Of a stretch of 64,000 nucleotides of DNA, positions 1 through 64,000 are shown piece after piece. Every line of letters starts with the position of its first letter. Within the stretch, counting starts at the first letter, position 1. Source of the DNA: Actinomycetes bacterium (GTDB lineage Bacteria; Actinomycetota; Acidimicrobiia; Acidimicrobiales; Bog-793); assembly GCA_021809805.1 (NCBI GenBank), contig JAJZKA010000002.1:3907-67906 (forward strand). Direction: 5' to 3'. The translations under genes and the position numbers were made by a program. A model generated the notes under the pieces. That model ran no database searches. It was not told the origin of the DNA and saw nothing but the letters and a program-made list of their open reading frames with translations.

Positions 1-601
1 TATCGGCGACGAGGTAGACGATCGGGAGCCGCATCTTGGACGCCGTGTTGAGGCTTTCCCAGAACTCACCCTCGGAGGTGGCCCCCTCGCCGATCGAGAC
101 GTAGGTGACCTCATCATCGTGGTGCTCGACGCCGGCGAGGCTGCGGCCAGCCGCGAAGCGCGTGGTCTCCGCGCAGCCGACGGCCGGGATGCACTGGCTG
201 CCCGTGGGGCTCGATTGGCTGACGATGTGCAGCGGGCGGCTCGCCCAGTGCGAAGGCATCTGGCGACCACCCGAGGCCGGGTCCTCAGCCGAGCCGACGG
301 CCTGGAGCAGCACCTCATACGGGCTCACACCGAGCGCGAGCACGAGGGGCAGATCCCGGTAGTAGGGAAAGAACCAGTCATAGCCCGGGCGCAGCGACCT
401 CGCGAACGCCGTGAGCAGGGCCTCGTGGCCCGCGCCGGCGATGTGGAAGTAGGTGCGTCCCTGCTTGTGGAGGATGAGCTGGCGGTCGTCGAGCTCGCGG
501 GCCATGCAGGCGAGTCGGAAGTCCGCCAGCACCTCTGGGACGGCGATGCCACGGTAGGTGGCGCCGCGTTCTGCCTGCTCGTGGGTCCTGGGCGAGATCA
601 T
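1..601 (-). CDS. TPP-dependent 2-oxoacid (pyruvate/branched-chain) dehydrogenase E1 component alpha subunit. N-terminal part only; the C-terminus runs off the window.
   Basis: Hand translation of the minus strand from the ATG at 601 gives MISPRTHEQAERGATYRGIAVPEVLADFRLACMARELDDRQLILHKQGRTYFHIAGAGHEALL...YVSIGEGATSEGEFWESLNTASKMRLPIVYLVADN. This is typical E1-alpha with the TPP-binding GEGATSEG region. It is absent from the ORF track because no stop lies inside the window. Confidence 0.8.
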   Translation of the reverse strand, partial: MISPRTHEQAERGATYRGIAVPEVLADFRLACMARELDDRQLILHKQGRTYFHIAGAGHEALLTAFARSLRPGYDWFFPYYRDLPLVLALGVSPYEVLLQAVGSAEDPASGGRQMPSHWASRPLHIVSQSSPTGSQCIPAVGCAETTRFAAGRSLAGVEHHDDEVTYVSIGEGATSEGEFWESLNTASKMRLPIVYLVAD

Positions 602-795
602 CGGCTCACCTGGCGTCCCAGATCACCGCATCGAGTCCTCGGTTACGCACGAACCCTGCCTCCCTGGTCACCGCCCGACGGCGGAATGCAGCGGCCGGCA
701 GAACCGGCGCGTCACCTGAGGCGGCCAAAGACCCCTGCCACCGTTTCAGGCTCGACGAACTAGAGTAGGTGCGCGGACGGGGGAAGGAGGACAGG

Positions 796-1011
796 TTGCC
801 CACCGGCCTGCTAGCAGATCTCTTTGGTCCCGATGGTCTCATCGTGATCGCGGTCATTGTCGTGGTTCTGCTCTTTGGGGGATCGCAGCTGCCCAAGCTG
901 GCGCGCGGCCTCGGCAGCGCGTCGCACGAGTTCAAGAAGGGACTCGAGCAAGGCGACGGCACCGCGGCGAACTCCGACGCTGCAGCTGAGAAGGACAAGA
1001 GCGGCGCCTGA
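796..1011 (+). CDS. tatA: Twin-arginine translocase subunit TatA/E
   Basis: LFGPDGLIVIAVIVVVLLFGGSQLPKLARGLGSASHEFKKG is the TatA TM helix plus amphipathic-helix signature. An in-frame TTG at 796 lies 5 nt after the AGGAGG at 785-790. The track ORF starts at 769. Confidence 0.85.
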   Translation: MPTGLLADLFGPDGLIVIAVIVVVLLFGGSQLPKLARGLGSASHEFKKGLEQGDGTAANSDAAAEKDKSGA

Positions 1012-1211
1012 GCGCGACGGACACGCAACGACCTGAGCAGACCCGCGCCCGGTCGGGGCGCGCGTCTGCGCGTCGGCGCGTCGCCTTTGTTGGCCACACC
1101 GTCGCCGAATACCTCGTCGCTGCAGCGCTTGTCGTCTCGGGCTTCCACGCCAATGGGCCCGTCGCCGACGAGCTGATCGCGGTCGGAGCGCTGCTCGGCA
1201 TCCTGAACGCG

Positions 1212-1643
1212 GTGACGCGCGGGCCACTCGGGGCGCTGCGGCTGCTTTCGCGGCGTGCCCACCATGTGGCCGACGGCGTGGTCATCGTCCTCCTCGCCCT
1301 CGCGCCGTTGGGCGAGCTCGGCCACCTCCACGCCCTCGGCCTGGTCGTCAGCGAGGTCGTCGCGCTCGTCCTGTTGCGAATCGAGCGCACGACTCGCTAT
1401 AGCGAACCCGCGACTGGCACGCCGCCGCTCCACCTCTCGGGGGCCGCATTTGCCGGTCGTCTCGCCGGTCGGGCGCGCCGAGCCGTGGCCGTCCGCGCCA
1501 CCGAGCACCGCGTGGCCCGGCCCGATGTCAGGGCGCGCCCGCCGCTCCACCTCTCGGGGGCCGCATTTGCCGGTCGTCTCGCCGGTCGGACCAAGCGCGC
1601 GATCGCCAGACAGAATGCGCGCCGCCAAGGTGCCCCGCGCTGA
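1212..1643 (+). CDS. Hypothetical protein, possibly a membrane protein. The start is unresolved. The C-terminal half carries the 51-nt direct repeats.
   Basis: This frame has coding-like GC3 and hydrophobic segments (VVIVLLALAPLGELGHLHALGLVVSEVVALVLL). The same frame is open and hydrophobic back to 990 but contains no ATG/GTG/TTG before 1212. Confidence 0.3.
   Translation: MTRGPLGALRLLSRRAHHVADGVVIVLLALAPLGELGHLHALGLVVSEVVALVLLRIERTTRYSEPATGTPPLHLSGAAFAGRLAGRARRAVAVRATEHRVARPDVRARPPLHLSGAAFAGRLAGRTKRAIARQNARRQGAPR
1422..1472. repeat. Direct repeat copy 1 (51 nt, identical to 1539-1589)
   Basis: ccgccgctccacctctcgggggccgcatttgccggtcgtctcgccggtcgg was checked base by base against copy 2. The offset is 117 nt. 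Confidence 0.95.
1539..1589. repeat. Direct repeat copy 2 (51 nt, identical to 1422-1472)
   Basis: Perfect 51/51 identity with copy 1. The flanking and spacer sequence is not conserved. Confidence 0.95.
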
Positions 1644-1690
1644 GCTCGGTCGGTTGGCCTCGGTGGAATGGCAGTAGGTAGTCTCGCCAC

Positions 1691-2563
1691 GTGACCGCCG
1701 GAGCTCAGCCCGACAGCCCCGACGCGAGCGCTCCGAGCGTCGCCGAGGCCCCTTCCCCGCGCACCGCCCTGTGGCGGCGCCGGCTTGCCATGCCCTTCTT
1801 GCTCCTCGGGGGGGCCGTTGTCCTCGCTGGGTGCAACGCGCCGAGCTTCGGTGCCTTCCGAGGCGCCACGGTCCAGGGCCATGACACCTTCAAGCTCTGG
1901 TCGGGAATGATGATCGCCGGCCTCGTGGTCGCCGCGATCGTCTGGGGCCTCATCTTCTGGGCGGTGTTCCGCTACCGCCGCCGGGACGAGACGATCCCGC
2001 GCCAGTTCCACTCGAACGTCCTGCTCGAGATCATCTACACCGGGCTACCGGTGATCATCGTCGGCACGATCTTCTACTTCACTGTGCTCACCGAGAACAA
2101 CGTCGATGCCCTCGCGAAGCGACCGGCCGAGATCGTCCATGTGACGGCCTACCGCTGGGGCTGGCGTTTCAACTACTACTCGGGGAGCAACCAGACCCAG
2201 AACGTGCTGATCGCGACCAAGGGCCAGCCCCAGGCGTTGGCACTTCCCGCGACATCGAGCGTCTATCCCCAGCTCGTGCTGCCCGACCACTCGACCGTCG
2301 AGATCTATCTGACCTCGGTGGACGTCGTGCACGAGTTCTGGGTGCCCGCTTTTGACTTCGGGCGCTACGCGCAGCCCGGCCACCCGAACACGTGGGACTT
2401 CACGACCACGACTACGGGTACATTCCGCGGTCAGTGCGCGGAGTACTGCGGCTTGTACCACGCTGAGATGCTCTTCACGGTCAAAGTCGAGCCGAAGGCG
2501 ACCTTCCAGCGTTGGCTCGCCCACCAGCAGTCTGCGCAGGCACACTCAGGAGCGCTGTCATGA
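1691..2563 (+). CDS. ctaC: Cytochrome c oxidase (aa3) subunit II
   Basis: CuA motif [13 protein letters not shown]-terminal TM helices, and a stop overlapping the ctaD ATG (ATGA). Confidence 0.95.
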
Positions 2564-4293
2564 CCGTTCTCGCCGAGCGACCCTCCGGGTTCGCCCACCC
2601 CGAGGCCGAGCACGGCCCAACGGGCCTGCTGAAGTGGCTGACGAGCACCGACCACAAGGTGATCGGCAAGAGCTACACGATCACGTCGATTGCCTTCTTC
2701 TTGGCCGCCGGGATCATGGCGATGCTGATTCGCATTCAGCTCGCCGGGCCGGATAGCACGGTCGTCTCGCAGCACACCTACAACGAGCTGTTCACGATGC
2801 ACGGCAGCTTGATGCTGTACCTGTTCGCCGGACCGTTCGCGTTCGGTGGGATTGCGAACTACATCATCCCATTGCAGGTGGGCGCGCCGGACATGGCCTT
2901 TCCCCGGCTGAACGCGCTGTCGTACTGGTTGTATCTGTCGGGCGGCCTGACGATGATCGGTGGCTTCTTGACCGTCGGCGGCGCGGCCGACTTCGGTTGG
3001 GTCGCCTACGCACCCTTGTCGGACGCGGTCAACTCGCCCGGTGCCGGTCCGGACATGTGGATCGTTGCCCTCGTGCTCACCGGCTTCTCGGCGATCTTCA
3101 CGGGCGTCAACCTCGTGGCGACGATCTTCTATCTGCGCGCGCCTGGTCTGACGATGTTCCGACTGCCGATCTTCACCTGGAACATGCTGGTGACCGCGAT
3201 CCTGATTCTCGTCGCCTTCCCGGTGCTCACGGCGGCACTCGTGATGCTGTGGTGCGATCGACATCTCGGCGCGCACATCTATACGGTGAGCGGCGGCGGT
3301 GTCCCGGTGCTCTGGCAGAACCTGTTCTGGTTCTTCGGCCATCCCGAGGTCTACATCCTCGCCCTGCCGTACTTCGGCATGGTCACCGAGGTGCTGGCTG
3401 TCTTCTCCCGTAAGCCCGTGTTCGGCTACCGCGGCATGATCTTTGCGACGATCACGATCGGCGCGTTGTCAACGGCGGTGTGGGCGCACCACATGTTCAC
3501 CACCGGCACCGTGCTCCTGCCCTTCTTCAGCTTGATGTCGTACCTGATCGCTGTGCCTACCGGGATCAAGTTCTTCAACTGGATCGGCACGATGTGGCGC
3601 GGCTCGTTGCAGTTCACCTCGTCGATGCTGTTCGCCGTCGGGTTTCTCATCGTGTTCTTGTTCGGCGGCGTCACCGGGGTCCTGCTCGCCTCTCCACCGG
3701 TTGACTTCTATGTGCACGACACCTACTTCGTCATCGCGCACTTCCACGAGGTGCTCTTCGGCTCGGCGGTCTTCGGCGGCTTTGCAGGGCTGTACTACTG
3801 GTATCCCAAGATGACCGGCCGGATGCTGCGCGAGGGCCTCGGCAAAGCGAGCTTCTGGCTCATGTTCATCGGTTTTTGGGTGACCTACCTGCCCCAGTAC
3901 CTGCTCGGCCTGCGCGGCATGCCGCGCAGGATCGCCGTGTACTCGGCGTCCACGGGTTGGGCCGGCCTGAACCTGATCTCGACGGTCGGAGCGTTCATCC
4001 TCTTTGCTGCCGCGGCCTTCACGGTGCTGAACCTCTGGGTTTCCTGGCGTGTTCCCGAAGTGGCGCCCGCCAATCCTTGGGATGGGCACACCCTGGAGTG
4101 GGCGGCCGCCTCACCGCCGGTGCACCATAACTTCACCTGGTTGCCGCCGGTCCGTTCCGAGCGCCCGGTCTGGGATTTCAACCACCCCGAGCACACCACT
4201 CAGATGCACCCCCCAAGCGAGGGTGAGGTGACCAGGGCCGAGCGGGTCCTCGCGTCTGGCCATCCTGACGCGGGCAAGGAGACACAGCGATGA
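2560..4293 (+). CDS. ctaD: Cytochrome c oxidase subunit I
   Basis: Classic heme-copper oxidase subunit I sequence ([27 protein letters not shown]). The ATG at 2560 overlaps the ctaC stop. The track ORF's upstream extension from 2512 lies inside ctaC. Confidence 0.95.
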
Positions 4294-4682
4294 AGATCGA
4301 GGCGCGGATCTTGTTCGTGATGTTCGTCTTCGGGGCGGTCATTGCGACGATCTACTGGTTTACGTCCTATGAGGACGGTGGCACGGTCATGCTCGCCGCG
4401 GTGTCGCTGCTCGGCCTGCTGCCTGGGAGCTACTACTTCTGGTGGTCCCGGCGGATGCAGCCACGACCAGAAGATCTGCCAGATGCGAACCCCGAGGACT
4501 CGCCGGCGATCATCGGTGCTTTCCCCAGCTCGAGCATCTGGCCCTTCATCCTCGGTGTCGGTGCAGCCTTTGTCGCCATCGCTCTGGTCTTCGGCGTGTG
4601 GACGGCGGTCTTCGGGGGCACCTTGATCGTTGCGGCGGTGATCGGCGTCATCATAGAAAGCCGCCGAGGTGGCGCCTACTGA
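4290..4682 (+). CDS. ctaF: Cytochrome c oxidase subunit IV (actinobacterial CtaF type)
   Basis: A 130-aa four-TM protein immediately after ctaD, with an ATGA overlap. The N-terminus [24 protein letters not shown] resembles the actinobacterial CtaF family. Confidence 0.8.
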
Positions 4683-4683
4683 C

Positions 4684-4809
4684 TTAACGGCGCCTGCCGA
4701 GGTTCCTGGCGAAGCGCACGACGAAGACCACCAGGATCACCAAGAGGACCACGAAGAGCCCGAACCCGACGGCGAAGGCGACGGTCGACGCAGCCAGCAG
4801 ACCGGTCAT
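4684..4809 (-). CDS. 41-aa hydrophobic micro-protein (single TM helix, basic C-terminus)
   Basis: MTGLLAASTVAFAVGFGLFVVLLVILVVFVVRFARNLGRRR. Its ATG overlaps the tesB stop (ATGA at 4806-4809), and the stop is TAA at 4684-4686. Confidence 0.45.
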   Translation of the reverse strand: MTGLLAASTVAFAVGFGLFVVLLVILVVFVVRFARNLGRRR

Positions 4810-5660
4810 GCGGTCCTCCGGAAGCGGAGCAGTCCTTCCTGGGCGACACTCGCGACGAGGGCTCCGTCGCGGGCATACAGCGTGCCGAGCGAGAAGCCGC
4901 GCGCCCCGCCTGCGGTCGGGCTGTGCAAGTCGTAGAGGAGCCACTCGTCAGCCCGGAACGGCCGATGGAACCACATGCAGTGGTCGAGGCTGGCGCCGAT
5001 GAACTCCTCGTCCCAAGGGCTGAAGCCGTGGCGCTGTAGGACAGTGTCCACCAAGGTGATGTCCGAGCAGAAGGTAACGACCGCGGCGTGGATGAGCGGG
5101 TCAGCCCGTAGGGGCTGCGCGAAGCGGAACCAGAGCTGTTCGCGCCGGGCCGTCTCAGACCCCGCACCCCGCGACCAAGGGAGCTCGGTGATGAAACGGA
5201 TCTCGAGGCCCTCGGCGTGGTGGAAGCGCTCGGGGATGCCGGCGGCGACGTCCTCCGCCGGCAGCGCGTCGAGCGCCTCGGGAGGCGGGACCACCGGAGG
5301 GGCGTCCTGGTGCTCGAGGCCCTCTTCCTCGCCCCGGTGGAACGAGCAGTGCAGGTTGAAGATGGCACGGCCATGCTGGATCGCGACGACGCGGCGCGTG
5401 GTGAAGCTCCTGCCATCGCGGATGCGGTCGACGTCATAGAGGATCGGAACGGCGGGGTCGCCCGGTCGGAGGAAGTAGGCGTGCAGTGAGTGCACCGTGC
5501 TCTCCGCGATGGTCCGGCCCGCTGCGACCAGTGCCTGGGCGGCCACCTGGCCCCCGAAAACCCGCTGGCGGGATCCGGTCGGGCTCTTGCCGCGGAACAA
5601 ATTGACCTCGATCGCCTCGAGATCGAGAAGTTCGAGCAGTCCTGCCGTGCCAGCCTCCAC
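4806..5660 (-). CDS. tesB: Acyl-CoA thioesterase II
   Basis: LLELLDLEAIEVNLFRGKSP...RVFGGQVAAQALVAA and a double hot-dog layout typical of TesB. Confidence 0.9.
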   Translation of the reverse strand: MEAGTAGLLELLDLEAIEVNLFRGKSPTGSRQRVFGGQVAAQALVAAGRTIAESTVHSLHAYFLRPGDPAVPILYDVDRIRDGRSFTTRRVVAIQHGRAIFNLHCSFHRGEEEGLEHQDAPPVVPPPEALDALPAEDVAAGIPERFHHAEGLEIRFITELPWSRGAGSETARREQLWFRFAQPLRADPLIHAAVVTFCSDITLVDTVLQRHGFSPWDEEFIGASLDHCMWFHRPFRADEWLLYDLHSPTAGGARGFSLGTLYARDGALVASVAQEGLLRFRRTA

Positions 5661-5685
5661 CCCGTGAAGCTACACTCTCACCGTC

Positions 5686-6360
5686 ATGCCAGGTCCGACG
5701 CCGACTGATCCTGACGCGCCGCAAGCGCCCGGCCGGCTCCAGGCGTTTTTGCGTGGCGCGCACTTCGCCAAGCTGTGGCGCTACATGTCGGTGTCGATCC
5801 TGACGACGTTCCTGTCGCTCGGCCTGCTCTACGTCTTTTACCGCAAGGTCAAGGTCGGTGCGGTCGACCTGAACGGCTGGCAGATCAGCCAGGCCGAGGT
5901 GGCGAACGTGATCGCCACGGCGATCACGACGATCCCTTCGTACTACCTCAACCGGGCCTGGGCCTGGGGCAAGAGCGGCAAGTCACACCTGTGGCGGGAG
6001 GTCGTCCCGTTCTGGGTGATCGCCTTCATCAGCCTCGTGCTGTCGACTCTCGTCGTCGGCTTGGCGAGCCGTGAGGCCGTGCACCTCTCGCAGCGCCACG
6101 AGGTGCAGACGATCCTTGTTGAGCTCGGCAATCTCGCTACCTACGGCGCGATGTGGTTGGCGAAGTACTTCATCTTCAACAAGGTGCTCTTCGTTGGCGG
6201 CGAGCGCTCGGGCAGGGAGGGCGGCGACGCGGTCGTGACGCCGCTGTCGGCGGCGGCGCCTCACGGCCAAAAGCGGAACGCCCGTGGCGAGCGCCAGCGC
6301 GGCGAGTCCGAGCGTGGGGACGTTGCCGAACTGCTCGTAGAGGGTCGCCCCACGCCGTAG
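5686..6360 (+). CDS. GtrA-family membrane protein (polyprenol-linked glycan translocation family)
   Basis: The four-TM GtrA pattern (YMSVSILTTFLSLGLLYVFY ... YYLNRAWAW ... LAKYFIFNKVLF). The conserved core ends near 6195, and the C-terminal tail to 6360 is low-complexity. Confidence 0.75.
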   Translation: MPGPTPTDPDAPQAPGRLQAFLRGAHFAKLWRYMSVSILTTFLSLGLLYVFYRKVKVGAVDLNGWQISQAEVANVIATAITTIPSYYLNRAWAWGKSGKSHLWREVVPFWVIAFISLVLSTLVVGLASREAVHLSQRHEVQTILVELGNLATYGAMWLAKYFIFNKVLFVGGERSGREGGDAVVTPLSAAAPHGQKRNARGERQRGESERGDVAELLVEGRPTP

Positions 6361-7719
6361 CGGGATGGTGGTGGTGAGCGTGGCTGGGACGCCGAGCTCG
6401 CTGCGCCAGAGCACCGCGCCGCTCGGAGCGATCACGGCGCTGACGCCGACCGTTGCGGCTTGGAGGAGATAGCGACCTTCGGCGACCGCTTGAATACGCG
6501 AGGCCGCGAGCTCTTGGCCGGGGATCTCGCTTGTGGCGTACGACGCGGTGTTCGTCGCCACGACGAGGGCACGGCCTCCGGCGCGTACCGCAGAGCGTCC
6601 GCGTCCGGGGAAGAAGTCCTCATAGGAGATGAGCGCGCCGAGCGGGCCCGCTGGCGTCCTCAGCAGACCGCTCCCGTGCCCGACGACCATGTCACGGGGG
6701 ACCGCGGCGAGGTTCACCACGTGCTGGAGCACGCCCCGGAAGGGGACGTACTCACCGAAGGGCACCGGGTGTGCCTTCTCGTCGCTGGCGGCGATCCGCC
6801 CGTTGGGCGTGATCGCGACGAGCGCGTTGGTGAACTGGTGCTGGCCGACGAGGGCAGTCACCCCGGCGAGCAGCGTGGCGTGGAGGTGGTGAGCCAGTGC
6901 GCCGAGGGCGCGCTCGGCGGGAGAGCCGGCGAGCGGTCCACCGAGCGAGACGACGTCCTCGGGCCAGAGCACCACCGCGACCCGTCCGGGAGCGACGCGC
7001 GACGTCTCGGCGATCGTCGCCGCCAGCGCCGTGCTCGCAGGCTGCTCGAGCGAGGTGAGGCCCCGGCGCCCCCCGCCTTGGACGATCGCTGCCCGGAGGC
7101 TCCCTGCTTTTGGGGACCCGTTCGGGGCGACGCTGGCCAACATGACGGCGAGCGCGACGCCGCCGAGGCTCCCGAGTGCTCCGAGTGCATCGCGTGGGTG
7201 GCGCGAGCGGTACCGGCGGCCGAGGCTGGAGGCGCCGCCTGCCCCGAGGGCGGCTGCGGCGGCCACCATGAGGAGCGGGCCACCGATCCGGGTGAGTGCA
7301 AGGAGCGGGCCGCCACTCTGGCCAATCGCCACGCCACCAATCGGCATGCCGCCGACGGGCCAGTGGTCGCGCACCCATTCGAGCAGGATGACGGCACCGA
7401 CGATTCGTAGTTGTTGGAGCGCTCCTCGAGACGCGAGCAGTGCGAAGAGGGCGCACAGGAGCCCTTCGAGGCCGACCAGTAGGACGTATCCGGCGAGCGT
7501 GAAGGCGGCCACGAAGAGGGCGCCGACGGCGTACTGGGCGATGCCGCACCCGGCACCCACGAGCAAGCGACGCGACGGGTGGGCGCCCGTCAATGCAGAT
7601 GACAAGATCCCGAGGCCGATGATGCCGAGCGGCCACCACCCAAATGGCGGGGCGGCGAGGGCAATGAGCAGCCCAGCGGTGACGCCGGCGGCCAAGGCGA
7701 CGCTGTCGTGCCGGCGCAT
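5983..7719 (-). CDS. lnt: Apolipoprotein N-acyltransferase (multi-TM N-terminal region plus CN-hydrolase domain)
   Basis: Multi-TM N-terminal region, a CN-hydrolase region (VVLWPEDVV ... PFGEYVPF ... ISYEDFF) and a final TM helix followed by RRRRR near 6261. The ORF stays open a further 92 aa to 5983, over the antisense strand of gtrA. Confidence 0.85.
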   Translation of the reverse strand: MRRHDSVALAAGVTAGLLIALAAPPFGWWPLGIIGLGILSSALTGAHPSRRLLVGAGCGIAQYAVGALFVAAFTLAGYVLLVGLEGLLCALFALLASRGALQQLRIVGAVILLEWVRDHWPVGGMPIGGVAIGQSGGPLLALTRIGGPLLMVAAAAALGAGGASSLGRRYRSRHPRDALGALGSLGGVALAVMLASVAPNGSPKAGSLRAAIVQGGGRRGLTSLEQPASTALAATIAETSRVAPGRVAVVLWPEDVVSLGGPLAGSPAERALGALAHHLHATLLAGVTALVGQHQFTNALVAITPNGRIAASDEKAHPVPFGEYVPFRGVLQHVVNLAAVPRDMVVGHGSGLLRTPAGPLGALISYEDFFPGRGRSAVRAGGRALVVATNTASYATSEIPGQELAASRIQAVAEGRYLLQAATVGVSAVIAPSGAVLWRSELGVPATLTTTIPLRRGATLYEQFGNVPTLGLAALALATGVPLLAVRRRRRQRRHDRVAALPARALAANEEHLVEDEVLRQPHRAVGSEIAELNKDRLHLVALREVHGLTARQADDESRQHEADEGDHPERDDLPPQV

Positions 7720-7734
7720 CCCGAAGACCTGTGA

Positions 7735-9189
7735 TCAGGAGGTCGTGGCCCGCCCGAGCGCGCCGTCGAGGCTCGCCGCGGCGGCGTTCCCGCTGCGGAT
7801 GCAGGCGGGGATGCCGATCCCGCCGAAGGCCGACCCGCAGAGCTGCAGACTGGCGAGATCGGCCGTCCGCTCGCCGATGCGCTGGAGCCGGTGCCGAGTG
7901 CCCGGCCCGTACTGCGGGAACGCCTGTGGCCAGCGCTGCACGATCGTGTCGCTCGGCTCGTGTTCGATCCCGAGATAGCGCTGAATCTCCGCGCGCACGG
8001 CGCCCAGAAGCTCCTCGTCGCTCATCCGGGCCGACCGCTCGTCACCGAAGCGGCCCGTGGAGGCGCGGATGACCACGCTGCCTGGCGGGGCGGACCGTGG
8101 CCACTTGGTCGACACGAAGCTGAGCGCGGTGCAGAGCGCGCCGGTGCCTCGCGGCAAGAGCATGCCGGTGCCGGGCAGCGGCGAGTCGGTTGGACGGCCC
8201 GCGGCGAGGGCGCGGGTGGTCGCCTTCGGCACGGCGTCAACGGGGTAAGCGAGTGTCACGGTGATGACGCCGGCGTACTCGATTGCGGCACACCAGGCTG
8301 CGAGCTCGGGGTCGACGCCGCCGAGGAGGCGGGCCGCCGCGAAGGCCGGCACGGCGAGCACGACGCCATCCACGCGAACGTCCGCGCCCGCGCCGGTCAG
8401 CCGCCATGCGGCCGCCTCGCGTCGCACCACTTCAATGCTTGTGGCGCGTGTCAGCTGGACGCCGACCGCAGTGCAGCGTGCCACGAGTGCGTCGACGAGC
8501 TGACCCATGCCTCCGGCGAGCCCAAGGAACATCGATCCCGGCGCGCCGGACGGAGTGCCGGCGGCGCTTTGTCGGCGGGCCCGCATGGCGCCCGCGAGCG
8601 TGCGCTGGCCGGCGAGCATGCCGGCGAGTGCCGGTGCGGTCGACCACAGCGAGAGCTGGCGCACGTCGCCGGCGTTGATCCCACCGAGGAGGGGATCGAT
8701 CAGGGTCGCGACGACCTCGGGTCCGAGCTGGCGCAGCGCGTCAGCGACGGTCGGATCGTGCTCGAGATCGCCCGGGTCGGGGACCGGGCGGGCGGGCCAC
8801 ACGAGCCCGATCCCCGCCCGCAGGAGCCCAGGTGGGCTCAAGATCCCCGAGCGGGCGAGGCTCGCCAGATCGCTCGGCACGCCGAGCATCAGCCCGCTCG
8901 GCAGCCGGCGGGGGCGGCCCCTGGCGAAGATCAGCGCTCCTGCCTCGTTCGGCGAGCTCAGCGCGTCACCGAGGCCGACCGCTTGGACGAGATCGGCCGC
9001 CGCGGGGTCCCGGCTGATGAAGACGTCCGGTCCGAGGTCCACCGGCCGGCCGCAGAACGCGGCGGTGCGCAGCTTGCCGCCGAGACGCTCGTCGGCCTCG
9101 AACAAGATGACCTCGTGCGCGCTCGAGAGCGCGTGGGCAGCGGCAAGACCGGCGATGCCACCACCGACGACGGCAACCGAGGGACTCAT
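7735..9189 (-). CDS. hemY: Protoporphyrinogen/coproporphyrinogen III oxidase (HemY/CgoX type, FAD-dependent)
   Basis: N-terminal dinucleotide-binding motif VAVVGGGIAGLAAA. Correct size (484 aa) and position after hemH, with a 4-nt overlap. Confidence 0.9.
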   Translation of the reverse strand: MSPSVAVVGGGIAGLAAAHALSSAHEVILFEADERLGGKLRTAAFCGRPVDLGPDVFISRDPAAADLVQAVGLGDALSSPNEAGALIFARGRPRRLPSGLMLGVPSDLASLARSGILSPPGLLRAGIGLVWPARPVPDPGDLEHDPTVADALRQLGPEVVATLIDPLLGGINAGDVRQLSLWSTAPALAGMLAGQRTLAGAMRARRQSAAGTPSGAPGSMFLGLAGGMGQLVDALVARCTAVGVQLTRATSIEVVRREAAAWRLTGAGADVRVDGVVLAVPAFAAARLLGGVDPELAAWCAAIEYAGVITVTLAYPVDAVPKATTRALAAGRPTDSPLPGTGMLLPRGTGALCTALSFVSTKWPRSAPPGSVVIRASTGRFGDERSARMSDEELLGAVRAEIQRYLGIEHEPSDTIVQRWPQAFPQYGPGTRHRLQRIGERTADLASLQLCGSAFGGIGIPACIRSGNAAAASLDGALGRATTS

Positions 9190-10106
9190 CGCTCCGAAGG
9201 GGGGCGAGCGGCGACGACGCGCTGAGCAAGAGCGGCGAACACCGCGCGGTCATCGTTGAGTGAGGCGGTGCGGGTGAAGGCGAGGCCGAGCTCGCCCGCC
9301 AGCTGGGCCGCCTCGATGTCGAGATCGTAGAGGACCTCGAGGTGATCTGCGGTGAAGCCGGCTGGGCAGACGACGACGCCCCCGAAGCCCTGGGCGGCGA
9401 GCTCGCGCAACATGACGAGGATGTCGGGCCCGATCCAGGGCTCGGGCGTGCGCCCGGCACTCTGCCAACCCACGCGATAGTGGGCAAGCTCGAGGCGACC
9501 AGCGACGAGACGGGCGGTCTCGGCGAGCTCGTCGGGGTAGGGATCGCCGTCAGCGAGGATCCGCTCGGGAAGGCTGTGGGCGGTGAAGCAGTACTCGATC
9601 TCGCCACGCGTCGGCGGGAGCGACGCAGTCGCACTGCGCACCCGCGCGGCGAGCGCGGCGATCAGCGCCTCTTCGTCGTGCCAGTGGCGGACGAAGCCGC
9701 AGGCCAGCCCGAGCTCGGCGCAGCGCTCGGCGGCCCGCTCGAGGTACTCACCGACGCTGAGGCGCGAGTAGTGGGGGGCCAGCACGATGCCGACGACGTC
9801 GGTCACCCCGCGCCCGGCGAGCTCAGCGACGGCCGCCTCGATCGTTGGTGCCGAGTGCTTGGCGCCGTAGGCGACGACGTAGGCCCCGGGCTCGAGCACC
9901 TCGAGCTCCTCCTGCAGCGCGGCCAGCTGTGCAGCGGTCCGGGCGTTCAGTGGCGAGATTCCGCCGATTGCGTCATAGCGCCGCTTGAGGTCGCCAAGCT
10001 GCTCAGGTGTGGGAGGGCGGCCGCGGCGGACATCAAGGTAGAAGCGCTCGACGTCGTCGGGACCGCTCGGGGTTCCGTAGGTCATCACGACGACGCCGGT
10101 CGTCAT
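9186..10106 (-). CDS. hemH: Ferrochelatase (coproporphyrin ferrochelatase)
   Basis: VVMTYGTPSGPDDVERFYLDVRRGRPP..., with overlaps to hemE upstream and hemY downstream. Confidence 0.9.
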   Translation of the reverse strand: MTTGVVVMTYGTPSGPDDVERFYLDVRRGRPPTPEQLGDLKRRYDAIGGISPLNARTAAQLAALQEELEVLEPGAYVVAYGAKHSAPTIEAAVAELAGRGVTDVVGIVLAPHYSRLSVGEYLERAAERCAELGLACGFVRHWHDEEALIAALAARVRSATASLPPTRGEIEYCFTAHSLPERILADGDPYPDELAETARLVAGRLELAHYRVGWQSAGRTPEPWIGPDILVMLRELAAQGFGGVVVCPAGFTADHLEVLYDLDIEAAQLAGELGLAFTRTASLNDDRAVFAALAQRVVAARPPSER

Positions 10107-11152
10107 CGCTCGCCGTCCGCCCCGCTCTCTGCTGACACCCGGTGCACGAGTTCGACGATCCTCGTGAGGACCTCGGGGTCGGTTGCTGGCAGCACCCCGT
10201 GGCCCAGGTTGAAGACGTGCCGACGTCCGCCGCCCTCCTTCAACACGCGGCGAGTTTCCCGAGCCGCTACCTCAAAACCCGCCAGGCAGATCGCGGGATC
10301 GAGGTTGCCTTGCAAGACGACCTCAGGGCCTACGCGCTGGCGTGCCCGGTCCAACGGCACGCGCCAGTCGACGCCCACGACCTCGGCGCCGGCGCCGGCC
10401 ATCAAATCCAGCAGCTCACCGGTGCCCACGCCGAAGTGGATGCGGGGAACCTCGAGGTCCGCGAGTCCTTCCAGCACCCTGCGGGTAGCAGGCAGGACGT
10501 GGCGCTCATAGTCCGCCCGCGAGAGCGCGCCCGCCCAGCTGTCGAAGAGCTGGATCGCGCCCGCCCCGCAGTCGACTTGCGCTCGCAAGGAGGTGATCGC
10601 CAGGTCAGCGAGCCGATCGAGCAGCAGGCGCCACAAGGGCGGGTCACCGTGCATCAGCGCCTTGGTTCGCACGAAGTCGCGACTCGGCCCGCCTTCGACG
10701 AGGTAGCTCGCCACCGTGAAGGGCGCGCCGGCGAAGCCGATCAGGGGGACCCCGAGCCGCTCGGTGAGCAGGCGGACGGTCTCAAGTACGTAGGGTACGT
10801 CCTCTTCGGGCTCAAGCGGACGGAGGCGGCGCAGGTCAGCGCTCGTTCCGAACGGCTCGGCGATCACGGGGCCGCGCCCTGGGACGACGTCGATGTCGAT
10901 ACCGATACCGACGAGGGGGATCACGATGTCGGAGAACAGGATCGCCGCGTCGACGCCGTAACGATCGACGGGCTGGAGCGTGATCTCGGCGGCGAGCTCC
11001 GGCGAGCGGATGGCCTCAAGGATGCTCCCCTCCCCGCGCAGCTTGCGATACTCGGGCAGCGAGCGACCTGCCTGGCGCATGAACCACACCGGCACCCGCT
11101 CGATGGCCTCGCCGCGGCAGGCCCGGAGAAACAGCGGCTCGAGCTCGGGCAC
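10103..11152 (-). CDS. hemE: Uroporphyrinogen decarboxylase
   Basis: FLRACRGEAIERVPVWFMRQAGRSLPEYR is the UroD N-terminal signature. Confidence 0.95.
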   Translation of the reverse strand: MPELEPLFLRACRGEAIERVPVWFMRQAGRSLPEYRKLRGEGSILEAIRSPELAAEITLQPVDRYGVDAAILFSDIVIPLVGIGIDIDVVPGRGPVIAEPFGTSADLRRLRPLEPEEDVPYVLETVRLLTERLGVPLIGFAGAPFTVASYLVEGGPSRDFVRTKALMHGDPPLWRLLLDRLADLAITSLRAQVDCGAGAIQLFDSWAGALSRADYERHVLPATRRVLEGLADLEVPRIHFGVGTGELLDLMAGAGAEVVGVDWRVPLDRARQRVGPEVVLQGNLDPAICLAGFEVAARETRRVLKEGGGRRHVFNLGHGVLPATDPEVLTRIVELVHRVSAESGADGER

Positions 11153-11255
11153 GCGACGACCCTAGTGCGGGACTGGTACCTCCGCGACCTGCTTGGGCGC
11201 TTGAACCGGGCGGCTTCACGACCCGTCCGGTGCCCCGTTTGGAACGCTCCGGCAG

Positions 11256-11882
<627 letters not shown>

Positions 11883-11937
11883 GCTCGTACCTCCTTTCAA
11901 GAGGCCTTGCGCGGCCAAGCGTCGAGGCGGTGGTCTC

Positions 11938-12876
11938 GTGAGGCTCGCACTCCGGCACCGGCTCGTGTGCCGGGTCGCCGTCCCAGCCGCCGTGGTCGTT
12001 GCCGCGGTGAGCCTCGGCATGCTCGTGTGGTGGCCGGCGAGCACCCCGACGCCGACGCTCGCGGGCACCGTGCTGACGGCCTCGGTGACCAAGTCAACAA
12101 ACCACAAGCCGAACCTGAACCTGGGCAAGACGCTGTTCGATGAGACGTGCGCCAGCTGCCACGGGAGCGCGGCGCAGGGCAGCGCCGTGGCTCCGAGCCT
12201 GCAGGGCCTCGGTGCCGGCACCATCGACCTGTGGCTGTCGAGCGGCTGGATGCCCCTTGCGACCCCCAGCGTCCAGCCGGCGCGCAAGCCACCGAAGTAC
12301 GATCCGGCCCAGAACGTGGACATCGCGCAATACGTGGCGTCGCTATCGAACTACCAGGGCTTCGCGATCCCCAAGGTCAACTTGAAGGGTGCCAACGTCG
12401 CGAACGGTTTCAGCGTCTTTGCCGAGATCTGTGCGGCCTGCCACACGATCACCGGTGCGGGCGACGCGCTGTCAGGCGGGATCATCGCTCCGTCGCTGCA
12501 TGACGTCTCCAAAACCCAGATTGCTGAGGCGGTGCGCACCGGGCCCGGCAACATGCCGCGATTCGGGCGTGGTGTTATCTCAAACGCCCAGCTCAGCGAT
12601 GTTATCGCTTACGTGACACGCAACATCGAGCACCCGACCAACCCCGGTGGTCTCGGCCTCGGAGGAGTCGGACCTGTTGCCGAGGGCTTCGTCGGCCTGT
12701 TCATCGGCGTGGGTCTCTGCGTGCTCGCCGCCTTCTGGATTGGCGACCGCACGCCCCGCGGCCCGGTCGGCGCCGAGCAGCACGGGGACGGCGAGGGCGG
12801 CCCTGACGGCGACGGGGGCAACCCGGGACCCGTTGGGGACGACGGCGGGAGTGATCGGGAGATTCAACATGTCTGA
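11938..12876 (+). CDS. qcrC: Menaquinol-cytochrome c reductase diheme cytochrome c subunit
   Basis: Two CxxCH heme-binding motifs (CASCHG, CAACHT) and a C-terminal TM anchor. Confidence 0.9.
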   Translation: MRLALRHRLVCRVAVPAAVVVAAVSLGMLVWWPASTPTPTLAGTVLTASVTKSTNHKPNLNLGKTLFDETCASCHGSAAQGSAVAPSLQGLGAGTIDLWLSSGWMPLATPSVQPARKPPKYDPAQNVDIAQYVASLSNYQGFAIPKVNLKGANVANGFSVFAEICAACHTITGAGDALSGGIIAPSLHDVSKTQIAEAVRTGPGNMPRFGRGVISNAQLSDVIAYVTRNIEHPTNPGGLGLGGVGPVAEGFVGLFIGVGLCVLAAFWIGDRTPRGPVGAEQHGDGEGGPDGDGGNPGPVGDDGGSDREIQHV

Positions 12877-13861
12877 CGAGCACGGCAGTGGCGTGCCAGT
12901 GAACCTCTCGCCGGGGGGGCGCCCCTTGGGACAGCGAGATCCACACGCCTCGCCCGTCCAGCGGGTGCAGGTCGACCTCAGCGCGCCACAATTCCAGGTC
13001 GCTGCCAAGAACCCGAAGCGGACAGAGCGCACGACACTCGTGTTCTTCTTGCTTGCGCTCGCCGGCTTTGCTGGCTTCGGCGCTGCCTATACCCAAAACG
13101 CCAGCAACTTCTTGCTCGGGCTCTCGATGGCCCTTGGCCTGTTGATGTTCGGCTTCGGCGTCGCGTCGTGGGGAATGTTCCTCATGCCGCGGGGCCCATT
13201 CGAAGAGCCGCGGGCGTTGATGCAAACGACTCCTGAAGAGAAGCGCCTGTTCCTTGGGGACTTCGAGAGCCGGGGCAAGGTCGCCATCGAGCGTCGCGGC
13301 TTCCTCGCCAAGGCGATGGGGGCGGCTGCTGCCGTGCTCGGCATCGTGACAGCATTCCCGCTGATTCGTTCGCTCGGCCCGCTGCCGAAAAAGAGCTTGT
13401 ATAGGACGAAATGGCGCAAGGGTTCGTATGTCACCGACATCAACAATCGCCGCGTGAAGGTCGATGACATCGACGTCGGCAGCATGGTGACGGTTTTCCC
13501 CCAAGATGACGTGGGTGGAGCGATCTCCCAGACCGTCCTGTTACACCCCCAGACGACGGACATCGTGACGATGACGGGTCGCGAGACGTGGGCCCCCCAG
13601 GGCTTCATCGCGTTCTCCAAGGTGTGCACCCACGCTGGTTGCCCGGTCGGTCTCTACGAGCAGGCGACTGAGCAGCTGTTGTGCCCATGCCACCAGTCGC
13701 TCTTCGACATCTACTCGGGAGCTGAGCCGGTCTTTGGACCCGCCCCGCGACCGCTGCCGCAGCTGCCGCTCTATATCGACTCGCGCGGCTATATCCGGGC
13801 TCAGACCGGTTACGACGAGCCGGTTGGCCCGGGCTTTTGGGAACGCGGGGGGACGACGTGA
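12869..13861 (+). CDS. qcrA: Menaquinol-cytochrome c reductase Rieske iron-sulfur subunit
   Basis: Rieske boxes CTHAGCPV and CPCHQSLF. The ATG at 12869 overlaps the qcrC end by 8 nt. The upstream part of the track ORF (from 12647) lies inside qcrC. Confidence 0.9.
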   Translation: MSDEHGSGVPVNLSPGGRPLGQRDPHASPVQRVQVDLSAPQFQVAAKNPKRTERTTLVFFLLALAGFAGFGAAYTQNASNFLLGLSMALGLLMFGFGVASWGMFLMPRGPFEEPRALMQTTPEEKRLFLGDFESRGKVAIERRGFLAKAMGAAAAVLGIVTAFPLIRSLGPLPKKSLYRTKWRKGSYVTDINNRRVKVDDIDVGSMVTVFPQDDVGGAISQTVLLHPQTTDIVTMTGRETWAPQGFIAFSKVCTHAGCPVGLYEQATEQLLCPCHQSLFDIYSGAEPVFGPAPRPLPQLPLYIDSRGYIRAQTGYDEPVGPGFWERGGTT

Positions 13862-15351
13862 TCGACCGCTTGTTCAACTGGATGGACGACCGGCTCGCGA
13901 TTTCGCGTGGCGGCCGGCACCTCCTGAACAAGATCTTCCCGGACCACTGGAGCTTCATGCTCGGTGAGATCGCGCTGTACTCGTTCATCGTCTTGCTTTT
14001 GACGGGCATCTTCCTCACGCTGTACTTCGTCCCGTCCGAGGCCACGACGATCTACCACGGCAGTTACCGGCCGCTCGACGGGGCGCACGTGTCCGAAGCG
14101 TTCGCGTCGACCGTGAACCTCTCATTCGCGGTGCGCGGCGGCCTGCTCGTACGCCAGATGCACCACTGGGCCGCCAACATCTTCGTGGGCTCGATCGTCG
14201 TCCACATGCTGCGCGTCTTTTTCACCGGCGCGTTCCGCCGCCCTCGCGAGGTCAACTGGATCATTGGCGCCAACCTGTTGATCCTTGCGATCTTCAATGG
14301 CTTCCTCGGCTATTCGCTGCCGGACGACCTCGTCTCGGGTACCGGTATCCGGATCGCCTTCTCGATTCTTGAGTCCGTGCCGTTCGTTGGCAGCTATCTC
14401 GCCTTTTTCCTCTTTGGCGGTCTGTACCCGGGCAACGGTGCGATCATCCCCCGCTTTTTCATCATCCACGTCTTGATCTTGCCGCTCATCATCTTGGGAC
14501 TCCTCGGTGCCCACCTCGGTCTGCTCGTGCGCCATAAGCACACCCAGTTCAAGCAGCCGGGCGCCCGCGAGGACAACGTCGTTGGCACCCCGCTGTGGCC
14601 GAGTTTCATGACCAAGACGCTGGGCTTCTTCTTCTTGACCACCGGCGTCACGGCCCTGTTGGGTGCGCTCGTCCAGATCAACCCGATCTGGCAATACGGG
14701 CAGTACTACCCCTGGAAGGTGAGCTACGCGGTTCAGCCTGACTGGTACATGGGCTGGCTCGACGGCGCGCTGCGCATCATGCCGAGCTGGGAGATCCATC
14801 TCCCCGGCCATATGATCCCGAACGCCTTCTTCCCTGGCGTGTTGCTGCCGGGGGTGACCTTTACGGTCATCATGCTGTGGCCCTTCTTGGAGGCCAAGCT
14901 CACCGGGGAGCATGTCCGCGAGCATCATCTCCTCGACCGGCCCCGCGACCGTCCCGTTCGGACGGCGACCGGCGCGGCGGTGTTCGCGTTCTACTTCGTC
15001 CTCTTCGGGGCGAGCGCGACGGACGTGCTCGCCAACTACCTGTCGATCACCTTGAACACGGTGCTGTGGACATTCCGCATCGCGGCCATCGTCGTGCCGA
15101 TCATTGTCTGGCCGATCGCGTACAGGATCTGCAAGGAACTGCAGCGCACCCCGAACGCCGGTAAGCGCAAGGTGCACAACATCGTGGTGCGCGACGCGAA
15201 TGGCGGTTACCGGACCATCCCGGCCGAGGAGTACCCCGGCTACGTCGGTGCCGAGCTCGAGCCGCTCGACGTCGAGAAGATCGAGGTCCTCACGGCGGCG
15301 GGCAAAGTCACCGAGCCGGGCGTCTACGAGATCCCCCGCGACTACCGCTGA
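13858..15351 (+). CDS. qcrB: Menaquinol-cytochrome c reductase cytochrome b subunit
   Basis: Cytochrome b sequence (FPDHWSFMLGEIALYSF, RQMHHWAANIF, FFIIHVLILP). The GTG at 13858 overlaps the qcrA stop (GTGA). Confidence 0.9.
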   Translation: MIDRLFNWMDDRLAISRGGRHLLNKIFPDHWSFMLGEIALYSFIVLLLTGIFLTLYFVPSEATTIYHGSYRPLDGAHVSEAFASTVNLSFAVRGGLLVRQMHHWAANIFVGSIVVHMLRVFFTGAFRRPREVNWIIGANLLILAIFNGFLGYSLPDDLVSGTGIRIAFSILESVPFVGSYLAFFLFGGLYPGNGAIIPRFFIIHVLILPLIILGLLGAHLGLLVRHKHTQFKQPGAREDNVVGTPLWPSFMTKTLGFFFLTTGVTALLGALVQINPIWQYGQYYPWKVSYAVQPDWYMGWLDGALRIMPSWEIHLPGHMIPNAFFPGVLLPGVTFTVIMLWPFLEAKLTGEHVREHHLLDRPRDRPVRTATGAAVFAFYFVLFGASATDVLANYLSITLNTVLWTFRIAAIVVPIIVWPIAYRICKELQRTPNAGKRKVHNIVVRDANGGYRTIPAEEYPGYVGAELEPLDVEKIEVLTAAGKVTEPGVYEIPRDYR

Positions 15352-15423
15352 GCCTCGCGCCCGCCTGCTCGCCGGAGCCCCTTGATCGAGATCGCCGCTT
15401 CGCGCTGACTGGCCGCGGCGCGG

Positions 15424-15496
15424 AGCCGGTGGTGGGGCTCGAACCCACGACCTGACGATTACAAATCGCCTGCGCTACCAACTGCGCCACACCGGC
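15424..15496 (-). tRNA. tRNA-Thr (anticodon UGU)
   Basis: The minus strand reads GCCGGTGTGGCGCAGTTGGTAGCGCAGGCGATTTGTAATCGTCAGGTCGTGGGTTCGAGCCCCACCACCGGCT. It folds by hand into a cloverleaf with a 7-bp acceptor stem, a GTTCGAGC T-loop and anticodon loop UU-UGU-AA. CCA is not fully encoded. Confidence 0.9.
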
Positions 15497-15706
15497 GGAC
15501 GCCGCCTGGCGGCGGCAAGCGAACGGAGTCTAGTGAGCCAGTGCTGCTCGTCCTGGCGTGGGTCCGCTCGCCGCCGGAGATCTCGGTGAAATCGATGCGG
15601 CAGGGGCGGGGATGGCGCATCCAAGGACGCACAAAGGCCGAGGCCGCATCGCCACGGCGAGCGATCGACCGACAAGGACGCTGATCCCTGGGCCAGCTCT
15701 CGCCCC

Positions 15707-15730
15707 GGTGACGGTGACGGTGACGGTGAC
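15707..15730. repeat. Hexanucleotide microsatellite (GGTGAC)x4
   Basis: Four perfect tandem GGTGAC units sit 16 nt from the left IS end. Confidence 0.9.
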
Positions 15731-15745
15731 GGGCGCGAGATGCGG

Positions 15746-17521
15746 CTAGGGCGCTGTTGAACAACGCTCTTCACAGCCGGCCCGACCGGGCGTAGCGTTT
15801 CCTCGGGTCCTCGGGGGTAAGCCTGCACCGAAGAGCCGGAGTTGAGGGGGAAGATCCGGTCGCGCTGGTCTTGGCCTTTGGCCAACAGGTGTCGTGCCCT
15901 CCTTAGGACGCTCCCGAGGGCCCATCACGTCGTCGCGAGCACCCAGTTCCCGTCTTGTCTCGTCAGCCCGAGCACGACGAGCCTGCGCAGGTTCAACGCC
16001 GCGACGCGCCGGTGCGCCCAGGCCTCGTTCCGCTCGACGCCGCGATAGCGCAGGCGCCGGTTCCCCTTCGCGACGAGCCAGGAGATCGTGCGCTCGGCCA
16101 TCGGGCGGTGCTTTCGATAGGTGCCGCGCAGCTCCTCGTCTTGCCAGGCGGCCCTCGCCGCGACGAGCTCCCGGTCGTGCTCGGAGACGGTGAAGCTGCG
16201 CGACGCGGCCTTCGTGCAGCGAACCTTGAGCGGGCAGACCGCACAGTGCGGGGCGAACTTCGCGGTGCCGGCCCTGGACACCGAAGCCGTGTGACCCGCC
16301 GGGCAGGTGACCGTGCGGGCGTCGTGGTCGACGGCGAAGTCATCACGGACGAAGCCGCCAGGGAGGACGGAGCGGGACGGGAGCGGCTTGATGACGAGGC
16401 GGTGGCGGCGCTCCCCGAGGTCGCTGCGTGTCGTCCCCGATCCGTAGGCGGAGTCGGCGAGGACCTCGAGGCCGTCCGGCTCGTCCTCCATCAGCTCGAC
16501 GCCGGTCGGTCCGTCGGGGGGCGTTCGCCGGCGTGATCTTGACGGCGGTGACGATCCCGGTGTCCGGCTCGCTGGCGAGATGCGCCTTGAAGCCGTCGGT
16601 CCGCACGGCGGTCGATTCACGCCCGCGGCGGGCCTCGACATCGACGGTCGAGATCACCCGGTCCTTCGCGACCTTCTTCGCGATCTTCCAGCTGCCGGGG
16701 GTCTCGCCGGGCTCGACGTCCTGGCCGGCCACGAGGGCGAGCAGGCCGATCGTGTCGGCGGCGAGCTCGCTCGACGGGCTCTCCTGCGCGGCGGCGAGGA
16801 CCGCTTCGGCGTCATGGACGAGGCCGGTGACGATGGCGTCGCGCGCAGACTGGTCCGACCATTCGATGACCGGCTTGCCGCCCTCGTCGGTGGCGGTCGA
16901 GAGCGAGACGAGGGCCGCCTCGGGGACCGCCCGGCGCACCTTCCTGATCGCGGAGATGAGCTGGGTCACGGTGTCCTGGGTGGCGACGGCGTCGTCGAGG
17001 ATCGTCGAGTCGAGGGCGCGGCGCGTCTTCTTCGCGAGGACCCCGGTCGCCTCGACGACGGAGCGCACCGCGTCGAAGATCCGCTGCGGGCGCTCGGAGC
17101 GGCGAAGGCGCGTCCGCCAGTAGGTGAGGACGGTGAAGTCAAAGCCCGGGTCGTCGAGGGCGAGCCCGCAGGCGACCTTCCAGTCGATGCGCGTCCGCAG
17201 CTGGCGGATCGCGTCGCGGTCCGACAGCCCCTCCAGGGCCTGCAGGACCATCACCGAGCAGACGAGCACCGCGGGGATCGAGGGGCGGCCGCGACCGGAG
17301 GGGAAGAGGTCCGCGAACTCCTCCTCCTGGAAGAGCTCTAGTCGGTGATCGGCTAAGAACGCATAGACGGTCCCGTCCTCGACGAGGCCCCGGCAGAAGA
17401 CCGCGGCGTCGAGCATCCGGCGGTCAGGAGTGGCTTTTCCCTGCATGGGACAAGTCTCGTCCGCGCCCGGGCAAATCGCGAGCACCCGCGACGGGGGGCG
17501 ATTAAATCAACAGCGCCCTAG
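15746..17521 (-). mobile_element. Insertion sequence, IS1182/IS5 superfamily, about 1.78 kb, bounded by 15-nt perfect terminal inverted repeats
   Basis: CTAGGGCGCTGTTGA at 15746-15760 is the exact reverse complement of TCAACAGCGCCCTAG at 17507-17521. These enclose the transposase reading frames. The outer CTAG could be either IR or target duplication, because it is palindromic. Confidence 0.8.
15925..17485 (-). pseudogene. IS1182-family DDE transposase, split into two frames by a single-base frameshift in a C6 run (plus-strand G6 at 16516-16521)
   Basis: ORF 16343-17485 carries the DUF772-type N-terminal region (FLADHRLELFQEEEFADLFPSGRGRPSIPAVL) and stays meaningful until ...ITPANAP. ORF 15925-16641 becomes meaningful from PPDGPTGVELMEDEPDGLEVLADSAYGSG (DDE region). 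The two join at ACGCCCCCCGACGG. Confidence 0.8.
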
Positions 17522-18351
17522 GGCTTCGGGCGCTCGGGTGCCTTCGGGAAGGTCACCGCGCCGGTCGGTCGCGCGTCGCTCACGGCTGGGCGAGCATCGC
17601 TGACAGTTGGGCGCGGGGCGAGCGGGCGGCTCTCCAGCACTCGGACCGCCCCGGTAGCGGCGAGCCTGACGGGCAGGCCCGCCGGTCCGGCGCTGGTGGA
17701 GCGGCTCCCCGGGGCCGCCGGTGCCGTCGCAGCGGGCGCCAGTGGATTGCGCGAGTGAGCCACGGTGGGGACGAGCATCCGGCCGAGAAAAGAGCGACCG
17801 ATGAGGCCGAGCACCGCCGCGAACGCGGGGCGGGTGATGACGACGGTCAGGATCGCAATGAACAACCCGAGCCCAAGGCCAGCGGCGGCATCGGCAGGAA
17901 AGGCGAGGCCCACGTAGCACTCGTTGAACGCGACCGCGAGCGCGCCAAGAACTGCGAGCGGGCCGAGCAAGTGATCTTGAGCGAAAAGGAGGGCGACGGC
18001 GACGGCGAGTGCCATGGCTGCCTGGGCGTTGGGGAGCCCTGGCGACGTGCTGCGGTGCGCGAGCACGACGACACCGGCGAGCACCTGGTAGGGCCGCTGG
18101 TGGCCGATGGCCCGGGCGATCGGCAGGGCCACCAAGTAGGCCAGCACCCCGGTGAGCGGCGCCGCGACCGACGCCGCGAGTTGGCGGGCGCCCCCTCCGG
18201 TCCGCCCGCTGCGGGCACGCAGATACCCGGCGGCCACGAGGAGCCCGAAGAGGGCAAAGGCGGCCCAGGAGTGGAACGCCCGCGCCATGCCGTGCGCGAA
18301 TCCGCTCTCCGCAACCAGCCGATTGACTTCGAGAAACCAGCGCGAGTCCAC
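17518..18351 (-). CDS. PAP2 (type 2 phosphatidic acid phosphatase) superfamily membrane protein with degenerate catalytic motifs
   Basis: Multi-TM protein with PAP2-like blocks IGHQRP, STSPGLPN and ECYVGLAFPADAAAGLGLG (compare KxxxxxxRP, PSGH, SRxxxxxHxxxD). The stop TAG lies inside the CTAG at the IS end. Confidence 0.6.
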   Translation of the reverse strand: MDSRWFLEVNRLVAESGFAHGMARAFHSWAAFALFGLLVAAGYLRARSGRTGGGARQLAASVAAPLTGVLAYLVALPIARAIGHQRPYQVLAGVVVLAHRSTSPGLPNAQAAMALAVAVALLFAQDHLLGPLAVLGALAVAFNECYVGLAFPADAAAGLGLGLFIAILTVVITRPAFAAVLGLIGRSFLGRMLVPTVAHSRNPLAPAATAPAAPGSRSTSAGPAGLPVRLAATGAVRVLESRPLAPRPTVSDARPAVSDARPTGAVTFPKAPERPKP

Positions 18352-18494
18352 TGGCGACGCTCCTTGGTCATCGGACGGCTCATCTGTCGTGCCGGTCCGG
18401 GCAGCATAGGTCCGCCCTTGCGATGAGCTACTGCTTTCGCGGGCGCATCTGACGCGCTGCGGCCGATCCGCTCGGGAGCGAGCGAGCCGCTAGC

Positions 18495-19694
18495 GTGCGG
18501 CCGATGCTCGGGAGCCGTCTGTCCAGCCCGCGCCGCCGTCGTCGCATCTGGCTTCCGGTCCTCGCCGGACTGCTGGTCGCGCTGGTGATCGGTGAGGTGG
18601 CCAATCAGGTGGTCTCGAGCTCTGGCGCGGCGGCGACCCGCAGCACTCGCAGCTGGATCGCCGCGGTGGCGCCACTTGTCGATCAGAGCAGCTCCCTGTC
18701 GGTGACGCTGGCCAAGGTGCGCAACGGGAGCAGTCTGCAGCGCGCCCAGCTCGACGCGCTCCTCGGCGAGCTCGAAGGAAGCGCCAGGCAGCTCCGGCGC
18801 GATTACAGCGCCCTCGAGCTCGCACCGCCTACACCAGCGAGCGGCGCCGCGCTCGGGGCCGTCTTCGCGAATCGTGCTCGAGCCGCCACAGAGCTGAGTG
18901 GCGCGATCGCGCTGGCCATGGACAACGCGGCGGCCGCCGGGACCGCCGAACAGACCCTCGCCAAGGTTGCAGCAGACCTGCGCGCCGGAGACGCTGCCTA
19001 TCGCCGCTTCCGTCAGGAGCTGCCGCACCACGGCGCCCGCCGGCTCGGTTCCTCGGTGTGGCTGCGCGCGCCGTCAGCGTGGAGCGCTCCGGCTCTCGCG
19101 GTCTGGGTCAGTGTGCTCAGCCGTGCCCAGGCGCTCGTCGGGCGCCGCCAGCTCAGTCTGCTCGCCGTCTCCCTCCAGCCCCGCGTTCTCAAGATCGACG
19201 GCCTGCCAACGACCACGGTCCCAACCCCGACCACCACCACGACGACGACCACGACGCTGCCGACCACGGGGAGCGCGCTCACTGGCACGGCGACCACGGT
19301 GGGCCATCGCCGCCGGCCACGCCACCACCGCGGCGCAACGACCACGACCACACCCGTCGTGACGACGACGACTCTCCAGATCCCGCCCGCTGGGTCCGTG
19401 TCTTTGGTGCAAGCGACGTCCCGCCTCACGGTCACTGTCGTCGTTGCCTCCACCGGCAACCTGCCGGTCGACGGCGCTCTCGTTCAGGCCACGCTCGTGC
19501 CGACCGGCAAGGTCGCCGCGTCGCCGGAACGGGCTGCGCATCACCTTCGCGTGCTGACACCGGGCAACGCCCGCTACCTCACCCTCGGCCCGCTCGCGGT
19601 CCGCTCAGGGGCGACCTACCGGCTCCAGGTGACGGCGGGATTCCCGGGAGGTGCGCTGCGCCAGGCGAACATCGCGCTCCAGGTCGAGCCCTAG
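18495..19694 (+). CDS. Hypothetical membrane-anchored extracytoplasmic protein with a poly-Thr linker
   Basis: An N-terminal RRRRR followed by the TM helix IWLPVLAGLLVALVIG. A Thr-rich tract PTTTVPTPTTTTTTTTTLPTTG, and a beta-rich C-terminal domain. No recognisable family. Confidence 0.5.
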   Translation: MRPMLGSRLSSPRRRRRIWLPVLAGLLVALVIGEVANQVVSSSGAAATRSTRSWIAAVAPLVDQSSSLSVTLAKVRNGSSLQRAQLDALLGELEGSARQLRRDYSALELAPPTPASGAALGAVFANRARAATELSGAIALAMDNAAAAGTAEQTLAKVAADLRAGDAAYRRFRQELPHHGARRLGSSVWLRAPSAWSAPALAVWVSVLSRAQALVGRRQLSLLAVSLQPRVLKIDGLPTTTVPTPTTTTTTTTTLPTTGSALTGTATTVGHRRRPRHHRGATTTTTPVVTTTTLQIPPAGSVSLVQATSRLTVTVVVASTGNLPVDGALVQATLVPTGKVAASPERAAHHLRVLTPGNARYLTLGPLAVRSGATYRLQVTAGFPGGALRQANIALQVEP

Positions 19695-19696
19695 GG

Positions 19697-20938
19697 CTAG
19701 CTTGCCCCGTCCGGCGGTGGCGTCGTCGCGCGGAGCCGCCAGGCGTGCTCGGCTCGCGCCATCACCTCGCGCACGGCCAGACCCTGGTCGAGCGCCACCT
19801 TGCGGGCGTCTTCGTATTCGACCTTGGCGCGCCCGGGACTGACCTTGATACGCACCGGTTGTCCGGCGACCTCGACTTGCTCGAAGTGCCGCGAGGTTGC
19901 GTATCGCCCGACGACGCTGGCGCGCACGCCGAACGATCCGGTTTCGCGCGCCAGGGCGAGCCGCAGCACCTCCGCGAGGGCGGGGTCGGCAAGGGCGCTG
20001 ACGAGGTGCCCCGGTCGGCCTTTCTTCATCACGACCGGGGTTACCCAGCAGTCGGCCGCACCCGCGCTGAGCAACGCGTCGATCGCCGCGGCGAGCTGCT
20101 CGCCCGTCGCGTCGTCCACGTTCGCCTCGAGGAGGATGAGCGGCTGGCCGCCCGGTGCGGTGTCCGGCGATGCCTCGAGCCGCATGGGGCGCGAGCCCAG
20201 GACGACCTGGGTGCAATTCGGTAAGCCGTCGAGGTCGCGGCTGCCTGCGCCATAGCCGGTGGCCTCGACCGTCATCGCCGGGAGCGGGCCGAAGCGCTCG
20301 ACCGTCGCCGCCAAGATCGCGGCGCCGGTCGGCGTGGTGAGCTCGACGTCGACGTCACGACCGGTCATGGGCGCGCCCGCGAGCAGCCCGAGCACCGCGG
20401 GTGACGGGTTCGGCAAGAGCCCGTGCTGGGCGCGGACGAAACCGGTGCCGGTGGCGACCGGACCGGCGGCGACCTCGTCGATGCCGAGCAGCTCGAGAGC
20501 GGTCATCGTGCCGACGATGTCGACCAGGGTGTCGTGGCCGCCGACCTCGTGGAAGTGGACTTGGGCGATCGGGCGCCGGTGCAGCCGCCCCTCCACGTCG
20601 GCGAGCGCGGCCAGGGTCGCCTCTGCGCGCCGGGCGACCCTTGTCGGCAATTTGGCGGCCTGGATGAGGGCGAGCAGCGCGGGATAGGTGCGCACAACGG
20701 CGTCCTCGCGGACCTCGACCTCGACACGCGTGGCAGCGATCCCACCGCGCAGCACCGCGGAGGACTCAATTCCCCAGCCGCCGATTGGCAGGCGCCGCAG
20801 CATCGTCTCGATCTCGCGCAGATCCGCGCCCGCGTCGACGAGGCTGCCGAGCGCCATGTCGCCGGCGATGCCGGCGAAGCAGTTGAACCACGCGACGCGG
20901 GCGGTCGGGGTGCTTGGGGCCTGTGGTGGTACGGACAT
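19697..20938 (-). CDS. larC: Nickel-pincer cofactor biosynthesis protein LarC (nickel insertion, DUF111 family)
   Basis: VAWFNCFAGIAGDMALGSLVDAGADL is the N-terminal LarC/DUF111 signature. The likely start is the ATG at 20938 (MSVPPQ...), 11 nt after the larB stop. The track ORF extends to 21028. Confidence 0.85.
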   Translation of the reverse strand: MSVPPQAPSTPTARVAWFNCFAGIAGDMALGSLVDAGADLREIETMLRRLPIGGWGIESSAVLRGGIAATRVEVEVREDAVVRTYPALLALIQAAKLPTRVARRAEATLAALADVEGRLHRRPIAQVHFHEVGGHDTLVDIVGTMTALELLGIDEVAAGPVATGTGFVRAQHGLLPNPSPAVLGLLAGAPMTGRDVDVELTTPTGAAILAATVERFGPLPAMTVEATGYGAGSRDLDGLPNCTQVVLGSRPMRLEASPDTAPGGQPLILLEANVDDATGEQLAAAIDALLSAGAADCWVTPVVMKKGRPGHLVSALADPALAEVLRLALARETGSFGVRASVVGRYATSRHFEQVEVAGQPVRIKVSPGRAKVEYEDARKVALDQGLAVREVMARAEHAWRLRATTPPPDGAS

Positions 20939-20949
20939 GTCGCAGCGAC

Positions 20950-21732
20950 TCAGGCGAGCATCCGGGCGACGGCACAGGCGGCGCCGAACCCGTTGTCGAT
21001 GCCAACGACGCTGATCCCAGATGCGCACGAGGCGTGCATCGCCAAGAGCGCGGTGACCCCGTCGAGCCCGGCGCCATAGCCGACGCTGGTGGGCACGGCG
21101 ACAATCGGAGCCGAGGTCAGGCCGCCCACGATGCTTGCGAGTGCCCCTTCCATGCCGGCGACCACGATCACCGCGTCGGCGTCGCTGAGCTCGTCAAGCG
21201 ATGCGAACAGCCGGTGCACGCCGGCGACTCCGCAGTCGGCGAGCTGGTGGGGCACGAAGCCGTACGCGCTGAGGGTGCTGTGGCATTCGGCCGCGACGGG
21301 GAGGTCGGCCGTGCCCGCGGTGAGCACCAGGACGCGACCCTCCCGGCGCGGCGCCCGTCGCCATGCCACGAGCGAGTGCTCGCCGGGGACGGGCGAGGTC
21401 CCGGTGATCTCCCCGCCCGGACAGCGGCGAAGCGTCGTCTCCACCTGGAGCGGCGTCGCCCGCGTGAGGAGCACGGGACCACTGCCGTGCTCGAGCAGCT
21501 CTTCGACGATCGCGGCGCAGTGTTCTGGTGCCTTGCCCGGTCCAAAGACCGCCTCAGGCAGGCCCTGGCGCATCGCGCGGTGGTGGTCGATACGGGCGAA
21601 GCCGAGGTCGGCGAAGGGGAGGCGCCGCAACAGGGTCGCTGCCTCCTCGACCGAGCGCTCGCCGCTCTGTACGGCCTTCAATAGGGTCTCGAGATCCTCG
21701 TGGTCCATGAGGCTTACTATCCTGCCAGCCAT
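20950..21732 (-). CDS. larB: Nickel-pincer cofactor biosynthesis protein LarB (PurE-like NaAD carboxylase/hydrolase)
   Basis: A PurE-like C-terminal half (VLVLTAGTADLPVAAEC ... VIVVAGMEGALASIVGGLTSAPIVAVPTSVGYG). An alternative start is the ATG at 21708 (MDHEDLETLL). Confidence 0.85.
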   Translation of the reverse strand: MAGRIVSLMDHEDLETLLKAVQSGERSVEEAATLLRRLPFADLGFARIDHHRAMRQGLPEAVFGPGKAPEHCAAIVEELLEHGSGPVLLTRATPLQVETTLRRCPGGEITGTSPVPGEHSLVAWRRAPRREGRVLVLTAGTADLPVAAECHSTLSAYGFVPHQLADCGVAGVHRLFASLDELSDADAVIVVAGMEGALASIVGGLTSAPIVAVPTSVGYGAGLDGVTALLAMHASCASGISVVGIDNGFGAACAVARMLA

Positions 21733-22678
21733 GAGCGATCACCCGATCCCCTGGCAGAAGATCGCCTGCTTGGGGCCCGAAGGGACCTTCACTGAGGAGG
21801 CCCTGCTCGGTGAGAATGATCTTGGCGGCGCTGAGATCGTGCTCACGGGGACAATCGAAGAGGCCGTGGCTGCCGCCGCATCAGGGCAGGCCGATGCCGC
21901 CTTTGTCCCGCTCGAGAACTCGATCGAGGGCTCCATCTCCGCCACGCTCGACCGCCTCGTCTTCGGCGAGGAGCTGCTCGTCCAGCGCGAGGTGGTCCTC
22001 GACGTCCACCTCCATCTCGCCGCGCCCCACGGCGCAAGCCTCTCCACGCTGGAGCGCGTCTACTCCTACCCGCCGGCCTTCGCCCAGTGTCGAGACTTCC
22101 TGCTCGCTGCGGCGCCCAAGGCCGCGCAGATCGCCGTCTCTTCCACCGCCGAGGGCGCTCGCTTGGTGGCCGAACGCGGGGAGCCGGAGGCAGCCGCGGT
22201 GGTGCCGCGCAACGCGGCGACCCGGTACGGGCTCGAGCTCCTCGCCGAGGCGATCGAGGACCACGACGGGAACCAGACCCGCTTCGTGCTCGTGGCGCCG
22301 GGGCGCATCCCCGCCCCGACGGGCCACGACCGCACACTGCTCGTCTGCTTCCAGCATGAGAACCGTCCTGGCAGCCTGCTCGAGATCCTGAGCCAGTTTG
22401 CGGCGCGCCGCCTTGACCTGACGCGCCTCGTCTCGCGGCCGACCAAGCAGGCGCTCGGAGAGCACTGCTTTGTCATCGAGGTGGAGGGTCACGTTGCCGA
22501 CGAGGTGCTCGGCGACTGCCTGCGCTCGCTGCACGCCAACTTGGAGGCGCTGCGCTTCCTCGGCTCGTATCCGGTCTCGGGATCACCGGCTCGTGCCCGG
22601 CGCGCCGAGGTCGACCTGCGCCGCCAGGCGGCGGAGCATTGGCTGGCAGACTTGCGGGGCCACATCGGCGATCCGTAG
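21731..22678 (+). CDS. pheA: Prephenate dehydratase
   Basis: KIACLGPEGTFTEEA N-terminal motif, the PDT domain and a C-terminal ACT domain (TLLVCFQHENRPGSLLEILSQFAARRLDLTRLVSRP). The first 214 aa of track ORF 21089-22678 are antisense to larB. Confidence 0.9.
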   Translation: MSDHPIPWQKIACLGPEGTFTEEALLGENDLGGAEIVLTGTIEEAVAAAASGQADAAFVPLENSIEGSISATLDRLVFGEELLVQREVVLDVHLHLAAPHGASLSTLERVYSYPPAFAQCRDFLLAAAPKAAQIAVSSTAEGARLVAERGEPEAAAVVPRNAATRYGLELLAEAIEDHDGNQTRFVLVAPGRIPAPTGHDRTLLVCFQHENRPGSLLEILSQFAARRLDLTRLVSRPTKQALGEHCFVIEVEGHVADEVLGDCLRSLHANLEALRFLGSYPVSGSPARARRAEVDLRRQAAEHWLADLRGHIGDP

Positions 22679-22691
22679 GGATTCGCCGCCG

Positions 22692-22774
22692 GGAGGGATG
22701 GCAGAGCGGCCGAATGCGGCGGTCTTGAAAACCGTTGGGCGAGAGCCCCGGGGGTTCGAATCCCTCTCCCTCCG
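22692..22774 (+). tRNA. tRNA-Ser (anticodon UGA)
   Basis: GGAGGGATGGCAGAGCGGCCGAATGCGGCGGTCTTGAAAACCGTTGGGCGAGAGCCCCGGGGGTTCGAATCCCTCTCCCTCCG. It has a 7-bp acceptor stem, anticodon loop CU-UGA-AA, a long variable arm and a TTCGAAT T-loop. Confidence 0.9.
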
Positions 22775-22797
22775 CTCAGCTCAGCCGGGGCGGCACG

Positions 22798-23955
22798 TCA
22801 CCGCCCGATCGCTGTGCTGCTCGTGCTGGTTCCTGCAGCGAAAGCGAGGCAACCGTTGGGGCGCAGCGCCACGCCGACGTTGTCGCCCCGCCGAGCGCGC
22901 CGTGGCGAGAAGATTCCGCTGAGCGGCGTCCCGTCGACCAGAACGACGGCGTGCTCGTAGCCGACCCCGCGGAAGGCGACGTCGGTGACCTTCCCCAAGA
23001 GCTGGCAACCTGTGCCACCGGGCTCCGCGAGGCTGACCGCGGCGGGGCGGACGAGGAGCAGGCCGGCGCCAGTGTGCCGATCCAGGCCTTCGCCGGGCGT
23101 CGCGAGCAGGCGTACCGGATTCGTCCCTGCGTCGAGGTGGATCTCCACCTCGCCGGTTGGCGCGCGTCCCGCAATGCGGACCGCGAGCTCGCCGGCCAGT
23201 CCGGTGAATCGTGCGACAAATGGGGTGGCGGGAGCGGCGTAGATCGTCTCGGGGTCGGCGAGCTGCACCAGGCGACCGTGCTCGAGCACGCCGATCCGGT
23301 CGGCGAGAGCGAACGCCTCGGCCTGGTCATGGGTGATGTAGATCGTCGTGGTCCCCGCTTCGCGCACCAGCGAGGAGATCTCCACGCGCATCTGCTCGCG
23401 CAGCGCGGCGTCGAGGTTCGACAGCGGCTCATCGCACAAGAGCAGTCCGGTGTCGCCGATCAGGGCACGCGCCAGCCCGACCCGTTGTTGCTCGCCGCCT
23501 GACAGCTCGGACGGGAAACGCTGGCAGAGCGCTCCGATGCCGAGCCGGCCGAGCAGGATCTCGGCACGCCGCCGCGCCTCCTCTCGGTGCACGCCGCGGC
23601 GCTTCAGCGCGAAGGCGACGTTGTCGCGGGCACAAAGGTGCGGCCAGAGCGCGTAATCCTGAAAGACCATCGCCAGCTCCCGCTGTTCGGGCGGCAGGTG
23701 AATCGACGGCGCGGCGACGGCCCGACCACCGATCTCGATGCGCCCGCCACTGAGGCGCTCGATTCCCGCGAGGCAGCGAAGCATGGTGGTCTTGCCCGAG
23801 CCAGACGGGCCGAGCAAGACGAAGAAGGTGCCAGGGCTGAGCTCGAAGCAGATGTCCTCGACGGCGAGTTTTCCGTTCGGGTACTGCTTGGTCATCGACT
23901 GCACGCGGACGGGGTGCGCCGCCGTCAGCGGTGCCTGTGCATTGCTCTTGGTCAT
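22798..23955 (-). CDS. ABC importer ATP-binding protein (FbpC/PotA type: Fe3+ / polyamine / thiamine class)
   Basis: Walker A GPSGSGKTT, signature LSGGEQQRVGLARAL, Walker B LLLCDEP and a C-terminal TOBE-like domain. Confidence 0.9.
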   Translation of the reverse strand: MTKSNAQAPLTAAHPVRVQSMTKQYPNGKLAVEDICFELSPGTFFVLLGPSGSGKTTMLRCLAGIERLSGGRIEIGGRAVAAPSIHLPPEQRELAMVFQDYALWPHLCARDNVAFALKRRGVHREEARRRAEILLGRLGIGALCQRFPSELSGGEQQRVGLARALIGDTGLLLCDEPLSNLDAALREQMRVEISSLVREAGTTTIYITHDQAEAFALADRIGVLEHGRLVQLADPETIYAAPATPFVARFTGLAGELAVRIAGRAPTGEVEIHLDAGTNPVRLLATPGEGLDRHTGAGLLLVRPAAVSLAEPGGTGCQLLGKVTDVAFRGVGYEHAVVLVDGTPLSGIFSPRRARRGDNVGVALRPNGCLAFAAGTSTSSTAIGR

Positions 23956-25775
23956 TCGTTCACGCCCTCTCCGACGTGTCGCCAGCCGTCCGGTGCCACG
24001 AGGCGGAAGATGCCGAGCGCGAGCCCGACGACGGCGAACGCAAGGCCGACCGCGACGACGGCCTGGGCCGTGCCGATGCCGAAGTGGTAGTTGCCGAGGT
24101 TGTCCTCGATCGCGACCGACGCCGGCGGCGACCCGGGCGCGTAGAGCAGCTGTGACAACGGGAGCTCCAACAAGATCCCCGAGAAGGTCAAGAGCCAGGC
24201 CATCAGCAGCGGGCGGGAGAGGGCGGGCAGCACGCCCCGGGCCCAGGCACGCGTTGCTGAGGCGCCGTGGGCGCGGGCGGCATTGCGCAGCGAGGGGTCG
24301 ATCTGGGATACGGCACCGACGAGCACGCGGGCGTTCGTCGGCATGCTCGAGGCGATATAGGCCACGACGAGCAGCGTCGTCGTCTGGTAGAGGCTGAGCC
24401 CGAGATGGGAGAGCGCTGGCAGGTTGTAGGCGAAGATGTAGCCGGCTCCGAAGACGACGCCGGGGAGCGCGACAGCCGCCAAGAGCAAGAAGTCAAGCAG
24501 TGCGCCCGAGGCGCTGCCACGACGCGAGAGCAAGTTGGCACAAAGAAAGCCAAGCGCGACCGTCACCGTGGCCGTGATCAGGCCGTAGATCAGCGAGCGC
24601 CCGAGTGGTCCAGACAATCCCGAGTTCTCAAAGACGGCGCGGTAGTTCACGAGCGTTGGCTGGAGCGAGGCGCCGTAGTCGGAGAGCAGCGACGAGCTGA
24701 GCGCGCCGAAGCCGGGGACGCCGAGCGCGACGCTGAAATATCCGATCACCAGGATGAGGCTCGCGCCGAGCCCCCTCGGCGAGAGGCGGCGACGCAGCGC
24801 GGGGCGGCTGCGGCCGGACAAGACGCGATAGGCGCGCCCGCGAAGTGCGCGGGCCTGGAGCGCGAGCGGGACGGCGACCGAGCCGACGAGCAGCCAGCCG
24901 ATCGCGGCCGCCCCCGGGAAGCTCGGCGGGAAGCCGTTGACGTTGGCAAACAGCTGGTAGGTCGCGAGCGGGAAGTTGGCCCGGTAGGCGAGCGTTGCGG
25001 CGACGCCGAAGTCGCTCACGGACTCGGCGAAGCCGATGGCGATCGCCGAGGTGATGGCGGGAGCGAGGATCGGGATCAACAGGCGCAGGCTCGCCATGCG
25101 CCCGGCCCCGTGGGTACGAGCGGCGTCCTCGTATTCCTGGCCGAGCCCGCGCAGCGCGGCGGTGATCGTGAGGTACGTGAAGGGAACGCAACGCAGCCCG
25201 AGCAAGAGCACGACCCCAAAGGGGCCCATGATCGCCGAGGTGATGAAGGGGAAGTCGAGCCCGATCCGGTACATCACGCCGTCGGGTTGCACCAGGCGCT
25301 CCCATCCCGAAGCGGGAAGCCAGGACGGCAGCACCAGCACGAGCCACATCGCTCCGGCGATGAAACGGCGCCCCGGGAGCAGGGTGCGGTTGGCGAGCCA
25401 GGCGATTGGGATGCCGACGAGCAAGCCGATCCCTGCTGCGGCAGCGCTCACCCACAGCGAGTCCACGAGCGACACCGCGGTGGTCCCGGTGAAGACCCCG
25501 CGCAGGTACGAGAGCGTGAACCACTGCGACCCCTGGCCAAAGAGCCGAGGCGACACCGCGAGCATCAAGAAGCAAGCGCAGGGCAGCACGATCAGGGCGG
25601 CCAAGAGGGCCCAGAACGCAGCCAGGCCGCCGCGCGCGGCGAGCTGGGGATCCCAGCGCAGCCTGTCGAGACGCCGCCGGTCGAACGATCCGGTTCGATT
25701 TGCAGAGGGACCGCACCCCTCCGGCGGCTCGAGCGCCGCCGGAGGGGGCAAGTCGTGTTGCAGCGTCGCCATCAA
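23952..25775 (-). CDS. ABC importer permease, duplicated (two-module) FbpB/ThiP-like
   Basis: A 607-aa 12-TM protein with two permease modules. It overlaps the ATPase gene by 4 nt. Confidence 0.85.
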   Translation of the reverse strand: MMATLQHDLPPPAALEPPEGCGPSANRTGSFDRRRLDRLRWDPQLAARGGLAAFWALLAALIVLPCACFLMLAVSPRLFGQGSQWFTLSYLRGVFTGTTAVSLVDSLWVSAAAAGIGLLVGIPIAWLANRTLLPGRRFIAGAMWLVLVLPSWLPASGWERLVQPDGVMYRIGLDFPFITSAIMGPFGVVLLLGLRCVPFTYLTITAALRGLGQEYEDAARTHGAGRMASLRLLIPILAPAITSAIAIGFAESVSDFGVAATLAYRANFPLATYQLFANVNGFPPSFPGAAAIGWLLVGSVAVPLALQARALRGRAYRVLSGRSRPALRRRLSPRGLGASLILVIGYFSVALGVPGFGALSSSLLSDYGASLQPTLVNYRAVFENSGLSGPLGRSLIYGLITATVTVALGFLCANLLSRRGSASGALLDFLLLAAVALPGVVFGAGYIFAYNLPALSHLGLSLYQTTTLLVVAYIASSMPTNARVLVGAVSQIDPSLRNAARAHGASATRAWARGVLPALSRPLLMAWLLTFSGILLELPLSQLLYAPGSPPASVAIEDNLGNYHFGIGTAQAVVAVGLAFAVVGLALGIFRLVAPDGWRHVGEGVNE

Positions 25776-25815
25776 CCCGGCCTTTGGCAGCCGGCCGCGG
25801 TGGCGCGGACTCGGA

Positions 25816-26892
25816 TCACTTCACGATGCTCGAGTCGAACCACGAGTTGATCGCGTTCTCCTTCGGGCCCCAGACGTAAGGGTTGATCGACTGGGTCTTC
25901 ACGCCAGAGAGCGGCGGGAGGATTCCCCGAGGCGCGATCCCGCTGAGCACCGGGTAGTAGAGCGAGTCGCCCGTCGGGTCGCCGGTCTTCATCACCTTCT
26001 GGCCGGCGCGAGAAAGGACGTAGCTCGCGAACAGCTCGGCTTCCTTTTGCTCTTGCGCCGGTGCCTTGGCGTCGATGCCGATGACGCTTGGAAGGATTGT
26101 GACGGGGTTGAGGTACTTCACGGCGATGTTGTGATCCGAGAAGTAGGCGCCAATGCCGGCCGAGCTCTGCACGAGGGCGAGGTTGATCTGGCCCGAAGCG
26201 AGCGCGGCGAGCGTCGGTCCATTCGTCGGGTTCACGACGAGCCCATTGGCCTTGAGCTTGGAGAAGTACGTCTTGCCCTTGGCGATGCCACCAAGATTCT
26301 GCATGATACCTGCGATGAATGGGTAGGTGGGCCCGGACTGGCTGGGATCGTTCATTCCGACCTGACCCCGCCACTTCGCCGACAACAGCGCCTGCCAGGA
26401 GCGCGGTGGGTGAGCCACCTTCTGCTTGTTGTAGGCCATGATCGCCATCAAGGTGACGCCCGTCGGAACGTAGGACTTGTCGGCGGGTAGCGCGGCTTTG
26501 CCGAGCGAGTTCCAATGCACGTTCGGCTCGAAGCCGCGCACCAAGAGGTGTTGGTCGTCAAGCTCAGCAAAAGCAGTCGCTCCGTCCACCCAGAGCAATC
26601 CCCACTTCGGGTTGTTCTTGGATGCCTCGATCTCGGTCAGCAGCGGGCCGGTCGAGTTGTCGTTGAGCTGCACCGGGATGTGGTACTTCTTCGAGAAGTC
26701 CTCGGTCTCGAGCTTGTCGTAGCCCTGGGCTGAGTAGACGACGAGCGGCACCACGCCAGCCTTGGGCGTGCGCTGGGCGGTCGCGGTCGCCTGGACACCG
26801 GCGAGGGCGACGGTTGCGACCGCCGCGCCGGCGAGGACGTAGCGGCCACGGGGGCGCCGGGAATCCGGGCTCACCTGCGCGTGAGCATGCAC
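25816..26892 (-). CDS. ABC importer extracellular solute-binding protein (family 1, iron/thiamine-type)
   Basis: Signal-like N-terminus RRPRGRYVLAGAAVATVALAG and a periplasmic-binding-protein fold sequence. The GTG at 26892 is preceded by GAGAGGAGAA. The track ORF starts at 26922. Confidence 0.8.
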   Translation of the reverse strand: MHAHAQVSPDSRRPRGRYVLAGAAVATVALAGVQATATAQRTPKAGVVPLVVYSAQGYDKLETEDFSKKYHIPVQLNDNSTGPLLTEIEASKNNPKWGLLWVDGATAFAELDDQHLLVRGFEPNVHWNSLGKAALPADKSYVPTGVTLMAIMAYNKQKVAHPPRSWQALLSAKWRGQVGMNDPSQSGPTYPFIAGIMQNLGGIAKGKTYFSKLKANGLVVNPTNGPTLAALASGQINLALVQSSAGIGAYFSDHNIAVKYLNPVTILPSVIGIDAKAPAQEQKEAELFASYVLSRAGQKVMKTGDPTGDSLYYPVLSGIAPRGILPPLSGVKTQSINPYVWGPKENAINSWFDSSIVK

Positions 26893-27018
26893 GGTTGGTT
26901 CTCCTCTCGTCCCGTCACTCAAGGGAGGTGACGGCCGTTAGGGACGGTAAGAGACCCGCTTTACAAGAGAGCGACTTGAGGGCGACTGCGCGTTGAACAG
27001 TTCGCGACCGCCCGGCTC

Positions 27019-27594
27019 CTATGAGGGTGGGGAGGGCCCCTCGCCTTCGACCGCGTAGACGCGCGCCGCGTAGTCCTCGAGCGCCTGTTCGCAGCGCTCG
27101 AGCGCAGCTCGAGCGCGGTCGATGCCCGTTGCCCCAAAGGCATCCCGGCCGTGCACTTTGTCAAGCCAGCCTTTCAGCTTGGCGAGATCGACGTCGTTCT
27201 CCTCGAGTTCGGCATAGGTGAAGTGCTCTTCGTCGTACTCCTTGCGCAACTGTCGCAAGAAATCCTCGCAGCGATCGACGATCTCTTCGTACTCGTCGTC
27301 GCGCGCCGCGTTGAACACCTCGAGCAGGTGCCCTTGGCCCGCCAGCGTGGCGGCGTCGAAGAGGTACGCGGTACCGCCGATCTCGGCGATCTCGGCGCGC
27401 AGCGCGCGAAGCGCCCGTTCGGCCGCAGGGCTGGCCGGGAGCGCGGCCGCCGAGTTCTGAACGTAGACGGCGCCGAGCCCCTTGATCTTCCTCCACACCC
27501 CGGCGCGCAGACGGGTCGGCTCGCTCGGGATGCGGTAGATGAGCAGCAACCAGTGCTCGGCACCGCCGGCTGGCGTCGTCTTCTCGCTCGTCAT
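27019..27594 (-). CDS. ChrB-domain protein (chromate-resistance ChrB N-terminal-like)
   Basis: WLLLIYRIPSEPTRLRAGVWRKIKGLGAVYVQNSAAALP matches the ChrB N-domain pattern as I recall it. Only the last 191 codons of the 986-aa track ORF are real; the rest is antisense to lon. Confidence 0.6.
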   Translation of the reverse strand: MTSEKTTPAGGAEHWLLLIYRIPSEPTRLRAGVWRKIKGLGAVYVQNSAAALPASPAAERALRALRAEIAEIGGTAYLFDAATLAGQGHLLEVFNAARDDEYEEIVDRCEDFLRQLRKEYDEEHFTYAELEENDVDLAKLKGWLDKVHGRDAFGATGIDRARAALERCEQALEDYAARVYAVEGEGPSPPS

Positions 27595-27702
27595 GTCCCG
27601 ACTATGCACGAGCCGCCGGTCGCCCGCACGGGCCGATGTCACTTGCGGGGGAATAGTGAGCAGCCCAGGGCGGTTGTTGTGGGGACCGCAGATCCTTTGG
27701 AG

Positions 27703-30054
27703 GTGGACCGGTTGGTCGAGCTCAACGAGACGTTGCCCCTGCTGCCGCTCAGCACCGGCGTCGTCCTTCCCGGAATGGTCCTCACCTTGACCCTTGAGAC
27801 CGATGAGGCGCGCAGCGCCGGCGAGGCGGCGCGCACCGCGGGAGGGCACATGGTCCTTGTCCCCCATGTCGAAGGGCGCTATGCCAAGGTGGGCGTCATC
27901 GCCGAGATCCTCGAGCAAGGCGAGCTGCCTGACGGCCCGCCGGCGATCGTTGTGCGGGGGGTCGGCCGCGGATTGATCGGCGCCGCCGTCCCCTCGACGG
28001 GGTCCGCGCTGTGGATCCAGGTGGAGCCCGTTGCGGTGCAGCCTGCCACCGAGGCGACCACCGAGCTTGCCCGCGAGTACCGGGCAGTGCTGGAGAACGT
28101 ACTGATCGCACGGGGCGCACTGCGGACGGCTGAGCGCTTGCGGGCGATCAACGAGCCCGAGCAGATCGCTGACGTGGCGGGCTACTCGGCTGACCTCAGC
28201 CTGGCGCAAAAGGTCGAGGTCCTTGAGACAATCGATCTCGAAAAACGGCTCCGCCTGGTGCTCGGCTGGGCCCGCGACACCCTCGCTGACCTGGCGCTTC
28301 GCGAGAGGATCAAGACCGACGTCGAAGAGGGCATGGAGAAGGCCCAGCGGGAGTTCCTGTTGCGCCGCCAGCTCGAGGAGATCCGCAAGGAGCTCGGCGA
28401 GCTCGATGGCGTGCCCGAGGACGGCTCGGTCGAGGGCTACCGCGCCCGCCTCGCCGAAAAGGCACTCCCGGACAAGGCCCGCGCCGCGGTGGAGCGCGAG
28501 CTTGCCAAGCTCGAGCGAGCGAGCGAGCAAAATCCCGAGAGCGGGTGGATCCGCGCCTGGTTGGATACCGTGCTCGAGCTGCCTTGGGCCACGAGCTCGC
28601 CGGACCGCCTCGATGTCACCGCCGCCTCGGCGATCCTCGATGAGGACCACGATGGCCTCGCTGACGTGAAAGAGCGCATCCTCGAGCACCTCGCGGTGCG
28701 CAAGCTGCGCAACGAGCGCGGGCTCGTCTCCCTCGGAAGGGGAGCCGGCGCCATCTTGGCGCTGGTGGGTCCGCCAGGTGTCGGCAAGACCTCGCTCGGC
28801 GAGTCGGTAGCCCGTGCCCTCGGCCGCCGCTTCGTGCGCGTCGCCCTGGGCGGGGTGCGCGACGAGGCCGAGATCCGGGGCCACCGGCGCACCTACGTCG
28901 GCGCCCAGCCCGGCCGCATCGTCCGGGCCCTCGCCGAGGCCGGCACGGCAAATCCGGTCGTGCTCCTGGACGAGGTCGACAAGCTCGGCGCGGATTATCG
29001 CGGTGATCCCTCTTCGGCCCTGCTCGAGGTGCTCGATCCGGCACAGAACCACACGTTTCGCGACCACTACCTCGAGCTCGAGCTCGACCTTTCGAATGTG
29101 CTGTTCCTCGCGACGGCGAACGTCATCGACACGATCCCCACTGCGTTGCTCGACCGCATGGAGGTCATCCGCCTTGACGGCTACACCGAAGCGGAGAAGG
29201 TGGCGATCGGGCGCAATCACCTGCTCGCTCGTCAGCGCGACCAGGCCGCTTTGGCCGGCGACGAGCTCCAGGTGAGCGACGAGGCGCTGCGGCGCGTCAT
29301 CGCTGATTACACCCGCGAGGCGGGCGTTCGGAACTTCGAACGCGAGCTCGGGCGGCTCGCCCGCAAGGTGGCCACCCGGCTTGCTTCCGGCTCGCTGAGC
29401 GCTCCGGTGCGCATCGACGCGGACGCGGTCGCCGCCTACCTTGGCCGTCCGCGCTTTTTCTTCGAGGCGGCGGACCGCACCAGCGTCCCCGGCGTGGCGA
29501 CCGGGCTGGCCGTCACCGGTGCTGGCGGGGACGTGCTCTTTGTTGAGGCGACCGTGATGGATGGCCCAGAGGGCCTCACCCTCACGGGACAACTCGGCGA
29601 GGTGATGCGCGAATCTGCCGAGATCGCGCTGTCCTACGTGCGCTCGCACGCGGCAGAGCTCGGGATCGACTCCGGGGCCTTTGTCGGCAGGCGCTTCCAT
29701 CTCCACGTGCCTGCGGGCGCGGTGCCAAAGGACGGTCCTTCTGCTGGGGTAACGATGGCGAGCGCGCTGGTGAGCCTGCTCACCGGCCAGGCGGTGCGCT
29801 CCGAGGTCGGCATGACCGGAGAAGTCACCCTGCAAGGTCGAGTCCTGGCGATCGGTGGCGTGCGACAGAAGGTGCTTGCCGCCCATCGCGCCGGACTGAA
29901 GGTCGTGATCCTGCCGCAACGCAACGGGCCCGATCTCGAGGACGTGCCCGAAGAGGTGCGCAGCCAGCTCGGGGTGCACCTGGCGCAGAACATCGACGAG
30001 GTCCTCGCCGTGGCACTCAGCCCTGCGAATGTCGAGAGTGCCGTGGCGGCCTAA
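27703..30054 (+). CDS. lon: ATP-dependent Lon protease
   Basis: LON N-domain (LPLLPLSTGVVLPGMVLTL), Walker A GPPGVGKTS, and a protease domain with the catalytic Ser in KDGPSAGVTMASALVS. The start is GTG 27703 or TTG 27712 (GGAGG at 27699-27703). Track ORF residues before this are antisense to the ChrB-like gene. Confidence 0.9.
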   Translation: MDRLVELNETLPLLPLSTGVVLPGMVLTLTLETDEARSAGEAARTAGGHMVLVPHVEGRYAKVGVIAEILEQGELPDGPPAIVVRGVGRGLIGAAVPSTGSALWIQVEPVAVQPATEATTELAREYRAVLENVLIARGALRTAERLRAINEPEQIADVAGYSADLSLAQKVEVLETIDLEKRLRLVLGWARDTLADLALRERIKTDVEEGMEKAQREFLLRRQLEEIRKELGELDGVPEDGSVEGYRARLAEKALPDKARAAVERELAKLERASEQNPESGWIRAWLDTVLELPWATSSPDRLDVTAASAILDEDHDGLADVKERILEHLAVRKLRNERGLVSLGRGAGAILALVGPPGVGKTSLGESVARALGRRFVRVALGGVRDEAEIRGHRRTYVGAQPGRIVRALAEAGTANPVVLLDEVDKLGADYRGDPSSALLEVLDPAQNHTFRDHYLELELDLSNVLFLATANVIDTIPTALLDRMEVIRLDGYTEAEKVAIGRNHLLARQRDQAALAGDELQVSDEALRRVIADYTREAGVRNFERELGRLARKVATRLASGSLSAPVRIDADAVAAYLGRPRFFFEAADRTSVPGVATGLAVTGAGGDVLFVEATVMDGPEGLTLTGQLGEVMRESAEIALSYVRSHAAELGIDSGAFVGRRFHLHVPAGAVPKDGPSAGVTMASALVSLLTGQAVRSEVGMTGEVTLQGRVLAIGGVRQKVLAAHRAGLKVVILPQRNGPDLEDVPEEVRSQLGVHLAQNIDEVLAVALSPANVESAVAA

Positions 30055-30097
30055 CGCGCTGCTCGTCAGGCTGACCCGTCGGCATTCGGACGGCGGG

Positions 30098-30913
30098 TCA
30101 GCTCGCGCGCTTGAAGGCTCGCACTGCGAGCGGGGCGAAGACGAGCAAGATGCCGGCGATCCACGCCAGCGACTCGAGGAGGTGAGGGGTGATCGGGCCG
30201 CCGTAGGCGAGGGAGCGCATCACGGCGACCACGAGGGTCACGGGGTTCGGCCGAGCGATGGCCTGCAGCCAGCCAGGCATGGTCGCCACGGGCACGAAGG
30301 CCCCCGAGACGAAGGTGAGGGGGAACAGCCACACCAGCCCGAAGGACTGCACGGCCTCGGGGTCCTTCAATGCAAGGCCAACGAAGGCGGCGATCGTGCA
30401 GATGGCGAGGCCGAAGAGCACCGAGAGCAGGATCATCAAGATCGCGGGTCCTGCTCCGTTGTCGAAGCGGAATCCCACGCCGTAGCCGACCGCGATGAGC
30501 ACCAGGACGACGGCGAGGCTCCGCACAACATCAGAGCTGAGGCGACCTGCGAGCACGGCGAAGCGGGCGGCGGGCATCGAGCGCACCCGATCGATGAGAC
30601 CCCGGCCGAGGTCGTAGGAGAGGCCGATCGCCGTCCCGAAGGACGCGAACGAGGCCGTCTGGGCGATCGCGCCCGGGAGCATGTACTCCGCGTAGTTGAC
30701 CCCGGCAGTATGGATGGCGCCGCCGAACACGTAGCGGAAGAGCAGCACGAACATCACCGGCTGGATCAGCGAGAAGAAGAGCACGGTCGGGATGCGGATC
30801 AGCTGGAGCAGGTACCGGCGGGTCATCACCTGCGCGTCCGCAAGCGCCCATCGGGCGCGTTCGACCACGCCCGGCTCATCGTCGTGGTGCGCGCCAAGCG
30901 TCGTCGTGGTCAT
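30098..30913 (-). CDS. ABC-2 type exporter permease (DrrB-like)
   Basis: A six-TM ABC-2 pattern. The ATG at 30913 overlaps the stop of the ATPase gene (ATGA). Upstream track-ORF residues are out-of-frame shadow. Confidence 0.8.
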   Translation of the reverse strand: MTTTTLGAHHDDEPGVVERARWALADAQVMTRRYLLQLIRIPTVLFFSLIQPVMFVLLFRYVFGGAIHTAGVNYAEYMLPGAIAQTASFASFGTAIGLSYDLGRGLIDRVRSMPAARFAVLAGRLSSDVVRSLAVVLVLIAVGYGVGFRFDNGAGPAILMILLSVLFGLAICTIAAFVGLALKDPEAVQSFGLVWLFPLTFVSGAFVPVATMPGWLQAIARPNPVTLVVAVMRSLAYGGPITPHLLESLAWIAGILLVFAPLAVRAFKRAS

Positions 30914-31944
30914 CGCGTCTCCGATCCAAGGCTCGCCGCCGTCGCCTGGCGCCCGCGCCGCCGCCGCTTGGTTGGCACAGCGGGCGCGTTGGAGGCGGCG
31001 TGTCCGGTGAGGGCCAAGAAGACATCGTCGAGAGAGGGCCGGTTGATCGCGAGGTCGAGCACCTCGACTCGCTCGTTGTCGAGGAGGCGCACCGCCTCGA
31101 GCAAGGCTCGTGAGCCCATCGAACCGACCGGGAGACGCAGCTCGTTCGTCACCGGGTCCTCTTGGGCATCCCCTGCGGCGAGCGGCGCGAGTGCTCGTCG
31201 CGCCCGCTCGAGGTCGGTGGCCGAGGCGAAGGTGCCGGTCAGCACGTCGCCCCCAACGCGGCTCTTCAGCTCTGGGGCAGTGCCCTTGGCGATCACCCGT
31301 CCCTGGTCGATGACGACGATCGAGTCGGCAAGCTGGTCCGCCTCCTCGAGGTATTGGGTCGTCAGCAACAACGTCGTGCCGTCCCGCACCAGATCGCGGA
31401 TCACGCCCCATAGGTCGAGACGGCTGCGCGGGTCGAGGCCCGTCGTTGGCTCGTCGAGGAACAGGACCGAGGGATGCGCGACGAGGCTGGCCGCGAGGTC
31501 GAGGCGTCGCCGCATCCCTCCGGAGTAGCCCTTCGCCAGCCGGCTTGCCGCATCGCTTAACTGGAAGCGCTCGAGCAGCTCTCGCGCGCGGCGCGCGGCC
31601 GTCTGGCGATCGAGGTGGTAGAGGCGGCCCGCCATCTCCAGGTTCTCATAACCGGTGAGGTGATCGTCCACGGCGGAGAACTGACCCGCGAGGCCGATGC
31701 GGCGCCGGACCGCGGCGGCCTGGTGCACGACGTCGTGGCCCTCCACTGCCGCAGTCCCCTCGTCAGGAGGGGTGAGGGTCGTGAGGACTCGCACCAAGGT
31801 GGTCTTGCCGCTCCCGTTCGGGCCGAGCAGACCGAGCACCGAGCCACTGGGGACCTCGAGGTCGAGGCCGTCGAGCGCCACGGTCTCCTCGAAGCGCTTG
31901 ACGATTCCACGAGCGACGATTGCCGGGTGGTCCCCCCTGTCCAT
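30910..31944 (-). CDS. ABC exporter ATP-binding protein (DrrA-like)
   Basis: Walker A GPNGSGKTT, signature YSGGMRRRLDLA and Walker B VLFLDEPTTGLD. Confidence 0.9.
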   Translation of the reverse strand: MDRGDHPAIVARGIVKRFEETVALDGLDLEVPSGSVLGLLGPNGSGKTTLVRVLTTLTPPDEGTAAVEGHDVVHQAAAVRRRIGLAGQFSAVDDHLTGYENLEMAGRLYHLDRQTAARRARELLERFQLSDAASRLAKGYSGGMRRRLDLAASLVAHPSVLFLDEPTTGLDPRSRLDLWGVIRDLVRDGTTLLLTTQYLEEADQLADSIVVIDQGRVIAKGTAPELKSRVGGDVLTGTFASATDLERARRALAPLAAGDAQEDPVTNELRLPVGSMGSRALLEAVRLLDNERVEVLDLAINRPSLDDVFLALTGHAASNAPAVPTKRRRRGRQATAASLGSETR

Positions 31945-31983
31945 GGCGCCTCCTGGCCCCGGATCGACTCCGCCGACGCGACG

Positions 31984-31998
31984 GCGTACGCTGTACGC
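31984..31998. promoter_or_regulatory. Candidate TetR operator: palindrome GCGTAC-GCT-GTACGC in the divergent drrA/tetR intergenic region
   Basis: A perfect 6-3-6 inverted repeat read directly from the sequence. A third GTAC core lies about 20 nt downstream. It sits in the 98-nt divergent promoter region. Confidence 0.3.
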
Positions 31999-32042
31999 AC
32001 CTACCTACCGTACACGAGCGCAGGCGACAAACGGGCAGGAGC

Positions 32043-32759
32043 ATGGAACGAGAGGGCGAGCACGATCGGAGAGGACCGGGCGACCATCCGCGCGCTTCCG
32101 CCGTGCTCTCGCGCGAGCGGATCGCCACGATGGCGCTCGCCCTGCTCGATGACGAGGGCCTCGAGACGTTCTCGATGCGCCGCCTCGCCCGACGCCTTGG
32201 CGTCGGCGTGATGTCGCTCTATCGCTACTACCCGAGCAAGGACGAGCTGTTCTCCGAGCTCGCCCGCCAGGTGTTCGGTGCGGCGCCGGCCGAGCCGGCA
32301 CCGGGCGAGACCTGGCGCGAGTGCCTCGTCGGCCTGGCGGTGTCGTTCCGGCGTCTCCTGCTCGCGCATCCCAATGCCCTGCCGCTGCTGTTCAAGCACG
32401 GCGGTGTCCCCCTGCGCGGGCGACCCGCGATCGAGGCGATGCGCCAAGCGCTGAAGGATGCGGGTCTGAGCGAGCCGGAGGCCGCGGACGCCTGGCGCGC
32501 GATCGGCGCCTACCTCGTCGGCTACGTGACCGTGGAGCGCATGACGCGCAGCGGCGCTTCAGGTGGTGCGACCCCCCCGCCCGAGCGGGACTTCCCGGCG
32601 CTCGCAAGGATCGCGCCGTACCTTAAGGACTCCTGGGATGCGCAGTTCGTGGCATCGCTAATGGTAGTGCTCGACGGCGTCACGCGGCTCGCTGAGGCCG
32701 GCCCTTGTAGGCCGCCGGTCACAGCCAGTGGAACCAAGGGTGCCCGTTCCGCCAGATGA
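32043..32759 (+). CDS. TetR/AcrR family transcriptional regulator
   Basis: HTH region FSMRRLARRLGVGVMSLYRYYPSKDELF. It is divergent from the ABC exporter genes. The 3' end overlaps lepB convergently by 41 nt. Confidence 0.9.
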   Translation: MEREGEHDRRGPGDHPRASAVLSRERIATMALALLDDEGLETFSMRRLARRLGVGVMSLYRYYPSKDELFSELARQVFGAAPAEPAPGETWRECLVGLAVSFRRLLLAHPNALPLLFKHGGVPLRGRPAIEAMRQALKDAGLSEPEAADAWRAIGAYLVGYVTVERMTRSGASGGATPPPERDFPALARIAPYLKDSWDAQFVASLMVVLDGVTRLAEAGPCRPPVTASGTKGARSAR

Positions 32760-33366
32760 CGAGGAAGACCTTGCCGACGACGTAGCTCGCCGGGACGAGG
32801 CCCCAGTAGCGGCTGTCGTAGGAGATCTGCCGGCAGTCGCCCATGACGAAGTAGTGGGCGGCCGGGATGACCGTGCGCTTGATGTTCCAATTCCGCTGCG
32901 CGCACGCCTGATGCCCCGGCTCGGAGTAGACGCCGTTCAGATTCGGCAAGAACGGCTCTTTGAGTACCTTGCCGTTCACGTAGATGGTGTGCCCCTTGGA
33001 CCAGATCGTCTCGCCTGGAAGGCCGATCACGCGCTTCACGAGGTCCGAGTCCTGGAGCATCGGGTCGGAGGGCACCCGTCGGAACACGATGACATCACCG
33101 CGGTGGATGTTGTCGCGCACCCATGGCAGCTTGTCGACGAGGATGCGGTCGCCCGTGATGAGGGTCGGAGTCATCGAGCCGGAAGGGACATAGAAGGTCT
33201 CGATGGCAAACGTGCGCACCAAGAACGCGATCAGGGCGGCGACAAAAAGCACCCCGAACCATTCGAACCATCGGTTCGAGTGTCTGCGGCGATGGACGGC
33301 TCGGCGGGCCGGTCGCTCGTCCATCAGTACCGGCGCGGCCTGATGCGCATCGCCCTCATCCGCCAT
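32719..33366 (-). CDS. lepB: Signal peptidase I
   Basis: An N-terminal TM helix, then YVPSGSMTPTLITGDRILVDK (catalytic Ser box), GDVIVFR, VKRVIGLPGE and GDCRQISYDSRYWG. Start at the ATG at 33366. Confidence 0.9.
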   Translation of the reverse strand: MADEGDAHQAAPVLMDERPARRAVHRRRHSNRWFEWFGVLFVAALIAFLVRTFAIETFYVPSGSMTPTLITGDRILVDKLPWVRDNIHRGDVIVFRRVPSDPMLQDSDLVKRVIGLPGETIWSKGHTIYVNGKVLKEPFLPNLNGVYSEPGHQACAQRNWNIKRTVIPAAHYFVMGDCRQISYDSRYWGLVPASYVVGKVFLVIWRNGHPWFHWL

Positions 33367-33464
33367 GGTCACCCGGGCAGCGTACAGGTGCCCGCGTAGA
33401 CTGGACAGGTCGCCACGCGGCATCACGGTGCGGCCGCGCGCGACGAGACCGAAGGGGGCAGCGT

Positions 33465-34421
33465 GTGATCCTCGTCTGCGGGGAGGCATTGGTCGATCTC
33501 GTGGAGGTCCCGGGAGGATCCGGGGCGCCGATGCTGCGCTCGCTCCCCGGTGGGAGTCCTGCCAATGCTGCGGTGGCGCTCGCCCGGCTGGGTGAGGACG
33601 TCGCGCTGTGCACGCGCCTCGGTGAAGATGCCTGTGGGGATCTCGTCCGCCAGTATCTCGAACGCAACGGCGTCGACCTGTCCTATGTCGTGACGGCGGC
33701 CGAGCCGACGACGCTGGCGCTGGTGAGCCTCTCGAGCGGTGGGGACGCGCGCTACAGCTTCTACTTCGACGCGACGGCGGGCGCTTGCTGGCAGCCAGGC
33801 GACGTGCCCGCACCGTCCGCTTCCTTCGAGGCCGTTCACCTCGGCTCGATGGCGCTCGCCTCTCTTGCCGGCCGGCGGGTCCTCGGTGACTTCGTGGCGT
33901 CCCTTGGCGAGCAGGTGACGATCTCGCTCGACCCGAACGTACGCCTCAACGTCGTCGCCGACCCGTCGCAGTACCGGGCGGACCTCGAGCGCCTCGTCGG
34001 ACGTGCCGATCTCATCCGCGTGAGCGGCGATGACCTCGAGCTGCTCTACCCCGACCGGCCGGTCGAAGCCTCCGGCGCAGCGTGGGCGGGTCTCGGGTCC
34101 CGGCTGCTGGTGGTGTCCCGGGGTGCGGCCGGACCCCTCGTTTTTTTCAGGGACGAGTGCTTTTCCGTTTCCAGCCCGGTCATCGAGGTGGTGGACACCG
34201 TCGGTGCCGGCGACACCTATTCGGCGGCGCTGCTGCACTGCTTTGCGCAGGCAGGGCTGCTTGCCGAGCGTCTCGCCGGCGCTGACCGCCAAGACCTCGA
34301 CACGGCGCTCGCGTATGCCGCGGCGGCTGCCAGCATCACTTGCGAGCGACAGGGCGCGGACCCGCCGACGGCCGCCGAGGTGGCCGCTCGCCTCGCTTTA
34401 CCGCCCGAGTCCGGATCATGA
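33465..34421 (+). CDS. PfkB-family carbohydrate kinase (fructokinase-like)
   Basis: MILVCGEALVDL, GGSPANAAVALARLG, and DTVGAGDTYSAALL (the ATP/anion-hole motif). Confidence 0.85.
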   Translation: MILVCGEALVDLVEVPGGSGAPMLRSLPGGSPANAAVALARLGEDVALCTRLGEDACGDLVRQYLERNGVDLSYVVTAAEPTTLALVSLSSGGDARYSFYFDATAGACWQPGDVPAPSASFEAVHLGSMALASLAGRRVLGDFVASLGEQVTISLDPNVRLNVVADPSQYRADLERLVGRADLIRVSGDDLELLYPDRPVEASGAAWAGLGSRLLVVSRGAAGPLVFFRDECFSVSSPVIEVVDTVGAGDTYSAALLHCFAQAGLLAERLAGADRQDLDTALAYAAAAASITCERQGADPPTAAEVAARLALPPESGS

Positions 34422-34444
34422 CAGGCGGGGAGTAAGGTCGCCTT

Positions 34445-35017
34445 ATGGCCGATCCGGCACGCTTTGCGGACGACGCGATGGAGTACATGCCGTCGCTCTA
34501 TAGCGCCGCCATGCGGATGACGAGGAACCCTGCAGACGCCGAGGATCTCCTGCAGGAGACCTATCTCAAGGCGTATCGCGCGTATGGACGCTTTGAGCAG
34601 GGCACCAATCTCAAAGCATGGCTGTACCGCATCTTGACCAATACCTACATCAATGCCTACCGGGCGCGACGGCGCCGGCCCGAGGAGAGCGACGTCGAGA
34701 ACGTTGAGGACCTCTACCTCTATCGGCGGCTCGGTGCCGCGGGCGGCTCCGCGGATGGGCGCAGCGCCGAGGAGGAGGTGCTCGATCGTTTTACCGATGA
34801 TGAGGTGAAGGCGGCGATCGAGTCGCTGCCCGAGGTATTCCGGATCGCCGTGCTTCTCGCCGACGTCGAGGGCTTCTCCTACAAAGAGATCGCCGACATC
34901 ACCCAGGTGCCAATCGGCACCGTGATGAGTCGGATCCACCGGGGAAGGAGAGCGCTCCAAAAAGCGTTGGGGGAGTACGGGCTCCAGCGGGGCCTCGTGG
35001 AGGCAGCTCCACGATGA
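34445..35017 (+). CDS. sigH: ECF sigma factor, SigH/SigR type
   Basis: Region 2 ([40 protein letters not shown]) and region 4 ([25 protein letters not shown]). A ZAS anti-sigma gene follows. Confidence 0.85.
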
Positions 35018-35027
35018 TCTGGCGGAG

Positions 35028-35354
35028 ATGGGAGACGAGATGAACGACCGAGGCGGTGCCAACGGCCCGGTCGGCAGCTGGTGTGGGAGCCAGGGCGCTG
35101 CGCAAGACGGCGACGTCGCCAACTGCGAAGAGACGATCCACCGCCTCTACTTCTTCTTGGACGGCGAGCTGACCGAGGACCGTCGTAGTGCGATCTCAAA
35201 GCACCTTGACCACTGCGGTGACTGCCTCGACGCGGTCGACTTCGAGGCCGAGCTGCGGCGTGTGATTGCCGACCGCTGTCGAGATCGCGTCCCTGAGCAG
35301 CTGCGCGACCGAATCGCGACGGCCCTACGCAACGAGCAGGAGCAGCGCGCCTGA
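35028..35354 (+). CDS. rsrA: Zinc-binding anti-sigma factor (ZAS; RsrA/RshA type)
   Basis: The HxxxCxxC motif HLDHCGDC plus an upstream Cys (NCEETIHRLYFFLDGEL). It lies immediately after the ECF sigma gene. An alternative ATG is at 35040. Confidence 0.85.
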   Translation: MGDEMNDRGGANGPVGSWCGSQGAAQDGDVANCEETIHRLYFFLDGELTEDRRSAISKHLDHCGDCLDAVDFEAELRRVIADRCRDRVPEQLRDRIATALRNEQEQRA

Positions 35355-35382
35355 CCGGATCCAGGTGAGACCCTAGGCTGAG

Positions 35383-36474
35383 GTGATGAACGAGCAGGTA
35401 GCGCCAGAGATTGTGGCCTGGGATGTCGCGTTGCGCGTCGCCCGTCAGACCTTGCGCCTGGCCTCCGCCCCCCCAGTGACCGAGCGCGAGCTCGCTGCAC
35501 TTCGCCGGGATTTCGACGCCGCGACGGCCCGGGCCGAACAGCTGGTCGAGCAGGCCACCGGGCTGCACCCGACGGTTGGCCCAGCACGCAGTCTGGTCAC
35601 CGACCGCGCCGGCTGGGTGGAGGCGAACCTCGCCTCTTTCCGCCGCCTCCTGCGCCCGGTCGCGCGCCGCCTCGCTGCCAGCCCGAAGGCCCGCCGGGCG
35701 CTCAATCCTTTGAGCCGCGCTGCGGCGGGAGCCGAGGTCGGGGTCCTGCTCGCGTGGATGGCAGGGCGCGTGCTCGGGCAGTATGACCTCCTGCCGGTCG
35801 AGGGCTCCGAGCTTGATGCCGTCTACTTCGTCGGTCCGAACATCCTCGAGCTCGAGCGGCGCCACGGCTTTGCTCCCGAAGAGTTCCGGCTGTGGATTGC
35901 TTTGCACGAGGTGACGCACCGGGTGCAGTTCACCGGTGTTCCTTGGATGCGCGATTACTTCCTCGATCTCGTCGAGCGAGGCAGCGCGCTCGGCACGCCC
36001 GATGCCCAGGCGCTGCTGAGCAGCCTGCGGCGCGCCGCCGGCGAGATCCGCGAAGGCCGCAACCCGCTCGCCGAGGCGGGCATCGTCGGGCTGCTCGCGT
36101 CCTCCGAGCAGCTCGCAACCTTGCGCGAGGCTCAGGCACTGATGAGCCTGCTCGAAGGCCACGGCGATGTCGTCATGTCGAGTGCGGCGCGTGCCGAGGT
36201 CCCTTCGGCCGAGCATTTCGCGGAGGTGCTCCACCGCCGCCGCAGCGAGGTCGGTCCGGTGGCCCGGATGGCGCGCCAGGCGGTCGGGCTCGAGGGCAAG
36301 CTGCGCCAGTATGCGGAGGGGGAGCGCTTCGTCGGCCACGTGCTCCAGGCCGGTGGCGACGAGCTGTTTTCCCAGGTCTGGGGTTCTCCGGAGCTGTTGC
36401 CGAGCATGGAGGAGATCCGCGAGCCCGAGCGCTGGGTCGAGCGGGTCGGGGGACGCGCCGCGACCCCTGCGTGA
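35383..36474 (+). CDS. Zinc-dependent metalloprotease-like protein (DUF2342 family)
   Basis: The HExxH motif in WIALHEVTHRVQFTGVPWMRDYF. It sits upstream of tilS-hpt, as in many actinobacteria. Confidence 0.75.
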   Translation: MMNEQVAPEIVAWDVALRVARQTLRLASAPPVTERELAALRRDFDAATARAEQLVEQATGLHPTVGPARSLVTDRAGWVEANLASFRRLLRPVARRLAASPKARRALNPLSRAAAGAEVGVLLAWMAGRVLGQYDLLPVEGSELDAVYFVGPNILELERRHGFAPEEFRLWIALHEVTHRVQFTGVPWMRDYFLDLVERGSALGTPDAQALLSSLRRAAGEIREGRNPLAEAGIVGLLASSEQLATLREAQALMSLLEGHGDVVMSSAARAEVPSAEHFAEVLHRRRSEVGPVARMARQAVGLEGKLRQYAEGERFVGHVLQAGGDELFSQVWGSPELLPSMEEIREPERWVERVGGRAATPA

Positions 36475-37373
36475 GGGTGCCCCGTCCGCTGCTTCCCCCG
36501 CTCGCCGCCGAGCTCTTGGCGCGCTGTCGCTTCCCGCCACGCGGTACTGCGATCTCTTGTGCGGTCTCTGGCGGTCCAGACTCCCTCGCGCTGCTCTCCC
36601 TGGCGGTCGCGTCCGGGTGCGATGTGACGGCGTTCCATGTCGACCACGGACTTCGACCCGGCTCAAGGGACGAGGCGCGCATTGTTGCCGCGCAGGCCGC
36701 CGAACTCGGCGCGGCCTTCGTCGCTCGCTCCGCCCGGTGCTCGCCGGGCCCCAATCTCGAGGCGCGGGCGCGTGCGGCGCGCTTTGGTGCGCTGCCTGGC
36801 GACGTCGCGACCGGACACACGGCCGATGATCAGGCCGAGACCATCGTGTTGAACCTGCTGCGCGGCTCGGGCATCGACGGTCTGTGCGGGATGACCCCCG
36901 GGCCGCGACATCCCATCCTCGGCCTTCGCCGCGCCGAGACCGAGCGGCTTGCGACGTCGCTCGGGTTGCCGATCGTTCGGGATCCGACCAACGCCGCGCC
37001 CGAGCACCGCCGCAATCGGATCCGGGCCGAGGTCCTGCCGCTGTTGTGCGAGATCGCCCAACGCGACATCGTCGGCGTCCTCGCCCGCCAGGCGGGCCTT
37101 CTCGCCGGGGAGCGGGCGTTGCTCGACCACCTTGCCACGCAGATCGACGTCAGCTCCGCACCGGCGCTCGCCCAGGCGGACCCTGCGCTGGCTCGCCGCG
37201 CCCTGCGTCGATATCTACGCGACGAACTCGAGCTTGAGCACCCACTCGAGCTCGCCGCGATCGAGCGGGCGCTGTCGGTGGCGCGTGGTGAGGTGGCGGC
37301 GTGCGAGCTGCCCGGTGGTGCTCGCTTGTCGCGCTCGCATGGCCGGCTGCGCCTCGAGCGCTACGGTCGTTGA
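36471..37373 (+). CDS. tilS: tRNA(Ile)-lysidine synthetase
   Basis: PP-loop SGGPDSLAL, and GHTADDQAETIVLNLLRGSG. The GTG at 36471 overlaps the upstream stop (GTGA). Confidence 0.9.
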   Translation: MRVPRPLLPPLAAELLARCRFPPRGTAISCAVSGGPDSLALLSLAVASGCDVTAFHVDHGLRPGSRDEARIVAAQAAELGAAFVARSARCSPGPNLEARARAARFGALPGDVATGHTADDQAETIVLNLLRGSGIDGLCGMTPGPRHPILGLRRAETERLATSLGLPIVRDPTNAAPEHRRNRIRAEVLPLLCEIAQRDIVGVLARQAGLLAGERALLDHLATQIDVSSAPALAQADPALARRALRRYLRDELELEHPLELAAIERALSVARGEVAACELPGGARLSRSHGRLRLERYGR

Positions 37374-37484
37374 GGCCTGGCCCGACTGTGCCGTCGGGCG
37401 CGGCGCCCGACGCCTGTCCCGAACGGGCACGCGGTCCCGGGGCGGCCGAGGCTTGAAACAACCTCAACCTGTAAGGTCGTCGCG

Positions 37485-38072
37485 ATGAGCGCAGCCGACG
37501 GCTCGGACCGACCCGATCTCTCTCGGGGCGGTCCCTCGGGGATGACGCCCGGTGAGGTCGTCATCTCCGAAGAGGAGATTCAGCGTCGAGTTGCGGAGCT
37601 GGGCCAGGCGATCACCACGGACTACGCCGGTCGCCATCCGCTGTTGATCGGTGTCCTAAAGGGTGCGTTCGTCTTCATGGCCGATCTCGCCCGAGCGATC
37701 GCGTTGCCACTCGAGATCGACTTCATGGCGGTGTCTTCTTATGGCGCGGCCACCAAGACGAGCGGCATCGTCCGAATCGTGAAGGACCTCGACGCCGATC
37801 TGACCGACCGACACGTGCTCATCGTCGAGGACATCGTCGACAGCGGGCTCACGCTCTCTTATCTGCGCAAGGGCCTCCTCGCGCGCGGACCGGCCTCGCT
37901 CGAGGTGTGCTCGTTGCTCATGAAAAAGGGCCAGCAGCGCGTGAACTTGGAGATTCCCTACGTCGGCTTCGAGATTCCGCCCGACTTCGTCGCCGGTTAC
38001 GGGCTCGACGTCGCCGAGCGCTATCGGAACCTGCGCGGCATCCATCTCGTCGACGGCGTGGAGGAATCCTGA
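37485..38072 (+). CDS. hpt: Hypoxanthine-guanine phosphoribosyltransferase
   Basis: The PRPP-binding motif [14 protein letters not shown], and the typical C-terminus YRNLRGI. Confidence 0.95.
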
Positions 38073-38128
38073 ACCGCGACGATCCTTCCCTGGCTCACGC
38101 AGTCGATCTCGATGCCGCGGCACGCGCC

Positions 38129-38668
38129 GTGCGCGACCTGTTGGTCGCGGTGGGTGAGGATCCCGATCGCCCAGATCTCGCCGATACGCCGATGCGTGTC
38201 GCCGCGATGTACCGCGAGCTGCTCGCCGGGATGGTCGAGGACCCCGACCGCCACCTGCAGGTGACCTTCGCGGCTGAGCACGACGAGATGGTGATGGTCC
38301 GCGACATCCCCTTCGCTTCGCTGTGCGAGCACCATCTGATCCCCTTCATCGGGCGGGCGCATGTCGCCTACATCCCGAACGACGATGGCCGGATTACCGG
38401 GTTGTCCAAGCTCGCCCGGCTTGTCGACGCTCATGCCCGGCGTCTCCAGGTCCAAGAGCGCCTCACGACGGCGATCGCCGAGTCGATCCAGCGCACGCTC
38501 GAGCCCCGGGGCACCTTTGTCGTCGTCGAGGCCGAGCACCTGTGCATGTCGATGCGCGGGGTGCGCAAGCCGGGGACGGTGACCGTGACCTCGGCGGTGC
38601 GGGGCCTCTTCCGGAGCGACCCGGCGACGCGAGCAGAGGCCATGGGGTTCGTGCGCGCCGGGCGCTGA
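38129..38668 (+). CDS. folE: GTP cyclohydrolase I. The function is clear but the start codon is uncertain.
   Basis: [51 protein letters not shown], and QERLT. The first canonical in-frame start after the hpt stop is GTG 38129, yet FolE-like sequence (DLDAAARAV) is readable from about 38066. Confidence 0.85.
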
Positions 38669-38710
38669 ACACCGGTCCGCGGGCTTGTCGACAAGCCTTA
38701 GGCTGGCGGG

Positions 38711-39532
38711 GTGGTGAAGCCCCTCGTCATGGGCGTGCTCAACGTCACGCCGGACTCTTTTTTCGATGGCGGTCGCTATTTGCAGACCGGAGCCGCCATC
38801 GAGCGCGGCCGCGCGATGGCGGCCGAGGGCGCGGACATCATCGACATCGGAGGTGAGTCGACCCGGCCCGGCGCCAAACCCGTTCCCGAGGACGAGGAGC
38901 TTCGCCGGGTGCTGCCCGTTGTCGCCAGTCTCGCCGGGACGGTCCGGATCTCGATCGACACGATGAAGCCGGCGGTCGCCATGGCGGCGATCGCCGAGGG
39001 GGCGAGCCTCCTCAACGACGTGGGTGGGGCGCTTGGACCGATCGCCGCGGAGCAAAGCGTCGGGCTCGTGGTGATGCACCGCCAGGGGATGCCACAGGAC
39101 ATGCAACGGGCACCGCACTATGACGATGTGGTGGGCGAGGTGCACGCCGCGCTCGCCGAGGGTGCGACGGCGGCGCGATCGCTCGGTGTCGGTGAGCTCT
39201 ACGTTGATCCAGGGATCGGCTTCGGCAAGACCGCGGCGCACAACCTCGCCCTTCTCGCCGCCCTCTCTCGCCTCGTGGCGGCGGGCGAACCGGTGCTCGT
39301 CGGGGCGAGCCGCAAGAGCTTCTTGGGGGTGCTGGCCGCTCCTGCCGGGGCAGCCCCTCGCCCGCCCCAAGACCGCCTACCGGGCTCGCTCGCGGTGGCG
39401 TCCTGGGCGATGCTGGCGGGTGCCGCGATCGTGCGGGTGCACGATGTCCGGGCCACGGTTCAAGCGCGCGAGCTCGCTGGTCCGCGTCTTTGCACCCTGG
39501 GGCCCGTGGCGATCAGCGGAGCGGGCCGATGA
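38711..39532 (+). CDS. folP: Dihydropteroate synthase
   Basis: GVLNVTPDSFFDGGRY, IIDIGGESTRPGA, and SIDT. Confidence 0.95.
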   Translation: MVKPLVMGVLNVTPDSFFDGGRYLQTGAAIERGRAMAAEGADIIDIGGESTRPGAKPVPEDEELRRVLPVVASLAGTVRISIDTMKPAVAMAAIAEGASLLNDVGGALGPIAAEQSVGLVVMHRQGMPQDMQRAPHYDDVVGEVHAALAEGATAARSLGVGELYVDPGIGFGKTAAHNLALLAALSRLVAAGEPVLVGASRKSFLGVLAAPAGAAPRPPQDRLPGSLAVASWAMLAGAAIVRVHDVRATVQARELAGPRLCTLGPVAISGAGR

Positions 39533-40278
39533 AGGGGCGCTGGGCCGCGGGCATCGTCCCGCGCAACTTCTCCTGGATCGTCAAGGACGAACTCGCCGTG
39601 AGCGAACGGCCCGGCGGCTACGCCCCGCACCATCGGCGAGTGCGCCGGCGGGAAGAGATTTTGTGGCTGCGGGCCCAGGGTTTCACCCGGGTGGTGTCGC
39701 TGCTCCCCTCGAGTCACAACCTGCATGCCTACGAGGAATTCGAGCTTCCCTTCTCCCACTTCCCGCTCCCACTGCAAGGCGATGTGCGCTCGGTGCTCGC
39801 CGCTTGCTACCCGGCACTGTTCAGCTGGCTGCGTGCTGGCGAGCGGATCCTGCTGCACCATGAGGAGCTCGGCGAGCGAGTTGCCGGGGTCGCCGCCGGC
39901 TATTTGTGGTGGGCCGGCCTCCTCCCCTCCGCGCCGCAGGCGGTCTCTGCGGTCGAGCACCTGCTGCGTCGTCAGATGGGCTCGGCTGGCCGCTCCATCG
40001 TTGCCGCCGCTGCGGAACTGGTGCCGAAGGGACCTGGAGCGGCGACGCGCGCCGAGCTGACAAGGCGCGAGCCTGATCCGCCGCCGCTTCGTCGTGCGAC
40101 GCCCGACGAGGTGTCCGCGGCGCCTCGCGCCCGGGCTCGTGCGCATCCTGCCCCCGGCGAGCCACCGCCTCCGACCTCCCCAAATGCTGGCGCGCCGGCC
40201 AAGCGGTCCCCGAAGTCCGACACGGCCGCGGCGAAGGCCGCGCCCGAGGCGCCCGAGGCACCGGCGCCGTCGCGGTGA
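39529..40278 (+). CDS. CX5R protein-tyrosine/dual-specificity-phosphatase-fold protein with non-canonical active site (HHEELGER) and a Pro/Ala-rich C-terminal tail
   Basis: The order of elements matches small archaeal/bacterial CX5R phosphatases recalled from memory (an SsoPTP-like layout): WIVKDELAVSERPG, LRAQGFTRVVSLLP, HFPLPLQGD, then ILLHHEELGERVAGVAAGYL in place of VHCxxGxxRT/S. The ATG overlaps the folP stop (ATGA), and its stop overlaps the folB GTG (GTGA). Confidence 0.5.
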   Translation: MKGRWAAGIVPRNFSWIVKDELAVSERPGGYAPHHRRVRRREEILWLRAQGFTRVVSLLPSSHNLHAYEEFELPFSHFPLPLQGDVRSVLAACYPALFSWLRAGERILLHHEELGERVAGVAAGYLWWAGLLPSAPQAVSAVEHLLRRQMGSAGRSIVAAAAELVPKGPGAATRAELTRREPDPPPLRRATPDEVSAAPRARARAHPAPGEPPPPTSPNAGAPAKRSPKSDTAAAKAAPEAPEAPAPSR

Positions 40279-40652
40279 GCGACGCCATCGTCCTTCGCGG
40301 GCTGCGGCTGCTTGGAACCCACGGCGTCCTCGAAGAAGAACAGCGCCGGGCACAGCCGTTCGAGTTCGATCTCGAGCTGCGTGCGAATCTCGCCGAGGCG
40401 GGAACTAGCGATGACTTGTCGTCGACGCTCGACTACGGCGCCGTGCTGGGCGTGGTCGCGGCAATCGTCGCGAGAGAGCGCTTTTTCCTCCTCGAGGCGC
40501 TCGCCGAGACGGTGGCTGCTCGCTTGCTCGATCGCTTCGGCCGCCTCGACTCGGTTCTGGTGAGCGTCCGCAAACTGCGGCCTCCCGTCGCCGCGGATCT
40601 CGTGAGCGCCGGGGTCCGCATCGAACGCTTCCGCGATCAGCCGGGGATCTGA
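40275..40652 (+). CDS. folB: Dihydroneopterin aldolase
   Basis: VLRGLRLLGTHGVLEEEQRRAQPFEFDLEL. Correct size of 125 aa. Confidence 0.9.
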   Translation: MSDAIVLRGLRLLGTHGVLEEEQRRAQPFEFDLELRANLAEAGTSDDLSSTLDYGAVLGVVAAIVARERFFLLEALAETVAARLLDRFGRLDSVLVSVRKLRPPVAADLVSAGVRIERFRDQPGI

Positions 40653-40654
40653 GG

Positions 40655-41173
40655 ATGCTCCGGGCGCACCTCGGTCTCGGCTCGAACCTCGGCGACCGCT
40701 GGGCCCTGATCGGCCGTGCCGTGGAGCGGCTGTGTGCCATCGACGCGGACTGCGCCATGTCGCCGATCTATGAGACGGCCCCGGTTGGTGGGCCGGCGCA
40801 AGGCCCGTACCTGAACGCCGTCGCTCGTCTCGTCGTTGACCTCGAGCCCGAGGGTGCTCTCGAGCTCGCCGCCGCCCTCGAGCACGAGGCGGGTCGGGTG
40901 CGCCTCGAGCGCTTTGGTCCCCGCAGCCTCGACGTCGACGTCTTGGTGCTCGAGCGCCTTACCCCTCAAGGCCGCGAGCCGATCAGTGTCGCCACCGATC
41001 GGTTGCAGGTGCCACACCCGCGCCTGTTCGAGCGGGCGTTCGTACTCGCCCCGCTCGAGGACCTGAGCCCCGAGCTCGTACCGAGCGGCTGGCGGGAGCG
41101 GCTCGGCGGCGAGGCAGCCATCGCGGCGGCGGTGCGCAAGGTGGGTGAGCTCGTCCGCGCCAGCGCTCCCTAG
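40655..41173 (+). CDS. folK: 2-amino-4-hydroxy-6-hydroxymethyldihydropteridine diphosphokinase
   Basis: AHLGLGSNLGDR N-terminal motif, and LDVDVL...PHPRLFERAFVLAPL. Confidence 0.9.
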   Translation: MLRAHLGLGSNLGDRWALIGRAVERLCAIDADCAMSPIYETAPVGGPAQGPYLNAVARLVVDLEPEGALELAAALEHEAGRVRLERFGPRSLDVDVLVLERLTPQGREPISVATDRLQVPHPRLFERAFVLAPLEDLSPELVPSGWRERLGGEAAIAAAVRKVGELVRASAP

Positions 41174-41221
41174 CGGGCGCCGACACGAGCGCCGCTCGCG
41201 CCGTCGGCTAGACAACAACCC

Positions 41222-42085
41222 ATGCTGCTCGCGATCGACGTCGGCAACACCCAGACGGTGGTCGGCCTGTTCGATCACGCCGCTGCCGAGCGGCCGACGC
41301 GTCCGAGCGCGTCCGATGGGCTGCTTGAGAGCTGGCGGCTCTCGACCGTGGCCGAGCGGACGGCCGAAGAGCACGCCCTGCTGCTCGGCCAGCTCCTCGC
41401 GCTGCGAGGCGTCGAGCTCCCGCATGGCACCGATTCCGAAAGCCCGATCGAGGGGGTGGTGCTCTCCTCGTCGGTTCCCAAGGTCCGCGCCACGCTGAGC
41501 GAGATGGCCGACCGCTTCTTCAGCGTGCCGCTTGTCGTGGTGGGGCCGGGTGTGCGCACCGGGATGGCGATCCGCTATGAGAACCCGCGCGAGGTCGGCG
41601 CCGACCGGGTGACCAATGCCGTCGCGGCCATCGACTTGTACCCGGCGCCGCTCGTCGTCGTTGACCTGGGCACCGCGACGACCTTCGACGTCATCTCGGC
41701 CGCCCGGGAGTACGTTGGCGGCGCGATCGCGCCAGGGCTCGACATCGCCATGGACGCGCTCTATGAGCACGCGGCTGCGCTCCCGCGCGTCGCGCTCGGT
41801 GAACCGCGGCGCGCCATCGGCCGGACGACGGTCGAGTCGATGCAGTCGGGGGCGGTCTTTGGCCACGCGGCGCTTGTCGATGGCATGTGCGACCGCCTGG
41901 AGCAGGAGATCGGCGCGGTGAACGTGGTCGCGACCGGTGGGCTCGCCGCATTGGTCGCGCCGCACTCGCGCCGGGTCGCGCACCACGAGCCGTGGCTCAC
42001 CTTGCACGGCCTGCGTCTGCTGTACGAGCTCAATACCCAGCCGGGTCCACACGCCGGCGAGAACCGACGGGAGGGTTCCTGGTGA
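41222..42085 (+). CDS. coaX: Type III pantothenate kinase
   Basis: MLLAIDVGNTQTVVGLF, GADRVTNAVAA, and VVDLGTATTFD. Confidence 0.9.
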   Translation: MLLAIDVGNTQTVVGLFDHAAAERPTRPSASDGLLESWRLSTVAERTAEEHALLLGQLLALRGVELPHGTDSESPIEGVVLSSSVPKVRATLSEMADRFFSVPLVVVGPGVRTGMAIRYENPREVGADRVTNAVAAIDLYPAPLVVVDLGTATTFDVISAAREYVGGAIAPGLDIAMDALYEHAAALPRVALGEPRRAIGRTTVESMQSGAVFGHAALVDGMCDRLEQEIGAVNVVATGGLAALVAPHSRRVAHHEPWLTLHGLRLLYELNTQPGPHAGENRREGSW

Positions 42086-43587
42086 GTCCCATCGACGAGG
42101 CGCCGTACCGCTACGAGCAAGGCGACAGCGCCCAGGCGGTGGCCGCCGACCCGCGCTTTTCTGACCTCGCCCCCGGTGCCGGCTCCGGCATCGAGGCGGG
42201 CGTGGCCGGTCGGGTGATGCGCCTGCGCAGCCAGGGAAAGGTGACCTTCGCCGAGCTGCGGGACTGGACCGGGGCGATCCAGCTCTTCGCGGATGAGTCG
42301 AGGACGCCTGAGTACCGCCGTTTCGAAGCACTCTCGCTCGGCGACTGGGTAGGTGCGCGCGGCGAAGTCGTGCGCACCCGTCGCGGCGAGCTCTCGGTTC
42401 GGGTGGAGTCCTGGAGCCTGCTCGCCCGCGCGCGGCGCGATTTCGGGGACAAGTGGCGGGGAGTGCGCGACATCGAGACGCGTCACCGCCAGCGCGAGGT
42501 TGACCTGTGGGCCAACGAGGGAGTGCGCGAGACCTTCCTCTTGCGTTCCCAGGTGTTGAGCGCGTTGCGCCGCGAGCTTGAGGGGCGCGGCTTTGTCGAG
42601 GTCGAGACGCCGATCCTCCACCCCATCGCGAGCGGCGCCCACGCCCGTCCTTTTGCCACCCATTACAACGCCTTGCACGCCGACTTCTACCTGCGAATCG
42701 CTATCGAGCTGTACCTCAAACGGCTGATCGTCGGCGGCTTCGAGCGAGTCTTTGAGATCGGTCGCGTGTTTCGCAACGAAGGGCTCTCACCGCGCCACAA
42801 CCCCGAGTTCACGATGCTCGAGCTGTACCAGGCCTACGCCGACTTCCGCGACATGATGGAGCTCGTCGAGGGCACCGTCGCCGAAGTGGCCCGCCAGACC
42901 AAGGGTGCCACGGTGTTCAGCTACCAAGGCCGCTCCTTGGACCTCAGCCCGCCGTGGCGCCGGGCGACCATGGAGGAGCTCGTGCGCGAGCAGACCGGCG
43001 TCGAGGTCACCCTGGCCGTCGGGCGCGACGAGCTGGCACGGCGGGCGGCAGACCTCGGGGTCGAGGTGGGCGAGCACGACGGGCCCGGCAAGATCCTCCA
43101 GGACGTCTATGAGCACACGACCGAGCACACGCTGTTCCAGCCGGTGTTCGTCACCGACTACCCCAAGGAGGTGTCACCGCTCGCGCGCGACCACCGCACG
43201 CGTCCGGGCTATGTCGAGCGCTTCGAGGCGGTCGTCGCCGGTCGCGAGCTCGTCAATGCCTTCTCCGAGCTGGCGGATCCCGACGAGCAGCGCGCGCGTT
43301 TCCTGATCCAGGCCGAAGAGCGCGCCGCCGGTGATGAAGAGGCGATGGCGCTCGACGAGGAATTTTTGCGGGCGCTCGAGCACGGCATGCCGCCGACCGG
43401 CGGCATCGGGATCGGCATCGACCGGCTCGTCATGCTGCTCGCCGACAAGGCGAACATCCGCGAGGTGATCTTGTTCCCGGCCTTGCGCCCGCTCGGGCGC
43501 AACGAGGCGCGCGCCGACGAGGGCGAGGAGCCAGAGGCGCCGGTGGCCGAGCCGGGCGAGGGTGCTGAAGAGGAGGCGGCGGGTTAG
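42082..43587 (+). CDS. lysS: Lysine--tRNA ligase (class II)
   Basis: OB-fold N-domain and class II motifs (FVEVETPIL, ELYLKRLIVGGFERVFEIGRVFRNEG, GGIGIGIDRLVMLL). The GTG at 42082 overlaps the coaX stop. Confidence 0.9.
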   Translation: MSPIDEAPYRYEQGDSAQAVAADPRFSDLAPGAGSGIEAGVAGRVMRLRSQGKVTFAELRDWTGAIQLFADESRTPEYRRFEALSLGDWVGARGEVVRTRRGELSVRVESWSLLARARRDFGDKWRGVRDIETRHRQREVDLWANEGVRETFLLRSQVLSALRRELEGRGFVEVETPILHPIASGAHARPFATHYNALHADFYLRIAIELYLKRLIVGGFERVFEIGRVFRNEGLSPRHNPEFTMLELYQAYADFRDMMELVEGTVAEVARQTKGATVFSYQGRSLDLSPPWRRATMEELVREQTGVEVTLAVGRDELARRAADLGVEVGEHDGPGKILQDVYEHTTEHTLFQPVFVTDYPKEVSPLARDHRTRPGYVERFEAVVAGRELVNAFSELADPDEQRARFLIQAEERAAGDEEAMALDEEFLRALEHGMPPTGGIGIGIDRLVMLLADKANIREVILFPALRPLGRNEARADEGEEPEAPVAEPGEGAEEEAAG

Positions 43588-44579
43588 CTGGCGAGCGCCC
43601 GTGTCGAGCGTTCGAGGTCCTCGAGCAGGCTGACGCCGAGCTCGCTGAGAGCCTGGGGAACCTCGCCGTCGCCCAGGGATGCCGCCGCCTCCGCGGCGAG
43701 CGCCGCATAGCGGCGCGCGACGTCCGCCGCGAAGGTGATGCCATCCGAGCCCGCCACGAGCTCGCGGGCGATCTCGACCTCCTCGCGACCGAGCGGGCCG
43801 CCAAGCAGCTCGCGAAGGCGTGGTCCGACCTTGCGATCGGCCAGCGCCCGCTGCACCGGGAGCGTGTAAATGCCCTCGGCGAGGTCTTGGCCCGGCGGCT
43901 TGCCGAGTTCGTGCTCGCTGGCGACGATGTCCAAGACGTCGTCGCGGATTTGGAAGACCACGCCGAGGTACTCGCCAAACTGCGTGAGCGTCTCGATCTG
44001 GGCCCGCTCGAGGCCGGCGGTCATGCCGCCGATCCGGCAGGCCGTCGCCATCAGCGCGGCGGTCTTGTCGGCGATGGTCGAGAGGTAGGCCTCCTCGCTG
44101 CGATCGACGCGGTAAGCGGCCTTGACCTCTGAGAGCTGGCCCTGGCAAAGCCTCGCCATCGTGGCCGCGACGAGCTGGGCGACCTCGATGCCGAGGGAGG
44201 CAGCGATCTCGGCCGAGCGGGCGAGCAGGTAGTCCCCCGCCACGATGGCGACCAGGTTGCCCCAACGTCCGTTCACGCTCACGACGTTGCGGCGCCGCGT
44301 CGCCTCGTCCATGACGTCGTCGTGATAGAGCGACGCGAGGTGGATCAGCTCGACGCAAACGCCCCCGAGCAAGGTCTGCTCGCTGGCCACTCGCCCTGAT
44401 AACGAGGCTGCGGCGATCGCGAGCGCGGGGCGCAGTCGCTTGCCCCCTGCCTTGACCAGATGGCTTGCCACCTCGTCGATGAAGGGGTCCTCCTGGCTCA
44501 CCATCGCCAGCAGGCATTCCTCGAGCCGGCCGAATTCCTCCTCGGGGACGGGAAGCAGAAACAGGTCCGGGGCGTTCAC
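43584..44579 (-). CDS. Polyprenyl diphosphate synthase (trans-IPPS; probable menaquinone side-chain synthase)
   Basis: First Asp-rich motif LYHDDVMD and second motif FQIRDDVLD. Start GTG at 44579 (VNAPDLF). There is a 4-nt convergent overlap with lysS. Confidence 0.85.
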   Translation of the reverse strand: MNAPDLFLLPVPEEEFGRLEECLLAMVSQEDPFIDEVASHLVKAGGKRLRPALAIAAASLSGRVASEQTLLGGVCVELIHLASLYHDDVMDEATRRRNVVSVNGRWGNLVAIVAGDYLLARSAEIAASLGIEVAQLVAATMARLCQGQLSEVKAAYRVDRSEEAYLSTIADKTAALMATACRIGGMTAGLERAQIETLTQFGEYLGVVFQIRDDVLDIVASEHELGKPPGQDLAEGIYTLPVQRALADRKVGPRLRELLGGPLGREEVEIARELVAGSDGITFAADVARRYAALAAEAAASLGDGEVPQALSELGVSLLEDLERSTRALAS

Positions 44580-44836
44580 TGTGGTGCACGATACGCCACT
44601 GGCCCCGGCACCCGACAAACAGGCACCGGACGGCCGGACCGCTGCAGGTGTTGCTTGGCGGAGTCTGTGGGCGGGGCAGGCATCGGGGGAAACAACCCGG
44701 CGCAGTCCCTGGTCGTCGAGATCGGGCATGGGCGGGCCGTTGGTGCCCTCATTGCTTCATCACCAAGCGGCGAGGTCGGTGGCGGCGAGTCCGTCTGTAG
44801 ACTAAGGCCGAAGAGGTCGAACAGAGGGAGTCGAGA

Positions 44837-47326
<2,490 letters not shown>

Positions 47327-47342
47327 GGGACGAGTCAGAGCA

Positions 47343-47379
47343 GCGAGGGGGTCGCCTGAGGCGGCCCCCTCGCTTTTTT
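47343..47379 (+). terminator. Intrinsic terminator after clpC (13-bp GC stem, TGAG loop, T6 tract)
   Basis: gcgagggggtcgcc-tgag-gcggccccctcgc followed by tttttt. Pairing was checked by hand. It lies between the convergent clpC and osmC genes. Confidence 0.85.
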
Positions 47380-47407
47380 CCTTGCGCTGCGATGGTCCCG
47401 GTGGTCC

Positions 47408-47848
47408 TCAGGCGCTGAGTGCCGCGTCGAGGTGGATTGGCACGCCCGTGAGCGCCTTGCTCACCGGACAGTTCGCCTTCGCGTCCTCCGCCGCCTGAAC
47501 GAAGGAGTCCTCGTTCAGACCGTCGACCTCACCGCGCACCGTGAGGTCGATATGGGTGAGGTGGAAGCCGCCGTTCGGGTCGGGGCCGAGACCGACCTCG
47601 GCACGGACGTGCAGCTGCCGGGTGGTGCCGCCCACCGCGCTGATCGCGCCAGACAGCGCCATCGCGAAGCAGGCCGAGTGGGCGGCGGCGATCAACTCCT
47701 CAGGACTGGTGGTCCCCTCGGCTTCCTCGGCGGTGCGTCGGGGGAAGGACACGTCGTAGGTGCCCATTCCCGAGCTCGCAAGCTCAACGCGCCCGGCACC
47801 GTCTTGCAGACCGCCGGACCATTCGCTACGGGCGATTCTCGTGGGCAT
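47408..47848 (-). CDS. osmC: OsmC-family peroxiredoxin
   Basis: The OsmC pattern with two conserved Cys (AAHSACFAMAL ... KANCPVSKAL). Start at the ATG at 47848 (MPTRIARSEWSGG). Confidence 0.85.
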   Translation of the reverse strand: MPTRIARSEWSGGLQDGAGRVELASSGMGTYDVSFPRRTAEEAEGTTSPEELIAAAHSACFAMALSGAISAVGGTTRQLHVRAEVGLGPDPNGGFHLTHIDLTVRGEVDGLNEDSFVQAAEDAKANCPVSKALTGVPIHLDAALSA

Positions 47849-47951
47849 CGGCTCCTCCTGTGGACATCTTTGGGCCGCTCCCAAGTGGCAGCCCCTCGGA
47901 GGTTAGGGAGCGCTCTCTCGCGTCGGGACACCCGGTCTCTACGCTGGAGCC

Positions 47952-49280
47952 ATGAGTCGAGAGCGGACCACGCATCGCTGCCGGGAGTGCGGGACGACGG
48001 CGGTGCGCTGGGCGGGGCGCTGCCCGCACTGTGGGGCGTGGAACAGCCTGGCTGAAGAACGGGTGGGCGCCGGGCCCCGGGGGTTGCTCGCCGAGCCGGT
48101 CGCGCTCGCGGAGGTGTCGAGCGAGGGCGGCGAGCCCTGGCCAACCGGGATCGCCGAATTCGACCGGGCGCTGTCGGGCGGCCTGGTTCCCGGATCGGTC
48201 ACCCTGGTCGGCGGCGAGCCCGGCGTGGGCAAGTCGACCCTGCTCCTCCAGCTGGCGGCTGCGGTCGCGAGCAGCGGGGCGAAGGTGCTGATCTGCTCGG
48301 CCGAGGAGTCGCCTGAGCAGATCCGGCGCCGTGCCGATCGTCTCGATGCGGCAGTCGACGGCGTCTCGCTGCTCGCCACCACCTCGCTCGCCGAGGCGGT
48401 GGCGGCAGCCGAGCGCCTGTCGCCCGAGCTGCTCGTGATCGACTCCGTCCAGACCATTGGCGACCCCGATCTCGGTGCACCCGGCAGCGTCGCGCAGGTG
48501 CGCGAGGTGGCGGCAAGGCTCGTTTCGCTCGCCAAGCGGCGTCACATCGCCACCGTGCTCGTTGGCCATGTGACCAAAGAGGGCGAGCTGGCAGGTCCGC
48601 GGGTACTCGAACACCTCGTTGACACGGTGTGCAGCTTCGAGGGCGATCGCCACCACGCGTTGCGGATGCTCGCAATCAACAAACACCGCTTCGGGCCGAC
48701 GGGCGAGCTCGGCGTCTTCGCCATGGGTGAGCACGGCCTGGTGAGCGTCGAGGACCCGAGCGCATTCATGCTCGCCGACCGGCGGCCTGGAGCAGCGGGC
48801 TGCGTCGTCGCCCCGGTGCTCGAGGGACGTCGGCCCCTGCTCGTTGAGATCCAGGCGCTCGTCGCCGAGAGCGCGCTCGGCACGCCGCGGCGCACGGCCC
48901 AGGGAATCATCCCCGGGCGGCTCGCCCTGCTTGTCGCCGTGCTGGAGCGCCGGGCGAGCTGTCCGCTCGCCCGCTACGACGTCTTCGCCTCCGCCGTGGG
49001 TGGGGTACGGGTGAGCGAGCCGGCGAGCGACCTCGCGCTCGCGCTCGCGCTCGCCTCGTCGGCGCTTGGACGTCCGGTTCCCGCCGACGTGGTGGCGTGC
49101 GGTGAAGTCGGCCTCGGTGGTGAGGTGCGCCAGGTCACCCAGACCCCCAAGCGGCTCTCCGAGGCGGCGCGTCGGGGATTCCGCCGAGCGATCGTGCCGT
49201 GGTCAGCGCCGGCAGATTGCGAGGGAATCGAGCTCGTGCGGGTGCGGGATCTCGCCGAGGCGGTCGAGACCCTTCGGTAG
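47952..49280 (+). CDS. radA: DNA repair protein RadA/Sms
   Basis: N-terminal zinc finger CRECGTTAVRWAGRCPHCGAWNS, Walker A GEPGVGKST, KNRFG, and a Lon-like C-domain. Confidence 0.95.
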   Translation: MSRERTTHRCRECGTTAVRWAGRCPHCGAWNSLAEERVGAGPRGLLAEPVALAEVSSEGGEPWPTGIAEFDRALSGGLVPGSVTLVGGEPGVGKSTLLLQLAAAVASSGAKVLICSAEESPEQIRRRADRLDAAVDGVSLLATTSLAEAVAAAERLSPELLVIDSVQTIGDPDLGAPGSVAQVREVAARLVSLAKRRHIATVLVGHVTKEGELAGPRVLEHLVDTVCSFEGDRHHALRMLAINKHRFGPTGELGVFAMGEHGLVSVEDPSAFMLADRRPGAAGCVVAPVLEGRRPLLVEIQALVAESALGTPRRTAQGIIPGRLALLVAVLERRASCPLARYDVFASAVGGVRVSEPASDLALALALASSALGRPVPADVVACGEVGLGGEVRQVTQTPKRLSEAARRGFRRAIVPWSAPADCEGIELVRVRDLAEAVETLR

Positions 49281-49289
49281 GCTGCCGAC

Positions 49290-50213
49290 GTGGACGAGCC
49301 TGAAGGTCACCTTGAAGAGCTGCTCGCCCGCGTCGTGCCGGGCTCGCCGCTGCGCGAGGGCCTCGAGCGCATCCTGCGAGCGCACCTCGGTGCGCTCGTC
49401 GTGCTCGGGGACGGCCCTGAGGTGCTGCGGATCTGTTCGGGGGGCTTCCACATCGACGCCGAGATGAGCCCGCAGCGACTGTCCGAGCTTGCGAAGATGG
49501 ATGGCGCCATCGTCCTTGACCAGGAGGCTCGCCGCATCGCCTGGGCGAACGTGCACCTCATCCCGGACCCTTCCGCCCCGACGACCGAGACCGGCACGCG
49601 GCACCGCACGGCCGAGCGGGTGGCGCGCAGCATCGGTGTGCCCGTCGTTGCCGTCTCGGAGGAGACCGGGGCGATCACGCTGTATGAGTGCGACCTGCGT
49701 CGGCAGCTGCAGGACACCGACTCGCTGATTGGTCGGGCGAACCACCTGCTCCAGACGCTCGAGCGCTTCAAGTCGCGCCTCGACGAGGTACTCGAGCGCC
49801 TCGACCAGCAAGAGCTCGCCCAGGCCGTGTCGCTCTACCAGGTGGCGGTCGTCCTCCAGCGCATGGAGATGGCGCTGCGCGTGGCGCGCTCGGTGCGCGA
49901 GCTGATCACCGAACTCGGCGCGCAGGGTCGCCTCCTCCGGCTCCAGCTCGAAGAGCTGATCGCCGGCATCGACGAGGAGCGCCGACTGGTCATCGCCGAC
50001 TACGTGCGCGGCCGGCCCGGCGACGAAAACCTCGAGCCCGTGGTCGACGAGGCGCTGGCGCGGCTGGCCAAGCTGCCGACCGACTCCCTGCTCGCTACCC
50101 AGCAGGTCGCCGCCGTGCTCAATCTCTCCTACGGTGAGGACAGCGCCGGTGAACTGTCGGAGGCGATCGTGCCGCGCGGCCGGCGACTTGTGGGGCGGAC
50201 CCACCAGCACTGA
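49290..50213 (+). CDS. disA: Diadenylate cyclase DisA, short form (DAC and helical linker domains present; C-terminal HhH domain absent)
   Basis: DAC domain (GALVVLGDG ... DGAIVLDQEARRIAWANVHLIPDPSAPTTETGTRHRTAERVA). The ORF stops at ...VPRGRRLVGRTHQH, and only 146 nt remain before carD. Confidence 0.85.
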   Translation: MDEPEGHLEELLARVVPGSPLREGLERILRAHLGALVVLGDGPEVLRICSGGFHIDAEMSPQRLSELAKMDGAIVLDQEARRIAWANVHLIPDPSAPTTETGTRHRTAERVARSIGVPVVAVSEETGAITLYECDLRRQLQDTDSLIGRANHLLQTLERFKSRLDEVLERLDQQELAQAVSLYQVAVVLQRMEMALRVARSVRELITELGAQGRLLRLQLEELIAGIDEERRLVIADYVRGRPGDENLEPVVDEALARLAKLPTDSLLATQQVAAVLNLSYGEDSAGELSEAIVPRGRRLVGRTHQH

Positions 50214-50359
50214 CGCCGCGTCCTGTTCAGATGGACGCGCCTGGAAAGGTAGAATGGCAACCGCGGCTGCCGTCGAGGCCCCGGCGCCGCCTGGTCGTTC
50301 TTTCCCCGCGCGCGAGCATCGGGATGTGACGCGCCGGTGGGCTTCAAGGAGGCGCTGCA

Positions 50360-50836
50360 GTGTTCGACGTCGGCGACAAGGTCGTCTATCCGCACCATGG
50401 CGCCGCCGTGGTCGAGCGCCGGGAGGTACGCGAGGCCTTCGGCGAGAAGCGCGAATACCTCGTCTTGCGCCTCGCCTACGGCGATCTGACCTTGATGGTC
50501 CCGGCCGATAACACCGACGAGGTGGGCCTGCGCGAGGTGATCAACGACGAGGAGGTCGAGGAGGTCTTCGCCGTCCTTCGAAAGAAGGAGGCGCGGATGC
50601 CGACCAACTGGTCGCGACGCTACAAGAACCACGTCGAGAAGCTGAAGTCCGGCGACATCTACCAGGTCGCTGAGGTGGTGCGAAACCTGTCCATCCGAGA
50701 CAAGGACAAGGGCCTGTCGGCCGGGGAGAAGCGGATGCTCAACCGCGCTCGCCAGATCCTCGTCTCCGAGCTGACCTTTGCCATCGGCGTGAGCGAGGCG
50801 GAGGCCGAAGAGCGGCTGAACGCCGAGCTGCCCTAG
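50360..50836 (+). CDS. carD: CarD-family RNA polymerase-binding transcription regulator
   Basis: MFDVGDKVVYPHHGAAVVERREVREAFGEKREYLVLRL, and the C-terminal leucine-zipper-like domain. Confidence 0.95.
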   Translation: MFDVGDKVVYPHHGAAVVERREVREAFGEKREYLVLRLAYGDLTLMVPADNTDEVGLREVINDEEVEEVFAVLRKKEARMPTNWSRRYKNHVEKLKSGDIYQVAEVVRNLSIRDKDKGLSAGEKRMLNRARQILVSELTFAIGVSEAEAEERLNAELP

Positions 50837-50838
50837 CG

Positions 50839-51540
50839 GTGCCAGCGTCGGGGGGCGCCGCCTGGGCGGTGGTGGTCGCCGGCGGGGAGGGACGCCGATT
50901 CGGGCGGGCCAAGCAGTTCGAGCCGCTCGGTGATCGCCTGGTCGTCGAGTGGTCGGTGCAGACCGCACGCCTCGTCGTCGACGACGTCGTGCTGGTCCTG
51001 CCCACTGAAGAGCTCGACGACGAGCGGCGACGCGCCGGATGTGTGCACGTCACCGAGGGTGGAACGACCCGAGCGGCTTCGGTGCGCGCTGGCCTTGCAC
51101 TCGTCCCCGGGTACGTCGACTACGTCCTTGTGCACGACGCCGCCCGCCCGCTGGCCTCGCCGGCCCTGTTTGCCGCCGTCCTTGATGCCGTGCGCGCGGG
51201 TGCGGATGGGGCGATCCCCGGTCTGGCGATGGCCGACACCGTGAAGCGGGTGCGCGACGGCCGCGTCACCGAGACGCTCGATCGCCGCGAGCTCGTCGCG
51301 GTTCAGACGCCACAGGCCTTCCGAGCAGGCGCGCTGCGCCGCGCGCACGCCGGCGCACCCGAGGCCACCGACGACGCCGGACTGCTCGAAGCGATCGGTG
51401 CCGAGGTGGTCGTCGTGCCCGGCGAGCCGCGCAACTTAAAGATCACCGAGCTCGACGACCTCGCTCGTCTCGCTCGCTGGGCAGCCGAGACCCACCACCT
51501 CGCCCCTGCGGCCGAGCAGGCGGTGTTCGGGAACCCGTGA
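50839..51540 (+). CDS. ispD: 2-C-methyl-D-erythritol 4-phosphate cytidylyltransferase
   Basis: AVVVAGGEGRRFG, VLVHDAARP, and VQTPQAF. Confidence 0.9.
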   Translation: MPASGGAAWAVVVAGGEGRRFGRAKQFEPLGDRLVVEWSVQTARLVVDDVVLVLPTEELDDERRRAGCVHVTEGGTTRAASVRAGLALVPGYVDYVLVHDAARPLASPALFAAVLDAVRAGADGAIPGLAMADTVKRVRDGRVTETLDRRELVAVQTPQAFRAGALRRAHAGAPEATDDAGLLEAIGAEVVVVPGEPRNLKITELDDLARLARWAAETHHLAPAAEQAVFGNP

Positions 51541-52028
51541 CCAGTCAGCGCGTCGGCCTTGGGGTCGACGTCCACCCCTTTGCGCTCGATCCGCCGCCCG
51601 GGCGCACGCTCTTGCTGGGGGGCGTGGCCTTCCCCGGCGAGTGCCCGCTCGAGGGGCACAGCGACGCCGACGTCATCGCCCACGCCGTCGCCGACGCCAT
51701 GCTCGGTGCCGCAGGGCTTGGGGACCTTGGCGCGCACTTCCCCGACACCGACCCGCGCTTTTCCGGCGCGGACAGCATCGAGCTGCTGCGCGGCGTGGCC
51801 GAGCTGCTCAAGGCCGCGGGCTGGTCGCTCACCAATGCGGATTGCACCCTCGTCGGCGAGCGACCGAAGGTCGCCGCGCATCGCGAGGAGATGGTGGTCC
51901 GCCTGAGCATGGCCGCTGGCGGTCCGGTCAGCGTCAAGGCCACCCGACCCGAACGTCTCGGCAGCCTGGGGCGCGTCGAGGGCCTGGCGTGCTTCGCCGT
52001 GGCACTCGTCACGAGTGTCGCTCCGTGA
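51537..52028 (+). CDS. ispF: 2-C-methyl-D-erythritol 2,4-cyclodiphosphate synthase
   Basis: GLGVDVHPF, GHSDADVIAHAVADAMLGAAGLGDLGAHFPDTDP. It overlaps ispD by 4 nt. Confidence 0.95.
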   Translation: MTSQRVGLGVDVHPFALDPPPGRTLLLGGVAFPGECPLEGHSDADVIAHAVADAMLGAAGLGDLGAHFPDTDPRFSGADSIELLRGVAELLKAAGWSLTNADCTLVGERPKVAAHREEMVVRLSMAAGGPVSVKATRPERLGSLGRVEGLACFAVALVTSVAP

Positions 52029-52771
52029 GCCGCGACATCGGCCTCGGCGGAGACCAGGTCGAGGGCCGCCATGCGGTCGCCGAGCTCCTCGCCCACGGCA
52101 AACGCCCGGTCAGTGAACTCTTGGCCGTGCCCGGGTCGAGCAGCGACGAGCTCGTCGCGCTGGCCCGCGACCGCGGGATTCGGGTTCGAAGCCTTGACGC
52201 CGCAAGCCTCGCCCGGCTGGCGCGCACCGAGGTGCCCCAGGGGGTGATCGCGAGGGCGGCGCCGGTCGCACCGACTCCCCTCGAGGAGCTCGTCCGCCCG
52301 GGTCCCGGCGGGGCCCCTCCTTTCTTGGTGGTGCTCGACCAGGTCACCGACCCACACAATCTCGGCGCGATCCTGCGAAGCGCGGTGGCTGCTGGAGCGA
52401 CCGGCATCGTGCTCGGGCGTCACCGGGCCGCCCACCTCAGCCCGGCGGCATGCAAGGCAGCGGCGGGCGCTGTGGAGCACGCGCGCTTCGCTCTCGTCGG
52501 CGGCATCCCCGCCGCGCTGCGCGAGCTCGCCCGGTCGAAGGTCTGGACCGTCGGTCTCGAGGCCGGCGCCGCGGTCGATCTCGAGGCCGTCACGGTCTTG
52601 GATGCGCCTGTGGCCCTGATCCTTGGGGCCGAGGGTGCCGGGCTTTCACCGCTCGTGCGCAGCCGCTGCGAGGTGCTGTGCAGGATCCCGCTCGTCGGGC
52701 CGCTCGAGTCGCTCAACGTCGCCGCCGCCGCGGCGATCGCCTGCTTCACCGTCGCCCGCAAGCGCTCCTGA
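52025..52771 (+). CDS. rlmB: 23S rRNA (guanosine-2'-O-)-methyltransferase RlmB (SpoU/TrmH family)
   Basis: SpoU motifs LVVLDQVTDPHNLGAILRSA, LILGAEGAGLS, and IPLVGPLESLNVAAAAAI. The GTG at 52025 overlaps the ispF stop (GTGA). Confidence 0.85.
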   Translation: MSRDIGLGGDQVEGRHAVAELLAHGKRPVSELLAVPGSSSDELVALARDRGIRVRSLDAASLARLARTEVPQGVIARAAPVAPTPLEELVRPGPGGAPPFLVVLDQVTDPHNLGAILRSAVAAGATGIVLGRHRAAHLSPAACKAAAGAVEHARFALVGGIPAALRELARSKVWTVGLEAGAAVDLEAVTVLDAPVALILGAEGAGLSPLVRSRCEVLCRIPLVGPLESLNVAAAAAIACFTVARKRS

Positions 52772-52792
52772 GCCGGCACGCGTCAACGGCCC

Positions 52793-52826
52793 GCCGGTCG
52801 GTGCCAGCGGGCCGTTGGAGAGCCCC
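52793..52826. terminator. GC-rich hairpin between convergent rlmB and gltA (11-bp perfect stem, 12-nt loop, no U tract)
   Basis: caacggcccgc ... gcgggccgttg are exact reverse complements. Confidence 0.4.
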
Positions 52827-52930
52827 CCTCATGAAACCGGTCCCCCTCCGGCCGGCCGCATCTGTTTATCGCATCGCGGCCATGCGCGCCAGAGATGGTC
52901 GGCGAGATTTTCGGACCGATCCCTCCCGGG

Positions 52931-54199
52931 CTAGCTGCGCCCGGAAAGGGGCACGAAGTCGCGCCGCGGGCTGCCCGTGTAGAGCTGGCGCGGTCGGGCG
53001 ATCTTGGTCTTGTGGTCGAGCATCTCGTTCCAGTGGGCGAGCCAGCCCGAGGTGCGGGGAATCGCAAACAGCACCGGGAACATCTCGACGGGAAAGCCGA
53101 GGGCCTGATAGATCAAGCCGGAGTAGAAGTCGACGTTGGGGTACAGCCGGCGCGAGATGAAGTAGTCGTCCGCGAGCGCCACTTCCTCGAGCTTCAGCGC
53201 GATGTCGAGCAAGGGATTCTTGCCCGTGACGTCGAAGACGTCATAGGCCGCCTTGCGGATGATCTTGGCCCGCGGGTCGTAGTTCTTATAGACGCGGTGC
53301 CCGAAGCCCTGGAGCCGGCCGTGGCCCTCCTTGACGGACTGCACGAAGGCAGGGACCTCATCGAGCGTGCCGATCGAGGCCAGCATGCGCAGCACTGCCT
53401 CGTTCGCGCCGCCGTGGCGCGGGCCGTAGAGGGCGGCGCAGGCCGCGGCCACGCCAGAGTAGGGATCGGCGTGCGCCGAGCCGACAACCCGCATCGTGGT
53501 CGTCGAGCAGTTCTGCTCGTGGTCCGCATGCAGGATGAACAGCAGCTCGACGGCCCGCACGAGCGCCGGGTCCGCCTCAAAGGGCTGCCCCGAGGTCTTC
53601 CACATCATCGAGAGGAAGTTCTCGGCGAAGCTCAGCGACGCGTCGGGGTAGACGAAGGGCCGCCCCGAGCAAAAGCGATGGGTGGCGGCAGCCAGCGTCG
53701 GCATCTTGGCGATCAGGCGGACCGTGTGGTTCCAGCGGGTGGCGGGGTCCTCGATGTCCTTGGCGTCGGGGTAGAAGGTTGACAGCGCCCCGACCTCGGA
53801 GACGAGCATGCCCATCGGATGGGCGTCGTAGTGGAAGCCCTCGAGGAAGCGCTTGACGTTCTCATGGATGAAGGTGTGGCCCGTCACCTCGGCGACGAAC
53901 GCGTCGAGCTGGGCCGGTGTGGGCAGTTCGCCCTTCAACAGCAAGTAGGCGACCTCGAGATAGCTGGCCTGCTCGGCCAGCTGCTCGATCGGATACCCGC
54001 GGTACTCGAGCACGCCGGCCTCGCCGTCGATATAGGTGATGGCGCTCTCGCACTCGGCGGTCGCGGAAAAGCCCGGGTCGTAGAACCACAACCCGGGCAG
54101 CAGCTTGGACCACTCCGCTGCGTTCACGCCGCCCTCGACGATCGGGACCTCGATGGCCTGGCCGGTCCGATTGTCGGTAATCGTGATGCTCTCTGGCAC
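52931..54199 (-). CDS. gltA: Citrate synthase
   Basis: Type II citrate synthase sequence (GYPIEQLAE, ILHADHEQNCSTTT, GFGHRVYKNYDPRA). Confidence 0.95.
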   Translation of the reverse strand: MPESITITDNRTGQAIEVPIVEGGVNAAEWSKLLPGLWFYDPGFSATAECESAITYIDGEAGVLEYRGYPIEQLAEQASYLEVAYLLLKGELPTPAQLDAFVAEVTGHTFIHENVKRFLEGFHYDAHPMGMLVSEVGALSTFYPDAKDIEDPATRWNHTVRLIAKMPTLAAATHRFCSGRPFVYPDASLSFAENFLSMMWKTSGQPFEADPALVRAVELLFILHADHEQNCSTTTMRVVGSAHADPYSGVAAACAALYGPRHGGANEAVLRMLASIGTLDEVPAFVQSVKEGHGRLQGFGHRVYKNYDPRAKIIRKAAYDVFDVTGKNPLLDIALKLEEVALADDYFISRRLYPNVDFYSGLIYQALGFPVEMFPVLFAIPRTSGWLAHWNEMLDHKTKIARPRQLYTGSPRRDFVPLSGRS

Positions 54200-54340
54200 C
54201 TCGTTCCTCCTTTCCCCCGGCGCCTCGTGTCCCCCCGATGCCGGAAACGCTGGCGATCCTAAGCCCGCAGCGCGCTCTCACGACAGCCGGCGTCCCTTGT
54301 CGTACTGGCGCGTCCTGCAAAGATCGGGTCAACTGCACGG

Positions 54341-54964
54341 GTGCACGCCGGCGGACCGGAGCTCGTCGAGGAGCGGGTCACCACCCCTGAGGGTGAGCTC
54401 GTCCTGCTGCGTCCCCGCGACCCTGCCAGCTTGATCAGCGAAGAGTCCTTCGGCGAGGACGAATACCTGCCCTATTGGGCCGAGCGCTGGCCGGCAAGTG
54501 AATGGCTTTGTCGGGCGCTGCCCGAGGACCTCGGCGGCCTGAACGTGCTCGAGCTCGGCTGCGGTCTCGGGGTGCCGAGCCTCGTCTGCGCCCGCCGCGG
54601 CGCCACGGTGCTCGCCACGGACTGGTCCGGCGATGCGATCGAACTGCTCGTCGCCAACGCGAAGCGTAATGAGGCCGCGCTCGAGGCCCGGTGCGTCGAC
54701 TGGCGCAGTCCCGAGGAACTGCTCGCGAGGGCACCATTTGACCTCGTGATCGCCGCGGACGTCTGCTACGAGCGGCGCAATGTCGCGCCGCTCGCTGCGC
54801 TCGTGAGCGCACTCGCCTCCGTGGTGCTCCTCGCCGATCCCGGACGCGCGCCGGCCGAGGAGCTGATCGGCGAGCTTGCCGAGGACTTCGCGGTCGAGGA
54901 GGCGGGCCAATGCGTTCGCCGGCTCACCCCACGCTCGTGCGCGCACCGGGGTGCGCTGTGCTGA
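54341..54964 (+). CDS. Class I SAM-dependent methyltransferase (lysine-methyltransferase-like, Methyltransf_16-type)
   Basis: SAM-binding motif I VLELGCGLGVPSLVCARRGATVLATD. Confidence 0.7.
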   Translation: MHAGGPELVEERVTTPEGELVLLRPRDPASLISEESFGEDEYLPYWAERWPASEWLCRALPEDLGGLNVLELGCGLGVPSLVCARRGATVLATDWSGDAIELLVANAKRNEAALEARCVDWRSPEELLARAPFDLVIAADVCYERRNVAPLAALVSALASVVLLADPGRAPAEELIGELAEDFAVEEAGQCVRRLTPRSCAHRGALC

Positions 54965-55018
54965 ACGCCAGCAATCAGCGTCTGGGACCGACCCGGCGCG
55001 ATCAGAGAGAGGAGTGCA

Positions 55019-55795
55019 ATGACTAGCGACGAAGCTGGCCGCCTTCGCGGGCGGCGTGTGCTCGTGACGGGTGCGGCGCGGGGGATCGGCTACGCGATCG
55101 CCGAGGCGGCGCTCGAGGCGGGCGCTGCCGTAGCGATCTTGGACCGGGACGAGTCCGCCCTCGCCGAGGCGGCGGGCGCGCTCGGAGAAAAGGGCCACGG
55201 TGCGGTCGCCACCGCGGTCGCCGACGTCTCCTCATACGAGGCACTGGCGGCGGCAAAGGAGGAGCTCGAGGGCGGATTCGGCATCGTGGACACCCTCGTC
55301 AACAATGCCGGCATCGCCTACAACGCGCCGGGCGAGGAGATGAGCGTCGCCGAGTGGGACCGGATGATCCAGATCAACCTGTCCGGCGTCTTTTACTGCA
55401 CCCAGCTCTTCGCGGCGCCCATGCTGGCGGCCGGGCGGGGGGCCGTCGTGTCGATCGCGTCGATGTCGGGGCTGATCGTCAACCGACCCCAACCCCAGGC
55501 CGCCTACAACGTCGCCAAGGCCGGGGTCATCATGTTGACCAAGTCGCTGGCGGCCGAGTGGGCGCCGCGTGGCGTCCGCGTCAATGCCGTCGCGCCCGGC
55601 TACATCAACACCAGCCTCATCCAGCGCTTCGTCGGCAGCGACACGATGCGTGACTACTGGGTCGGCGGCACACCGCTCGGGCGGATCGGTGAGCCGGCAG
55701 AGGTGGCCGCGGCGGTGGTCTTCCTCGCCTCGGACGCCGCGAGCTTCGTCACCGGTGAGACCCTTGTCGCCGATGGCGGCTACAGCCTTTGGTAG
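55019..55795 (+). CDS. SDR-family oxidoreductase (FabG-like)
   Basis: TGAARGIGYAIA (TGxxxGxG), NNAGI, and the catalytic YNVAK (YxxxK). Confidence 0.9.
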   Translation: MTSDEAGRLRGRRVLVTGAARGIGYAIAEAALEAGAAVAILDRDESALAEAAGALGEKGHGAVATAVADVSSYEALAAAKEELEGGFGIVDTLVNNAGIAYNAPGEEMSVAEWDRMIQINLSGVFYCTQLFAAPMLAAGRGAVVSIASMSGLIVNRPQPQAAYNVAKAGVIMLTKSLAAEWAPRGVRVNAVAPGYINTSLIQRFVGSDTMRDYWVGGTPLGRIGEPAEVAAAVVFLASDAASFVTGETLVADGGYSLW

Positions 55796-55810
55796 ACGGG
55801 CCACATCCGG

Positions 55811-55838
55811 GCCGGCGGCGCGGGCTCGCGCCGCCGGC
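55811..55838 (+). terminator. Perfect 12-bp GC hairpin 16 nt after the SDR stop
   Basis: gccggcggcgcg-ggct-cgcgccgccggc. There is no following U tract. Confidence 0.45.
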
Positions 55839-56316
55839 TCGAGCAGCCGGGGCGCACGACACCACAGCGCCACGAGCGAGCACCCCCCCGAGAGACCCCC
55901 CGTCGTCTGTCCTGGGGTCGCTTAACGGGCACGCGGCACCCGCTGTGTCGTCGGAGAATGCAGAGATCCCCACCTCGGGGTCGGCGTCCAACCTGACATC
56001 AGAACACCGCGGCGTCCCCGATCATCTGCTGGGCGCTACCCAGCCAGCCCGGAGTCGCGCCCTCGCCCTTCGTTCAGCGTTGGCCGGCCACGCTCCGCCT
56101 TGTCCACGCGAAGAGCTGGCGGCGTCCCTCGTCGTCTGTGTCGCCCTTCCCGCGGCGCGGCCAAAGGCCGCGCGCGATGGTCCGGTGGGGTGCCGAGGCA
56201 CGACCCCCCGACCGCCCCGACTCGTCACGGCCTCGCCGACGCGCGCGGCGGGATGTCCAGGTATCTGGTCCCGTCGATGCGACGCGAAACAGTCGCGCCG
56301 AGGGGCCAAATAGCCG

Positions 56317-56760
56317 TCAGCTTCGCAACTCCCGTCGCCAGACATTGGTCTCGCGTCGCTCGAAGCCGCAGCGCGCATACAGGCGGTTTGCCGCCTCCCG
56401 ACTCGGGCGGGAGGTGAGGTCAAGCGTCTTTGCCCCAGCGGCCCGGGCGCCGGCAATCGCAGAATTGACGAGCGCGGCGCCAATGCCGCCCCGGCGGCGG
56501 TCGCCGTCGACGACCACGTCTTCGAGCAGCGCCCGCACCCCCGCGGTGGTCGGGAAGACCACGAGCAGGCAAGCGCCGACGATCTCGCCGTCGCTCCGCG
56601 CGATGAAGACGGTATTCGCGGCATGCCCGGCGACCTTGGCGAGGCCCGCAGCATCGAGCGGCGGCGCCGAGGAGGACAGCTGCGGCAGGAGCCGGGCGAG
56701 CGCGGCGGTCTCCTCCTCGCCCACCTGCTCGAGCACGTCGACCACCACGGTGTCGCTCAT
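56317..56760 (-). CDS. GNAT-family N-acetyltransferase
   Basis: The acetyl-CoA binding block VVVDGDRRRGGIGAALVNSAIAGARAAGAKTLDL...ANRLYARCGF. Start at the ATG at 56760. Confidence 0.85.
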   Translation of the reverse strand: MSDTVVVDVLEQVGEEETAALARLLPQLSSSAPPLDAAGLAKVAGHAANTVFIARSDGEIVGACLLVVFPTTAGVRALLEDVVVDGDRRRGGIGAALVNSAIAGARAAGAKTLDLTSRPSREAANRLYARCGFERRETNVWRRELRS

Positions 56761-56853
56761 TGGCCGACACTGTAGGCGGCGACGGCTGCTCGCCGTCGCG
56801 CTGCCGCCATGGCACGGGCACCGCCGGTAGGCTCGCCGGAGGAAGGAGGACCG

Positions 56854-57750
56854 ATGGCACGCGTGCGGTTCTGGCACCGGCAAAGCGGCGGTCTCTCGCG
56901 ATCGGCGGTGCGCTTCATGCGCCGGCCCCCGCTGCGCCGGCCGGTCCTGCTTGCCGCATTTGAGGGCTGGAACGATGCTGGCGACGCCGCCTCGACGGCG
57001 ACCTCGGCGCTTGCCGAGAGCTTCCGGTCTGTCCCTTTCGCGGAGGTCGACCCCGAGGAGTTCTTCGACTTCACCCAGGCGCGGCCGGAGGTGAGTCTCG
57101 GTGAGGGCGAGACGCGCCACATCGCCTGGCCGTCGACGACGTTATCGATCGCCACGGTGCGCGCCGAGGACGAGGACCTCATCGTGCTCCGTGGCCCCGA
57201 GCCGCACCTGCACTGGCAGACCTACTGCGACACGGTGGTCGAGCTCGCAAAGGGGCTCGGGGTGCGCCGTGCCGTGATGCTCGGTGCGTACCTTTCCGAG
57301 GTGACCCACAGCCGCCCGGTGCCCTTGAGCGGCAGCTCCACGCTCGACGGCCTCCTCCAGCGCTACGGCCTCGCCTCGACCCGCTACGAGGGGCCGACCG
57401 GGATCGTCGGCGTGCTGGGCGAGGCGCTCGGCCAAGCGGGTATCGAGACGACGTCGCTGTGGGCGAGCGTGCCCGCATACTCGCTCCCGGTGTCGGCCAA
57501 AGCGGCGCTCGCCCTGGCACGGGCGGCGGCACTCGTGCTCGATCGTCAGGTGGTATTGGACGACCTCGAGGAACAGGCGCGCGAGTACGAACGGCGGATG
57601 GACGAGCTCGTCGAGGAGGACGAGAACGTCGCTGCCTACGTCGCCCGGCTCGAGGAGATGGAGGATCCGGGTGCGGAGGGCGCCGTGTCCGATGGCACCT
57701 TCGAGGGCCTTGCCGAGGAGATCGAGCGCTACCTGCGCGGTAAGCGCTGA
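56854..57750 (+). CDS. PAC2-family (proteasome assembly chaperone-like) protein
   Basis: PVLLAAFEGWNDAGDAASTA, typical of actinobacterial PAC2 proteins. The ATG at 56854 is preceded by GGAAGGAGGA. Confidence 0.8.
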   Translation: MARVRFWHRQSGGLSRSAVRFMRRPPLRRPVLLAAFEGWNDAGDAASTATSALAESFRSVPFAEVDPEEFFDFTQARPEVSLGEGETRHIAWPSTTLSIATVRAEDEDLIVLRGPEPHLHWQTYCDTVVELAKGLGVRRAVMLGAYLSEVTHSRPVPLSGSSTLDGLLQRYGLASTRYEGPTGIVGVLGEALGQAGIETTSLWASVPAYSLPVSAKAALALARAAALVLDRQVVLDDLEEQAREYERRMDELVEEDENVAAYVARLEEMEDPGAEGAVSDGTFEGLAEEIERYLRGKR

Positions 57751-57772
57751 TCGACCTGCGCGAGCATGGTCC

Positions 57773-57958
57773 GTGCCCGCGCGCGAGGACTGCCGTCACT
57801 ACATCATGCAGAGCGTCCGCGGGGGTGAGCGTACCGAGCGCTGCCGGTTGGACGTCGCCGCCCTGCTCCCGTTCTCCTGCCCCGCCGACTGCCTGTTCTT
57901 CGAGCGGCGCTCCACTTCGAGCACCGGCTGGCACGTCGGGCGGCCGGAGGGAAGCTGA
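57773..57958 (+). CDS. Small (61 aa) four-Cys hypothetical protein
   Basis: VPAREDCRHYIMQSVRGGERTERCRLDVAALLPFSCPADCLFFERR... The in-frame GTG at 57773 lies just after the PAC2 stop. The track ORF from 57671 overlaps PAC2. Confidence 0.4.
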   Translation: MPAREDCRHYIMQSVRGGERTERCRLDVAALLPFSCPADCLFFERRSTSSTGWHVGRPEGS

Positions 57959-57971
57959 ACGCCGACGCCGA

Positions 57972-58208
57972 TCAGCTCTCGACGACGTCCCCGAGGAGCT
58001 CGACCTGTACGCCCTCGCTCTCCAGCCAGGAAATCGCCTCGTCGATGGCCGCCGCCTCACCCGAAAGCTCGCACACGATCCAACCCGAGTGCTCCTCGAC
58101 GCTGGCGCGCCGGATGTTGGGCTCAACCGGGAAGCGGCGCGCGAGGTGGGCGAGCACCGGCTCGCGCACGAGCGCGTCCGGGAAGACGAGGCGGACGCGA
58201 ACGCTCAT
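57972..58208 (-). CDS. Stand-alone NIL-domain protein (78 aa)
   Basis: MSVRVRLVFPDALVREPVLAHLARRFPVEPNIRRASVEEHSGWIVCELSGEAAAIDEAISWLESEGVQVELL matches the NIL (MetN C-terminal-like) beta-alpha-beta pattern. The gene starts 19 nt after the larE stop. Confidence 0.7.
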   Translation of the reverse strand: MSVRVRLVFPDALVREPVLAHLARRFPVEPNIRRASVEEHSGWIVCELSGEAAAIDEAISWLESEGVQVELLGDVVES

Positions 58209-58227
58209 TGGCGTCAGCCTAGGCGCG

Positions 58228-59085
58228 TCACGTGCCGGCGGCACCTGCCTCGCGCTGCAGGGCGGCAAGTGCGAGGTTGCCCGATCGGAACCCTTCGAGG
58301 TCCAAGGTGACGTAGCGGTATCCGGCAGCCTTGAGGGTCTCGACGACGGCCTCGCGTCGCTCGACGACGGCGACGAGATCCTCGAGTGGCACCTCGATGC
58401 GGGCGCTCTGGTCGTGATGGCGCACGCGCAGCTGGGCGAAGCCGAGGCTGCGCAGTCCGGACTCGGCGCGCGCGATCTGCTCGAGACGCGAGGAGGTAAC
58501 CGACGTTCCGTGGGGCAGTCGTGAGGCAAGGCAGGCGGCCGCAGGCTTGTCGAAGGTGCGCAGGCCGAGGGCCTCAGAATGGCGGCGAACCAGGGCTTTG
58601 GTGAACCCGGCCTCGACGAGGGGGAAGCGCGCCCCCTGCTCGGCCGCGGCGGCCTGTCCGGGCCGGTGCTCTCCGAGGTCGTCGAGGTTGACCCCAAGGA
58701 CGACCGTGGCCGACTCGGCCGCGGCGAGCGGGCCGAGCACCGCCATCAGCTCGCTCTTGCAATGAAAGCAGCGGTCGAGGTCGTTGCGGACGTAATCGGG
58801 GTTGTCGAGCTCGGAAGTGCGTGGTGTGACGTGCCGCAGCCCCCACTCGCTCGCGAGCGTCTTGGTGTCCTCGAGTTCCTCGGGAGCGAGCGAGGCCGAC
58901 TGCGCCGTCGCGCACAGCACGCGCTCGCGCCCGAGGGTGTCGGTCGCGACCTTGGCGAGCAAGGCCGAGTCGGCCCCGCCGGAGAAGGCGACCACGACCC
59001 GGTCGAGCGAGCGCAGCACGTGCGCGAGCGCCTCAAGCGTGCCGGCATCTCCCACGGCGTGCGGCGTGTTGGGCCGGAGGCTCAC
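58228..59085 (-). CDS. larE: PP-loop ATP pyrophosphatase of the LarE family (NPN-cofactor sulfur transferase), three-Cys type
   Basis: PP-loop VVVAFSGGADSALL. CxxC in DRCFHCKSEL, plus a third Cys in AAACLASRLPHG. The GTG at 59085 overlaps the hemQ stop (GTGA). Confidence 0.8.
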   Translation of the reverse strand: MSLRPNTPHAVGDAGTLEALAHVLRSLDRVVVAFSGGADSALLAKVATDTLGRERVLCATAQSASLAPEELEDTKTLASEWGLRHVTPRTSELDNPDYVRNDLDRCFHCKSELMAVLGPLAAAESATVVLGVNLDDLGEHRPGQAAAAEQGARFPLVEAGFTKALVRRHSEALGLRTFDKPAAACLASRLPHGTSVTSSRLEQIARAESGLRSLGFAQLRVRHHDQSARIEVPLEDLVAVVERREAVVETLKAAGYRYVTLDLEGFRSGNLALAALQREAGAAGT

Positions 59086-59795
59086 CGCAGGGCCGCCAGG
59101 ACCTCGGCGGGGCTGGCAACCGTGCCGACGACGAACGGGCCGAACTCGGCAAAGCGCGCTGATGCCTCGTCGAAGCGCATCGTGTAGACGCAGGCCTTGA
59201 TGTCGTCGAGCTCCCTCGCGAACAAGGTGACGCCCCACTCGTAGTCGTCGAGGCCGGTCGAACCGGTCACGAGTTGGAGGACCCGGCCGGCAAAGCGCCG
59301 ACCGCTCTTGCCGTGGCCGTACATGAGCTCGAGGCGGTCCTCGTAGCCGAGCTGGTACCAGTTGTCTTCGGCGAGGCGGCGCTTGGACATCGGATAAAAG
59401 CAGAAGGCGTTCATGCCATCGGGGGGAAGCGCGGGGTGCAGCCGCGCCTGAAGCAGGTGGTTCGGCAGTCCCGTGGCGTATTCGGAGACTTCGGTGATCG
59501 ACACGTAGGACCAGCTCGGAGTGCACCCAGCTCGCGCCAGCGCGCTCTGCAGGCTGCGCAGCCGGACCTCTGATGGGCCGAGCGCCATGACGGCGAGATC
59601 GGCCTTGTGGCCGAGCAGAGCGGCCATCACGACCTGGTGCTCGCCGGCCTGGCAGTCCTTGATGGCGAGCTCGATCGCCTGGGGATCGTGGCCAGGAGCG
59701 AGGTGGCAGAACAGGTGGAGAACCCGCCAGCCGGCGATCGTCGCGTGGTCATCGCGCGGCTCGCTGGGCGCGCTTGGTTGGGCTGCTTCGGGCAC
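59082..59795 (-). CDS. hemQ: Coproheme decarboxylase (HemQ/ChdC, chlorite-dismutase family)
   Basis: FCFYPMSKRR, YEWGVTLFA, and DIKACVYTMRFDEASARFAEFGPFVVG, typical of actinobacterial HemQ. Confidence 0.85.
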   Translation of the reverse strand: MPEAAQPSAPSEPRDDHATIAGWRVLHLFCHLAPGHDPQAIELAIKDCQAGEHQVVMAALLGHKADLAVMALGPSEVRLRSLQSALARAGCTPSWSYVSITEVSEYATGLPNHLLQARLHPALPPDGMNAFCFYPMSKRRLAEDNWYQLGYEDRLELMYGHGKSGRRFAGRVLQLVTGSTGLDDYEWGVTLFARELDDIKACVYTMRFDEASARFAEFGPFVVGTVASPAEVLAALR

Positions 59796-59851
59796 GTACG
59801 AAGTCTAGAGGCGATGCCGCCCGGCGATCTGCGGGCGGTTCTGGACGCGCC

Positions 59852-59879
59852 ACGGGGCGCCCTTGCGGGCGCCCCGTGC
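59852..59879 (-). terminator. Perfect 12-bp GC hairpin downstream of groEL
   Basis: cacggggcgccc-ttgc-gggcgccccgtg lies 26 nt after the groEL stop. A second weaker hairpin (ccgcccg...cgggcgg) lies nearby. There is no U tract. Confidence 0.5.
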
Positions 59880-59904
59880 TCGACTGGCTTGCTGCCGGGC
59901 AGGA

Positions 59905-61594
<1,690 letters not shown>

Positions 61595-61635
61595 TAGCAA
61601 ACCACGCGCTGCCGAGTCGCGCAACCGCGTGGCGC

Positions 61636-61911
61636 CTAGCCCCCGGCGACGGCGGGCACGACCGAAAGCGTCTGGCCGTCGCTCACCGGCGTATCGATGC
61701 CCTTCAGGAAACGGACGTCCTCGTCGGCGAGGAAGACGTTGACGAAGCGACGCAGGTTGCCGTCCTCATCGAGGAGGCGCTCGCGCATTCCCGGGTGCGC
61801 CTGTTCGAGGCCTTCGAACACCTCGGCGACGGTGGCGCCCTCCACGGCGACCTCGCCGGCGCCCCCCGTCAGGGAGCGGAGCTGGGCGGGGATGCGGACG
61901 ATGACGCTCAT
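61636..61911 (-). CDS. MoaD/ThiS/CysO-family sulfur-carrier protein (91 aa, C-terminal Gly-Gly)
   Basis: MSVIVRIPAQLRSLTGGAGEVAVEGATVAEVFEGLEQAHPGMRERLLDEDGNLRRFVNVFLADEDVRFLKGIDTPVSDGQTLSVVPAVAGG. It has a beta-grasp pattern, ends in GG then the stop, and its ATG overlaps the upstream stop (ATGA). Confidence 0.85.
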   Translation of the reverse strand: MSVIVRIPAQLRSLTGGAGEVAVEGATVAEVFEGLEQAHPGMRERLLDEDGNLRRFVNVFLADEDVRFLKGIDTPVSDGQTLSVVPAVAGG

Positions 61912-63149
61912 CGGATGCCTCCTGCGGCCCGGTCGGCCGCGACGAATGCTTCGAGGGACGGGGGAATCACATAGCTCGGGCCGACGGCGTCGCCGAGGGC
62001 CTCGACGGTCTTGAGGCCGTTGCCGGTGACATAGGCCACGACGCGCTCGTCGGTGCCGATCGCGCCCTCGGCAGCGAGCTTGGCCAGCGTGGCGATCGTG
62101 ACGCCACCGGCGGTCTCGGCGAAGATCCCCTCGGTGCGTGCGAGCAGCGAGATCGCCTCGAGGATCTCGGCGTCGCTCACGGCCCCGATGCGGCCTCCGC
62201 TCGAGCGGACCACCTCGAGCGCATACCAGCCATCCGCCGGGTTCCCGATCGCCAGGGACTTGGCGATCGTGTCGGGGCGCACGGGGCGGATCGTGTCGGA
62301 TCCCTCCGCAAAGGCGGTGGCCACCGGCGAGCACCCGAGCGCCTGGGCCCCCGAGACCCGCACCGGGTGCGGCTCGACGAGTCCCACTTTGGCAAGCTCG
62401 CCGAATCCCTTGTGGATCTTGGTGAGCTGGCTGCCCGAGGCGATCGGGACGACGACGTGGTCAGGCAGCTGCCAACCGAGCTGTTCTGCTACCTCGAAGG
62501 CAAGCGTCTTTGAGCCCTCCGAGTAGTAGGGGCGGATGTTGACATTGACAAAGGCCCATTCGGGACGATCGCTCGCCAGCTCGGCGCACAGCCGGTTGAC
62601 GTCGTCGTAGTTGCCCTCGACTGCGACGAGGTGGCCCCCAAAGACCGCCGTCGTCGCCACCTTCACCCGCTCGAGGTTGGCGGGGATGAAGACGTAGGAC
62701 TCCATGCCCGCGCGGGCCGCCGCCGCCGCCACGGCGTTGGCGAGGTTGCCGGTCGAGGCACAGGCCGCGACCTTCAGGCCGAGCTCACGCGCCTTGGTCA
62801 GCGCGACGCCGACGACACGGTCTTTGAACGAGCCGGTCGGATTGCGGGTGTCGTCTTTCAGCCAGAGCTCGCCGAGGCCGAGCTCGGCGCCCAGGCGGTC
62901 CGCGCGGACAAGGGGCGTGAAGCCGGGGTTGAGATCGGCACCGGCGGGACCGGCCACCGGGAGCAAGTCGACGTAGCGCCAGATGCTGGGTGGCCCGGCG
63001 CCGATGCGCTCTTTGGTGACTCGGGCCGCGATCGCGTCGTAGTCGTAGGCAACCTCGAGGGGTCCAAAGCAGTAGTCGCAGACATGCAGCGCCTCGGCTG
63101 GATAGGCGCGATGGCATTCACGACAGACCAGGCCTTGCACGAACCCCAC
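61908..63149 (-). CDS. Threonine-synthase-family PLP enzyme with an N-terminal 4-Cys zinc ribbon. The predicted function is carrier-protein-dependent homocysteine synthase rather than ThrC.
   Basis: CRECHRAYPAEALHVCDYCFGPLE ribbon, the PLP-lysine region NPTGSFKDRV, and ASTGNLANAVAA. The GTG at 63149 is preceded by GGGAGGA. Track-ORF residues upstream of it are the riboswitch read as protein. Confidence 0.8.
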   Translation of the reverse strand: MGFVQGLVCRECHRAYPAEALHVCDYCFGPLEVAYDYDAIAARVTKERIGAGPPSIWRYVDLLPVAGPAGADLNPGFTPLVRADRLGAELGLGELWLKDDTRNPTGSFKDRVVGVALTKARELGLKVAACASTGNLANAVAAAAARAGMESYVFIPANLERVKVATTAVFGGHLVAVEGNYDDVNRLCAELASDRPEWAFVNVNIRPYYSEGSKTLAFEVAEQLGWQLPDHVVVPIASGSQLTKIHKGFGELAKVGLVEPHPVRVSGAQALGCSPVATAFAEGSDTIRPVRPDTIAKSLAIGNPADGWYALEVVRSSGGRIGAVSDAEILEAISLLARTEGIFAETAGGVTIATLAKLAAEGAIGTDERVVAYVTGNGLKTVEALGDAVGPSYVIPPSLEAFVAADRAAGGIR

Positions 63150-63154
63150 GGTTC

Positions 63155-63262
63155 CTCCCTCATCGGTCGGGCATTGGCACCTCGCACCGGAGCTCTCTCC
63201 GGCACTGGTTGCCGCGGCGTCACAGGGCCCGTCCCTCAGCCGCTCTGGATGATCAACCCCAG
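63155..63262 (-). ncRNA. SAM riboswitch, SAM-I clan (SAM-I core without a canonical P4; SAM-IV or SAM-I/IV-like)
   Basis: Minus strand: UUGAUCAUCCAGAGCGGCUGAGGGACGGGCCCUGUGACGCCGCGGCAACCAGUGCCGGAGAGAGCUCCGGUGCGAGGUGCCAAUGCCCGACCGAUGAGGGAGG. This matches the S-box core (UCAUC/GAUGA P1, CAGAG, GAGGGA, GGCCC, UGA, GCAACC, GGUGCCAAU) recalled from the Rfam consensus. The 3' strand of P1 abuts the SD. Confidence 0.8.
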
Positions 63263-63328
63263 TGTGGACGACACAGCGCGGCCTCGTCAAAGGGGGCGAC
63301 GTTGCCACCCGGTGGGTCAGGGGGAAAA

Positions 63329-64000
63329 ATGGTCGTCGTGCCCGGTTCGATTATCAACTACCACCACGACGACTTCAGCGCAGCGCAGCTCGCCGAGCGC
63401 AAGGGTCCCCAGCGGATCTCCGTCGTCATTCCCGCCCGTGACGAGGAGCGCACCGTCGGCAGGGTCGTCTCGGCGGTGCGCGACGGCCTGGTCGACCGCA
63501 TCGGCCTGGTCGACGACGTCGTCGTGGTCGACGACGGCTCCCAGGACCGCACCGCCGACATGGCGGCGCACGCCGGCGCCCGAGTCGTGCCGAGTGCCGC
63601 AGCGCGGGACGCGCACGGCCGTCCGGTGGGCCTCGGCAAGGGCGAGGCGATGCGCACGGGCCTGGCTGCGACCGAGGGCGACATCGTCGTCTTCTTGGAC
63701 GCCGATGTCTCCAACCTGCGCGCCCATTTCGTCACCGGCCTCCTCGGCCCGCTCCTCACCAATGCCTCGACCGTGCTCGTCAAGGGCCGCTTCGGCCGCC
63801 CGGCGCGGGGCGACGTCGCCGGGGGTGGGCGCGTCACCGAGCTCGTTGCCCGACCCGCGCTGGCGTTGCTGTTCCCCGACCTGAGCGAGGTCGAGCAGCC
63901 GATCGCGGGCGAGACCGCGCTGCGTCGCGAAGCGCTCGCACACCTCGAGCTCGACGGCGGCTACGGCGTGGACCTCGGCATGCTGATCGACGTCGCCGGT
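63329..64000 (+). CDS. gpgS: Glucosyl-3-phosphoglycerate synthase-like retaining glycosyltransferase (GT81/GT2-like). The C-terminus runs off the window.
   Basis: Hand translation from the ATG at 63329 gives MVVVPGSIINYHHDDFSAAQLAERKGPQRISVVIPARDEERTVGRVV...VVVDDGSQDRTADMAA...GKGEAMRTGLAATEGDIVVFLDADV...GGGRVTELVARPALALLFPDL...GYGVDLGMLIDV. This resembles mycobacterial GpgS. It is absent from the ORF track because there is no in-window stop. Confidence 0.7.
   Translation, partial: MVVVPGSIINYHHDDFSAAQLAERKGPQRISVVIPARDEERTVGRVVSAVRDGLVDRIGLVDDVVVVDDGSQDRTADMAAHAGARVVPSAAARDAHGRPVGLGKGEAMRTGLAATEGDIVVFLDADVSNLRAHFVTGLLGPLLTNASTVLVKGRFGRPARGDVAGGGRVTELVARPALALLFPDLSEVEQPIAGETALRREALAHLELDGGYGVDLGMLIDVAG

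Follow-up and report, generated by a model that had tools for sequence, protein, structure and literature searches.

Mycobacterium tuberculosis synthesizes cysteine through a protein-thiocarboxylate, employing CysM, CysO, Mec and MoeZ, with O-phosphoserine as substrate. For homocysteine, a protein-thiocarboxylate synthesis by HcyS, HcyD, HcyF and MetY of Wolinella succinogenes was reportedly described by Krishnamoorthy and Begley in 2011. Another described system is the MetM/MetO pair of Streptomyces albulus (Hasebe, Adachi, Maruyama and Hamano, 2024, Appl Environ Microbiol 90:e01247-24, as cited in GapMind 2026, 10.1101/2024.10.14.618325). According to GapMind 2026, this Streptomyces route forms homocysteine from O-phosphohomoserine and MetO-thiocarboxylate (10.1101/2024.10.14.618325). 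MetO, Mec, MoeZ and MetM are given there as pathway members, together with the warning that MetM is frequently annotated as threonine synthase. In S. albulus, metM is preceded by a SAM riboswitch, the Streptomyces metM-metO genes rescue methionine auxotrophy, and Na2S was used in vitro for mimicking MetM activity (PMC12172450). Furthermore, a 2026 preprint reports MetM together with MetO in Streptomyces and gives 33% identity between MetM and ThrC of B. subtilis; the Streptomyces MetM orthologues compared in this study share 33.8-34.1% with the same protein. The Streptomyces precedent named by the original prediction thus exists in the literature (GapMind 2026, 10.1101/2024.10.14.618325; PMC12172450).

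The DNA analysed here, a 64-kb stretch from an Acidimicrobiia bacterium referred to as the window, carries on its minus strand a riboswitch, a ThrC-like gene and a ThiS-like gene in this order and tightly packed (Table 1). As in the case of Streptomyces MetM/MetO, a ThrC-homologous PLP enzyme is followed by a ThiS/CysO-type carrier with a Gly-Gly end, and a SAM-I riboswitch is located in front. Judged by orthology and gene context, the locus is probably a two-gene metM-metO operon, which would provide an O-phosphohomoserine/protein-thiocarboxylate route to homocysteine and would be switched off by SAM. The earlier proposal of a SAM-repressed ThrC homologue that uses a protein thiocarboxylate for homocysteine synthesis is supported by the orthology and context shared with the Streptomyces locus. 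However, while this reading is correct, the pathway is already known, and the locus is an Acidimicrobiia copy of MetM/MetO. It differs from its Streptomyces counterparts in its origin from another class (Acidimicrobiia instead of Actinomycetes) and lacks the cold-shock gene between metO and groEL. With CysM/CysO of M. tuberculosis it shares the Gly-Gly carrier and a fold-type II PLP enzyme that would add the thiocarboxylate of the carrier to an activated amino acid. In contrast to that system, the partner enzyme is of the ThrC type and presumably converts O-phosphohomoserine to homocysteine. In addition, the context of CysO, with cysM and mec adjacent, was not found: the sole PLP enzyme nearby is the ThrC-type one, and no JAB domain is present. 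The Wolinella system likewise employs the thiocarboxylate of a ubiquitin-like carrier as the source of the homocysteine sulfur. There, however, a fold-type I MetY acts on O-acetylhomoserine and the carrier is processed C-terminally, whereas the window encodes a fold-type II enzyme of the ThrC type with O-phosphohomoserine as presumed substrate.

Table 1. Features of the metM-metO locus, listed in the direction of transcription (positions refer to the window).
Feature	Position	Strand	Basis
Promoter-like element TTGACG - 18 nt - CACACT	63261..63290	(-)	sequence reading; 5 nt 5' of riboswitch
SAM-I riboswitch aptamer RF00162, compact, without P4 hairpin	63157..63255	(-)	cmscan
Shine-Dalgarno GGGAGGA	63153..63159	(-)	sequence and cmscan alignment; 3 nt 5' of GTG
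metM, 413-aa ThrC-family PLP enzyme with N-terminal Cys4 ribbon	61908..63149	(-)	domain/family matches, AF2 model, orthology
metO, 91-aa ThiS/CysO-type sulfur carrier with Gly-Gly end	61636..61911	(-)	Pfam ThiS, solved relatives, orthology
Weak terminator-like hairpin CCACGCG...CGCGUGG + UUUG	61596..61636	(-)	local ViennaRNA fold; low confidence

The metM reading frame runs from a GTG at 63149 to a TGA at 61910-61908. A longer option that reaches 63308 would cross the riboswitch, and the public gene calls give the 413-aa form too. The anticipated overlap between the metM stop and the start of the carrier gene can be read directly from the sequence as ATGA at 61911-61908, and the carrier indeed ends with PAVAGG before its stop. 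Downstream of metO, a rule-based scan made no call for a terminator-like hairpin. The weak hairpin found by local folding may, at low confidence, mark the likely end of the operon. The next element downstream of it is a perfect CIRCE operator of groEL, which argues for groEL being a separate transcription unit.

The RF00162 match scores 61.4 bits (gathering score 44.4, E = 8e-12, cmscan of the 64 kb). It is the sole riboswitch match in the window and lies 8 nt before metM, so that the pair is located directly behind a SAM riboswitch as originally predicted. The P4 positions are deleted in the cmscan alignment, and a four-way junction with P4 is not present. Such compact aptamers were also detected at five other loci (L061, L086, L087, L088 and L089) and precede MetM-like ORFs in 31 metagenome contigs. 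Among 35 unique compact aptamers, P2 shows compensatory changes, while P3 always forms a hairpin despite unrelated sequence. In contrast, the aptamers of Streptomyces and Kitasatospora possess P4 and are separated from the start codon by 55-123 nt (nhmmer estimates). Natural SAM-I aptamers without P4 occur in Actinomycetota and can function (PMC12714719). Consequently, we rejected the idea that the compact form represents a new riboswitch variant.

The position of the aptamer also bears on the mode of control. A scan found no terminator-like site, and the 8 nt between aptamer and metM start would leave no room for one; a terminator-type mechanism was rejected on these grounds. The Shine-Dalgarno sequence shares its first three bases with the end of the 3' strand of P1, and GGAG(G/A) directly follows GAUG(A/C) of P1 in all but two of the 35 compact aptamers (33/35). 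Since the Shine-Dalgarno sequence abuts helix P1 and a terminator is lacking, control of metM by SAM is probably translational. Folding the leader by itself to its minimum free energy gave no informative signal (z = -0.13). Upstream of the aptamer, the element TTGACG - 18 nt - CACACT is a putative promoter. A generic sigma-70 scan made no call at this site; an element of the form TTGACG-N17/18-CA(C/G)A(C/A)T recurs at the corresponding position of three further Acidimicrobiales loci (L087-L089).

A genome scan for metM returned 80 loci. A SAM-I riboswitch precedes metM in eight of eight loci by Rfam and, by nhmmer, in all 80 of the actinobacterial loci for which upstream sequence was available. 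Directly 3' of metM, metO is present in all 22 Streptomyces and Kitasatospora loci, in several of them with the 4-nt overlap, and in most loci of Streptosporangiales and Propionibacteriales; four more genomes of Acidimicrobiales show the coupling as well. The window and Streptomyces have common flanks, with otsA and gpgS upstream in divergent orientation and groEL2 downstream. MetM is 75-77% identical to its counterparts in other Acidimicrobiales and 55-59% identical, over residues 1-405, to those of 22 Streptomyces and Kitasatospora species. The carriers of the latter share 54-59% identity with the MetO of the window, within an overall range of 49-65% among MetO homologues, which end with AVAGG. 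Based on these comparisons, the pair is the positional orthologue of Streptomyces metM-metO. The orthologues compared belong to Streptomyces species other than S. albulus, and the link to the characterized MetM runs through them. Viral contigs were scanned for relatives, and none were found.

The carrier itself gives a Pfam ThiS match (3.6e-14). Among solved structures it comes closest to the CysO proteins of Amycolatopsis orientalis (4n6e_B, 9e-23) and M. tuberculosis (3dwg_C, 7e-20). The case in which it would be MoaD of a molybdopterin synthase, named by the original prediction as its own refutation, did not arise: neither moaE nor other Moa genes are present in the window, and CysO, not MoaD, is the best solved relative. 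However, identity fails to tell MetO from CysO, as the ranges overlap, with 47% to the solved CysO of M. tuberculosis and 50% to that of A. orientalis against 54-59% to the Streptomyces MetOs.

This near-indistinguishability of the two paralogues is one of the points in favor of MetM being a direct sulfhydrylase that employs O-phosphohomoserine and free sulfide, with MetO either dispensable or a shared carrier of the CysO type whose additional or main role is in cysteine synthesis. Riboswitch and metM occur with no metO within 8 kb in about 30 loci, which belong to Micromonosporaceae, Geodermatophilaceae and Jatrophihabitans. Thus, some MetMs may not require the carrier. Such an activity would also fit to Na2S having mimicked MetM activity in vitro (PMC12172450). 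Nevertheless, we consider this explanation improbable for the locus in the window. Here, metM and metO overlap by 4 nt under one riboswitch, and the coupling is retained in the four other Acidimicrobiales genomes, in the 22 Streptomyces/Kitasatospora loci and in most of those from Streptosporangiales and Propionibacteriales. MetO-thiocarboxylate is furthermore the named donor in the published pathway (GapMind 2026), and against a carrier shared with cysteine synthesis stands the lack of a nearby cysM.

The enzyme requires a closer look, since its family matches point to threonine synthase. The metM product matches Pfam PALP (2e-73) and passes the cut-offs of TIGR00260 thrC (291.5 bits, cut-off 167.1) and, as a borderline case, of NF006050 (303.2 bits, cut-off 303), while TIGR01138 of the CysM/OASS type reaches only 46.5 bits over residues 76-193. 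Its AF2 model has a pLDDT of 94.5 (89-95 for residues 1-30), and the nearest folds are bacterial ThrCs, with TM scores of 0.76-0.77 when normalised to the model and 0.86-0.92 when normalised to the target. With the ThrCs of T. thermophilus (1UIM/1V7C), M. tuberculosis (2D1F), A. aeolicus (2ZSJ) and B. subtilis (6CGQ), MetM shares 36-39% identity, the fold, the PLP lysine (K109) and the S-T-G-N loop (S132-T133-G134-N135). It differs from them by an additional N-terminal Cys4 ribbon region of about 50 residues, by the SAM riboswitch and by the coupling to a sulfur carrier.

The ribbon was correctly foreseen as CxxC...CxxC (C9-x2-C12 ... C24-x2-C27), its four cysteines are invariant in 84 actinobacterial orthologues, and the same Cys4 ribbon is found in the Streptomyces proteins. 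It is not diagnostic, however, since family members carrying the canonical ThrC motif have it too, as do MetM homologues without neighbouring metO. We likewise rejected a zinc ribbon specific for MetM or for docking of MetO, as relatives with the NPYR motif and MetM homologues without adjacent metO possess it too.

In T. thermophilus ThrC, T88, N154, S155 and R160 reportedly bind the phosphate according to the structure papers; their numbering was verified. N154 is kept as N202 in MetM, whereas T88, S155 and R160 correspond to L136, N204 and Y209, and an arginine is found at the position of N157 instead (R206). Thus three of the four presumed phosphate-site positions of ThrC sensu stricto are substituted in the MetM clade (T88L, S155N, R160Y). 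L136, R206 and Y209 are invariant in the 84 orthologues and N204 is found in 83 of them, while deeper ribbon-bearing relatives retain NPYR. The resulting clade signature, STGNL and R206-P-Y-Y209, is shared by the Streptomyces orthologues; L136 and R206 are independent of the search pattern used for collecting the loci.

Taken by itself, the protein could pass for a genuine threonine synthase that is regulated by SAM, for instance to keep the threonine and methionine branches in balance, next to a small protein unrelated to its chemistry: both threonine-synthase cut-offs are passed, the closest solved structures are ThrCs, and the public annotations examined carry this name. We regard this as very unlikely. 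All 80 clade members possess the SAM riboswitch, and in 50 of the 80 scanned loci a Gly-Gly sulfur carrier is translationally or closely coupled to metM. Moreover, the Streptomyces member of the syntenic locus is the characterized homocysteine synthase, the three presumed phosphate-binding positions are substituted and conserved in the clade, and neither hom nor thrB is present in the window. Evidently, the models TIGR00260 and NF006050 cover MetM-type proteins too. A second, canonical ThrC was not found in the window and 2.07 Mb of orthologous loci, which represent locus DNA and not whole genomes. That the pair forms another sulfur compound by gamma- or beta-replacement with a protein thiocarboxylate, such as a thio-amino acid for a cofactor or natural product whose use in SAM-related chemistry the riboswitch reflects, has parallels in recruited ThrC paralogues such as cysteate synthase (TIGR03844, a weak match of MetM) and in CysO-type carriers co-opted for thiosugars (PDB 4n6e), but is hardly credible for a conserved core-genome block beside groEL2 across the phylum that is no biosynthetic cluster and whose orthologous Streptomyces genes rescue methionine auxotrophy (PMC12172450).

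Under the preferred reading, a metM-metO operon for homocysteine synthesis, the following course of events can be envisioned. Transcription would start at the conserved TTGACG-18-CACACT element. If SAM is abundant, it would lock P1, a short helix whose 3' strand runs into the Shine-Dalgarno sequence; the 30S subunit would then be unable to load, leaving metM untranslated. Since the metO start lies inside the metM stop (ATGA), metO would depend on ribosomes that finish metM and would fall together with it. At low SAM, both MetM and MetO would be made. The subsequent chemistry is modelled by analogy on S. albulus MetM/MetO, M. tuberculosis CysM/CysO and Wolinella HcyS/MetY. An E1-like MoeZ encoded elsewhere would adenylate and then sulfurate the C-terminal glycine of MetO, yielding MetO-COSH. 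MetM would eliminate phosphate from O-phosphohomoserine on PLP and add the thiocarboxylate at C-gamma, and homocysteine would be released from MetO, probably by a JAMM hydrolase (Mec). The MetOs of Acidimicrobiia always end with Gly-Gly, in contrast to several Streptomyces and Kitasatospora MetOs with an extra C-terminal cysteine or a longer tail. The latter would require trimming by Mec, while the MetO of the window, being already Gly-Gly-ended, would need no such step before activation.

The main value of these results is for annotation and metabolic reconstruction, and no new mechanism is opened. The reach of a pathway that has so far been described for Streptomyces is extended, with the metM locus forming a conserved syntenic block from Streptomyces to Acidimicrobiia. 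It is riboswitch-controlled throughout and comprises metO in most sampled lineages, apart from the roughly 30 loci without it. All public records of the MetM family that we examined are named "threonine synthase", and a curated NCBIfam threonine-synthase model accepts MetM. Consequently, genome-scale models of Acidimicrobiia and other Actinomycetota will either overlook the step to homocysteine or contain a spurious second threonine synthase. As a simple means of separating MetM-type proteins from true ThrC, the comparison provides the sequence signature STGNL; R-P-Y/F-Y-x-E-G-S-K-T.

As to the partners of the pathway, the original prediction had noted that an E1-like enzyme and a JAMM protease are missing from the window. 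This is the case, as a scan of about 59 window ORFs and the gene table revealed neither a ThiF-type E1 nor a JAB/JAMM domain. A search for a canonical thrC, a MoeZ-type E1 and a Mec protease in the window and up to 10 kb beyond gave no match, and no E1 was found within about 74 kb. A stand-alone NIL protein nearby had been pointed out as well. It is real (78 aa, 57972-58208, minus strand, PF09383), but its link to metM-metO did not stand: the gene is the last one of a conserved hemQ-larE-NIL block that is separate from metM-metO, it follows larE, and no actinomycete metM locus has a counterpart. Thus, we rejected it as a part of the metM-metO system. The larE gene, 2.5 kb downstream of metM-metO, matches TIGR00268 with 299 bits. 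Elsewhere the window also contains larB and larC, and in relatives the NIL gene overlaps larE. LarE is a PP-loop enzyme that converts a carboxylate into a thiocarboxylate in an ATP-dependent manner. One might speculate that the MetO of Acidimicrobiia is charged by such a LarE-type enzyme and not by a MoeZ-type E1, with NIL maybe acting as an adaptor or as a methionine/homocysteine sensor, yet we give this idea next to no credence. In a milder reading, MetM/MetO may be a core pathway of Actinomycetota that is ancestral and syntenic, and these Acidimicrobiia may have no other route to homocysteine. Four distinct genomes, with MetM identities of 75-100%, retain the entire block metM-metO-groEL-hemQ-larE-NIL.

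The metM-metO pair of the window is predicted to be a member of a pathway that was published in 2024 and is already part of an annotation tool. According to papers citing its original description, Streptomyces albulus makes homocysteine from O-phosphohomoserine by means of MetM, a homologue of threonine synthase (ThrC), and the sulfur carrier MetO (Hasebe et al., 2024). A SAM riboswitch lies upstream of S. albulus metM, and MetM prevents methionine auxotrophy (PMC12172450). GapMind 2026 (10.1101/2024.10.14.618325) names MetO, Mec, MoeZ and MetM as pathway steps and states that MetM "is often misannotated" as threonine synthase, while a 2026 preprint gives the same scheme and 33% identity between MetM and ThrC of B. 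subtilis. Thus the Streptomyces precedent, to which the original prediction pointed, is borne out by these sources (GapMind 2026; PMC12172450). Our analysis adds the placement of metM-metO in Acidimicrobiia, the phylum-wide synteny and riboswitch control of metM, a residue signature and a compact, presumably translational riboswitch layout.

What had been observed at the locus was fully confirmed: the ThrC-family gene encodes a four-cysteine ribbon (C9xxC12...C24xxC27), its stop overlaps the start of a Gly-Gly-ending carrier gene, and a SAM-I riboswitch directly precedes the pair, its aptamer ending 8 nt ahead of the GTG. The metO product is a ThiS-family carrier whose best solved relatives are CysO of A. 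orientalis and M. tuberculosis. The window has a G+C content of 69%. Identical copies of the enzyme occur in several third-party metagenome assemblies (e.g., GCA_027408235.1, contig DAHZTO010000037.1), and its nearest named relatives in the protein database are Acidimicrobiaceae and Acidimicrobiales MAG proteins.

Features of the metM-metO locus, its surroundings and compared loci (L-numbers)
Feature	Position	Strand	Evidence or remark
Promoter-like element TTGACG-18-CACACT	63290-63261	-	sequence
SAM-I riboswitch aptamer	63255-63157	-	RF00162, 61.4 bits vs gathering score 44.4, E = 8e-12
Shine-Dalgarno GGGAGGA	63159-63153	-	first bases are last bases of helix P1
metM, 413-aa ORF	GTG 63149 to TGA 61910-61908	-	sequence
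metO, 91-aa ORF, end ...PAVAGG-TAG	ATG 61911 to 61636	-	ATGA overlap with metM stop
CIRCE operator, perfect, TTAGCACTC-N9-GAGTGCTAA, between metO and groEL	61568-61594	-	sequence
hemQ-larE-NIL block	57972-59795	-	conserved, NIL last
hemQ-larE-NIL block in relatives	L087 13393-15198; L088 13481-15254; L089 13749-15495		
larB-larC	19697-21732	-	genes overlap; LarC1 and LarC2 domains in larC
DUF772 transposase-family ORF	16343-17485	-	
tRNA gene	15424-15496		
Loci without metO within 8 kb	L007-L033, L035, L044, L049, L054, L063		

Scanning a single genome of each GTDB species with a sequence pattern plus tblastn yielded 80 loci, mostly from Actinomycetes, including 22 Streptomyces/Kitasatospora species and two Acidimicrobiales. 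Identity of the window enzyme to the Streptomyces/Kitasatospora proteins is 55-59%, covering practically the entire enzyme; to the Acidimicrobiales proteins of the scan it is 75-77%. The Streptomyces orthologues share 33.8-34.1% identity with B. subtilis ThrC, which agrees with the MetM value from the literature. Rfam detected a SAM-I riboswitch ahead of the enzyme gene in all 8 loci to which it was applied, and an nhmmer profile did so in all 80 loci with upstream sequence. MetO homologues follow the enzyme gene at all 22 Streptomyces/Kitasatospora loci and at most Streptosporangiales and Propionibacteriales loci; they are 49-65% identical to the window MetO (54-59% in Streptomyces/Kitasatospora), and some relatives share the 4-nt metM/metO overlap. 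Common flanks are divergent gpgS and otsA upstream and groEL2 downstream, with a cold-shock gene between metO and groEL2 in each of the five loci inspected from Streptomyces, Kitasatospora and Streptosporangiales. This gene order matches that of SCO4293-SCO4296 in S. coelicolor. From Acidimicrobiales to Streptomyces, the order reads otsA - gpgS (divergent) - riboswitch-metM-metO - (csp) - groEL2 (window 61908-64000, stretch L001 1-10000, L034-L086). The synteny is unusually deep for a biosynthetic gene pair, and because of this positional orthology across the phylum we file the pair as metM-metO. Consequently, the original prediction of a SAM-regulated, carrier-dependent route to homocysteine appears to be right, judged by the orthology, synteny and riboswitch shared with Streptomyces.

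All MetO homologues found contain the AVAGG motif, in most cases as their C-terminal end. Six carry one Cys after Gly-Gly (L053, L065, L066, L077, L080, L083) and two have longer tails (L050, L064); these belong to Streptomyces, Kitasatospora and Marmoricola, while every Acidimicrobiales MetO seen ends exactly at Gly-Gly. Such extensions fit the reported need for Mec.

At about 30 riboswitch-metM loci (Micromonosporaceae, Geodermatophilaceae, Jatrophihabitans and some further lineages), the surrounding 8 kb contain no MetO homologue; the MetMs of these loci still have the ribbon with its four Cys and the signature residues. Either these genomes encode the carrier at another site, or MetM can take its sulfur from a different donor. 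These loci therefore keep in play the alternative that MetM is a direct sulfhydrylase working without MetO, which we nevertheless consider improbable.

The enzyme itself is a fold-type II PLP protein of the threonine-synthase family (PALP 2e-73; TIGR00260 291.5 bits, far above cut-off). With the NCBIfam equivalog NF006050 "threonine synthase" its score is 303.2 bits, the cut-off being 303, and all named homologues in the protein database bear this label, which looks like systematic misannotation. In ThrC of T. thermophilus, K61 is the PLP lysine, S84-T85-G86-N87 form the carboxylate loop, and T88, N154, S155 and R160 belong to the phosphate site. Alignment with T. thermophilus ThrC (1UIM) confirmed the numbering of K61, S84-T85-G86-N87-T88, N154, S155 and R160. 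The window enzyme keeps K61 (K109), S84-T85-G86-N87 (S132-T133-G134-N135) and N154 (N202), whereas T88, S155, N157 and R160 are changed to L136, N204, R206 and Y209. Across 84 actinobacterial orthologues none of the residues named varies apart from N204, which is Thr in one; conservation at positions 207-215 is non-independent evidence, since the search pattern covered them, while L136, N202, N204, R206 and the four Cys lie outside it. In an alignment of 38 ribbon-bearing family representatives, the more distant ones have the canonical NPYR motif, so the ribbon predates MetM and is not diagnostic of it. The remodelled phosphate site, in contrast, is diagnostic and distinguishes MetM from ThrC. 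A confident AF2 model of window 61911-63149 (pLDDT 94.5, pTM 0.92) was compared with PDB structures, among which none is closer than bacterial ThrCs (36-39% identity). Arabidopsis threonine synthase 2C2B, the SAM-activated plant enzyme, covers more of the model than these do (441-444 columns; TM normalised to the model, 0.83-0.88), and the first 55 residues of the window enzyme may thus superpose on the N-terminal domain of the plant protein.

The riboswitch has a compact form. The Shine-Dalgarno sequence starts within the 3' strand of P1, and no terminator-like site was found at the metM leader. Five other Acidimicrobiales loci (L061, L086-L089) show this layout, as do 31 metagenome contigs (among L091-L208) retrieved by a pattern tailored to the junction-to-P1 segment; in every contig a MetM-like ORF follows. 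In 35 unique copies, the 5-bp P1 helix never varies, compensatory changes (G-C to A-U, C-G to U-A) occur in the outer P2 helix, and P3 forms a hairpin, 15-46 nt long, whose sequence is unrelated between copies; in 33 copies GGAG(G/A) comes immediately after P1. The Acidimicrobiales metM aptamer comprises three helices (83-114 nt from P1 to P1) without the P4 hairpin, and of the six genomic copies those at L087 and L088 score below the Rfam gathering threshold, though clearly the same RNA. Natural P4-less SAM-I aptamers are known in Actinomycetota and are reported to stay functional at reduced affinity (PMC12714719). The metM aptamers of actinomycetes are longer (Rfam spans 127-155 nt versus 99 nt in the window), and most of their nhmmer hits stop 40-128 nt short of the inferred start codon (17-28 nt in three loci). 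At the window locus, SAM would stabilise P1, occlude the ribosome-binding site and repress metM translation, and metO would be co-repressed through translational coupling.

We compared about 59 window ORFs with Pfam or NCBIfam and, for the final 12 kb and the 10 kb past the window end, consulted a precomputed gene table. The E1-like and JAMM genes stated to be missing from the window are indeed missing: neither set contained a ThiF-type E1 or a JAB/JAMM protein, nor hom, thrB, metX, metY or a second PALP protein. Upstream and divergent lie gpgS (NF010496, 297.7 bits), otsA and otsB; downstream follow the CIRCE operator, groEL, hemQ, larE and a stand-alone 78-aa NIL protein. Since CIRCE separates metO from groEL, the latter is its own HrcA-controlled unit outside the metM-metO operon.

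The suspected tie of the NIL protein to the homocysteine system found no evidence: its gene ends the hemQ-larE-NIL block, and NIL and LarE counterparts are absent from every actinomycete metM locus. Only charging of MetO by LarE would link the two, a speculative and highly unlikely reading. LarE, the sacrificial sulfur transferase, is not known to have a described NIL partner. Its assignment is firm (TIGR00268, 299 bits versus 150). hemQ and larE overlap by 4 nt, as do larE and NIL in three relatives (L087, L088, L089), versus 19 nt apart in the window. No larA-type user enzyme turned up among the window genes; larB-larC lies 37 kb from larE, so that the genes for the nickel-pincer cofactor occupy two separate sites. 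The remaining window genes are housekeeping genes (cytochrome oxidase, bc1 complex, heme synthesis, larB-larC, pheA, lon, clpC, radA, disA, carD, ispDF, gltA and folate genes). The DUF772 ORF, which has a tRNA gene about 850 nt away, is the sole sign of a mobile element noticed in the window.
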